Source: Batkoa obscura | Lineage: Eukaryota | NCBI GenBank assembly: GCA_030770535.1 | Contig: JASVEC010000021.1 | Coordinates: forward strand, 558,001 to 622,000 | Direction: 5' to 3' | Length of the DNA stretch: 64,000 nucleotides | Part shown: in pieces, positions 1 through 64,000 of the stretch | Numbering within the stretch: position 1 is the first letter of the stretch | Layout: each line of letters starts with the position of its first letter | Translations under genes and position numbers: made by a program | Notes under the pieces: generated by a model | Database searches by the model: none | What the model saw: only the letters and a program-made list of their open reading frames with translations | Told to the model about the DNA's origin: nothing

Positions 1-56
1 CACTATTTGGGTGGAACAACTATTGGTAGAATTTTTAAATAAAAAAATACATCCCC
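1..56 (+). mobile_element. MITE copy (right part; cut by window edge)
   Basis: CACTATTTGGGTGGAA...AAAATACATCCCC matches the family's right half. Confidence 0.75.
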
Positions 57-1141
57 AAATATTTTCTTAATATGTAATACTATATTTTTTAAAACGTTAA
101 TATCTTGAAATTAGTAGTATAGGGCATATATGAAACTGACTTAGGTTTATACTATTGAACTTTGAAGGATTTTGGATAAGCTTCCTTTTTTATAAAGGCT
201 AATTACATTTACATTGTTGTATATACGTTTAAAATCATCTATATCCTTTATATGATCGTGTATGATATAATGAGCCTTACGATTTGAAACAAGATGGTTA
301 TTACATTAACTAAGCGTAAACCACAAAAAAAATGAAACCCCCTTACTTATCAATGAATTCATACATTATTCTTTACTTCATATTAGAATTTTATTTATAA
401 TGAATCTTTAATTTTTTTTAAAACTACAAAAGAACTAGCAATCGGTGGAGCTTAAAATTTTAGTATAAGCTTAAAATTTTAATTTGGATATAACTTTCTT
501 AAAGTTTGAGGCTTTAAATTTGATAACTGTATTACTGTTAGAAGGGTTGAATCCTTGTAGCGAATGAAGCCAAGTTTATTTAGTCTAATTGACACTTAAA
601 TAAAAGTCTTAGCGAAGAGGTTGATAATAGTCACTTACTATTACCAGGTCATCTAACTTCCATCAGTATTACTATTTTAAATCCTTTAATCTGGGGTGTA
701 TTTTTGAAAAAATATAATAAAATTTTAAAGACTATCCTTAGAAACAACACCCGTGTTTGATGATATATCAATAGAAGCGTCTTAACTAGAAGTATCTACT
801 TTTAGAAATAATGACCCATTTTAAAAATTACTTTATCCTAAGGCAAAACAAAAATCTCAAGATGGATATTTTGAGTTTATCTATGAAAATCACTCTCAAA
901 AGCAGTAACTTATTATGTTGTGTGGTTAAGTATACTTGTTTCAAAGTAAAAAATGGTATCTATATAGTAAAATAAAGTGCACGTAAGATACTATAATTAG
1001 CTAAAATGTATTGATATGCTTCATTTGATATAAAAATTAAAATCGAAATAAAATACAAAAACATTAATTTAACACAATAAATAGTTAACATTTTTAAATC
1101 TATTCTCATATCATGATTTTATCTTAAAGGGAAATCTATAA

Positions 1142-2249
<1,108 letters not shown>

Positions 2250-2793
2250 TTTTTTTGATATTATCGTATTGATAAAGTGCAAGTATCTTATTTTGAAAAA
2301 CTATTTTCTTTTAACTTGTCAACTTTGTACAAATTTTATTTTGTTTTTTTATATTTCGGTTTTCATTGGCTTTAAAAAGAATCCTGTTGTTTTATTAGCT
2401 ATTTTAAAATAATGTGCCTTTCCACTAATTTAGGAGTTATACAGCTCCGCATTTATTTCAGAAAATTGGCAAGCTATAAATTTAGTGAGGAAATGATTTC
2501 TGAAAAGAATTTTAGTAAAATAAAATTAACAATGATAGTAATACAAAGTGACATTATATACAAGCATCCTTTTGTTTCGACATTTAACTAATGCTTTCAC
2601 TTGATTCTATGTTGCATACAAAGCGTACAAAATGCTGAATTTAAAAGATATTCCTAAGTCATGGATTTTTTATCAAGAATAGTAGACTAAAAATCAAAAA
2701 TATGGGAATGATTTTTCATTTTTTCATTTTCTACATAGCATAAAATCTAGAAAATACTAACAAGTTACTGAAATAAACAAGATACTCTTGTAT

Positions 2794-2894
2794 GGGAGGA
2801 TGTATTTTTGTGTTTAAGAATTTTACTAAAAGTTTTTTCATTCAGATAGTGATTAAAAGATGGAAAAAGTAATGAAGTTAAAAAAAACACCCGC
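2794..2894 (-). mobile_element. MITE copy
   Basis: Reverse-orientation match to the ~98-bp consensus. Confidence 0.8.
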
Positions 2895-3147
2895 ATATTG
2901 TAAATGAAGTGCAAGCTTTTAATTTAAAGATAAATATATATAGTATTAATTTTATAGTTATAATTTGGTTTGTTTTTGAACTTGATTTTACTGTTATAAT
3001 ATAAAACATTTTTCAAAAAATTAATAATTTATTAAAGAGAACTCAAAAAGAGTAGTATATTTAATGGTTAGAATAATATGACATAAATGGGTGGTTAAAA
3101 ATCCACTTCTAACAACACATTAAAAATTAAAAGTATGTATCATAATA

Positions 3148-4988
3148 TTATAAATGACCATCATTGGAAACAGTTGGAAACTCAGAATTGACTACACCAA
3201 GATGAAGAATTCTGTTACCAGATTGACAAACTGGATCCACATTTTTACCCACAACAATGCCATCTTCTGGTGCGAAATATGTTTCTTCAAGGTTACCAAA
3301 GATATTGTGTAATGTAGCAATCGGTTCATTCTTTTTAACCCATGTATTAACATCTGGAAGTACAGTTAAAATGCCTCCCCTAGATGCAAAAATCCAATAA
3401 GACTTAGCACATATTACTGGTGCATATTCGGATGGCGTTAAATTACCATCTTCGTTAATCATTTGCAAATGCGACATGATATTACTTACTCCCATCAATG
3501 CTGATCTTATAAATCTTTTTTGGAATCTAGAAGGATCTCCAATTTCTACAGTAATTGCTGGTATCCCTAATTCCATAGCTGCTCCTCTAAGTGAACCATC
3601 TGGAGAAGTATTATGTACAATAATCTGAGGGTTTTGTAATTGTGCCATATTTCTGGTTTTTGAATCCATCATGTTAGCTCTAACATATAAACTATTAACT
3701 CTTCCTCGTGATGCTGTATGTAAATCGAGTAAATACTCAATTTTATTTATTATTCGGTCCATCAAATTATAAGAGTACACTTGTGGCCTAGATCCGTTCT
3801 TTTTTCTAATTAAATGATGTAAGTGACCAACCCATAAGTATTAAGTATATTTTACCCTGGCATTAACCTATTTAAATCTTGCCCATCATAAGTTCTCTGA
3901 CTTGTTAAATAGCCTGGAACATTTGCTACTGGAACAGCGACAATGATTCCATGTAAATTGGACGTTTTAATTTCACGAAATAATCGATGTATTAAAGGAA
4001 TTCCATTTAATTCATTTCCATGTAATGCTGCGGTAATACCTAAAACTGGACCAGGTTTTACACCCTAAGAAATAATTCAATATGGTATATTTAATATTTA
4101 AATTGCAAACTCACTTTGGCTACAATAACTGGAACTTTAATCGGAAGTGATAAACCATCTTCAGCAACTACTACCCAAAGCCTTGAGATCCTGTCACCTG
4201 GTAAAGCATCTAAATCTAAGTTAGTTACAGTAGGAACCACGGGCTCAACTGGATGGATATCTTCCGTCGGAGCTAATGGTGCAGGCGGGACATGAGTTCT
4301 CCAAACCTGTTTAGCCTCAAACAACATACTTTCATCTTTTTCACTAGCAACGAAGGAACAATTAGTAACTAATGGCCACCAATCTTCTCTTATATTGGTA
4401 TCAATATGCTTATCGAATTTTTTCAATATTTTTTGAAATCCAGTGATATTTGTATTAGTAAACTCTAAACATTAATATGACTTTAAATAATTGAAATAAT
4501 TACCAAATAAATATTCTAATTGTTGCAACAGTTTTGAAAAATCTTGTCGCCTAGTAAATTGTTATTTATTTTTTTAAAATAAAATGAATTTCCTACCATC
4601 TATTTGTTTCATTCTGAGTCATTTCATCGCTCCACTACCAAATATTTTAATACTACAAATAAAATGTATAAAAATAGTCTTACAATACTCTTTAAGCTAT
4701 TTAGTCTTTCTCTCAATTCATTTTCTTTTACTTTATATCTATCATCTACTTTATTTAGTTCTTCTAATAAAAGCTCTTTGAACTCATTCATCAAATCGTC
4801 TTTTACTTCATCGCTTTTAACGCTATCTTTATCATATATTAGAATAAGGCATATAAGCATATTAAATTTAGCTTACCATTATAAGTGACCTCATACTCTT
4901 TAATTGCTTTTTTTAAAAGTTTATAATCGATATAATAAATAGCCCAAGTGGGTATTGACCTTAAGGCTAATTGTTTAGCAAATTTCAT
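3148..4988 (-). CDS. SPX domain fused to succinylglutamate desuccinylase/aspartoacylase (AstE/AspA, M14-like) Zn-deacylase, ~518 aa, 7 exons
   Basis: Exons 4988-4877, 4826-4684, 4634-4597, 4550-4504, 4464-4115, 4064-3856, 3805-3148; all GT-AG, 1557 nt in frame. SPX motifs MKFAKQL..PTW..YIDYKLLKK and NITGFQKILKKFDK. Deacylase motifs GPVLGITAALHGNE, VPVANVPG, DLNR, LDLHT, AITVEIG. Confidence 0.88.
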
Positions 4989-5662
4989 TTTCCTTCAAAT
5001 ATTTAGCAGAAAAACAAATTAGCTATATTTAAAATTTTTATTTATCATATATTAAAACTCATCATCATACTTTTTGTAACTATCCAAAAATAAATCGCTT
5101 AATTTCTGTTAAATAGCCAATGGTTGCATACTATAGCATGGTAGTTGCTTTTTTTATTGGTTCTTATTTTCCTTCCGCCTCATTTTAGTGTTCTGGCTAA
5201 ACTTACCTCATTATCTAGTTGGTGTGACTGGATTTTATTCTTTAAAAAATTAATTTGTTGGCGGATGCGTCATGACTAAAATATAGTTTATTAAAATTAA
5301 AATTATTTAATAGTCCAGAAAAGCTTATATATCGTAGATAAATTCATTTAAAGATGAAAATCCAATCTAATACATCTGCTTTATCGCTTCGTATTTTACG
5401 ATATATTTAATTTTGTGTGATATACACAATTCGTAATTAGTCCAATTCAATAAAAAGTGTTTCAAAAATTGATCAAAGAATTATAATATCTTTGAGGATA
5501 AGTTGATTGAATTAAAATTAAAATCAAAATTAAAATTAAATATCTTAATGCCTCAATATATAAATTAAGGGTGAATAATCATCAAACAGTAGAAAATGGC
5601 AAAAAAGTGTAACAAATTATTATCATTATTTTATTATAAACTAATATTAAGCTTTATATTAA

Positions 5663-5752
5663 GGGTGCTTTTTTGGCTTCATCACTTTTTCCATTTTTTG
5701 AGTGCTATTTCAGTGGAAAGAGAATTAGTAAAATTTAACCAAAAAATAGATG
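5663..5752 (+). mobile_element. MITE copy, right end degenerate
   Basis: GGGTGCTTTTTTGGCTTCATCACTTTTTCC...ATTAGTAAAATT. Confidence 0.7.
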
Positions 5753-5797
5753 GTGGTATGTTTTTTAACTCTTGTGAAAAATAAGAAAAATTTGAGC

Positions 5798-5871
5798 GCT
5801 CGTATGGCGCAATTGGCTAGCGCGTCCGACTGTTAATCGGGAGGTTACTGGTTCGATCCCAGTTATGAGCG
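5798..5871 (+). tRNA. tRNA-Asn (GTT), intronless
   Basis: Cloverleaf: acceptor GCTCGTA/TATGAGC, D-stem GCGC/GCGC, anticodon arm TCCGA-CTGTTAA-TCGGG, T-arm ACTGG-TTCGATC-CCAGT. Confidence 0.95.
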
Positions 5872-5915
5872 TAAATCATGAGCCTGGTGGATAATCTTTT
5901 ATTTCACCTAAAATA

Positions 5916-6009
5916 GGGGGAGATGTCTCTTTTTAGGGAATTTACTAACATATTTCCCGCTCAATAGCGCTTAAAAAATGATAAGTGTTGAAGCCAAAAA
6001 AACACCCTC
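5916..6009 (-). mobile_element. MITE copy, degenerate
   Basis: Reverse match ending GAAGCCAAAAAAACACCCTC. Confidence 0.7.
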
Positions 6010-6515
6010 AACATAAACCTTGATATTAGTTTATCATAACACTTTTATATTTAAAAAATATTTTCTCAAGCATTTTATAACTATTTTAATTTTATTGTCA
6101 TTAATATTATAATATCATATTAGACTTGAAAATTAACTCTATAAGTGCTCTCTAATAACACAATGGATTTTTTCTATAAATTCGTATACTGAAGATATTC
6201 AAATTAAAAGTATCCTTGATTATGCTCAATTCGTTACATTTAATACTTTATACTTTTCTTATACCAATGTTACTTTAGTAAAATCATAAGAGTATTAAAG
6301 ATATTTTTTAGAAACCAAGTATCCTTTATAGCATTTTATATAACTTTTAAGCTATATGTTAATTATAAAAACAACTAATAACAACAGTTAATAATTAAAA
6401 CAGGAAAATTTAACATTACAATTCACTTGAAAACCAATAAAAAGCATGTAGAAAAAGGTTACTAATATTTATAAATAAACAAAAAAGGAAATGAAGAATT
6501 AAATGAATAGTAAAA

Positions 6516-7304
6516 TTAAAGTCGCATCAAACTAGTCGAAGGTACAATGGAATTCCTTTTAAACAGCCTTTTATCTAGCTCATAAATTTCAAGCTAAAAG
6601 CAGGTTAATACTTTAAAAATATAAAACCAAACTAGATACAACTTACATATAAAAAGCCACTTTTAGTAGGATCTCTTAGGCACCAGCCTATAGGGTAATA
6701 AACATCCATATTTTGTTGTTCAATAAATTTACTCACTTGTTCAGCAGCCTAATCAAATCATTTTCATTTAAATATTGGTATTAAAAAAATCGAATAACTA
6801 TATCGCTTTACCTTATATAAATCATTTTTACAACATTGAGTATAAGTATAACAAGAAGCGATATCTAAAAAGAAAGTGAAAATATCTTTTAATTTTTCGC
6901 CATGCCCTTGGCTTATTATTCTATTGATAGTATCTATGGTATTATAAAATGTTTCTGGTGGTATCTAATAAGTTAAAATAAATAAATGAATTATAATTCC
7001 AATAGAGTTAAAAAAATAAGCTTACTTTTTGTGCTAACATAGGAGGAAATTGCATTTCAAATTTAGGTACATCTGGGGTAGAATAATCCCTTGGTACTTT
7101 AAATAATTTGCCATCTTGAAATAGGATACTATTTCTTATGATCCGATTGGTACTTAATCGTTTATTTTGTAAAACGGATTTAAGCTTATCCTTTGGTGGA
7201 GTATCTTGTTTTAAATGAATAGGTAATGGTGGAGGTAATTCACCTATTTGTTCCATGGAAAACTCTTCTTCTTTAATACCATTTTCTTGTAAACGTGTTG
7301 CCAT
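6516..7304 (-). CDS. Erf4/Golgin A7 (GCP16) family palmitoyltransferase accessory subunit, 4 exons
   Basis: Spliced product contains PRDYS..VPKFEMQFPPML..IPPETFYNTIDTINRI, YTQCC, FIEQQNMDVYYPIGWCLRDPTKSGFLYLEI, matching the Erf4 family pattern; TAA at 6516-6518. Confidence 0.8.
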
Positions 7305-8527
7305 TATATTATATTAAATCAAACTAGTATAGTTTTCATGTAAATAAGAATGATTAAAGCTTTTCATTAAATGTTTATTACTAACTTCCCCTTATTCATG
7401 GCAAAATTTAGGTGGGGTGGGAATTGATCTACTTTTATTGGTGGATTAAATTATAGTTTTTTATGCAAATTTAAACCCATTGAATTTTTTAAACCGAATA
7501 TTAGGTAAGTATATTTGAACTGGTAAATTATCTCATAAAGTTCAATGGTTTCATAAATGAAAGGTTGCAATCTGGTTAGCGAATTCATAGTAGGATAATA
7601 ACATTTACTTTATAAAACTATCAAATTAATTGAGACAAATTATCAGTATAAAAAGAACATGCTAGTATATCGTTCTTTATTTCAACTATTTTCATTTAAA
7701 TTTGTCGTTAATTTTTTTACCTGAATCTAAAATCATACAATTACATATAACCTTTATACACAGATAAAAAAAATAATGACAAATTTAAATGAAAATGCCT
7801 GAAACATAGATAACAACTTGATAATAAATAGGCTGGGTTTATTCTTCAACTTTCATCAATTGTTACTCTTGAGACTTAATTTGGTTAGGATTTTTTAACT
7901 CAAGAATAAATTTAATTGATTTCGTTGTTGCAGTCTTAAATTACAATCAATATAGTTTTAGAAATAGGTTAAAATTTATTATAAATCTAACTGTTAGTAC
8001 CCTCGAATAAACTCTAGTCTTTGAATTTTTATCAAGTAAATATAAGTGGTCTATTACTTTTAGTACTACTTGTAGTTGAATGATTCAGCTCAAATGCTAT
8101 GTTGTGATGTGTATCATTCCCTTTTTTCATCAAAACTTATAGTACAAAACCATACTTACATTTGATCATAGTTATTTAAAATTCAATTAAAAATAAAATC
8201 AATTTCTAAACACTTTAATATTATTTTAAGTTTTATAATAGTATATTGTTTGACATATATAATACGTAGATAATATAAAAGCTATAATTCTTTTTGAAAA
8301 AGTATTAATAAATGCTTATTAATATTCTTAAATGTTTTAAATTTATATACAAAAGGTTTTATAAAGTAATTTGAATATAAAAAACTGGTAAGTTTTTAAT
8401 AAAATACATAAATGTTTTTTAGATAATGTCATTTACTTTTGATATAAATGATTTTAAAATAAAAAATACTGAGTAAAAAATAAGTTTGAATAAGAATTTT
8501 TGAAAACAATTTAATATTTTACTAAAT

Positions 8528-8626
8528 GGGAGTGTTTTTTTTGGCTTCAGTACTTTTTCCATCTTTTAAGCACTATTTGAATGGAAAAATTATTAGTAAA
8601 ATTCTTAAATACAAAAATATATCCCC
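8528..8626 (+). mobile_element. MITE copy, TSD AAAT
   Basis: Full length; AAAT on both flanks. Confidence 0.88.
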
Positions 8627-8814
8627 AAATTGTAACTATCATAATTAAAATTTTAGCTTATTTTATATCTAGTATAACTAAATATTCTAAATTAATATAA
8701 CTTTTTATAAAATTCATTTGATAATATAGAATAACAAAAATAAAACATGAAATTAAAGAATGATAACACCCAAATTCTATCTCAATATTATTTCATTTAA
8801 AACAAATTTAATAA

Positions 8815-9520
8815 TATTATTTTGTACTTTAGGACAAGTAAGAATCTGGCATGTTCACCAAGTTTGCCTTTGATAATATTAACCTAATTTAATTCAATAT
8901 CATACAAATACTCAGCAGATTGAATTGTTTGCTGAGAGCTAATAAAGGTATCCTCAGTAGTACTATTCAATAAATGATTTGGTAGTGAAGGATACCTGAT
9001 CTTGTTCAATGAGTTAGAAGTAGCATTGTATTTTGAGTATGCGTTTTACATATACCTAACTCATTAGTACCAAAGGTAGGTTTAATAAATTGATAAATGT
9101 ATGAATTATCTTATTTAGCTAATAAGTCTATATTGAAGATCCCACCAGCCGAAGTCACCCCTTTGATTTGGCTCAATGACTTAACGCTGTCATTATTAGT
9201 ATACTGACTAGCATCTAATGCAAATAAAGCACCTAGATCAATACTAGCAGAATGATCATCAACAGTTATTTTACTACCTTTTAGGTTTAAACTACTCAAA
9301 CAAGAAATAATGCTAAAGAAAGCATTTGAAGTATTTTTGATGTAGTTCGGATGGATATTAGTATTATCTTTGTCACTTTGACTTAAATAGTGACGGGTTA
9401 TAATAGCAGTTATAGTGCCATGATCTTCGGCTAAAGTCAGTTGCTATGGTTTTGCTTGGTTTTATATCTTCAGATATTCGGTCCCATTTGAAATTTAATC
9501 CAATAATGATGAGTTTAATA
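8815..9520 (-). pseudogene. Degraded alpha/beta-hydrolase (kynurenine formamidase/HSL-like), copy A
   Basis: Fragments KITVDDHSAS (degenerate GHSAG), GGIFNIDLL, YIYQFIKPTFGTNE, TEDTFISSQQT, KLGEH, interrupted by stops and frameshifts; alignable to 34065-34770 and 52987-53785. Boundaries approximate. Confidence 0.7.
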
Positions 9521-10053
9521 TCTATTTTAAAGAATAATTAAATTAATAAAAATACTTCAAATTAATGAATCTAAATACGAGATCTTTTATTTATGTTTTT
9601 AAATTTATTATGGGTATTTTTGTTAATTGAGCTCAATATATTATATAAAATAACTTCATTTTAATTATTCAATTTCAAACTCGATAAGTTATAAACAATT
9701 GATTATTTAAATGTTCCTTTCTTTATATGATCTAACTAAGCTTTAAATAGAGTATTAAAGTTACTTAATGTAATCAAAATTAAGTAATCATAGCTATAAA
9801 AAATGTTTTAATTTTATTTACATTATTTTAAAAAAATAATGATAATTGTATTTGAAGCTTTAAATTTAAATATTTTTACATTTAATCAAACCAAGGTTTA
9901 AAATTTTAAGTTCATTTCACTCTAATTAAAATTTAAAAAAATAAGGGAGACTAAATCCTTGAATACTTAAAAAACGGACAAACAGTAATTCTCCGTATAG
10001 AAAATAGAAAACAAATAAACTCAAATTGAATTTTTTCTTTTCTGTAAAAAAAT

Positions 10054-10947
10054 ATGAAATTCTTTATTTATTTATTACTCATTACCAATATAATAACAAT
10101 CAACTTTTTATCTTCGTTTAAAAACATTAAAGGAATATTACAATTTAATGATAAAAAACCGGCATTACCTTTTCATTTTCCTATTACTAATCACATAACA
10201 AGGTTCTTTTTAAGGAGTAAGGAAGATAATGATAGTAGTGATGATAGTAACACAAATAAAAGCAATACAGGAGATGAGAGTGATACACAATCTAGTAAAA
10301 CCAATAAAAGTAGCACAACGTCTATTACAACAGATAAGAGTACTATACAGTCTAGTACAACAGATAAGAGTAGTACACAATCTAGTACAACAGATAAAAG
10401 CAATAGTAATAATAATGATAAAAACACATCTAATAAAGATAATAATTCAAGTACAAAAAATTGTACCCAATCGAGGATATTTTTTATTGCTCCATTACAA
10501 TCTAGTTTAGCTAAAATGGTATTAGCACCAATTGATGGTAGTATAACAATCAAATGGACAATTGACCCACCACCTAAACAATCATTTAAATTGAATATAT
10601 TGTTAGAAAAACGAACGGATGGAATATCTGTTATACCAATAGCAGATAAGTTGACTAAAATTAACGGTACTTATAATTGGGATATCGGAGCTTATAATGA
10701 AAGGGAGAATCGTACGTTTACATTAAATTCAGGTCAATATCGATTGTTCATTCATCAAGATGGCTTGGACTATACTAGTGTTTCTGATGATTGCAAGGAT
10801 TTAATAGCGGCTGCTACTCAATTATTTATTTTTGATCCAACTAATTTAGATCCTAAATTTATGGTCTCATCAAATGCATTCAGTTCCAAGTTAAAGTCAA
10901 TTATTTATTTCAATTGTATTTTGATACCTTGGATATTATTTTATTAA
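10054..10947 (+). CDS. Uncharacterised secreted, possibly GPI-anchored Ser/Thr-rich protein
   Basis: 297-aa ORF with hydrophobic N-terminus, QSSTTDKS-type repeats, a globular middle region (ITIKWT...YNWDIG), and SSNAFSS followed by a hydrophobic C-terminal tail. Confidence 0.65.
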   Translation: MKFFIYLLLITNIITINFLSSFKNIKGILQFNDKKPALPFHFPITNHITRFFLRSKEDNDSSDDSNTNKSNTGDESDTQSSKTNKSSTTSITTDKSTIQSSTTDKSSTQSSTTDKSNSNNNDKNTSNKDNNSSTKNCTQSRIFFIAPLQSSLAKMVLAPIDGSITIKWTIDPPPKQSFKLNILLEKRTDGISVIPIADKLTKINGTYNWDIGAYNERENRTFTLNSGQYRLFIHQDGLDYTSVSDDCKDLIAAATQLFIFDPTNLDPKFMVSSNAFSSKLKSIIYFNCILIPWILFY

Positions 10948-11476
10948 AAATGAATTATTTGGTGATTTATGTTATTTCATATATTGTATTTTGTAGAATA
11001 AATTAACCTAATCTATTATAATTATAGCTACATTAAACCAAATCTTTGTTAGAATGTGTAAATATGTATATTAAAATACTTATAAAAAGTATGTTTTTCA
11101 TTGTTTATAATTAGAAAAAAATTAGTTTTATTATTTTAATAATTTACTTTGCATCTTTGAATAAGTGTTTACTAATTTAAATAAAAGACGCAAATCAATG
11201 TTTTTTAAAGACATTACAAAAGACGTGTATGTTCCTATTATTACTTTTGAAACTTATTTTTTATATATGGTGGGTTAATTTAAAATTTTATAGATCAAAG
11301 CATTTTATACTACTTCCTTATACTTATCTAAAGCATCTTAAATAAATTTTATTTATTAAAGTACAATCTTGAACTTCTAATCATTATTTAATAATAAGAA
11401 TTTAGCTTTTCAAATATTGTTAATGAACGTAATAAGCTATTGAATAAATAACACATTGAATTAATTTTTATTTGGA

Positions 11477-12259
11477 CTAAGAATTCTGCAAAATAAAGGA
11501 TCTGAAGGCAGAGACACGGGTCCATACAGTAGGTATCCCTTTATGAGCACAGGGTTCCCCAAAAGAAGTAGTTCCAATTAAAATTGGATGTCCATTAGCA
11601 CCAATAATGAAAAGAGGGCCTCCCGAATCACCATTACATGCATCTTTACCACCCTCAGCGCCAGCACACACTTGTGAATCAACATTAATATCATAACCAT
11701 TATTGGCCCAATAACTAGCACATGCCTTCTTGTCAAAAATCGGAATTCTAACTTCTCTTAATACAGGGGAACCGGGGCCATTAGCTTTGGTGACACCCCA
11801 ACCAGCAGCTAATACTTTAAGACCTGTTTGTTCACCATAAGTACCATCATCTAAATCAATACTACCAATGCCAACTGAAGCAGGGATAGCAAGCTTCCAA
11901 ATAGAAATATCATTGGTAGCATTAAAGGAATCAAAATTTGGGTGATTGATGATTTTAGAAACAAAAATAGATTGTCCACCTTCAGAGCTAGAGGATTGTT
12001 TAAGATTGTGTCGATGCACATTAACAGTATATGAAGACGCCGGAAGTTCAGAACAGTGACCAGCAGTTAATACAGTGTCCCTGTTAAGGATAATACCGCC
12101 GCAGTCGTGGACACCTTTCACTTGTAACGATACTAACCATGGATATTTAAATTTTGGGCTTACTTCAACGCCACCAACTATACGATCATCTTGAATCTGT
12201 GAGGCTGAATAGATAAAATTAAAAAAAGTGGTAAGGGTAATGATGGGTTTGGTAAGCAT
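11477..12259 (-). CDS. Secreted trypsin-like serine protease (S1A), intronless
   Basis: Signal peptide, R-IVGG activation site, TAGHC (His), NDISI (Asp), GDSGGP (Ser); KDAC gives the Asp189-type trypsin pocket. Confidence 0.95.
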   Translation of the reverse strand: MLTKPIITLTTFFNFIYSASQIQDDRIVGGVEVSPKFKYPWLVSLQVKGVHDCGGIILNRDTVLTAGHCSELPASSYTVNVHRHNLKQSSSSEGGQSIFVSKIINHPNFDSFNATNDISIWKLAIPASVGIGSIDLDDGTYGEQTGLKVLAAGWGVTKANGPGSPVLREVRIPIFDKKACASYWANNGYDINVDSQVCAGAEGGKDACNGDSGGPLFIIGANGHPILIGTTSFGEPCAHKGIPTVWTRVSAFRSFILQNS

Positions 12260-13128
12260 TTTTGTACTCTTTAAAAAAACTATGTTTTTACAGCTATTTA
12301 ATTAGAGTATTTATATAGTGGAAATAAAACTATATCAAGAGGATAAAAACATTATTTTTGGACTAGTGATAGGCTCATGTTATAAGTCATTACTAAGGTT
12401 TTCTTCAATGGACTTAAGTTAGCTTGTTAAATACCAAGATTTATTTTTAATGAGTGATCTTAACTTTTACTGAATCTAATTTTAGTAAATCAGATGCCAC
12501 TATCACCTGTTTATTAATTACTCATTTTACTGCTATACATATAACAAGTCAAACTATTTTTGGTTTAAAATAGAACCCTTGGATTTTAATTTATTAAATT
12601 ATTTATGTAAGAATTCTAATGGCTTAAGGGATAGGTGTCATTCGTATAAAGCTGGAATCAAATATAAGTTAAATTTAAAAGATTTGATTTTGAAATTTAA
12701 TAAAATAGCAATTTCCATTAATGATTTAAACGTTCATTTTAAAGTAAATGAAACTAGTTTTAGATAAGTAATATGAAAGAATAGGTAATTTGTATTTGTA
12801 TTTTTATATGAAAAAGTATACTTGATATGTAATTTAATTTGAACTACTATTTTAATTAAAGTTAATTTATAATTATTAAACGATAGCTATAGATATTTTA
12901 TTAAAATAACATTAAAAATGCTTAAAAATTGATTTTATTTTTAATATATTTTTAAATAGTTATGATTAAATATAAGATTGATTTTATACTAAAAGCCTTA
13001 AGAAAAAAGGAGGAATGGTATGACTTTTATTATTCCATTTTTTACATTTAAGAGTTATACAATAAGGTTGTATTATAAGTTACTAAATAGAATGCTTAAA
13101 AAACTATTTAACCTACAAAACAATACTT

Positions 13129-13227
13129 GGGAGTATCTTTTTTGACTTCATTATTTTTTCCATTCTTTAAGTGCTATTTAAGCGGAAAATTTGTTAGTAA
13201 GATTCTTAAATACAAAAATACATCCCC
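13129..13227 (+). mobile_element. MITE copy, TSD ACTT
   Basis: Full length; ACTT on both flanks. Confidence 0.88.
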
Positions 13228-14551
13228 ACTTGCTTAATTTAGATTTAAAACTATAGTAAAAAACATTTATTGAGGTAATATGATTTCGACTGTGTTTAAG
13301 TTACATTGTTATAAATGAATATATGATTATTTTGATTAATGGCATATAAAACATCTTTATTTTTATAAATCTAATAAATTGTATTTTGATGTTAATGTCA
13401 TGAAATAAGACTGGTACAAAACTTTAATCTCATTTGATCCTTTGATAAGAAAACAACATCAGCTTTACTTTCATTCTTACATGCCTTTTCCACTTTATTT
13501 CTCTCTTGTTTTTTTCTCTTTGTTTGTCTGGTTTTACATTCCTTTTCTTTATCAGATTTAACAGTTCATATTCTAGATTTTATAATTTATGAAGCATAAT
13601 AAGAGTGAAAAGCTTTTTTCTCAGTTATCTATTCAAGAGCTTAATGAAGTAAAAAGGCATCTCATTTCATGTGTATGTATACAATATTTTTCATTTTCGG
13701 ATCCATAACCATCTTCGCATTTCCATTCAATCTTTTAATAAAATGGATTTGTAAAACTTTTAGCAAAATCTGAATATGATGAAAAACATAAATATTTGAA
13801 CACAAATGCTTTATCATCCAAAAATCATTGTCAACGATGTTATTTAACATTGCCATTATTGTTTACCTACCATTATTGCATCTAGTTTTTCTAAAATGAT
13901 TGTTCAAATTAAACTATATCTATACTATGGCTATGAAGCAATAATTTAACTTTCGATAGTTTAATATAATAAAGCACAAGAAGTTATATTAGTTTTTATA
14001 ATTTACTTGAAGTTCCACTCTATAGTAAAGCCTATAAAGCTCTTGCCCTCATCATAGCTATTTAAATTTGATAAAAATATCAAGCACAAAGGCATCAATA
14101 GAATTAACATGGTGGAATTTTTTAGATAGATTACTTGATATATTTACCCCTTCAAGGTCTATAGCATCTTAACGCTTTTTAATTGTGGTGGATTGCCTCT
14201 TTAGGTTTTTGAAGATGATTTTACGTTATCAGTAAAATGAATGTTGTCATAATCTAAATTGAAAATGTTTTGAAACTGGAGACGTGACAAATCTCATTTT
14301 ATAAGATTTGAGCTTCTACCAAACCAATCTGTAGTTTTCTTTGTATCAATTTCAAACATATTGTTTGGCTGTTATCGTGCCATTAAAAGTCACTTAGAGA
14401 TTATAGCAGCAAAAAGCGTGATAATCAATTATTGCCTAGAATTACTTATAATGTCGAATTTAAGTAATGTAATCGGAGCAAAAAATATCCCCTATATGAT
14501 CAAAAGTTAAAATTGGCAAATTAGGGTTATTGCTTTTTTAATTTTATTTGA

Positions 14552-17500
14552 ATGAAAAAAAGAGTATTATCTGATGATGAAAGTCAAGGCTCCATCGAAA
14601 GTGAAGAAGTCCAAAAGGTGCCTACTACAAATGTAATCAATTGTGCATTTCTTAATAAATTAGTATTTATAAGTAAAAAGTTACTTTATAAATTAAAGAC
14701 AATTTGACATTGTAATGAATGTATATATTAATTCACTTTCAATAGGACAAAAAAAGAAGCAGAGGCAATGAAATAGGCGAGGAACGCCCAGGAAAGATAC
14801 TATCTATTACGTTGAACAACTTTATGTGTCACGAACATTACCAAGTAAAACTTGGGCCCAATGTCAATTTTATAACTGGTAGTAATGGAAGTAATGCAAC
14901 TCACTGATAATGGTCAAATAATAATAATAATAATAATAATAATGCTTTAGGTGGAAAAAGCGCTATTTTGACTGCTTTAATTATATGTCTTGGTTCAAGA
15001 GTTGGCTTTACCCAAAGGGCAACTAATTTAAGAACTTTGATTAAAGAAGGACAAAAGTAACTTATTCACTAACACTTTGTTTTAAATTAATATTTTTTAA
15101 GTACTGCCTTAATAACTGTAGTCATATCAAATAATGGCTCTGGAGCTTATAAATCAGAAATATATGGGGATAGAATAATAGTCGAAAGGAGAATAAGTAG
15201 AGAAGGCGTTGGTAGCGTCTACAAAATAAAAAATAGTCAAGATAAATTAGTCAGCAATAAGAAGGAAGAACTCAGTGCCATATGCGATCATTTGAAAATT
15301 CAAGCTGATAATCCTATCATTATTTTGTCTCAAGAAAATGCTAAAAAGTTTATTGGAAATACTACTTCAAATGATAAATATAAGGTTTTTCATTTTACTT
15401 TGCTTCATATTCAGTTATTTAATATTTAATTATCACCAGATGTTTTTAAAAGGAACAAATTTAAGCCAGCTGGCAGAGGATCTTTTAATGATTACAGATG
15501 CTACCAGAACTACAGAAAAAATCATTAAAGAAAAAGTGGAAGTAGAAACATTACATAATACATAACTAAACAAATAATAAATTTAATATTTTAGGAATTA
15601 CCAAGCATCAAGGAAGACTTCTTACAAGCTGAAGCCAAATATAGAAGTTTAGAAAAAGCCCATGAACTTCATTATGGTATTAAAGAATTGAAGAAGGAAA
15701 TGGCTTGGTCACAGGTTGTTGAGTTTGAAAAGGTAAGTCAATTTAGGTACATTTACTGCTGTTTTATTGACATTATATAAAGAAAGAAAAGGCCTTGATT
15801 GCTAAAGAAGAGGAGGAAAAGAAAAGAGTAGATTTAGTTCACAACAAAATCAACCAAAGAAAAATAGAGTTAGAAGACGTACAAGATTGTTTAAAACAAA
15901 TTGAAGAGGAAGCTAAAAAACATGGTGAGAAAGAAGCTGAATTGACTGAGAAAAAGAATGCAGTTAGACAAAGAAGTGAACAATCAAAAGCTAGTTTTGA
16001 CGATGCAGAAGTAATATTTTATTTTTATACGAAAAATATTCAATAATTCGTTTGTTTAAATTAGAAAACTATAGAAGAAATAGTTTCAACAATAAAAAAG
16101 AATAAGCTTGAAATTGGAGATCTTAAGAATAAAATACAAACTGAAAATGATAAGCTAAATCATGGAGATAGGTAAATACTATAAATATATAGTAAACTAT
16201 TAATATTAACCTACGGTAGTAAGAAGAAAGAAATTGCTCAGAAAATCGAAAGTATAGATTCAAAATTAAAAGAATTCGAGCAAAAAATTATTGATGTAAG
16301 CATGATTAATTTATTTTTATATTATGTTATAACATATACTAGAATGAGGATAAAATCAATCATAATGGAATAGAGCATGAGGCTAAATTGAAAGAAATTG
16401 CACAAATAGAACAGAAAATAAAGGAAATCGACCCAAAATTATATCAGTATAAAGAGAATCTCCATAAATATAATTCTATCAAAGCAAATAGTTTAAGCGT
16501 GTTTGGTTCTAATATACCTGGTGTATTGGATGATATTAGTAAGGAGCGTAGATTCACAGTTAAGCCTATAGGTCCAATTGGACGATATGTTAAAATTAAG
16601 CATCCTAAGTGGACCAAAGTAGTTGAATCAGTAGTTGGGTCTTTTTTAGATGCTTTTATGGTTACGAATCATAGCGATCATAAATTGTTAGAGAATATAC
16701 TGAGTGCTAGAAGATGGTAATTATTACGGAATAACACTTATACCATTTTAATTTTTAATTTAGTCAGAATCGTATATTCGTGTCTTCATTAGATCAATTT
16801 GATTACTCAGTAGGAGAGCCAGATAAAAGCTATCTAACTATATTGAGAGCACTAGAGGTGAATGCATAATGGACATACACTTAATATATTAAAATGGCTA
16901 AAATTGATTTTAGTTTTCAGATGAAATTGTAAAAAGGCAGTTGATTGTTTCTAATAAAATAGAAAAGATTATTTTGATTGAAGACCGTAAAACAGCTGAT
17001 GAAGTTATGTACCGACCACCTCATAATGTTGCCTCTTGCTTTACCGTTGATGGCTTTCAAGTTGGTACTAAGTAATTCTTTTTAAGTTTAAATAAAAATT
17101 GCTCATTGTTTTGTATAGAGGCGGAGGTTACCAAACAATAGCAATAAATCTATATAATGGACCATCAAGATTGAGTCAAGGTAATGAAGCAGCATCTCAA
17201 AAGTTGAGAGATGCAGTCAACCAGCTACAACAAGAGTTGAACGAGCAGACCAAAATATTAAAGAATTGCCAGAACGAAGAAAGGGGTTTAGATAAAACAA
17301 TTAGAGAATACAAGGTAATAGTCAGTTCAGAATAGGAAGTCAGGTTACTAATTATTAGAATAATAATATAACTATCAAAGGCAACATTCGACAATTGAAA
17401 GTTAGAAAAGAGGATTTAGAGCAAGAGTTGGCAGTATGCTTAATTACTTGATTGATTTCTAAAATGAATTTATGCTTTCTATATAGGCAGAAGAAACAGC

Positions 17501-18963
17501 TAACATTGCAGTATTGGAAGAATCTCTTCAAGTAATTTGATGTTTTTGAATAGAATTTAGTTAACATTAGATTTTAGGAAAGTAATAATAGACGGGATAT
17601 ATTCAAAAACCAATTCAAAGCAGCAGTTGAATCACATAGAATAGCTAAACTTGAAAAGGATAATTGTGCTGAAGAATTTGAAAAGGTTAGAACAGAGATT
17701 CTAGCATTCAAAAAAGGCAAACATTCAATTGAAGTAAATTGTAAATTGTAAGTTTGTTGTCTTTGTTAATGCTTTTAATAGGAAAGAAAAAATAAAGAAA
17801 TTGAAAACATTGAAAAGATAAGATTTAGGATTGAGCACTACAATGCAAAGTTGAATGAGCTCAATACTAATCTAGATCGCATCCAAGTCGATCGCAATAA
17901 CAATCAAGAGGAGCTAGAGGTAAGCTTTTATTGATAATAATATGATTATTTAATATTCAAATTCTATAACAAAATAGAAAAGGATGAAAACAGCCTTGAT
18001 TTATTGCCCGCAAAGGGTAAAAGTAACACAAACGCCAGAGGTTTTAGACAAAGAAATCCAAAAACTTGAGCAACAATTAGAAAGGGCTCAGAATGTGTAA
18101 TTGAATATTTATTTGTTAAAAACCATAAAATAATCCATTTGATTAGTGTTGGTAAAAACTTACAAGAATGTCTTACTGAATATGAAGATAAGAAACTTCG
18201 ATACAAAAAAGCGAAAAGCGAAACAAATAGTATGCAGAATTTTATTGAGGTAAAAAATGTTAAAGTTAAAGAAAGAGATAATTTATGTTTTATCAAACAG
18301 GAGCTTCATAATGCATTACAACTACGTAGAGATAAATGGGAGTTTTTTAGGCAATCAATTAGTAAAAGAATACGCTCTCTATTTGTATATCAGCTTTCCC
18401 ACCGTGGGTTTTCTGGGAAATTAGAAATTGACCATACTAACGAAAAATTAATTCCACATGTATTAATATTGTTGTTGTCATTGGCTTATCATACTAATAA
18501 TTCTTAGGTTCAAGTTAATAAAGGTGATCGAGGAGCTTTGACTTCTAGTAATGATCCTAAATCCCTATCTGGTGGTGAAAAATCATATTCTACCATCTGC
18601 TTATTACTTTCCTTTTGGGAAGCTATTGAATGTCCTATCAGATGGTATTTAATCTTACAAATAGTTAACTTATCGATTTACTCTTTGTTTACTTAGCTTG
18701 GATGAATTTGATGTATTTATGGATGACGCTAATAGAAAAATTTCAGCCGAACTACTTATCAATTCAGCTAGAATGTCCAAAGGAGTACAACATATTTTAA
18801 TTACCCCTCAATCCATTAAGTAAATTTCATTCAACTATTTAAAAATTTAAATTAATTTTCTAGTGATATTGTATATATGGCGGGTCCGGATACTAAGTTC
18901 ATTAGGCTCAACGAACCCGATAGGGACCCCAAACAAACAACTCTTAAACCAGTAAGATATTAA
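14552..18963 (+). CDS. SMC6: Structural maintenance of chromosomes protein 6 (many exons)
   Basis: NFMCH..LGPNVNFITGSNGSGKSAILTAL (Walker A), coiled coils, hinge PIGPIGRYV, LSGGEKSYST signature, LDEFDVFMD (Walker B); stop 18961-18963. Start codon less certain. Confidence 0.92.
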
Positions 18964-19147
18964 ATGTAATATGGTATTATTTTTACAATAAATTATATCT
19001 TATTTAAATATAGTTTTAAAAAGTTATTTTAAATTATACAATTGTACCCTTACAAAGTTCGAAATAGCTTATTACAAATAAATTCGAGTTTTTATTATAA
19101 TTAAAATTGAGATGAATTAAAAATTAAAAGGAGAGCAAAATTGATTA

Positions 19148-20077
19148 TTATTTGAGTCTAGCAAAAGTTTCGATTCCAATACCAAAGAAAACGAGACCGA
19201 CAGCACACCAACGGTCAAATGTGAGAGTATGATTATACAAAAAGAGGGATAATAACAAAGTAAAAAGTTTTCTGGTGACTGTTACAGTGACCAAAACCAA
19301 AGACCCATAATTTTCCAAGGTATAAAAGATGAAGCATTGACCTAATGAACCACACAAAGAAAATAATAAGATATCTTTCCAAACTTGTGAGTTTCTTGAG
19401 CAAAAGCTCAAAGCTTGACTAAGTTCTGGATTATATGGATTTATCAACCAGAAAAACATCAAACCAGCCGAAAACAATTGCATATAAAACATCATTTGCT
19501 GGGAGGTAAGTTTATGTTTAATGAATATTTGATCCTGTGTTGAGTTAGTCACCCCATCCATCAATAAGTTCATAAACACTAAAAATAAACCATAAACCGA
19601 AGAGCTTACCACTTTAGAACTTTTCTTATTGGGCTCTAGATACATGAATAAAGCTACTCCCAAGGTGACAAAAAACACAGTTAAATACTTATATAGTGGG
19701 AACTTACGTCTATACAATATTACATTTAATAACAAGACTGGTACCAACTTACACGACTTTCCTAATACTAAAGTGGGATAATCAATATGTTTCAATGAAG
19801 CATAACCAAAAGGAGAAGCTAAAGCATTAGTCACAGCAGCTTGGGCCACCTTGGCCAATAACTCTCTACTTGGTGTACCAATACTCCTCTTTGTCAACTT
19901 AATATAAGTAAATGCCACCAGGCATGCAATAGTAGCTTGAATAAAATTTAAAAATATAAAATAGTTAAATTTTTCATTTAGCAAACCATAAGCTGTTGTT
20001 GATACCCTCTCCTGTAATACCCCCCATGTTAAAAAACATCCATAGATACCACCAATACAAAATAATAGATCCAACAT
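19148..20077 (-). CDS. HUT1: UAA-family ER transporter Hut1/SLC35B1
   Basis: 309-aa multi-TM ORF with GIYGCFLTWGVLQER, LKHIDYPTLVLGKSCKLVPV, DGVTNSTQD and VTVTRKLFT. Confidence 0.92.
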   Translation of the reverse strand: MLDLLFCIGGIYGCFLTWGVLQERVSTTAYGLLNEKFNYFIFLNFIQATIACLVAFTYIKLTKRSIGTPSRELLAKVAQAAVTNALASPFGYASLKHIDYPTLVLGKSCKLVPVLLLNVILYRRKFPLYKYLTVFFVTLGVALFMYLEPNKKSSKVVSSSVYGLFLVFMNLLMDGVTNSTQDQIFIKHKLTSQQMMFYMQLFSAGLMFFWLINPYNPELSQALSFCSRNSQVWKDILLFSLCGSLGQCFIFYTLENYGSLVLVTVTVTRKLFTLLLSLFLYNHTLTFDRWCAVGLVFFGIGIETFARLK

Positions 20078-20642
20078 TTGAGTTTTGTTTGTTGATGAAA
20101 TTTCGATTTTTATTATTTATGTAAATTAAACTTTTAGATTTACTCCAATCATATTCTTACAACTTTATTGCGATGAGATGGACAAGCTTAATTGGCCGAT
20201 ACTAATTTGAGCAATAAGTTGTTCATTGTAATTAAACCAATCAATAGTGCCAGCTAAGTTTGATAGTTTAAATAAATTATTAGTACAAAAAAAGGTAAAA
20301 TAATTAATGATTAATATGCATATTACTAATAGTGTGGATAATAAACTTCATGCTTGAAAAGGAACTTACAATAAAAAGCTACAGTTATAAATGGCTATAG
20401 TACATCAAGGGGCATCCTCATGAATATATATGCAGTTTACTCTGTAGCGAATAAGCTTAGCTATTTACATCATAGGAGCTTAATACTCCCTGAAAGTCTT
20501 CATTCTTAACCAATAAAAAGGCTCTTCGTTTAGAGTCGAATATCAGCGAATAAAAGGATACCAAGTAAAATAAAAAGTATATAAAAAAAGCAAAAAGCAA
20601 AAACTTGATAACTATTCTTTTCATTCATCCGTCATATCTATA

Positions 20643-22395
20643 ATGAAATTTTTAAATCAAATTGCTTATACCTTACTTTTCGCTGCTGGTTTCCGTGGTG
20701 AAGAAGCTAAGGTTTCTGACGTATTAGACCTTAACAAGGAAAACTATGCTAGTACCCTTAAGGCTGAAAAACTCATCTTAGTTGAATATTTCGCCCCATG
20801 GTGTGGTCACTGCAAAGCTCTTGGTAAGTTTTATTTTTTGTTTAAATTAGGCTTGGTTTAACCCGGATTTAGCTCCTGAATACGAGCTTGCTGCTACTGC
20901 CCTTAAAGAACATAACATCAAAATTGCTAAGGTTGATTGTACCGTTGAACAAGATATCTGCCAAGAAGAAGGTATCCAAGGTTATCCATCCCTCAAAGTT
21001 TTCTCGTAATTTTCACTATGCTATTTATTTTTGATTTAAACTGACCTTTTTAATAGTGATGGTAATGCTTCCAGTTATGGTGGTCAACGTAAGAGTGACG
21101 CTATAGTTAGCTTCATGAAGAAGTAGGTTTACAACTGCTCTTAGTTTATACATAATTAACATCTTTTTAGACAAGCTCTTCCAGCTGTTTCTGAACTCAA
21201 AGCTGATGAATTTGAAAAGTTCTCTACTTCCGATAGAGTAGTACTTATTGGTTTTGTTGAAGAAGGTAGCAAAGAACGTAAAGTTCTTGATGAGCTTGCC
21301 AAGAAACACCGTAACGATTTCCTCTTTGGTGCTGTCTCAGATAAAAAAGTAGCCAAGAAAGAAGGTGCCTCTAAGAATGGATTTGTCCTTTATAAACAAT
21401 TCGATGAAGGTAAAAACGTTTATGATGGTAAAGTTAACGAAGAAGATCTCCTTGAATTCATCAAAACTAACTCTATCCCTCTCATTGATGAAATTGGTCC
21501 TTCCAACTTCGCTACTTATATGGATTCTAAGAAGCCAATTGCCTACATCTTCGTTGATAAAGTAGAAGATCGTGAAACTTATGATAAAGATCTCAAAGAC
21601 CTTGCTAAAGAAACCAAAGGCAAGATTAACTTTGTTTTCCTTAATGCTACTCTCTACGGACGTCATGCTGAATCTATTAACCTTAAAGAAGAATTCCCAG
21701 CTTTCGGTATTCAACAAATTGAACCAGCTGGTAAATTCCCACTTGATGGTGTTAAAGAACTCAATGCCAAGGCTATTACCAAATTCGTTAAAGAATTTTT
21801 AGCTGGTGATTTAAAACCATCTATTAAATCTGCCGCTGCCCCAGAAAAGAACGATGGACCTGTCAAGGTTATTGTTTCTGATGAATTTGATCAAATTGTT
21901 AATGAAGCTGATAAGGATGTCTTAGTTGAATTCTATGCTCCATGGTGTGGACACTGCAAGAAGCTTGGTAAGTTTATTTTTTTAAAATTTCAGGATCATT
22001 GACACTTATTAATTTATAGAACCAATCTACAAGGAACTTGGTGAAGCTTATGCCGATAAAAAGAACATTGTTATTGCTAAGATGGATGTTATTGATAACG
22101 ATCTTCCATATGGTGCTAAATTTGAAGTCAATGGCTTCCCAACAATCAAACTTTTCAAAGCTGGTAAAGATAAGGAAATCGTTGAATATGAAGGTGATCG
22201 TACTCTTGAAGATTTAGCTAAATTCCTTGCTGAAAATGCTGTGTAAATTTCTTTTTGTTATTTCATTTATGTATTTTTTTACTAATTTATTTTATTAGTA
22301 ATGACGCTAAAGTTGAACTTAAGAAGTCTGAAGAATCAGCTGAAGAAGAAGACTCAAGTGAAAAGGCTGAAGAAGAAGAAAAGGATGAGTTATAA
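20643..22395 (+). CDS. PDI1: Protein disulfide isomerase (multi-exon)
   Basis: Signal peptide, two APWCGHCK thioredoxin sites, acidic tail ending KDEL-stop (22381-22395). Confidence 0.96.
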
Positions 22396-23289
22396 GCTTA
22401 ATTATCTTTAATTTTAAATAAAATAAACGTTCAAATTAAACATTATTTTTTATTATCTTTAAATATAAACTGAGAGTTATTATGTTAACATTAATTGTTA
22501 GTAGTTGTCTGTAATTGAGGTCTAAGTTTAATTGAATTGTTTTATTAAAGGAGATGGTTGATAAAAGTAGTAAAGGCTGGAAATTACAGCTTATTTAATT
22601 TTAAGTGATTGGTTAAAATTATAAAAGATAAAAAAATCTTTTAAACCTTGAACTTGAAAGAGAGTAAATGTCCTTATTTGGAAATTAATAAGAGCAAATA
22701 AGTTAGAAGGTCAACACTTCTGAAATTGGATTATAGCCGTTTTATGGATAGGTAGATATTATCAGGCCAAACTATTAAATGAAAGTTAAAATCAAAAAAA
22801 TCATATTATTATAGCTTTATTGTAATCTGTGCTTTTGAAAAAGTTTTGATTTTATTTTATTACAAATTTTAATATTAAGTTATAATATTATATTTATATT
22901 TAATAAACTCTTGAAACAATATGAAACTAAAATTTTATTACATTAAATGACTAAAATATGGTAAAATTACAGAAGTGGCTCAATAGTTACCTAGAAACTA
23001 TATTATTTTAATTTTAATAATAATACTTTGATTATTAATAATATAATTTTTATAATTTTTTATTTATAACTTAATTTCACTTTATTTAACTTTTTATAAT
23101 AACTTTTTTTAAATATTTATATATAATTTTAATCTTTGTTTCTATATCATAACTTTCATAGACTGTATATATAATATTGACAGTATTATTTATTTGTTTA
23201 ATTTTGAAATATTGCTCTGTCAGCCCCATAGTTAATTATAACATACTAATCGCCTAAGCTGTGTTGTGTTCTCAAGTTTAGAGACAATT

Positions 23290-23667
23290 AATCCCGTGCT
23301 CTTATTTTGATTTGCTATAAGAATTTCTACCTTCGTCTCAAAGAATATTATCCTCTCATTTTGATATATATACTTGTCGGAGTATAAAAGAGATTCTAAA
23401 ACATAATAGCTCGAGGCTTTTTAACTGAATTATTCCCTGATATCTTGAACATTTAATAAAGCCACTAAGTTTACTTAATAGTATTTTACGAAGATTTTAC
23501 AGTAGTAGTATCAGTTCTATTTGCCTTACATAGTCCGTAGCCTATTATGTGCTATTCTTCATAATTCAAATCTATCTTAGTCACATAAACTAAGACCTTT
23601 CGACTTACAGTGTAATCAGCCAGACAATAGCTGTTTTTGACTCCAATCACTGAGTACTAGATTTCAC
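23290..23667 (+). repeat. Second dispersed repeat family, copy 1
   Basis: Shares blocks such as TTTTGATTTGCTATAA, CATTTAATAAAGCCA, CTTTCGACTTACAGT and TTTTGACTCCAATCA with the reverse complement of 56701-56960. Confidence 0.75.
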
Positions 23668-23795
23668 GATTTATATGTGTAGGTTAAGTTATGTATAATT
23701 TTATTTATGAAACAGCTTGTCTGCTTTCTTTTACTTAGTAGTGCATATTTTAAACAATAATATATAAATCAAAACATAATATTGTTTTGAAATAC

Positions 23796-23890
23796 ATGTT
23801 TTTTTGGCTTCATCACTTTTTCTATTTTTTTAAGCACCATTTAGGTGGAAAGGCTATCAGTAAAATTCTTAAACGAAAAAATACATCCCC
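23796..23890 (+). mobile_element. MITE copy, left terminus missing
   Basis: Internal sequence and right TIR AAAATACATCCCC match. Confidence 0.8.
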
Positions 23891-24262
23891 ATGTCTTATA
23901 GTTTAATAATTTCTTTTATAAAATACTATCATTTTAAATTTTAAATTATATTGTTAATTTTTTAGTTATTTAATTTATATATTTTAGTTTAGCCTAAGTT
24001 TAAAATTATAATTAATCTTTGTAATTATAAAATTATAATTTTAAATATTGGGGATGCTTTTTACTATTTTGTTTACTTTTCATATTTAAAAAACCAAAAT
24101 TGTTTAAAAAATCTTCAACTTCACATTTAAATTGCTCTATTAGCAAATTCTTTAATTGTAGCCTTTTGCAGTTACTTTTTGCAACTTTATTGATGTGTTA
24201 AATTTCAATAAGTTCCTAAATGTTGATATTTTATTTTTTATATAAAATTTAAGAAATTCAAT

Positions 24263-25048
24263 ATGAATCCTGAAGATGTTGATGATATGGATTTCCCTTT
24301 ACCAGGGGTAGTTGCTGTGGATGATTTTAGTAATGTTGGACCTAAGAAAATGATTTATTCTGAAGATGAACAAAAGTTTAAAGAGTAAGTTAGAATTTGT
24401 TTTTGTTTCTATTAATTACTTTGTATCTACTTTTAAAAAAAAGAAATTAATAGTTGATGATTCTCTTTTTTTAAGTATTTAGAAAGGAATTTAACATCTT
24501 TTTTTTATATTAGTTGGACCGTTATCTATCCAATTTATTTTGATAAAGCACGAAAATTTGGAAGTGGTGGTAGAAGGGTTAATAAAGAATTAGCTATTGA
24601 TAAACCAAATGTTTTACACTTACTTTATGTAACACATAATTTGGGATTAAAAACAACGTTTGAAGTAAGGAAGATTTTTATTGGTTTAAATATCAATTTT
24701 TATTGAATTTAAAGAAACATATATTGAGTATGAATAATATTGACTTTATATTAAATAGGTATTAAAACGTCATCCTAAAGATTTTGATAATTATGGTCGT
24801 ATTCGAGTAAATTTATTATTGGATAATGGATTTTATTGTTTTGATGACATTACTTCAAGTAAGGAGTTTTTTATATACATTAATTCATTTGTTTAATTTT
24901 ATTATTATTATTAGAAAAACAACTATTATTAAAGATAGCTGAATTGCTTCCAAATGCCAAAGATACTGTTGATGAAGTGGATACTTTTGATCCTAAAATG
25001 TTAGTTGAAAAAGCTAATCAATTGATTGCTAATATTGGAAGGTTTTAA
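24263..25048 (+). CDS. SEC65: Signal recognition particle 19 kDa subunit, 4 exons (absent from ORF track)
   Basis: Spliced product MNPEDVDDMDFPLP...WTVIYPIYFDK..GGRRV...KRHPKDFDNYGRIRV...KKQLLLKIA. Confidence 0.9.
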
Positions 25049-25129
25049 AATAAAAACAAAAATAAAAGTGAAAATGAAGAATAACTTAATATTAAGCAAT
25101 AAAATAAAACTATTATGATATTCTTTATT

Positions 25130-25811
25130 TTAGATTAACCCTGATTGTGTTAAATATTTGATTAAATTTGATGAAAATAAATGATTGTTAAAAGACCAAG
25201 AATGACCTTTTACTTTATCTTCTATTTCATTATTTATCTCTTCTCCTTCTTCATCATCATCGTTAAGATTAATATTTTCCATAGCACTGGTATTTGTTGT
25301 TATTGACAGTGGATTTTTTAGTATATTATTGATATAGATGGATTCAAATATATATTTTAATGTATCTTTTTGATTTTTACAATTAATATCGGAATTTAAT
25401 ACAAATCTTAAACCTGATAAAGTTTCAAAATAATGCAATTTATACGAGTCAGTACTAAAGGTAAAGAAACCATCTCTAAATTTAAAAAATCAATTTAAAA
25501 AATCAATAAAAAATTATAGATATAAAATAAAATAAAACTTACTCTAATTTTTCAGATAGTTTTAAAATAAAGTTTTTCAGTGAGAAAATGGTACCATATA
25601 ATAACTTATTTTTCTCAATAAATTCAGCTTCATTAAAATTCATATTATAATATTCCATATCATACCCTTGTTTATAATCCGGCCAAATAAAATAATCAAT
25701 TGTACTTCCTGGTTTTAAACCTCCTGTTTGAGTAAAATTGATTCGATTTTGAAATTCAATATAATAAACGCACTCACATTCTCGATTAAATATATAAAAA
25801 TTGTATAACAT
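25130..25811 (-). CDS. BET5: TRAPP complex subunit Bet5/TRAPPC1, 2 exons
   Basis: YNFYIFNRECECVYY, KLLYGTIFSLKNF, FSTDSYKLHYFETLSGLRFVLNSD. Confidence 0.88.
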
Positions 25812-25989
25812 TTTAATTGAAGATTAGGTTAAATTATAAAAAATATAAAAAATATAAAAAATATATTAAAAAAATATTAAAATGATAATTACTTAAAAAT
25901 GGAGATATATATATATGTAATTTTTTATTGGTTCAATTAACTATTTCTAACCAATAAAAACCAACCACTCAATACAATCAACTCCCATC

Positions 25990-26334
25990 TCAGATCATCT
26001 CTACTTCAGTAATTATTGTTGGTCTTGTATTAAACCTAATTTTTTTATTAATAATGCCATTTAATTTATAATCTTTATCATCCTCTTTCTTTGATATATA
26101 AGCTAACTTTTTTTTTAGTTCAATTAATTCACCTTCTAATTGATAATTCTCAATAGTTAATAATACTTTGTTAGATGTTGGAGAGAAAGTTAAATCACCT
26201 ACTGTGATAGAAGTATTAGAAGCTGAGGACTCAATGTTGTGCTCAATAACACCTTGTAAGTCTAAGAGAATTAACTCCGAATTATGAAGTATTTGTTGAG
26301 TGGGTTCATTAGGATTGATTTGAATTTGTACCAT
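25990..26334 (-). CDS. CTF8: Chromosome transmission fidelity protein 8
   Basis: 114 aa with LLDLQGVIE, VGDL, LTIENYQLEG..L.K.LA and KKIRFNTRP. Confidence 0.82.
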   Translation of the reverse strand: MVQIQINPNEPTQQILHNSELILLDLQGVIEHNIESSASNTSITVGDLTFSPTSNKVLLTIENYQLEGELIELKKKLAYISKKEDDKDYKLNGIINKKIRFNTRPTIITEVEMI

Positions 26335-26456
26335 TTTGATAAACTTTTAGTTATTATTTTTTAAAATAGACTAAATAAAATTTAATAAAAACTAAGGGAA
26401 TAAAGCTGACTTTTTTCAAAATTATAAATCTTCTTTTAAAAAAAATAATTTAAATT

Positions 26457-28265
26457 ATGAGTTTTAATAATGATATTCAAATGAAATCAATGAATATTAA
26501 TCAACAAAGTAAAGAAAGAATAGTTTCGCCTTATAAAAAAGAAAAGATAGAATGTAACAATGGAATCAGAAATATTCACTTTGTTGGTAATTTATTTTAA
26601 ATGTCCTATGTTATATTTAAAACCAATTTCATTCAAATAGATACTTTACTCAATATAAAAACAGAGAAATTATATGGAATATCTAATCAAAGAATAATCA
26701 ATAATCAACAATATTTTAATAACTCAATAGAATATATTAAACTGGAAAAGGGAAGTGAATATTATTCAAATGAAACTGAGATGCAATTATTTTTATATAA
26801 AATGAAAGAAATTGATTTATTAAAACAATGGGTTTATTTGTTTCAATTAGTGAATATTGGAGAATATTTTGATAACTTCAAAGTTGAAATTAAAAAAGGA
26901 GAAAGGAATCTGAAGAGTTTAAATAATATAAAGGTTTTTGTAAGTGATTTTAGTTGTAGGTAATGTGTTGATGAGATATTTACTTATTTTTAGATGCGTA
27001 AAAACTTGTGTTTTTCTCATGTATCTCCTAAGGCTCTGTTTAATTTATCAATTGAACTAAGTTTCTATTTAAAATTAATAATTTATTTAAAGTTATGGAT
27101 TAAAAAGTAGGTTTTATTATAATATATATATAATAGTATATAGTATAATAATTCAATTAATATTAGATATTCTAAAACAAAAGGGGCGTATCAACCAAGT
27201 CAATTATTTTTGAAATTAATTCAAGAATTTAATAGAATATTATATCAAATTCAAAATAAGATTAGTTACTTTGAAATGGAAATATTAAGAAACACAAAGA
27301 ATAGAAATACATTATTAAATTTCATACAGTTTATCAAAATTAATTTAAAACCCCTAAATTATTTATTAGAATTGATTGAATTATTGATGGACTTAGGATT
27401 AAGTAAATATTATTTTAATCTATTTAGTATATTAATAATTTATTTATCTTATTTTTACTTTTATTTTTATTTTAGTTGAATTAATTGAACAATCAGAAAA
27501 TGTGTATATTAATACAATAATAATTGAAATAATATTATATAAAATGGAAGAGAAAGAAAAATTAAATGATATTGAAGGATATTTAATTTATAATAAAATA
27601 TTTCAAAAGAGTATTAAAATAATAATGAAATTAATATATGAATGGATAATAATGGGAAATTTATTAAATGATCCATATAAGGAGTACTTTATATTATTTA
27701 ATACTTATCTTTTAGATATGGATCCATTATTATCTCAAGTTATTATTAAAAAACAATTTAATTTAAATATTATTATAAAAGACAACAAAGATTATAATAA
27801 TATATTAACTTTTATTCAATATAATAAAAATAAGAAATATACAAGCATAAAGTGTAGTATTAATAAGATTAATAATACAATTCAATTAATAATTTTATCT
27901 TATCCTAATTTTTTAAATCACATTATTGATAAATTATTAAATATTGGTAAATTTAATATTCTAATTAAAAAATATAAGGTAATTGTTATATTATATATTT
28001 TATATAAATATTAATCATATTATATATCATATATATTATTTAGGGTGATATTAATAATAGTTTAAATTATGATGATTTTGAACATCAATTTAATCAATTT
28101 ATTATGTCTTTATTACCAAATAATAATAATAATAATAATAGTGAGGATATATTACTTAAAACTAATAGTTCGTTACCTTTGTTTAATAATATTAATAATA
28201 ATCAATTTAATTTAAACTTGAATCAATTATCATTTCAATTAAATTACCAATCAAATCAAATAATA

Positions 28266-28297
<32 letters not shown>

Positions 28298-29630
28298 TGT
28301 AATAAATAATAATAAATATGTAATAAATAATAATAAATATGTAATAAATAATAATAATAATAATAATATAATAATTAAAAACATATCCAAAAAAATTGAA
28401 ATTCAAATTGAACAAATTATATTAAAAGAATATCAACAAACATCAAAAATAATTTATAAATTATTTAATCAAAATTATCAATTAATAGATTATTTTTTAT
28501 CATTTCAGTCCATTTATTTATTTCAATTTAATTCAATTGCTCATTTGTTTGTTTCTTCTTTATTTTTAAAAGTAAGTTTATAATAATAATAATATAATAA
28601 TAATATTAATATTAATATTAAATTATCCTATTTTAGATTCATGATCAAGCTCAATACCCTAATAATTATGAATTAAATGAATTATTAAAAAAAGCAAGTC
28701 ATAATCAAGTAAGTGTAATAATAACAACATCAAATCAATTTTCATCTAAAGAATATACCATTCTACTTGATAATATTGGATTCAACAATGAAAATGTTAA
28801 TATATTATTAAATAATAATAATAATATAACAATATTTAAATATATTAATGAATTAACATATAATTATACAATTATTACTAAATTATTAGATAATATTTAT
28901 TTAGCATATTATCAATCAATCTTTCAATTAATTTGTAAATTAAAATTCACCAAGTTTTTTCTAGAAGTTAAGTTAAAAATTAGTAAGTATTTGAATATTA
29001 TTATATGTTAAGATAATGAGAATACTAATTAACATTTTTATTTTAGATAAAGATAAATTTAATAATTCAATCTTTATAATAGCACGATTTCGATTATTAT
29101 TTATTATTAATACTTTATTATCTTATTTTTTAACTACAGTAATTTTAAAATTAATATTCTAATTCATTGTAATAATTCTAATTTTAATTTTAATAGGTAA
29201 TTCATTCAGAATGTATAATATTTAATAGTAAATTAAATGAGATTGAAGATTTATTTTTATTAAAAAAAGAACATAATAATTTTATTAATAAAATGGCTAA
29301 TTTTTGTTTTGTTAAACCAAACGTAAGTTTAATAATAAAATAATAGTTGTTATTTATTTATTCCTATTTTTTAGGCCAAACCAATTATGAATTGCATAAT
29401 TGAAATCTTAAACTTAAGTTTAAATATTGAACAAAATAATTTGAATTTATTAAAAGAAATTGATAATCACCAACGATTTTTATCTAATACATTAAGTATC
29501 TTAGCAAAATCTAATGTCAATTATTTTATTTGTAAGTTATTAATATATTTTTATTATTTTTATATGATTCTAATACATTGATTTTTTTATTCTATTAGGT
29601 GAATTATTAGCATTTGATTTATATATTTAA
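26457..29630 (+). CDS. Gamma-tubulin complex component (Spc97/Spc98 family, GCP5-like), many exons
   Basis: GRIP-like segments LIYEWIIMGNLLNDPYKEYFI, PNFLNHIIDKLLNIGK, YQSIFQLICKLK and RFRLLFIINTLLSYFLTTVIHSE..KEHNNFINKMANFCF. Exon boundaries approximate. Confidence 0.72.
28262..28370 (+). repeat. (AAT)n tract with a 21-nt unit repeated three times, coding NNNKYVI inside the GCP gene
   Basis: Visible in the sequence and in ORF 28104-28583. Confidence 0.8.
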
Positions 29631-29708
29631 AATTAAAATTAAAATTAAAATTAAGAAGTTTATTTTAATTTATTTTATGTCTAATCTTGATCTATTTTTT
29701 ATTTAAAT

Positions 29709-30346
29709 TTAAACTGTACATACAGTTGATTTAAAAAATTGTTTAGGATTACCATTAGATAATAGAAATTTACGATTTAATTCTTTTAAAGAGAAATCTA
29801 AAAATAAAAATAAAATGATTAATATTAAATACAATAATAAATTAGAATAATAATATATATAAAAAGAACGAAATCTAATAAATTTGACTTACCTTTAAAA
29901 ATTAAATGAGCTTCATTATAATATTTATAAATACTTTCTGCTTCTTTTAGATTGAAATTATTAATATTAAATTGTTGATATTGAATCTTCTTATTCTCTG
30001 ATACCCTTGATAGAAATTCATTATATTTAATCTCTTCTTTATTATTCTTATTATTAAATTCATTACTACTATATTTCAAATCAATAGTAGAATTAGCTCC
30101 AATAATTAATCCTTGATTCTATTTAAAAGAATAAAAAAATATTATTAAATATGAAATATAATGAAACTTACAAATTTCTTTTTACCACTAATAAATTGAT
30201 TCAATTGATTAATAAACGATAATTGAGTGGCTTGAATAGGCTCACTATTTTTATTAAAATAAGCGGTTGTACCATAGAAATTATTAATTTCATCAATTGC
30301 TAATAAAACTGGGAATCTAATAAAAAATATTATTATTATTATTAGA

Positions 30347-30378
<32 letters not shown>

Positions 30379-31689
30379 GATATCATTATTATTAAATATA
30401 AAATTAATTCTTACTCTTTTTGTTTCTCAAGTACATCAAATAATAATTTCATACAATCTGTTGATACAGCTAAATCATTAATACCATTGAGGATTATTTG
30501 ATTTAATTTAGTTCCTTTAGAAAATTTAACTTGATTAAAAGTTACATCATTTTCTAACACAATCTAAATAAAAATAATATTAATTAAATTTATTATTTTA
30601 TGTTATTATTACATAAACTTACTTTATCTAAATTATCTTTATTAAGATATTGAATTTGTTTTAAAAATTCATTAGTAAGTTGAGGTTGTTGATATAAATC
30701 TTTTTCAATATCTGGATTATAACTACTTGTACCATTAACCCAATTAATAGCTATAAAATAAATAATTGAAATTATTATGATTATATTATGATTATATTAA
30801 GTTTACCATTTGGTATATAAATTACAACCCAGTTTTTCTTAATTAAACTATATGATACTAATTGAAGTAAATGACTGCTCTTTCCACTTCCAGACATACC
30901 ATCTATAATAAAAAGATTGTATATTAATATTATATTTATTATATAATTAATATTTACCAAGAATGATAGGTAATTGCTGTTTTTTAGCATCCATTTCATT
31001 AATTAAATTAATCAATTTTAAACTTGAATTTCTTAATAACAAACTGGCTTCCCCAATAAAATTAAACTTTTAAATTATTAATATTGAATAAATATTATCA
31101 TCTTTATACAAATCGTAATAAAACTTACTTCTTTTTCTAAAAATTTGGGTAATAATTTTAATTTATCCGATTTTTTTAATACATTAGGTAAAGAAAATAC
31201 TATATTTTCATTTGTTTCCACCATATTTTCCTATTAATAAAAGAAATTGATTCATTGAAAATTAAATTCCATTTCAAATTGTAGAATAAATGCTTACCAC
31301 ATTCATTTCAGGTACCATTAAACTAGTTGCTTGCATTAAACTCCAATTTTCAGGTTTAACTTGTTCTAAAGAAATGACCTATTTTTACTCAATATTAATT
31401 CTTTTTTTCACAAGTTTTGAACATCATAAATATCTAAGCACTTACTCTTTTACTAGTATTACTAGGTCCTGATTTTTTAGTAAATGCAGTTGTTTTTTTG
31501 ACTGTACCGCCTAATCAAATTGAGTAAAATTTAATATTCTAACCTTGATTTCAAATTCAAGCTGTATAACATACCTGATTTTAAACATAATCCACCAATG
31601 GTATTAAAATACCTTAAACTACTAGTTTGTTGAACTAGTTTCAATCCGACCCAAGGTTTATTTCCTTTAATTAGTGTTGAGGCTATCAT
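29709..31689 (-). CDS. RSM23: Mitochondrial ribosomal protein mS29 (DAP3/Rsm23), multi-exon
   Basis: Basic presequence-like N-terminus, DGMSGSGKS P-loop followed by NWVVIYIPN, PVLLAIDEINNFY, C-terminal LSNGNPKQF. Confidence 0.85.
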
Positions 31690-32120
31690 TTTAAAATAGT
31701 AAAATTCAAAAGTTAAGAAATTCAAAAAATTGAAATTTGATGAATTTCTACATTTTGATCCTATTTTTATAAATCCCAATTTTTTTTAACAATTTCAATT
31801 CTTTTTGTTGAAGAAATTTCTTTTATGTTTAAAATTGAATATATAAGTTAATATAAAATTTGGTAGATTTAATTTATAAATTCAAAATAAAACCTGCCCA
31901 TAACAAACATAATAATATAAAGTCTATGATCCCCACCTTTATGACTGATCTTGATCGCTCCATGGTGTCTTCTTTAACTTACTTTTATGAAGCTTGATCC
32001 CTGTTTGACTTTATCCCACCTTAAGTTTCATTTATATCAATACACTCTTTTTAGACAAATAAAACAATGATAATTTGGTGTTAAAAATAACTCAAGTAAT
32101 AAAAGAAAGCAAAAAATAGT

Positions 32121-33137
32121 TTATTCGTCATCAATTTTAGGAGCTAAAAAGTATTGTAAATGACCCATATCATTAATAGGATATTCAATTAAGATAGGTA
32201 AACCTTCTGAAATATTTAAAGAAACGGTTGGTGATAAAGGAGTAGCTTTAGCAAATGAAAGTAGATATTTGACAGCAAATCTTAGTGTAATTGGGGATGC
32301 ACATCGAATTACAGTTTCTACAGTATCCTATAAAATTAGTTTTTAGTTATTATCATTACTATTATTATTAATATTAATATTATTATTATTATTATTTTAA
32401 AAACAACGATTACTATTACTATTATTATTTTAAAAACTTACATTATCAATACTGCTATTTCCTGGTTTAATACAGGTAGAGCCATTGCCAGTTTCACCAC
32501 TAGCACCAAATTTAATACTTCCTTTCGAAACTTCAATGACAACTAAAAAATTCAACTTTGATTAAACAATCTTATTAAATTTTTTTAACAAAAAAACTTA
32601 CTTGAATCACTTAAAGTACTAAGATCTCTACAAATTTTAAAAAATTCAGCTGAAGACATTGTAATAACGGTATCATATTTAGTTTCTGGGATACCAAAAT
32701 CATCAGCATCAAGATTGATAAGACGAAGATCAAATTCACTAACTCTAGTTTCATCTAATAAAAAATTTTAAAAAATTCAATATCATTGTTTTAAACCAAA
32801 ACTAAAATTTTAACTTACTTTGAGAACTAAAAGTCAATCCTAAAGTTTGAGCTTCATCATCTGCTTTTAAAACAATACTATCATCATTTCCTGAACATTT
32901 TAATATTTTATTCAAAGATAACAAGGATAATCCAAGAGTCAAATGACGATCACATCGGTATGGTTCAAAACCGTCTGCTTTTAATAATAAGGAAATTAAA
33001 GCTACATGACTGGGATCAATAGCTTGTACCTTAATACCATGATCATCACAGTTGAAATTGGCTTCATTAACTAAATCTTTTAATGCTTCAATTACTTTTT
33101 TTAATACACTGCCTTGGGTTAATTTAGCTTCAAGCAT
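32121..33137 (-). CDS. POL30: Proliferating cell nuclear antigen, 4 exons
   Basis: MLEAKLTQGSVLKKVIEALKDLV..QAIDPSHVAL; C-terminus GHLQYFLAPKIDDE-stop. Confidence 0.97.
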
Positions 33138-34064
33138 CTTAATGAATTGAATATTATAATTTGATTAAGGTAATTTTGATCAATATTGATCAAGTTGATT
33201 TTTATTCTTATCCTTCATCACTAGTTTCTAAGACAAATCATTGGCTAGAAACACGCTTTCTCATTAAGGTCGAGTTTAATTCGTTATTATTGAGTTAACA
33301 ATTAATAGTTCCAATTTCTCCCATAATATTTTGATATTTTAGTGTCTATTCTAGGTAAATTAAGACTTAATTCAAAAACGAGGATTTTATAACCAATTAA
33401 AGGAGGTTAAAATTTTTAATTCTTTTAGCGTGTTCCCATTTTTTTAATGTTTGAGAAAAAAATTATCAACATTCAATAGTTTATTTGATGTCAAAGTTAT
33501 ATCAAAATATCATGAAACTTAGTTGTAGAAGTGACTTATTGGTCAATTTATAATTTATATTACATTTATATACTTTATTGTTTTTAAATGTGCTGTTAAC
33601 CCTTTATTAAATTTTAAGAATCGTGTTTTTATAAATTTATAAATATTGATGTTTTTTATTACTTTAGTTTAAACTATTTTTACGATTTGCATTTCTTATA
33701 ACTATTATATATAAAGTAAGTTATTTTTAACTTTATTAAGTATTGGTTTTAAAATTGAATACTATATTTCATTAGTTTTACTTTTTTTCATTATAAGTTT
33801 ACTTTATTCTTTATATAATCGTATATAAGTAATCGAGTTTTTCTAATGCCTTATTATTTAGTTGATTATCAGTTATTGAATTTATAGGTATTTACTATTG
33901 TTAAACAATTTAATAAAATCAAAATGTTAGTTAGTTACCTTATTAAAATTATGATCTATTTAACTTACTAAAATTAGTTTATTTAAAAAACTCAAAATTA
34001 AAATGAAAGTTAAATTTGCTATATTAAAATATTAACTTTACTTAATTTAAAATGAATTTACCAA

Positions 34065-34770
34065 TATTACTTTATACTTTAGTATGAATAGAAATTCGAC
34101 CATGCTCACCTTGAATAACATCAACTTACTTTAATCGAATATCATGTAAATATTTAGTGAATCGAGTTGTTTGTTACAACTTAACATGTATATTCTTAGT
34201 AGAATCAAATAATAAACACTTTGGTAGTGGAGCATAACTGACTTTGTTCAATGATTCTGAAGTAACAATATACTGTGGAAATGCCTTTCTCCATGCATCT
34301 GATTCATTAGTACCGAATGTATGCTAAATAAATTGATGAATATACAAACTATCTTATTTAGCTAATGATTCCAAACCAAGATAAAGATATCACCAATTGA
34401 AACGACGTTTTTGACTTGATTTACAAACTTACTATTATTAGTATATTGGTTAATATCTAATGCCAATAAAGCATTTAAAAGAGCACCTGTTGAGTAATTA
34501 TCAATAGTTATTTTACTATCTTTTAGATTAAGATGATTAAAAGAAGAAGTAATATTAAAGAAAGCCTTTATGATGTCTTTAATATGACTTGAATCCCTAA
34601 CTCCATTTTCTCTACCTCTTTGATTTAAAGGATGGTATATGATAGCAGTTACAGCACCATAATCTTTAACTAAGCTGGCTGCCATAATTTTACTTGGTTC
34701 TATATCTTCAGATACTTAGGCACTACTTGAAATCCATATTAATAAAGGAGAATTTGAAATGTAGTTTGAA
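34065..34770 (-). pseudogene. Degraded alpha/beta-hydrolase, copy B
   Basis: PLLIWISSSA*VSE (Trp position is TAA at 34716-34718), KITIDNYSTGA, GDIF, plus downstream stops/frameshifts; paralogous to copies A and C. Confidence 0.7.
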
Positions 34771-34815
34771 AGAGCAATTGAATCATAAAAATTATTTAGA
34801 TTTAAATTGTTATAT

Positions 34816-34911
34816 GAGGATGTCTTTTTCGACTTCACTTTTTCTGTCTTTTAAGCGCTACTTGAGTGGAAAAATTGTTAGTAAAATTCTTAAATACGAA
34901 AATACATCCCC
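34816..34911 (+). mobile_element. MITE copy, TSD ATAT
   Basis: Full length; ATAT on both flanks. Confidence 0.85.
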
Positions 34912-36339
34912 ATATCTACAAGTCTTCTCGTTTACATTTTCAGGTTTAGGATAATTTTTAACTATTGGTGAATAGCTTTAAATGAAAAAAACTTCTCATT
35001 TCTACAAATATCTATGGAGCTTTTAAACCAATTCAAGAATATTAAATCTTAACTAAGTGAAACTAGCAATAAACTCACAGTAAAAAAATAGATTAAATGA
35101 CGACGCTTAGTAATTTCATTTTTAATACCTAAATTTAGAGATAATGAATAATTGTTTGAATGCGTCTATAATAGTTTAGTTGAGTTTTTATATTCTTCAA
35201 GTAAAAGACTAACTGTCTATATACCTTTGTATAAAGATATAAGCAATACATTATAGTAACTCTTTTAACAAAATCCTTTATACGCATAGTGCTCTAAGTT
35301 ATAGAAAACAAGTAGACATTTTCTTAATACAACTGTAATGGTATAGCTTTATCGTTCCTATAAAATATAGTCTTGGAGTGAACTTTACTTTATAAAAGAT
35401 TAAAATATGAAGGTTCAATTTAAGAACTTTTAGTAAACACATTCATTCGATTGTGTATAGATTGCCAAAAACAACCAAAATAATCAGATGTAATTATAGT
35501 TAAGCTTTATTACCTTGTCCCAAATTTCTTAGTAACAATTTTAACTTATTGAAACAAAAATATGAAAAAAGCAATATAAGAATCCTCTGTATAACAAAAA
35601 ATTACATATGTTTAGGTATTTTGAATTATCAAAAAATAAGGATCAACTCAAAGTAAACTGTAATAAAATAGAATTTTAAAACAAACGTAAACAAATATAA
35701 TATAAAAATTATTTGATAAAATAACATCTCAAATCATGGATCCTAAAAAACAATTAAATAATATTTGGCTTAATTATATCTTTGACGTTGAATTGCATAT
35801 TAAAAAAATCATTCGTTAAACTCAGTTCAACTGTTACTTTTTTAACTATAATATGTATATAAATCTTGATCCTTGGAAAATGTAAAGTAGATAGGATAAA
35901 TAGCTGTAAACTAGTAAGCTATATTAATGATGTTATTTAATATCAAGATAAGCTTTTAATAAATTAAATTTTTTAGCTAATTTGTCCATGATTTGTTAAA
36001 ATTTGGTACTTTAGTATTCATCATCAGTTATGTTATTAATATTAACTATTAACTATTAACTATTTCATTTGATTTATTATTACTACAATATTAAACTGGT
36101 ACTAATAAACTTTAATGCTGTCTTTTTTTATGTTTAATTCCAAATATTTATATTGAGTCTTTTTAGAATAATTAAAACTTTTTTAAATTATTACTCTTAT
36201 ATTTATTAAAACAACTTTCTAAAATATATCCTTAACGAATTACCCCTTCAAATAATAAACAATAAATAGTTTAAATACATTTATATTTTATTCATATTTT
36301 TTAAAATTTCAAAAAGTAAGTCTGTTAAACGTCAGTTAT

Positions 36340-37511
36340 TTACCATCCCCTTTGAGAATATTTTTGGCTAGCTGGGAGATCATCACAGTTAATACCAACC
36401 ATAGCTTCACCTAAATTCTCTGATACTTCAGCAAGTGTTTTAGCATCTTTATAATGGGTAACAGCTTGTACAATAGCTTTAGCACGTTTAGCAGCATCAC
36501 CTGATTTAAAGATACCCTAATAAAAACATTAGCACTAATTTAACATATTTACATAAAAACTTACAGATCCAACGAAAACACCATCACAGCCTAATTGCAT
36601 CATAAGGGCAGCATCAGCTGGGGTGGCAACGCCACCAGCAGCAAAGTTAACAACTGGGAGACGACCTAATTTAGCGGTTTCCTTTAATAATTCAAATGGA
36701 GCACGTAATTCTTTAGCATAAGCATATAATTCTTGTTCGGACATAAGTTGAGCACGACGAATTTGAGTAGAAACAGTACGGGTGTGACGTACAGCTTCAA
36801 TAACATTACCAGTCCCAGCTTCACCCTGAAAAATAAAAGTTGTCAATTTAGATTGATTTTCTTAAATTAAATTATAATTACCTTGGTACGAATCATAGCA
36901 GCGCCTTCATTGATACGACGTAAAGCTTCACCAAGATCTTTGCAACCACAAACGAAAGGTACTTTAAAGTCAGATTTGTTGATGTGATGTTCATCATCAG
37001 CTGGAGTGAGTACTTCGGATTCATCAATGTAATCGATATCAATAGCCTCAAGGATCTTTATATATTGAATAAAAAAATGACTGAAAAATAGTACAAATTA
37101 AATTACCTGAGCTTCAACAAAGTGACCGATACGTACTTTAGCCATAACTGGAATGGTTACAGCTTCTTTAATCTTTTTGATCATATCTGGGTCAGACATA
37201 CGTGCTACACCACCATCTTTGCGGATATCAGCTGGTACTCTTTCTAAAGCCATAACAGCACAGGCCCCAGCTTCTTCAGCAATACGAGCTTGTTCAGCAT
37301 TTACGACATCCATGATGACACCTCCCTAATAATTGAATTAATATATTTATTTACAGTTAACATTAGCTTATTAGCGTGATTATTGTATAAAATTGGAATA
37401 TTCAATAAAAATAGATAGAAAATAATATATTACCTTCAACATTTTAGCCATACCAGCTTTAACTTCGAAAGTGGCAGTGGAAACATTGTTTTGAGCATTA
37501 GTAGCAGTCAT
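36340..37511 (-). CDS. SNZ1: Pyridoxal 5'-phosphate synthase subunit Pdx1, 5 exons
   Basis: [59 protein letters not shown]; ends QRGW-stop. Confidence 0.97.
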
Positions 37512-38209
37512 TGTTTAGTATGTATTTATTTTTAGTTTAAAAAAATAGAGCCGTCTAGCTGTAATATCTTCTTTTTATACCTTCGATTTTTTAGTAAGCT
37601 TCCTTTGGTTAGTTTCGATGTTAGCCAATGATCTCGATTACCTTCTATTTCTTAGTAGTTTGAAGGTCCAATCAATTAACAGCCTTTAAAGGATGAAAAA
37701 TTTCGCTTTTTTATTCTTTGAATTTGATAGATTTTTATTTGAGTTAAGACTTTTCAAACTTATTTAGTCAATCTCTTGAAAATTTAAATTCAATGACTCA
37801 CTTTTTTTCAGATTTGAACCAATCATTAAGTTTGCTTTATTTCTTATACTCGCTTCTATTATTTTGAAGAATTAAATAGTTGGTTTGCAGTAGTCTATTT
37901 GTAATATGATTGAGGTACAAAATAGTTGATTATAATAAATAATAATTAAATAAAAAATAAAATCGAAATTTAAATATCACTAGTAGATAATTTTAAAATA
38001 AATAATATTTCAAATTTTTGCCATTAATATTAAATTGAGACTCCTACTATTTTAGAATAATTAAGGGATAGAGTGATGATTTTTATTAAATTAATTCATC
38101 TAACTTCTAATTTTCAATCTATTTATTTTTTTGCTTATAAATTAATGAACCTTATAGTCCCATCATTCATTCTTTTTATCCGAAAAAAAAAGAAATATAA
38201 TTATCAGTC

Positions 38210-38899
38210 ATGAAGCTTATTATTACTTACTTCCAAATAATAAATTTAATATATTTAATAACTAGCTGTGATTTAACTCACTGGTACTATAATCAAGTAA
38301 AGACATATTAAAAATTTAAGATATGATATATTAATATAATACTCTGTTTTTAGGAAACTACGCTTGCTATAGTTAAGCCTGAGTTTGCCAATGTGAATAA
38401 TATGGGAATTATTTCTAGTTATATAATAAACCAAGGGAGCGAAGAAGGACAAAAATTGGAACTTATTAATTGGAGAAAAGAAAAACTGGATAAAAAGAGG
38501 GTAGAAGAATTTTATGAAGAACACGAGGGTAAAGGATTTTTTGAAGATTTGGTGAAATATATGATTAGGTAAAATAAGACACATTATACTTTAATACTTT
38601 TAGCTTATTAAAAAAAAACAATAGTGATGAAGTTTATCTATTTCAATTAAAAGGATATAAAGCTATCAGTAGGTGGCGTAATTATATTGGTAGTACTGAT
38701 CCAGAAGTTGACAGAAAGAATAATGTAAATAGGTAAAATGACAATATCAATAGTATAAAACTATGTAGACTAACAATCTCAATTTCATTAACCATATATT
38801 AGCTTACGTGCCTTGATAGGTTTAGATAAGACTAAAAACGGGTTTCATGGTTCAGATTCATTGTTATCAAGTGTAAGAGAAATTGATTTGTTTTATTAG
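38210..38899 (+). CDS. Nucleoside diphosphate kinase, 4 exons, ~168 aa (absent from ORF track)
   Basis: Exons 38210-38296, 38354-38568, 38625-38732, 38803-38899 (507 nt). ETTLAIVKPE, FYEEHEGKGFFEDLVKYM, AISRWRNYIGSTDP, SLRA, NGFHGSDS (catalytic His), REIDLF. Confidence 0.88.
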
Positions 38900-38940
38900 T
38901 AATAAAAATGAATAAGGTTTTAAATATTCAAGAAAATCAT

Positions 38941-41900
38941 TTATCTTTTATTCTCAATAATAGTTAAAATGTCCGTAACTTCATTAAGTACAATGACAGA
39001 TGGGAAAAAGAGAGTTACGAATAGGTTGACAGAAATAGCGGAAAAGCAAGTGACAACAGCAAATATATAACGTGGAGCAAATAATTTCCAAACCATTAAA
39101 TGACGTTGATGATATCCTGCCCATAATGAAGAAAATGCTAAATCTAAACTAAAGATTAAGAAATATACATTAAAATATCTCATCAAACAATGTGGTATAG
39201 TAGTATATAACTTATTTAAGTTAGGTTCTGATTTAAAATAATAAATGTAAAGCATAGCTAAGGCTATTAAAATTTGTCCTGAGGTAGTATTAAGGATGAT
39301 TAATAAAGGAGAAAGTAAGTTATGCTTTTCATATAAACCAACAAACCCAATATTCCATTGTAATGAAGATAAGGTGGCTTGATGCCCAGTTGAAAAAAAT
39401 ATTAATTTGGATACTAAAAACAACCATAATATAAAACTAATTTGAAGAGAGTTTGGTAAAATGGATGATCTATTATTATCACCTCTAGGTAATAATAAGT
39501 AAATCTCCTTAATTAAATCAACAATATTGGAATATATTATTATTGCTACGAACCCAAGCGATACTACTATACTTCCCATGGGTAATTGTACTGAGATTAG
39601 TAACAAGTAAATTATACTTAAAAATAATAAGATTGGAGCACCATACCCATTACCAATACCTAATACTACCATCGAATGAATTACACTATTATTATTATCT
39701 TTATCATCAGTATTTGTGTTATTGTATTGAATCATTTCAACATTAATAAGTAATGGATTACTGAAAAATAAGAATAAACCAGTAATTAAAAATAAACTAA
39801 TTGTTAAACGTATCAAATAGATCTTGATAAAATTAAGTAAATCAAAATATACTGGATTTTCATTGATTAATGTAATATTATTATTGTCTATAAAATAATA
39901 TAATATTATTAATACTACATAAACTGGGAATAAATAATCCATCCAAATGGGTGCTGATGTAAAATAACTCTTTGTTTGTTTAAATTGATGAACTATCAAG
40001 TTCTTTAACAGAAATGCTACTATCAAACTAATTAATATGACTGGATAAGATGTAATAGTTGAAAAGGACTCTAAAGAATTACTAACATTACTCAACATAG
40101 CAAACAACTTATTATTGAATAAAATGTTAGTCAAATTATAAAATGTTGGTTTACAATATTCCATCTGCTCTTCTCTACAAATAGTAATTTGATATTGAAT
40201 TGTAAATAATAGTAATAAAGCTAAGCTGTACTGTATTAATTTATTACTATTTGTTTTTATAATATTGCTCCTATTATCTATATTGTTATTATTGTTTAAG
40301 TAAAACTTTAAATAACAAATGAGTCCAACATGATAAAACACCAATAAATAATAAATTAAAGAGTCTTCACTGATTACTAAATTGACTGAAGCGTTGGTAA
40401 ATATAATAAATAATATCGTGATTATATTATTTACTATAAAGAACAAGTCCATAGAATTATAATTGACATTAACAATATTCTTAATATTAAACTTAACAAT
40501 TGATTCATTTTCGATAATTTCGTAGCCAAAATTGATAAAGTATCCAATAACTGATGATGCTAATATTGAAAAGATAAAATTATCTTCTAAGGCTGGGGTA
40601 ACTTTAGTTACACCTAACAATCCACAGATACCACCGATAAATCCTGTTCCGAATAATAAAGATAATAATCTGCCCATCCTTAGATTAAAGTTCTTTTCAT
40701 ATTGTTTTGTAGGATATGTTTTAAACATTACTTCACATGCTAAGATTATACAGCTTACTAATAGTAAAAATAACCCCATCTGAATATTCGTTTGATTAAA
40801 TTGGGCCCATCGATTTTTACAATTATTTAAATTCAAATTAAAAAATTGGTAGGAATTTAAAATTAACTGCTTTAAATCATTAACATCAACGTTCTCTTTG
40901 TTATTGACATTCTCAGTAACATCATTAAACTTATTGTAATATTCCAACAATTCATCGTTGATGTGTAATGGATCATTTGAATTTAATTTGTTATATTCAT
41001 TTAAATACGTATATATTTGCTTTATGTTTCTTTTGAGATAATTAATAAATCCAACATCATTTACGTCACTTAAAAATAAATCTAAAATTACTTTACCCAA
41101 ATTATTAAAAGGTACCTCTAAGCCCATTAATAAACTAAACGTTGGTACAAAATCAATTTGGTTAACAGTACGTACCTTATCGTTAAATACATGATTGATT
41201 TGGTTTCCATTAATTAATTCATTATAACTATTATTTTCATTCAATAAGTTTAATTTCATAAATAACTCATTCTGTTGATAATAATTCCTAATCTTCTTCT
41301 TACTCAAAACAATCAATCCAGCTTCAATCTCATTATTACTTTCTCCACCATGATCTCCTTTCATATCCATACCATGGTCACCAAATACAAATAGTATTGT
41401 ATCTTCATCCATCTTTTGATATAAATCAAAGATAAACTCATCCATCTGTTTCAATTTTCTTTTCATTTCGCTATGGTTAGGTCCATATCTATGCCCACAA
41501 TGATCGACCCCCAAAAAATGAGCAATAATCACATCCCATTCCCTTTCTGAGCTTTTATTGTAAAATACATCATCAAATTGTTGAAATATATTATTATCTA
41601 CGGTATCTAAGTCCCAAACATTGAATGAATCAGAGCCTAACTCTATATCAAACTTATTAGGATACAAGCTTAACCAAGTATCATCTCCTAAAAAGGCAAT
41701 CGATTTATTATTATTCACTAATTGGCTAATTATATTATCTTCTGTTATATTTCCTCCATTAAAATTAGCACCAGCATCGATAAAAGTTGGTAATGAACCA
41801 GTGGTTAAACCTTTGATCCTTTGCAGAGTAGTAGTTGGAGCATCGGCGATAAATTTAAATAACAAATTATTATCTTTTTCTGACAACAATTCATTCACTT

Positions 41901-42303
41901 TTTCAAACTGATTCAAATATTCTTTATCCTTAATTAGCTTACCCTCACTATCTTTAGCTTCTGAAATAAACTCATACTTTAAGGCATCAATTAATACAAT
42001 GATACTTTTGGTGAATTTCGGTTCTATTTTACTACTTCCTAAATCTACAGTCTCATTGTCCAAAGTCACTCTGGTCAATAGGAACCCATCTTTAAAAAAT
42101 CGGCTGCCAAAAGCTAAAAGCATGAGAATGTATAGTAGAAATAAACTCATTGATACATGAGTACGTGTGATATGTTGACGGTTATCATATTGCTCTTTTT
42201 CAATCTTCCTTTGGATGTACTTTTCTTCTTCTACTTGGTTAGCATCGGCAGCGGAAGTTGACGCAGCTGGCTTATTAGCTGGTGGATTGCGTTGTCTTGA
42301 CAT
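38941..42303 (-). CDS. GPI13: GPI ethanolamine phosphate transferase 3 (PIG-O), intronless
   Basis: 1120 aa; DAPTTTLQRIKGLTTGSLPTFIDAG, HFLGVDHCGH, GDHGM, many TM helices, RHLMVWKLFAPRY. Confidence 0.93.
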   Translation of the reverse strand: MSRQRNPPANKPAASTSAADANQVEEEKYIQRKIEKEQYDNRQHITRTHVSMSLFLLYILMLLAFGSRFFKDGFLLTRVTLDNETVDLGSSKIEPKFTKSIIVLIDALKYEFISEAKDSEGKLIKDKEYLNQFEKVNELLSEKDNNLLFKFIADAPTTTLQRIKGLTTGSLPTFIDAGANFNGGNITEDNIISQLVNNNKSIAFLGDDTWLSLYPNKFDIELGSDSFNVWDLDTVDNNIFQQFDDVFYNKSSEREWDVIIAHFLGVDHCGHRYGPNHSEMKRKLKQMDEFIFDLYQKMDEDTILFVFGDHGMDMKGDHGGESNNEIEAGLIVLSKKKIRNYYQQNELFMKLNLLNENNSYNELINGNQINHVFNDKVRTVNQIDFVPTFSLLMGLEVPFNNLGKVILDLFLSDVNDVGFINYLKRNIKQIYTYLNEYNKLNSNDPLHINDELLEYYNKFNDVTENVNNKENVDVNDLKQLILNSYQFFNLNLNNCKNRWAQFNQTNIQMGLFLLLVSCIILACEVMFKTYPTKQYEKNFNLRMGRLLSLLFGTGFIGGICGLLGVTKVTPALEDNFIFSILASSVIGYFINFGYEIIENESIVKFNIKNIVNVNYNSMDLFFIVNNIITILFIIFTNASVNLVISEDSLIYYLLVFYHVGLICYLKFYLNNNNNIDNRSNIIKTNSNKLIQYSLALLLLFTIQYQITICREEQMEYCKPTFYNLTNILFNNKLFAMLSNVSNSLESFSTITSYPVILISLIVAFLLKNLIVHQFKQTKSYFTSAPIWMDYLFPVYVVLIILYYFIDNNNITLINENPVYFDLLNFIKIYLIRLTISLFLITGLFLFFSNPLLINVEMIQYNNTNTDDKDNNNSVIHSMVVLGIGNGYGAPILLFLSIIYLLLISVQLPMGSIVVSLGFVAIIIYSNIVDLIKEIYLLLPRGDNNRSSILPNSLQISFILWLFLVSKLIFFSTGHQATLSSLQWNIGFVGLYEKHNLLSPLLIILNTTSGQILIALAMLYIYYFKSEPNLNKLYTTIPHCLMRYFNVYFLIFSLDLAFSSLWAGYHQRHLMVWKLFAPRYIFAVVTCFSAISVNLFVTLFFPSVIVLNEVTDILTIIENKR

Positions 42304-44470
42304 CGCGTTAGTATGATAGTTTATGTTATACTCTTATAAAATTATGGCTTTATAGTGTATGTTGCAATCTATTTCTTTGTTAGCCACCTTAGCCCTATTG
42401 GAAGTTTATCGATGGCAGATGAGGAATCTTAATTTTCAACTTAATGATTTTATTAGCTTTTTTCAGATTTAGATTTTATCCAATCAGTGGCTAAATATGA
42501 GCTCTATTCTTCTTTACAACCAGTGAAAGTGAGTGAATTGGTTGAAGCTTTGAAATTATTTAATCAATGAGGTGGAACCTTCTTTTTATTTGGATTAGAC
42601 ATTTCGGGTTTATATCCCATAATGTAAGGGATGAGGTTAATTGATAAATATTACTGCTGATAGAACTATACTCTGTTGATAGGCCCTAGTTGCTGTTTGT
42701 TAGAGCGTGCTATAGTGAAATGAAAACTCTTCATTTGTAGTTAAAGTGGATTTTAGCTTTTGTTAATTGAATTATTTCTAATTATAAATGTTTCTTGCAA
42801 TGGTTTCTTTTATTCTGTAGCGCTTGCGTCACCGAAAATTATTGGCTGAAGGAAAAGAAAATCAAAGAATCGGCTCATAAGGCAATAGGAGTATAATATC
42901 AAAATAAAGATAAAAAAGCAGTAAAAACCAACAAAAATATTCAAACTTTATATAAATATCATAAGCTTTAGGTATAAAAAGATATATGTTTTTGTTCATC
43001 TGATAAATAGCATCGTTTTGTTTAAAAAAAAATCCTTTAATAAATACCAGCGTGATATTTGGTACCCTTAAAAATCGGGGATTAGTTGTATAATATTCCC
43101 ACGGGGTATACAACTTTGTTTAGTTTTGAAATTTAAAACAAAAATAGAAATATTGCTCACAAAATTCTAAATAGATGAGTAAGATTATACTGCTCAATAC
43201 TACTCTTTAAAACTTTATAGTATTTTCAATAATCCAACTTCAATTATTCCTTGAGATCCTCCTGCTTTGCGCCACTAAAATTAATAATAACTTCAATGTT
43301 CCAATTTTTTCCTGCAGAATTTCGAACACGCCTTTTTTGCAAATTGAAACTGCATAAATCGGATGTTTTGATAAGAGGATGGAGTAATTTGATACAAGTA
43401 AAGTAGGGTGATAGGATTAGATTATAGAATCTTTTCTTTTATAAAAGATAATATAGTTGATTTTATTTCATTATAAATAGTAAAGACTCCATAAGTTTAT
43501 ATTTAAATAGGAATGATATACAGCTGGAAGTTGAACAATCTAAAGAATTTTTTCTAGCTAGATTAGGGAAGTTTAGCTGTTTTAAATTTTTGTTAATTTT
43601 TTGGGTTGCTAAAATTGAAAGTTAAGATGATTGGTTTTGGATTTAATTAAACCCCAAAATATTTAAAATGGTACGATAAAATATTATTTAATATAGAACG
43701 TTTTTTTCACAATAGTTGAAAATAGTAAGAAATTTATATTAAAAAATAAACTTAAAATTTTAATTAAAAACAATTCTAAATGCTGAATATTTTAAATAGC
43801 AAATAAATTTTTTAGGGCTAATTGAAGTATTGAAGTATTCATGAAATTTTTATAAATTAATTTTCAGGGAATGTTCTTCTAAATTCTTGAATTATTATTA
43901 AATAAAGAGAATAGGCCAATTAAATATGGCAGATTATGAATAATTATTGTATTAAATTACAAATTTGGAATAAATATGAAGATTATAATAATAATAGAAA
44001 GCTCATAAATAAATTAATTTTTAATTGACATAAAATAAAAGCTCATACTTTATTTAAAATTTAAGCTCATCAATTACCAAAACAACCGATTTGTTGCAGA
44101 CTTAGAAGTGAATCTTAGTCATGAGGATTTTTATAATGATAAGATAATACAAAATATAAGTAAACTCGATGATAAAAGATAAGAATAAATAAATAATGCA
44201 TTAGGGGCCTTTTATTTTAAGGCAGCTACAACCGGGTTTTACAGTGAGAAACCATCCTTGAAAAAAAACAGAAAATCAAAGGGATAATTATCAAATTTAA
44301 CATTTACACCAGCGATTTAAGCCAATCAAAAGCTTATAAAATTGAAACTCGATTTAATTGGCCTTTAAAATTAGGTAACAATTATAAAATATGAGCTTTA
44401 GTTCGAACTTGAAGCTCAACCTTTTATTTTCCAAACTAAAAAACTTTTCAACAAGGTTGCTTATTAAAAA

Positions 44471-47400
44471 ATGTTTGGGCACTCTCTATTGCGTAGTGTG
44501 ATTAACCGGTCCACAAAGAACCCTATTGAAATGGTGGTAACGTGTATTCTGGTTTTAAGTTTTGTTATAACATATGTATGGAGTTTATTGAGCGGAGATA
44601 GGATTTTTAGTTATGATAGAATCCAAGATTTAACCTACAGAACGCAATCCTATTCGTTAGATGGAGAAAGGATTATGGAAGATGAACCTAAATTCACCTT
44701 AAAAAGCATCTTGATCACTGTTCCTCATGGTTCTGAATATCCCGGAGTACTTAATAAGCCTACTTTGGTCCATGGTTTAGATTATTTAAATCATATTACT
44801 AAAAACATGACTATTAACCAAACAGGAACTACTCTTTTCGATCTTTGTCAACATGCCAAATCTTTCGATTCCTCTTGTTTAATGTATAGTGTTTTCGATG
44901 CGTGGGAAAATGATTCGGAAATTTTAAATAGGGATGAGAACCCAAGTGCTACAATCCAGAATCTTGCATTAACATCAAGCATATATTCCAATTTAATTGT
45001 AGACCATACCATATCAAAAGAGAAAGAGTTGCTTAATGCATCTGGATTGTTGATTTCGTTTGTAATTCCAACCATTAATAATGAGTTCACAGAGTCATTT
45101 AATAAATGGGAGAGAAACTTACACAACTTTAAGTTTGGTAACTTTACCGCTCAACCACTCAGCTCATCGTTTAATTTTACTAACAATTCGGATTCAAATT
45201 CCGTGTTTGGTGACTTGAAAATTTTAAGCTTAAAGTTCAAAATTTTATTTGAAGAGTCTAGCAATGCGGAGGTTTTTACTGTATTCGCTGGTTATCTCAT
45301 GATGTACGCTACTTTTGTCGCTTTGTTTTATAAAATGAGACAGATTGGATCTTATGTCACTTTGCCTTTGTCTTCCCTTTTATTGGCAATCAGTGCTTTC
45401 TTATGCTCTTTACTTACGCTTGGGCTTATTGGTAGCGAAGTTGATTTGGTTATCTTTACTGAAGGTATTCCTTTCTTTGTCAGTGCTATTGGATTTAATA
45501 AACCATGTAAAATGTTCCGTGCCGTTTTAGATAAATACAATAATGAATCCAAAGATGAAGCAAAGAGTTCTTCAGAGATCATCGCTTCAGGGGTAGAATC
45601 GATTTCCTCTTCCTTACTTAGAGAATATTCTTTTGAAATCGGCGTTTTATCTCTTGGTGCTGCTACTGGCATCAAAGGGCTTTCAGAGTTTTGTTTACTT
45701 AGCGCCTTAACTGTCTTATACGATGCTATCTTTTTATTTACTACTTTCCCAGCTATTCTCACCCTTAAAGTAGAATTGTTACGTAAACGTGAAAACAAAA
45801 TCAAAAAAGTCAGTTCCGAGCTTGATTTAACCAACCCAGCCAATTATAAAAAGATCACATTAAGAGCTTTGGTAGATGATTATTCTGAAAATGATCCCTC
45901 TAGCTCTACTATTTCACACGTTAAAATATTACTAATTTTAGCTTTTGTATTGATGCAAGCACCTGGCTTGATCAATAAAAGCCCAGCAATTACAAACAAT
46001 ATTTTGGAACCAATGGATTACAATTTTATTTTAGAAGCTATTTCAAAACGGACTGGCCTTAGTGAGTATACCATCAAAGTATGCACTCCTTTTGTTGTTA
46101 TCGGCCGTCAATTAGGCTTCATCGATTCCCTCAACTCTCTCTTTGGTGCTTCTGATTTCACTAATAAGGTTCTTGGCTCTTTATTGATTGTTTCTTTGAC
46201 GATAAATGCGATGATGTATCTCTCTACTAACCAAACTAAAACTGAAAAGACGATTACCCCCCCAGTTTCTGTTCCCTCTATCCCAATTTCAACCCCAGCT
46301 GCATTAGCTATGACCCCAATCGAAAAGGCTCCCCAATCACCTACAGAGGATTCGACCACTAAAGTATGTAAATTTTTAATTGATGGTGATCAAGTACGTG
46401 ATATTGAAGAGTGCGCTGAGATCATTAAAATTGCACCGGAAGCTTTATCAGATTTAGAGGTCCTTCAACTTGTTAAAGCAGGTAAACTTGCTTCATATGC
46501 ACTTGAAAAAACGTTAGGTGACCTTACACGTGCGGTCAATATCCGTCGTTCCCTTATTTCCCCTGGGTTAGCTAGCAGTTTCCTTCCTTTCCAACATTAC
46601 GATTATTCCAAAGTGATTGGCCAATGCTGTGAAAATGTGGTTGGATATATGCCTTTACCAGTGGGTATTGCTGGCCCTATCAATGTAGATGGTGTTTCTT
46701 ACCATGTACCTATGGCTACTACTGAAGGTTGCTTGGTTGCTTCTACCTCTCGTGGATGTAAAGCAATCAATCTTGGCGGCGGAGCAACCACTGTACTTAG
46801 TCAAGACGGTATTACCCGTGGACCATGCGTTGAATTCCCCAGTTTAACAGAAGCTTTTGAGTGCAAAGACTATATTGAATCTGAAGAAGGATATAATCAT
46901 GTTAAACAAGCATTTGACTCTACCTCTCGCTTTGCACGTTTACAAAGGATAAAAGCGGCCTTAGCTGGACGTTTGCTCTTTATCAGATTTGCTACCTCGA
47001 CTGGGGATGCTATGGGTATGAACATGGTTTCAAAAGGATCTGAAAAGGCTCTTGCTGCTCTTCAAGAAAGATTCCCAGCTATGCAAATCATCTCCATTAG
47101 CGGTAATTACTGTACGGATAAAAAGCCAGCAGCTATCAACTGGATCGAAGGACGAGGTAAATCAGTAGTTGCTGAAGCAGTGATCCCCAAAAATGTTGTT
47201 GAGAAGGTATTAAAGACGACTGTAAGTGCATTGGTAGAACTGAACATATCGAAAAATTTAGTTGGCTCAGCCATGGCTGGGTCAGTAGGTGGATTCAGTG
47301 CACATGCGGCAAATATGCTCACAGCTGTGTTTTTAGCCACTGGTCAAGATCCAGCTCAAAATGTAGAAAGTTCCAATTGTATTACATTGATGAAAGCTGT

Positions 47401-47671
47401 TAACCAAGGTCAAGATTTATTAATCTCATGTTCTATGCCATCTATTGAGGTTGGTACCATCGGTGGCGGTACTCAGCTTCCTGCTCAAGCAGCTTGTCTT
47501 GATTTACTTGGAGTACGTGGCGCCCATCCACAAGAGCCTGGGGCGAATGCACGCCGATTAGCACGTGTGATCTGTGCAGCTGTTATGGCTGGTGAACTCT
47601 CACTTATGTCCGCATTGGCAGCAGGTCATTTAGTTCAAAGCCATATGCAACACAATAGAGCTAAAAAATAA
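44471..47671 (+). CDS. HMG1: HMG-CoA reductase (class I, with sterol-sensing membrane domain), intronless
   Basis: [56 protein letters not shown]-terminal TM region. Confidence 0.97.
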
Positions 47672-47947
47672 GGGGTGAGTGAGAATGAATTTTAACTAAT
47701 AGTATGCGATATGTAGTTTGCTTTTTAGAGCTTATATTTTCCTTAATTTTGTAGTTTTTTGTACACGCTGTGATGGCCATTTTTGAGATGAATGATGGCT
47801 ACACTTTCTTCTCATTTTTAAATAAAATTTAATACTTTTAGTTAGTATTTTCATTTTTCATAAACAGTATCGTATGTTCACTATATTTTAGCATGCTTCA
47901 ATTTGGTCTTTTTATTAAAGTAGAGTTACTTTGATATTTTAGTATAT

Positions 47948-48046
47948 GGGGATGTTTTTTTTGGCTTCATTACTTTTTCCATCCTCTAAGCACTATTTGA
48001 GCGGAAACTTTATTAGTAAAATTCTTAAACATAAAAATACATCCCT
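47948..48046 (+). mobile_element. MITE copy, TSD ATAT
   Basis: GGGGATGTTTTT...AAAAATACATCCCT with ATAT flanks. Confidence 0.88.
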
Positions 48047-48126
48047 ATATAGATGAATTTAAAGCTTTGGCTACAGTAAGAAAACTTATAGTTTATCTAG
48101 ATCCAAATTTCGAAAAATTAATATAT

Positions 48127-48221
48127 GTGGGTGTTTTTTTTGGCTTCATCACTTCTATATTTTTTTAAGTGCTATTTGAGCAAAAAATTAGTAAAATTCT
48201 TAAACACAAAAATATATCCCC
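48127..48221 (+). mobile_element. MITE copy
   Basis: Consensus match with small internal deletions; flanks ATAT/ATGT. Confidence 0.8.
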
Positions 48222-48658
48222 ATGTTTTATCTTGTATCATTCTGACCATTTTTTACCTAGTGTAAAGGAAAGGAATTTAGCAGCTAAATCCTGAAGTAAA
48301 AAAGCATTCCCATTAGTTTATTTAGCTTATTTGAAGTTCAAGTAATAAGCTGGGCTACAGCTGTTAAAGCTCAAAAAAGATGCAGCTAACCGTTCATTTC
48401 GGAATATAATTTTAGTCACAAATCTCATTAAAGTTTAAGAATGCACATTTAAAAAGAACAATTAAATAAATAATGCTCGAAGAAACTCACAAGAAATTAC
48501 ATATCAAACTTTAACAGCTATAATTTTATTGTATATAGTTTATGATTTTTATGCTTAAAGAAAGTAAAATTAAAATCCTTAATTTTAAGTATAATTCAAT
48601 CAGTAAAATGACAACACAATGCTATTAGTTATGAAAGTAACAATCTGAGATAGCATAT

Positions 48659-48755
48659 GGGAGTGTTTTTTTTGACTTCATTATTTTTTCATTTTTTGAG
48701 CGCTATTTGGGTGGAAAATTGTTAGTAGAATTCTTAAACACAAAAATGCATCCCC
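48659..48755 (+). mobile_element. MITE copy, TSD ATAT
   Basis: Full length; ATAT flanks. Confidence 0.86.
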
Positions 48756-49117
48756 ATATCTGTTGAATGAATTTAGTCTATACAAATCTGTCTTTGAAAA
48801 TCCATAAAGATCTGTGTAACATTTACTCAGAAAAACGTTCTCTAAAGTTTATTGACTAATCTAAATAATCGAGAAAAATCATTCAAAGACAAATGAATAA
48901 AAGCATCGCTATTTAGATAATAGCTAGACAATTTTTTTTAATTAAATCTATTTAATCAATGTGTTAATATATAACACATAAGTTCATAAAAAAGCCGCAT
49001 ATATCATAAAGGCCTCTATTTAATGAAAAATTATATAAGATTTTGGAAGTAAAAGCATAAAAAAATGTATAAAATAATACAATAAATACAGTTAGTAGCC
49101 ACTTTTGATCACAGCAT

Positions 49118-49214
49118 GGGGATGTATTTTTGTGTTTAAGGATTTTATTAGCAATCTTTCCACTCAAATAATGCTTAAGAGATGGAAAAAGTAATTAAGC
49201 CAAAAAACATCCAC
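49118..49214 (-). mobile_element. MITE copy
   Basis: Reverse-orientation consensus match. Confidence 0.82.
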
Positions 49215-49343
49215 ATACAAATTCTAGTTTTAAAGAGATGCTTTAATACCCATAAGCTTTATAATTCAAACTATACTTTATCCAATAAATTTTATAATAT
49301 TTTAACAAGCTATTTGTCAATATTCAACTTTTTTAATACATAT

Positions 49344-49440
49344 GGGGCTGTTTTTTTTGGTTTCATTATTTTTCCATTTTTTAAGCGCTATTTGAGTGGA
49401 AAAACCGTTAGTAAAATTCTTAAACACAAAATACATCCCC
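49344..49440 (+). mobile_element. MITE copy, TSD ATAT
   Basis: GGGG...CCCC termini with ATAT flanks. Confidence 0.87.
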
Positions 49441-50633
49441 ATATAGATAATAACTCTCAATCAATATCAACTTAAGATGTATAGTGATATAACATTTGGG
49501 TGGAATCAATCTGACTTCCCAAAACACATTTATAAATTAGTTGACTAATAATTTTACAAGGTTAGACACTTTATACAAATCAAATGCGACTTTGCAATAT
49601 CCACCTTCTTATCAATTATAAATATGTATATACTGTAACTATACTCAATTTATTGAACATAAATAGCTGTAAAAAGGGGTTTCAGGACTATACATAATAG
49701 CTGTAGGATTAAATTACTATTATACAGCCCTATTCATGGCTATGTCCATGTGCCTCAAAAAATAGCAAAAAAATGCGATTACAACGGCTAAATTATGTTA
49801 AAATAGTTATTGCATTTGGACTTGAAAGGTATTTGTTGCGGTTATATTTTGTCCTGTTCTTTTTTATAGTTCATGAATATAGTAATATAAATGGGACTAT
49901 CCAGTAGTTATCATTTAATACTTTTTAGTTGTTTTAATTTTCAAATAATTCAGTGACGTTGCTTTTTTAAAGTGCATTATTTAAAATGACTTTAATTAAC
50001 ATTACAATGAATCGATATTTTTGTAATTTTAAATTAAACGAATGAGATAATAGTTAATATATAATATAGTAATAAAGTAAAATTGATTATGTATCTATTC
50101 TTAACATGTCGTGCTATTTACATGAATCCTGAAAATTATTAAAACGCCAATTTCGGGATTATTTATTCATTGTAAAATAATTTTTAAAAAGAATGTATGC
50201 CTATATTATTGTTTATTTTATAAATAAGAGTAGTATTAATCCTATGAATCTTTAAGTTGGTATAAGCTTCTTATCTTGGCTGTGAACCGATACAAAGTTT
50301 ATGAGAGCTACTCATGTTGGGCTTCAATGTATACAAAGTAAAGGATTATCTTGCATTTCCAAGGAGCTAAAGAATTATTAATGAGTTCTTCAAAGTAAAT
50401 TTGGGATAATAAAGTTATATAAGTAGCAGAGTAGCCACATTCGGATTGAAGAACCAAGGTTTAATAGAATAAAATAAAATAAAATATTTAATAAGAGTTT
50501 GATTTAATTTGATCTAAAACAGATTAACATATTAAACTATTACAACGTACTATATGAACTAATAGATAAGTTGTTTCTAATTATAAGTTTCATTAAAAAA
50601 TATTTTTTTGTTATAAGCCTAAATTCAAATATC

Positions 50634-51900
50634 ATGGGCGTTACTATTAGCTCAGAAGCAATAGAAATAAAGGACAACATAAATTATTCATAATGAAATT
50701 AATAATAAAATAATTAAGCTCCATTTATTTACTGCTAGAGCTATATAGTTATATATGTAGTAATCCTAGAAAAACGTTCCGAACCAAGTTATTGGGAGCA
50801 TTTTGATTTTGGCTAAAGATAGATCCAGAAAAGTCAAAAATAGTTGGCAGGGCTATGAAGATGCTACACAATGCTTCATTATTAGTTGATGGCGTACAAT
50901 ATAATTCTGAATTAAGAAGAGTAAATTCAGGTAATTTAAATGAACCAAGGCTTATAACTGGCATTTGAGCTAGTTCTATAAAGTTGCTCATTGCATTTAT
51001 AAAATATCAATAACAATCAACTGCGCTAATTATATCTATTTTTAGCGTTACAAAAGGTTTATAAGTTAAATGATCCAAAATTAGTACAAATTTATTCTAC
51101 TGAATTAATCGAATTGCTCTAAGGTCAAGGAATGGAGTTGCATTATAAAGATAGAAATATTTGTCCTTCTGAATGTTAATATTCAGATATGATTAAAAAT
51201 AGTATTTTTTGTATTCTAGATCTGTATTTTGTATTTAGTTTATTTTAGAAACTGGTATTTATTGAGGTTAGGAATTAAAATGATGCAGCAAGCTTCAAAT
51301 CCTAATGTGTAAGTTTATCATTAATACATAATCATAATGATATATTGATAGTCAATTTGAAATAGAGATTACATGCATTTAGTTAATTTATTAGGTGAGC
51401 ACCATCAGATTCGAGATGATTATGTTAATTTAAAGGCAGAAGATGTAATTGCATTAAAATTAAATATTTTCATCAACTTCAATGATTTTTAGTACCACTC
51501 TGCTAAAGTTTATTGTCAAGATTTAAGTGAAGGAAAGTATTCATTTCCTATCATCCATTCTTTGAGAACTGGAGATAATATACATCAGTTAGAAAGTAAC
51601 TAATCCATTATATGACATTTACACCATGTATATATTGGTTATTATATCATTTCTATTATATTAGATGTTTTAAAACAGCGTACCGAAAATATCAACTTGA
51701 AGGAACTTGTCTTATTATTAATGGAAAAAATAAACTCCTTTAAATACACTAAAGCTTATTTAAATCAATTATTAATTCAAATTCAAGATTTAGTTTCAAG
51801 TCTTAATAAAAATGATTTATTATGTGATATTATTAATAAATTAAAATTTTGGGTAGTCCTGAATTTAAAAAGTCGAATCACAAATAAAGTTTATACCTAG
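50634..51900 (+). pseudogene. Geranylgeranyl diphosphate synthase (BTS1/GGPS1-like) pseudogene
   Basis: MLHNASLLVDGVQYNSELRR (first DDxxD degraded), TINCANY, GQGMEL, QIRDDY, CQDLSEGKYSFPIIHS, SFKYTK; in-frame stops (AF*FW, LL*GQG, EC*Y) and frameshifts. Confidence 0.85.
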
Positions 51901-52002
51901 TTTCATTATTTATCCTTGACTTTTCTCTTTTTTTGCTTCGCTTTTAAAACCATCTACCTAAGAAACAAAGTACCTATAATGTTTACAAAAAAAACAAGGT
52001 AT

Positions 52003-52098
52003 GGGGGTGTTTTTTTGGCCTCATTATTTTTTCTATCTTAAGTCCTATTTAAGTGGAAAATTTGTTAGTAAAATTCTTAAACATAAAAACACATCCCC
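52003..52098 (+). mobile_element. MITE copy
   Basis: GGGGGTGTTTTT...AAAACACATCCCC; flanks GTAT/CTAT. Confidence 0.84.
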
Positions 52099-52986
52099 CT
52101 ATGATAATAAACTTTAATAGTAAGATGAGGAAATGAGGTGAATAAAAAGGAATAACAAAATATCAAACTTAATTAAAGTTGATTAAAATTTAATTAGAAA
52201 TTAATGTTACAACAAAATCCAATTTCATTCAAAAACAATAATTATTCTAAATTGGCTTTTTTAGTGACATAAATTTTCTCAGGCTTTACAAATAATATTG
52301 TATATAGCTTTTTAGCTGGACTATTAAATACATAATCAAAGGCACTAAACCCATTTTGGTTAAAAAGTAAGCAATCAAATTATGTATATCTAATAATTAA
52401 CTAAATAGTATTTACGCTTGCTAATTAACATCAGATTTTAATTGTCTCACTATAATGGGTTAAAACAATACAAATTTTATTAAAGGACACTATTTTAAAT
52501 TTAGTTCTCTTTTCATATGCCTTTTATTTTCTGTTGTATTTTTTAGTAAATTTGCAGCTAGGTCATAATTATTAAAAACATCTTCAGTGGTATTTTATAT
52601 GATAACTGATTATCGATACGTTTTTTAAATTATGGGTGGTATGATTTTTTTGCAGTTTATTTGTTTTATCAAAATTAAAAAAATTATAGGCATTTACTCA
52701 TTTTTGCCAAGTATTGTACTTTTGTATTACTTAAAGCCAAACATTAAAAAGAAAAATTGTTTTTTACATTGTCTCAATTTGTAGTTTTTAATATAAACTT
52801 GTTATCCAGTATAGTATTTGGCTTAAATTTATCAAAATTAGTATGTATAGCTTGTAATATTGATGTAAGTTTATCTATTGAAATTTGTAGAACCTAAACT
52901 TTCACAAATTAGCGTAAGAAATTATTGATAAATTTATGAAATATTGAAAAAATAGTTGTCGCTTAATTAGCACTGCTCAGTTAGTA

Positions 52987-53785
52987 GTGAAACATCATGC
53001 TAAACTTGAAAATGTAATAAGAAACTATATATATAATGATTTAAATCAAAATATTTACTTTAATTTAATTACTCCTTCAAATTACACCTCAAAACCCCCC
53101 TTAATGCTATTTATTCCAAGTGGAGCCTGGATATCAGAAAGCACAAAGCCAAATAGAATTATGGTATAAAACTTAGCTGAAGATCATAGTATTTTAAGTA
53201 CTATATTTCACTATCTTTTGAGTTAAAAGCATTGAAATGACAGCATTGAGCACCCAAACCATACTAGTAATACTGTAAATTCCTTTACTAAATTCCTTCT
53301 TCATCAAGTCGATTTGGTTTAAATGAGAATAAAAATTTTGTAGCTAGCCATTCTTCTGTGCTTATTTAAGTGCTTTATTACCATTGTATACTGACCAGTA
53401 CATTGGTAGTAACAACAACAATAAGTTTTTAAATCAGACTAAACGAGTTGTTTCAACCGATGGTATATTTGATTTAGAATTATCAAATAAATAAGATAGT
53501 TTGTATGTTTATCAATTTATTGAACATACATTTGATACTAATGAACCAGATGCATGGAAAAAGACACCTCCACAATATATCATTACTTCTGACTCATTGA
53601 ACAATATCAGTTATGCTTCATCATCAAAGCATTTATTAATCGATTCTACTGAGGATATCTTTATTAGCTTTCAGCAAACAATCCAATTTGTTGAGCATCT
53701 ACATGATGTTGAATTAAATCAAGTTGATATTATCAAAGATAAACTTGGTGAACATGACCAGGTTCCTACTTATTCCAGAGTATAG
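52987..53785 (+). pseudogene. Degraded alpha/beta-hydrolase, copy C
   Basis: PLMLFIPSGAWISE (HGGAW-like), IEHPNH, ASHSS (GHSxG-like), DGIFDL, HLLIDSTED, LGEH, interrupted by stops and frameshifts. Confidence 0.72.
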
Positions 53786-54144
53786 GGTAATATTTCTAGC
53801 TTTGTTTTAAATCAAATTTAATAAGCAGATTTTAACTTACAATGCTTTTAAGTGTCAAAATTACCTTGGTGGTAATACTGATAATGAACGATTATTATAT
53901 CACAGGATAACTGACAATTAATCTTTATAATCTAAAATATTCTGCTCTGAAAATAAACATACTTTTGCTTTGTTAGACAAGTGGCAAACAAATTTTTTTT
54001 AGAGCAGTTTGTTAGATATTTATGTAAAGAAAACATTTTGCAATCAAATGCCTCGGAATTTGACACCTTTTGCAGCATGTCATTAAAAAATGGTTTAAAT
54101 CACTAAAAGTTCTTAAAGTGAAATCTTCTATTTCTTTGTTTATA

Positions 54145-55014
54145 ATGTTTACAATTTACAGAAAAAGAGTGCAAAAGGAAATAATTAAAGCATTCCAACG
54201 GAATTCAACTAGAGGTCTAACATCAAAATACAATAACCAAACTAAAGTTGGTTATTCACTCAATGATGGTACTATTATTGCTGAAGTACAAAAACAAGGA
54301 AATATTTACGTCATGAAGCTTACAAACAAAGACAATCGATTGACACCAGCAACAATTCCTGTATTGATTCAAGCTATGGATGAAATTGAGCAAGATTTTT
54401 TAACAATACGTCAAGAAGATATCAAAGCATCCAAGTCACTTACTGGTGCCGCCTTAGTCACCATAGGAAATGGTCATATTTATTCTAATGGTCTAGATTT
54501 TGAATTAATAATGTCAGGAAAAATAAGCACTACTGATTTCTTTGAGAATTACTATCATCAATTATGTTTACGAGTACTCAATCTTCCTTTTGCAACTGTA
54601 GCAGCTATTAATGGTCATGCATTTGCAGGTGGTATGATGTTAGCTTTATGTCATGACTACAAAGTGATGCGACAAGATCGTGGATTTTTATGTATGCCAG
54701 AAATTGATTTACCTAGTGCTTTATCTCCTGGTATGATGTCAATATTGAAGACTTCAGTTCCTAATAGTAAGGATTTAAGAGATCTGATTTTACAAGGTAA
54801 AAGGATAAGTGGAAAAGAAGCCCTTGATAAAGGCATTGTGGATGCCATTGAAGTGGAAAGTAAGGTACTTCAAAGTGCAATGGATATTGCTAATAAGTGG
54901 GCTGATAAAGTGGTTGGAAGTAAAGATATTTATAAGCATTTACGTTTGGAAATGAAAAGTGATACAATCAAGTTACTTAAAAACGGCGGTTTAGGATATA
55001 TTCCTAACTTTTAA
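54145..55014 (+). CDS. Enoyl-CoA hydratase/isomerase (crotonase) family, probable delta3-delta2 enoyl-CoA isomerase
   Basis: YSNGLD, TVAAINGHAFAGG, RGFLCMPEID; first in-frame ATG at 54145 gives a basic, presequence-like N-terminus. Confidence 0.88.
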   Translation: MFTIYRKRVQKEIIKAFQRNSTRGLTSKYNNQTKVGYSLNDGTIIAEVQKQGNIYVMKLTNKDNRLTPATIPVLIQAMDEIEQDFLTIRQEDIKASKSLTGAALVTIGNGHIYSNGLDFELIMSGKISTTDFFENYYHQLCLRVLNLPFATVAAINGHAFAGGMMLALCHDYKVMRQDRGFLCMPEIDLPSALSPGMMSILKTSVPNSKDLRDLILQGKRISGKEALDKGIVDAIEVESKVLQSAMDIANKWADKVVGSKDIYKHLRLEMKSDTIKLLKNGGLGYIPNF

Positions 55015-55213
55015 GCATACTTTTGAAATAAAAGTTCAATGTTATATTTTTGTATTCTTATTTTAATTTAATCTTGCTATAGATAAAAACACTTCCAAAT
55101 TGTAAATTGCTTGCTTTAAAGTCCTTAAAAATCTCCTTACAATTTTAGTAAATACTGGGAAGTCAATTTCATGCAGTTGGCCAACACATTCTTTAGAAAA
55201 AGCAATATGATAT

Positions 55214-55310
55214 GAGGATGTATTTTTTTGTTTAAGAATTTTACTACCAATTTTTCTGCTCAGAGCGCTTAAAAAATGGAAAAAGTAATGAAACCGAAAA
55301 ACATCCCCCC
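55214..55310 (-). mobile_element. MITE copy, TSD ATAT
   Basis: Reverse orientation; ATAT flanks. Confidence 0.84.
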
Positions 55311-55927
55311 ATATATAGAGATACCTCTGTTGAAAGTTGGCACAAATTTCTCACTTTTTTGCTCCATAAAAAGTGAATGAATAAATGAAAAATAAACATC
55401 CTTATATTAACGGTCAATTATACATTTACATTGTTAGACCACAAAAGTAATTATAATAGCACTATTAATAAATATTAGTAAATACTGACTTCAAATCATA
55501 CCTTGAAATTTTGTCTTATCATTCTTTATTTTGTTTTGTTAATTTTTTTATGGCTAAATTTTAATACGAGTTCATGGTTACATTGATTTTAGTAACCACT
55601 AAGCTACCTTCTACTTGTTCAGGATTAGTCACCTTTTAGTCTTTTATCAGTAATTTATCAGTCAATCAATATATTGTGTTAAAGTAAAAGTATAAATTAC
55701 ATTAACTTTTAAAGATGATTATTTTTTTGGAGTTAATAGCAATACTCTGTATTTGATTAAGCCCAAAAGTATTATCACTAACTAATGCATCATTTACAAT
55801 TTCCAATAAGGATGTTAGTGATGTTAGTATGTTTACCATTTTACTAATTTAAGTACAGCAGTAGTGGATGATTGACCTAATAGGGGGAAAATACCTCCAT
55901 AGGGATTTAGTAATTTAAATAAATAAA

Positions 55928-56021
55928 TAAGATGTTTTTTAGGCTTAGCACTTTTTCTATCTTTTAAGGATTATTGAGCGGAATATGTTGGAAATTTTTT
56001 AAAAAGAGATATTCACATTCC
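55928..56021 (+). mobile_element. MITE copy, strongly degenerate
   Basis: GATGTTTTTTAGGCTTAGCACTTTTTCTATCTTTTAAG...TTGAGCGGAA matches the left two-thirds. Confidence 0.55.
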
Positions 56022-56700
56022 TATATGCTGTTTCAGCTCCAATTAAATTATTCATTATAAAAAATGGTTAATTTTAAAAAAGCACCCTTGTTGTTAGCCT
56101 TTAACAAGCCTAATGGAGTAGTAGCCGCCTGACTTTGTTTATTAGTAGAACTTGGTTTTTGCAAGATGGATTTAGCTTTGTAAGTGAATTGTACACATGT
56201 TAATTAAGAAATTTATTACTTTTAATATTAAACTGGTTTTTATTTTTGATTCCTTGCTTTTGCACTCACTAGCGTATAAGCAATATAATGAAAACAGTTA
56301 AAGCAGTATTGCTATTTGTTAACTAATAGATAAACTCGAGCTATTTAAAAAAGTTTGGAGGAACTAAAATGTAGATTTCATAATTTAATTATATTACTAT
56401 AGTATTGAATAAATAAGTATTAAGTTTAAATTTTTATATATTTAGCATTTGGTATCTTTATTTTTATAAAAGATTAAAACAGTATAATAATATTTATATA
56501 TCATTTACTGTATAAGTTTTATTTGTTTTACTATGAAATCATTACTAGTATTTTAAAATTTACATTTATTTTTATATATATTTTAATTAAGTTATCAAAT
56601 ATAATATCTTTAATTATTAATATTATTCAGTAGCTTTTTAAAATAATAAATCCATGTATTTTAAGAAATAAAAAATAGAGCTTATTTAGGAATGCTTTTG

Positions 56701-56960
56701 TAAAATCTGATACTCGATGATTGGAGTCAAAAGCAGTTCTTGCTTGGTTGACTAACTGTAAGTCGAAAGATCTTAGTTGGCGTGACTAAGACAAACTTGT
56801 ACTATAAAGGATAACACATAATACCCTACGAACTATGTAAGACAAATACAATAGACAACACCAATGCAAAATCTACATAAAATACTACCAGGAAGATTTA
56901 ATGGCTTTATTAAATGACAAAATTTTTATAGCAAATCAAAATATAAGGCTCTGAATTGAT
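56701..56960 (-). repeat. Second dispersed repeat family, copy 2 (internal deletion of ~120 bp)
   Basis: Diverged inverted homolog of 23290-23667. Confidence 0.75.
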
Positions 56961-57242
56961 TATACCATATGAGTTATAGTCAAATTGACTATAAAACTGC
57001 AACTAGTTTTACAATCAAGTCAAGTGATTATTATGTTATAAGCAATTATAAAACTAATAAAGCAATGTCTTATATTATATTACTTGCTTAATATGTTTTG
57101 TTTTTATTTCATTTTTTTCTTATAATGTTAATATTATCTATCAGATTAAATTAGAAAATTTTAATATTTGAAGCTAACTTTTTTTTGTTTTTATTATTTT
57201 ATTTTTGTTTTTTCAAAGTATTTGATAATATTTTTTAGTAAT

Positions 57243-57326
57243 ATTTTTATTTTTATTTTTATTTTTATTTTTATTTTTATTTTTATTTTTATTTTTATTT
57301 TTATTTTTATTTTTATTTTTATTTTT
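57243..57326. repeat. (ATTTTT)14 microsatellite
   Basis: Perfect hexamer tandem array. Confidence 0.9.
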
Positions 57327-57493
57327 AACACATTATATAGAAAAATATCTTATGTTCTGCTTTATATAAGCTCATATTATTTAAATAAGTAATAATATTA
57401 ATAAATTAGTTATTTAAAATTTAATGTATTTTAATTTTAATTTTACTTTACTTTTCTTAATGTTTGTCTGATTTAAACTTAAAAGTAGTATTA

Positions 57494-57591
57494 GAGGGTG
57501 TTTTTTTGACTTGATTACTTTTTCTATCTTATAAGCCCTATTTGGGTGGAAAATTTGTTAGTAAAATCCTTAAATACAAAAATACATCCTC
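57494..57591 (+). mobile_element. MITE copy, TSD ATTA
   Basis: GAGG...CCTC termini; ATTA on both flanks. Confidence 0.87.
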
Positions 57592-58127
57592 ATTAGCTAA
57601 AACAAGATTTTTATTTATTATAGTAAACATTACAAATGTGTTTTTTAGTTTTATCATTTTTACTTTTTATTCAAACATAAATTAATTGCTTGCCAGAATT
57701 GTTAGTGATTTAATTGATATTGTTTTTATTGTGATAAATTTGCTATTAAATTAAGTTGATAATATAACTTATTAGTTAAAACAAAAGTGATCATGATATA
57801 ACTTTCGTTCAAAACAAATAAAATTAATTTACTGAAAGCTGCTTACTAAATTAGTTCCATTATTTTAAGTAGAATTTAAATTTAAATTTAAATTTAAATT
57901 GCACTTATTAAAAGTAGAACATAGATAAATCGTACAATTTTTCTCATTTGGTAATAAATAGTATATTCACTCTTTTTATTTCTTAAACAGCTTTTGATTT
58001 TAAGAATACATTTTCTTAAAATTATAGTTGTCAAATTTCTCTATGTTTTTAAACACTTAAAGATAGATTAAATCCACTTTACTATCAATTCAGTTTGACT
58101 TGAGAATCTTTTTATAGTACAAAATAT

Positions 58128-58225
58128 GGAGGTGTTTTTTTTAGTTTCATCACTTTTTCTATCTCCTAAGCGCCATTTGAGTGGAAAAGTTATTGCAAAA
58201 TTCTTAAACACAAAAATACATCCCC
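58128..58225 (+). mobile_element. MITE copy, TSD ATAT
   Basis: Full length; ATAT flanks. Confidence 0.86.
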
Positions 58226-58937
58226 ATATATTAACTTTATAGAATCTTCAGAAATATATTTAATTACTAAATCTTTTGATTTCTATTTATCTTTATCGTT
58301 AGATTTTATAGAGTATAATTTTCGAATTTTCTATATTTATAATAGATCAATAATCTTTTGTTGATAATATTATTAAAATGATAACTGTTTATTAATCAGA
58401 TAATAATATGGAAAGTTATAAAAATATAAACTATTTGTATTTTAGTTCTAGATGTTTTTCTAGATATGTTTATAATATATTGAATGATATGAAACAGGAT
58501 GTTTTGATATAAATATTGTAAAGACGATATTAATACACAATTATTAACAAAGAACAATATCCAGAAAAATAGGTTTTTATAAAAGATAGATTATAACTAA
58601 AATGATAATAATAATATTATAATAATGTTATAATAATAAAACTAACAATATAATATTTAATAACTAAACAACCTCAATATTCACTTGATAAAACATGGTA
58701 AATCTTAACATACCAAATATAATTAAATTCACCGTTATATAATAAGTTATTATTATTAAATCGTCACTTAATTAAATCATCTGCTTTAAAACCAATAAAA
58801 TCTATTTTAAGAATTTTAACACTAAGTTTCATTTTGAAATAATCCTCCTTTCTTTAGATGATGTCACCATCAAGTATAAAAACCTCATCTAAAGATTTTC
58901 GCTAAAAATTCAACTTCAAATAAAAATTCAATAAAAA

Positions 58938-59867
58938 ATGTCTGGTCAAGATCCTAATCAACAAGAACGTGGTTTGTTCTCCAATCTCTACAATAAAGTA
59001 GCTGGTGTAAGTACTCAATCTACTACTTTTGATGGTAACTATGGTAACAATAACAATCAAAACCATAATAATAATAACCAAGGTTATCCTCAACAAAATC
59101 AAAATAATTACAATAATAATAATCAAGGTTATCCACAACAAAATCAAAACAATCACAATAATAATAATCAAGGTTATCCACAACAAAATCAAAATCAAGG
59201 TTATCCTCAAGGTCAAAACAATTATAATCAAAACCATGGACCATATAACCCCAGTGCTGGTGCTAACCCACCTGCCGGACAGCCCCAACCCCAATTTCCA
59301 GGTACCTGTGTCCCACCACCAAGTCATCAAGGAGGTGGTAATTGTGTAAATTATAATAGTATTATTGCTTTAAAGCATAATAATACTGGTAGATTTTTAA
59401 GCTCTACTAATCAAAACTATAATTCTGGTTCTAATCAACAACAAATTTATTGTAATCAATGGAATGTTAGTAATAATGAACGTTGGGAAGTATTACCCTC
59501 ATTTCAAGGTGGAGGTAACGGACCAGTTCAATATAATCAACGTATTAGATTAAGACATTGTGCTACTGGACGACAATTACATTCTCATGGTAATATTAAT
59601 TCTCCTGTTTCTCAATATCAAGAAGTTAGTGGTTATGGTAATCAAAATCAATCAGATAATAATGATGATTGGATATTAGAAAAATTTTCTTATAATGGGA
59701 ATAAAGAAGGTGGTAATTGGAATGTCAATGATGCTTTTTGTTTAAAACATGCTAATACTGGTCTTTATCTCTTTTCTCATGACCGTAATTTTAATAGTGG
59801 TACTGAAGTTGCTTGCTATGGTAATGGTAATGATGAAAATAACAAATGGCGTTTACAATTAGCTTAA
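58938..59867 (+). CDS. Q/N-rich N-terminal region plus three MIR (SDF2-like beta-trefoil) motifs, intronless
   Basis: NNNNQGYPQQNQN repeats, then IALKHNNTGRFLSS..SGSNQQQI, IRLRHCATGRQLHSH..SPVSQYQEVSGYG..DNNDDW and FCLKHANTGLYL. Confidence 0.85.
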   Translation: MSGQDPNQQERGLFSNLYNKVAGVSTQSTTFDGNYGNNNNQNHNNNNQGYPQQNQNNYNNNNQGYPQQNQNNHNNNNQGYPQQNQNQGYPQGQNNYNQNHGPYNPSAGANPPAGQPQPQFPGTCVPPPSHQGGGNCVNYNSIIALKHNNTGRFLSSTNQNYNSGSNQQQIYCNQWNVSNNERWEVLPSFQGGGNGPVQYNQRIRLRHCATGRQLHSHGNINSPVSQYQEVSGYGNQNQSDNNDDWILEKFSYNGNKEGGNWNVNDAFCLKHANTGLYLFSHDRNFNSGTEVACYGNGNDENNKWRLQLA

Positions 59868-60147
59868 TTTTACATTAATATTAATTGTTAACGTTATTTA
59901 TATCAAGTATTATTTGTTTATCTTAAACTATTTTATTGAAATAAAGATAAATTTATATATAAAAAAGATTATGTTATTTTTAATATATATATATATATAT
60001 ATTAATATTATTTATTTAGCAAGAATAAGAACAAGGCTAATTAAATTTGAAAGTACAAGTAATAAGTGAAACTAAACAACATCAACATTAAATGAAGTAT
60101 AGTATTATAATAATTCTAATATTATATCATTATATTAATATTACAAT

Positions 60148-62783
<2,636 letters not shown>

Positions 62784-63426
62784 AATATTTTTGGTTTGAA
62801 ATTTATAAAAGGAGTTAAGATATAAATTTTTTATTTTTTATGTTTTTAAAAAGTTGATTGTTTAAAAATAAGCTGTTTTATTGGCTGGAGTATTTTTTAA
62901 ATTTATTAGAGTTAGAGTTGGAGAATGTGCTGATGTGGTTATAATAGTGAAGTAAGAAAAAAATAGAATTGATTGAATTAATCAAGAATAAATTTTTATG
63001 AATTAAATAAAGGGTCCATAATAAAATAACATAATTTATAGTTAGTTGTATTAATATATTAATAATATTTGAGTATTGAATATCACAAGGTTAGTTTAAT
63101 TTATTTATTGCTATTAAAATCACTACTGTTTTATTAAAACCATTATTAGTAACACTCATCAAATTTAATAAAAATAAGTATAAGAAATAATACTGACACA
63201 ATAAGTTAAAGTCAATATTAAAATTGGTATCAAGCTTAAAGATAAAAATAAAAAAATCAGAAATCAAATTTCTACTATATAACTATACCTATTTCAAGAA
63301 ATATTGTTAAAATTTAGTGATATATCCCAATCTATCACTTTTAAGTAACTCAAAAGTCTTGCATCTTATTACAACCTTAAAAATTTATAAATCTCACTAC
63401 TTTCTATTATTTTATTCTTCCGCCTA

Positions 63427-64000
63427 TTACCAATTTACAATACTCTTCATTTCAGTATTATCCACAATGCCTTTATCAAGGGCTTCTTTTCCACTTATCC
63501 TTTTACCTTGTAAAATCAGATCTCTTAAATCCTTACTATTAGGAACTGAAGTCTTCAATATTGACATCATACCAGGAGATAAAGCACTAGGTAAATCAAT
63601 TTCTGGCATACATAAAAATCCACGATCTTGTCGCATCACTTTGTAGTCATGACATAAAGCTAACATCATACCACCTGCAAATGCATGACCATTAATAGCT
63701 GCTACAGTTGCAAAAGGAAGATTGAGTACTCGTAAACATAATTGATGATAGTAATTCTCAAAGAAATCAGTAGTGCTTATTTTTCCTGACATTATTAATT
63801 CAAAATCTAGACCATTAGAATAAATATGACCATTTCCTATGGTGACTAAGGCGGCACCAGTAAGTGACTTGGATGCTTTGATATCTTCTTGACGTATTGT
63901 TAAAAAATCTTGCTCAATTTCATCCATAGCTTGAATCAATACAGGAATTGTTGCTGGTGTCAATCGATTGTCTTTGTTTGTAAGCTTCATGACGTAAATA
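63427..64000 (-). CDS. 3'-truncated duplicate of the enoyl-CoA isomerase gene (5' part outside window)
   Basis: 63460-64000 is the reverse complement of 54303-54843; after GIVD it reads NTEMKSIVNW-stop instead of the native C-terminus. Confidence 0.8.
   Translation of the reverse strand, partial: IYVMKLTNKDNRLTPATIPVLIQAMDEIEQDFLTIRQEDIKASKSLTGAALVTIGNGHIYSNGLDFELIMSGKISTTDFFENYYHQLCLRVLNLPFATVAAINGHAFAGGMMLALCHDYKVMRQDRGFLCMPEIDLPSALSPGMMSILKTSVPNSKDLRDLILQGKRISGKEALDKGIVDNTEMKSIVNW

Follow-up and report, generated by a model that had tools for sequence, protein, structure and literature searches.

Does the gene on the minus strand at 3148..4988 encode one protein in which an SPX domain is fused to a zinc hydrolase, and, if so, what would such an enzyme cleave and what would the SPX domain contribute? 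The gene lies in a window of 64,000 nucleotides from contig JASVEC010000021.1 of Batkoa obscura (positions 558,001 to 622,000), which is the whole stretch of DNA analyzed here. The SPX-hydrolase is a real, old and uncharacterized SPX-enzyme architecture with a testable partner. The explanation that we favor, at a probability of roughly 0.5, is that a cytosolic SPX-M14 hydrolase clips the C-terminal residue from the product of a partner ligase and is gated by inositol pyrophosphate.

The gene and its upstream region are composed as follows:

3148..4988, minus strand: gene for the SPX + M14 (AstE/AspA-type) zinc hydrolase, seven exons, 518 aa.
4877..4988, minus strand: exon 1, aa 1-37, start of the SPX domain with K2, K5, Y19, Y22 and K26 (Y19-K26 at 4934-4911); Pfam SPX E 4.3e-9; joint 4826/4877; aligned to the SPX domains of XPR1 and 5ijj.
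4684..4826, minus strand: exon 2, aa 38-85, long SPX helix; Pfam SPX E 1.5e-5; splice joints.
4597..4634, minus strand: exon 3, 38 nt; gene model and splice joints.
4504..4550, minus strand: exon 4, 47 nt; gene model and splice joints.
4115..4464, minus strand: exon 5, aa 114-230, lysine cluster K125/K128/K129/K132 (4432-4409), SPX end at about aa 172, Pro-rich flexible linker aa 173-191 (4288-4232) and first hydrolase strands; Pfam SPX E 6e-6; single contig across.
3856..4064, minus strand: exon 6, aa 231-300, Zn ligands H245 and E248 (HGNE, 4022-4011), R287, N295 and R296; Pfam AstE_AspA_cat E 3.3e-16; conservation.
3148..3805, minus strand: exon 7, aa 301-518, Zn ligand H329 (DLHT, 3726-3715), R335, R373 (3588-3586), catalytic E387 (3546-3544), C-terminal beta domain, terminal DGH motif and stop; Pfam E 2.5e-13.
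4989..5425, minus strand: possible long 5' leader with 11 upstream ATGs that open ORFs of 2-14 aa; one run only (X1).

All six introns are of the GT-AG type and measure 39-50 nt. The original prediction of a seven-exon GT-AG model with a product of about 518 aa holds exactly: the exon set reads through, and among 18 donor/acceptor combinations at introns 2-3 and two exon-skipping models it is the only one that stays open. Its 518-aa product is letter-identical to P0001, the Neoconidiobolus thromboides protein KAI9298785.1 (K502DRAFT_362010), which NCBI names a 'hypothetical protein'. When exons were searched singly with Pfam, SPX was found on exons 1, 2 and 5 and AstE_AspA_cat on exons 6 and 7. 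Exon 5 (4464-4115) had been said to hold both a KKFDK motif and the start of the deacylase, and KKFDK indeed occupies aa 128-132 with the hydrolase start in the same exon. As this exon contains parts of both SPX and hydrolase, the fusion is not a product of gene-model merging.

The junctions, for which a check by RNA-seq had been proposed, were traced in five runs (X1-X5) that were taken as RNA by guess; intron-free contigs and uncovered intergenic bins agree with RNA. A single 2281-nt contig from X1 runs through all six joints and joins all seven exons with the six introns absent, and the same joints are found in X2-X5, which come from a second study, with X3 likewise containing all six. Together with the spliced reading frame, the contig over all joints rules out a merge of two neighboring genes. 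The X1 contig extends to 5425; those of X3 and X5 end near the start ATG. A motif search of 4989-5650 found no CACGTG/CACGTT or TGACTC-type sites.

Both domains predicted for the spliced protein score above their Pfam cut-offs: in the whole 518-aa sequence SPX (PF03105) reaches 71.1 bits against a cut-off of 27.8 (E 2.3e-19) and AstE_AspA_cat (PF24827) 117.4 bits against 25 (E 7.2e-34). The suggested structure prediction, an AlphaFold2 model built on 80 aligned rows (mean pLDDT 92.4, pTM 0.65), recovered an SPX helical bundle and a two-domain M14 fold as two well-folded units with no confident relative placement, the linker at aa 176-186 having a pLDDT below 50. This linker is poorly conserved and very variable in length, and the relatives span 500-770 aa. 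Modeled residues 1-173 superpose on the IP8-bound SPX domain of XPR1 (8tyv) with Z 21.2 and an rmsd of 1.4 Å over 162 residues, and the modeled SPX matches 5ijj with Z 20.3; the latter is the SPX domain of Gde1, a protein composed of SPX, ankyrin and GDPD parts.

The Tyr/Lys residues through which inositol phosphates would be bound, which had been described as retained, are present in P0001 and conserved in most relatives with a full start. In the alignment, Y19, Y22, K26, K125, K128/129 and K132 line up with the ligand residues of XPR1 and 5ijj, and in Vtc2 the positions corresponding to Y19, Y22 and the lysine cluster belong to the inositol-phosphate pocket or adjoin it (PMC10167327). Among the 78 relatives that begin with M[KR][FY], YxxYxxLK is kept in 75, the lysine cluster in 58 by a strict motif and in 69 by a relaxed one, and both strict motifs in 56; even the relaxed lysine motif is missing in nine, two of which are rows of Pneumocystis canis and several of which belong to Kickxellales. 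The ligand surface is largely conserved, and ligand binding is predicted.

An intact M14-like active site was also anticipated, and HGNE (245), DLNR (293), DLHT (327) and ITVEIG (384) were all found where they had been placed, so that the H-E-H triad, the catalytic Glu and an Arg/Asn/Arg clamp are present. By correspondence, H245, E248 and H329 would bind zinc, E387 would be the general base, and R287, N295 and R296 would bind a carboxylate; the conserved set has its counterparts in ASPA (PMC10998430) and CphZ (PMC9974463), namely the triad for zinc, the clamp for the carboxylate and the general base. Residues H329, R287, N295, R335, R373 and E387 are invariant in all 120 relatives listed of 145 matches, H245 and E248 occur in 119 of the 120 (with one gap) and R296 in 114. 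The R296 column contains His in 33 of 46 bacterial rows, which suggests that bacterial and eukaryotic substrates may differ.

Structural and curated-family comparisons place the hydrolase in a known fold and outside the named enzymes. Modeled residues 192-508 match 3cdx with Z 35.0, EutE/DoeB 6twm with 34.0, CphZ with 28.5 and rat aspartoacylase with 17.4. With the N-acetyl-diaminobutyrate deacetylase EutE/DoeB (6twm and 6twl) and the uncharacterized 3cdx and 3na6, the model has in common a two-domain M14 fold (Z 33-35, rmsd 2.1-2.5 Å, about 305 residues), the H-x-x-E/H zinc site, R-N-R and the catalytic Glu. Identity to EutE/DoeB is nevertheless 20%, the DoeB/EutE equivalog TIGR02994 scores 66.2 bits against a cut-off of 402.7, and position 373 is Arg where DoeB, which frees a basic residue, carries Asp. 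The aspartoacylase (NF002601) and AstE (TIGR03242) equivalogs give 29.8 bits against 180 and 21 bits against 305.65, respectively, and an identity as DoeB, aspartoacylase or AstE is ruled out by scores far below all three NCBIfam cut-offs. One orthologue (P0085) has been automatically named after DoeB. R373, in its DGSLR motif, has no exact register with aspartoacylase R168: it lies one column away from the LR of cyanobacterial aspartoacylases in a MAFFT alignment, and profile alignments (hhalign) ended before reaching it. The cyanophycin dipeptide hydrolase CphZ (8ein, 8eip), which was annotated as AstE/AspA, was found by gene clustering and proved to be dedicated to the breakdown of an ATP-grasp product (PMC9974463). 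A CphZ/AotO assignment calls for more than 30% identity and an acidic D222/E223 pocket; the structural alignment gives 15% identity. These acidic residues accommodate Arg in CphZ, whereas the present family carries invariant Arg residues, and no cyanophycin synthetase lies nearby.

The fusion, which might have been a rarity, is not one. A search with exon 7 as query, covering proteins longer than 382 aa, returned 145 matches, and by Pfam at least 96 relatives contain both SPX and AstE/AspA (96 of the 120 matches listed). Named rows come from Zoopagomycota, Mortierellaceae, Glomeromycotina, Calcarisporiella, chytrids, Pneumocystis, Saitoella, Fonticula, Balamuthia, Plasmodiophora and Spongospora, although SPX is not called by Pfam in the Fonticula row; a Mucochytrium member was also found and scores for both domains. 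Among the matches listed, the fusion therefore ranges over early-diverging fungi, Pneumocystis/Saitoella, Amoebozoa, Rhizaria and a stramenopile, and none comes from budding yeast, S. pombe, animals or flowering plants (proteins longer than 382 aa). The hydrolase part is 49-83% identical across the named eukaryotes, the SPX part much less. The 'PjPho81' protein XP_018228495 of PMC7587432 was considered as a misnamed orthologue and rejected; the Pneumocystis orthologue is XP_018230583.

In trees, the fungal hydrolases form one group (SH-aLRT 99 and 98 in two trees) with the major lineages mostly together, and the eukaryotic rows are separate from the cassette bacteria described below in both. 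Eukaryote monophyly was recovered under LG+G4 with 94 rows (SH-aLRT 96) and not under a mixture model with 70 rows (24 dropped), in which a distant outgroup roots within the eukaryotes, 32 cassette bacteria group together at 99 and the bootstrap search was unfinished. Because the root is unstable, we claim an old family and neither a donor nor an order of events; the SPX-hydrolase is an old, widespread eukaryotic family.

The closest prokaryotic kin are SPX-less proteins of about 50% identity from Myxococcota, Bacteroidota, Planctomycetota, Rhodothermota and some cyanobacteria, three of which (P0115-P0117) are fused behind a GshB-like ATP-grasp domain. We analyzed the neighborhoods of the best 80 of 578 bacterial loci by clustering neighbor families after a shadow-ORF filter and recounting them by tblastn. 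Two families stand out: F1, an unnamed gene of 480 aa, is no more than 5 kb from the hydrolase in 67 of the 80 loci, and F2, a GshB- or RimK-type ligase, is equally close in 65, with both present in 58. Ten genomes from the 13 loci without a nearby F1 were searched, and F1 was found elsewhere in nine. In 151 sampled Myxococcota genomes, a set that includes the center genome, has no reported genome completeness and contains related genomes that are not independent, F1 and hydrolase were found together in 22 and were both absent from the other 129 (both profiles), the 1e-100 clade cut-off for the hydrolase having been chosen after a gap from 1e-160 to 1e-70 was seen. The two genes stand side by side within 1.1 kb in 20 of these 22 carriers. 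Among 121 cyanobacteria, F1 is found in three, two of which have the clade hydrolase and the third no hydrolase match. The hydrolase family is tightly coupled in genomes to the F1 family, and this ligase partner is the new element. The two-domain call already exists in databases, under names such as hypothetical protein or 'SPX domain-containing'.

F1 had no match by sequence in PDB, Pfam or NCBIfam, and it was placed by fold search only. Its model (pLDDT 92.5, pTM 0.93) is predicted to have a circularly permuted ATP-grasp fold, with the best structural match being 3k1t, a putative gamma-glutamylcysteine synthetase (Z 17.3, rmsd 4.2 Å, 331 residues, 12% identity), followed by GspS-, LysX/ArgX- and GSS-type ligases. 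F2 of locus L045 falls below the GshB cut-offs (185.6 versus 299 for TIGR01380; 296 versus 408 for PRK12458), and a canonical GshB above cut-off is encoded separately from the cassette in five of five genomes tested, for which reason F2 is regarded as an extra ligase. Neither an F1 nor an F2 homologue was found in the 64-kb window. A spermidine synthase gene next door to the SPX-hydrolase in the window had been considered as a hint, given the GspS-like fold of F1, and was set aside as no spermidine genes recur in the bacterial neighborhoods.

F1 is also eukaryotic. A search covering proteins longer than 510 aa gave 381 matches, of which 120 were listed, and among these is P0325 (KAI9295703.1) from N. 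thromboides, the species with a protein identical to the window product; the SPX-hydrolase and F1 are on different contigs there. Further fungal rows among the listed matches come from Mortierellaceae, Coemansia, Calcarisporiella, a chytrid and Mucorales; outside the fungi the list includes Balamuthia and green plants ranging from Botryococcus to ferns and Taxus. At least 14 of the 31 F1 rows with a fungal or amoebal name come from a strain whose tag also appears among the hydrolases, counted over the matches listed on both sides. Three records of Balamuthia have consecutive accessions for SPX-hydrolase and F1 on contigs of equal length (KAL6050373-4/6050375-7, KAL6058914/6058915-8 and KAL6079957-8/6079959), which, as read from the records, indicates neighboring genes. 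In the F1 tree the fungi (100) join Balamuthia and other protist rows (90), and the green plants branch apart from them, among bacteria. The F1-bearing Mucorales and green plants have no hydrolase row among the 120 matches listed, in a search limited to proteins longer than 382 aa, to which short SPX-less forms are invisible.

These observations suggest a pathway in which F1 would use ATP to build a small amide or short peptide, the hydrolase would remove a terminal acidic residue, most likely Glu, from this product, and inositol pyrophosphate (InsP7/InsP8) on the SPX domain would change the rate of the hydrolase. F1 is likely to supply the substrate. M14 enzymes cleave an amide adjoining a free C-terminal carboxylate (PMC9974463), and the nearest outgroup hydrolases found, of 30-33% identity, adjoin RimK and RimB (L004:1089-2147 and L019:8555-9574), with a common pocket made up of R335, N337, R342, H364 and D369-G-S-L-R373. 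Their partner RimK is an ATP-grasp glutamate ligase that polymerizes glutamate into poly-alpha-glutamate (PMC11957791); unlike the enzyme studied here, these hydrolases pair with RimK and not with the permuted F1, and they have no SPX domain. From the invariant R373 and R335, this RimK-side pocket, the Asp of DoeB and the acidic pocket of CphZ, we infer that the residue released from the F1 product is acidic and terminal, which is somewhat probable. The substrates first proposed were N-acetyl-Asp, N-succinyl-Glu and Glu-peptides; the prediction of an amide hydrolase stands, and N-acetyl-Asp and N-succinyl-Glu are disfavored by the NCBIfam scores and the ATP-grasp ligase context. A search of the open full-text literature yielded no paper characterizing the RimK/RimB-side AstE/AspA hydrolases.

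That inositol pyrophosphate on the SPX domain alters the rate seems probable. For the direction we have an analogy: in the VTC complex, inositol pyrophosphate relieves an SPX-based inhibition (PMC10167327), and because the ligand lifts inhibition there, breakdown that is switched on when phosphate is ample would be narrowly preferred over the opposite. The SPX-hydrolase is thus likely to be the phosphate-controlled side of breakdown in a so far undescribed make-and-break pathway. We also raise, tentatively and as an unlikely extension, the possibility that in many microbial eukaryotes F1 makes an undescribed Glu-rich peptide or polymer for storage, the eukaryotic equivalent of cyanophycin, which would accumulate under phosphate limitation and be released by the SPX-hydrolase once inositol pyrophosphate signals phosphate return.

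The same gene pair could instead write and erase a protein modification, namely glutamylation at a C-terminus or on a side chain in the manner of RimK or TTLL, with SPX linking the eraser to phosphate status. The RimK/RimB neighbors of the closest outgroup hydrolases fit this, as do true RimK genes adjoining the cassette in L002, L043 and L044, the occurrence of the same fold in M14 deglutamylases (CCP5) and the recurrence of Ser/Thr kinase genes near 12 and PP2C genes near 13 of the 80 loci. It is less easily reconciled with the best structures being small-molecule hydrolases (3cdx, EutE and CphZ; Z 28-35), whereas the CCP 4b6z reaches only Z 17.7 to the modeled domain, or with F1 being closest to small-molecule permuted ligases (3k1t, GSS and GspS), and no recurrent substrate gene was found in the neighbor families of the best 80 bacterial loci; we consider it possible though unlikely. 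Retention of the fusion over several eukaryotic supergroups argues against a constitutive hydrolase whose SPX domain acts in trans on the binding or restraint of the ligase, on location or on stability. So does the C-terminal DGH motif, a candidate eukaryote-specific contact that 108 of 114 eukaryote-type rows retain and that is absent from the bacterial ends viewed. Such an arrangement is nonetheless suggested by the flexible, poorly conserved linker of variable length (relatives of 500-770 aa), by the bacterial SPX-less enzymes, which are complete alone, and by the protein contacts through which SPX domains work in VTC (PMC10167327) and Pho81 (PMC7587432); we regard it as doubtful.

A general N-acyl-amino-acid deacylase of the aspartoacylase, AstE or DoeB kind, with no tie to a ligase, would have the observed fold and catalytic set, and both the top structures, which are DoeB/EutE-type deacetylases, and the automatic name of P0085 point to it. 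The identity of about 20%, the scores far below three curated cut-offs, the near-perfect co-occurrence with F1 and the invariant Arg373 in place of the DoeB Asp make it improbable, and no ectoine genes were found in the bacterial neighborhoods examined. Still more improbable is that F1 and F2 constitute an alternative route to glutathione (gamma-Glu-Cys-Gly), with the hydrolase recycling glutathione or an analogue. This would account for the match of F1 to 3k1t and for the GshB-like character of F2, yet F1 is 12% identical to 3k1t, F2 scores below the GshB cut-offs with a separate GshB in all five cassette genomes tested, and M14 enzymes need a matching C-terminal residue, for which R373 does not suggest Gly.

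The preferred reading, hydrolysis of a ligase product under inositol-pyrophosphate control, has partial precedents. GspS/trypanothione synthetase-amidase (2io7, 2vps) pairs a permuted ATP-grasp ligase with a product amidase, and the F1 ligase fold is alike (Z 12.5); there the amidase is fused to the ligase, whereas here it is a separate zinc enzyme with SPX. The amidase of glutathionylspermidine synthetase is a cysteine (CHAP-type) domain. The fungal and other SPX proteins Vtc4 (SPX and polyphosphate polymerase), Gde1, Pho81, XPR1/Syg1 and PHO1 likewise carry an N-terminal SPX domain of the same fold (Z 20-21 to 8tyv and 5ijj) with the same Tyr/Lys residues. In contrast to these, the SPX-hydrolase is soluble, has no ankyrin or membrane part and is a peptide/amide hydrolase without evident phosphate chemistry. 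To our knowledge, the outputs of fungal SPX proteins are phosphate itself (transport, polyphosphate, glycerophosphodiesters and the PHO kinase) or ubiquitination.

The absence of a characterized SPX-deacylase, as initially supposed, is consistent with the open full-text literature searched: no description of the fusion was found, judged by title and abstract start, in open PubMed Central and bioRxiv full text, and mentions may exist in subscription journals or in supplementary tables of domains. The fungal SPX papers PMC13412362 and PMC7587432 do not name the fusion in the text available, and PMC13712823, which combines the words SPX and deacylase, concerns a GPI inositol deacylase in the part available and not this fusion. 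A conserved SPX-peptidase, if true, would widen inositol-pyrophosphate control to amino-acid and peptide metabolism. The storage reading, if true, would for the first time connect phosphate sensing by inositol pyrophosphate directly to nitrogen and amino-acid storage, through a link old enough to be common to fungi, amoebae, Rhizaria and stramenopiles. The hydrolase also offers a functional handle on the F1 ligase family, which has no Pfam or NCBIfam model and whose members come from bacteria, early-diverging fungi, amoebae and green plants other than flowering ones. Hydrolase and ligase are both soluble, single-gene and highly conserved.

A transcript contig from a single run reaches 437 nt 5' of the SPX-hydrolase start and covers window positions 4989-5425 (-), a stretch in which 11 ATGs open short ORFs. 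This stretch could be a uORF-bearing leader of the SPX-hydrolase gene, or the extension could be just a longer assembly from that one run. The C-terminal end of the protein is a DGH motif (window 3148-3159 (-)). Among 114 eukaryote-type relatives, 108 retain this motif, and it may form a contact or bind a metal in the fused protein.

The substrate pocket motifs of the SPX-hydrolase family are common to two bacterial AstE/AspA-type hydrolases that adjoin RimK and RimB (L004:1089-2147 and L019:8555-9574); no published work on these RimK/RimB-adjoining enzymes was found in the literature searched. In Myxococcota, a Ser/Thr kinase paired with a PP2C phosphatase is repeatedly encoded beside the bacterial cassette that contains the SPX-less hydrolase and the F1 ligase (loci L005-L012, L019, L041, L043 and L044), and possibly provides an alternative regulatory input in place of the eukaryotic SPX domain. 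In Plesiocystis (L059), F1 is followed by two tandem hydrolase copies, and a 1136-aa model from the chytrid Entophlyctis (P0238) contains two F1 copies in tandem, possibly reflecting merged genes.

Among the matches listed, the F1 family of orphan ligases with a predicted permuted ATP-grasp fold (bacterial member L031:3523-4953) is present in green algae, mosses, a liverwort (Marchantia Mp_Vg00360), a lycophyte, ferns and gymnosperms, the plant-side proteins being P0276, P0289, P0291, P0295, P0309, P0310, P0311, P0313 and P0333. None of the 120 F1 matches listed is from a flowering plant. Green-plant and fungal F1 lie on separate branches of the F1 tree.

Three further genes were annotated in the window:

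about 1140-2300 (-), spermidine synthase gene (Pfam Spermine_synth, E 3.9e-39)
about 6460-7313 (-), spliced Erf4/Golgin A7-family gene (weak Pfam matches; three joints in transcript contigs)
11477-12301 (-), secreted-type trypsin-family protease without introns (Pfam Trypsin, E 9.6e-49)

The spermidine synthase gene lies immediately 3' of the SPX-hydrolase gene on the same strand, and the Erf4/Golgin A7-family gene is located 5' of it. Numerous partially matching contigs with loose ends pile up at about 2750-2950, 5660-5800 and 8350-8800 of the window; these stretches are probably small dispersed repeats.
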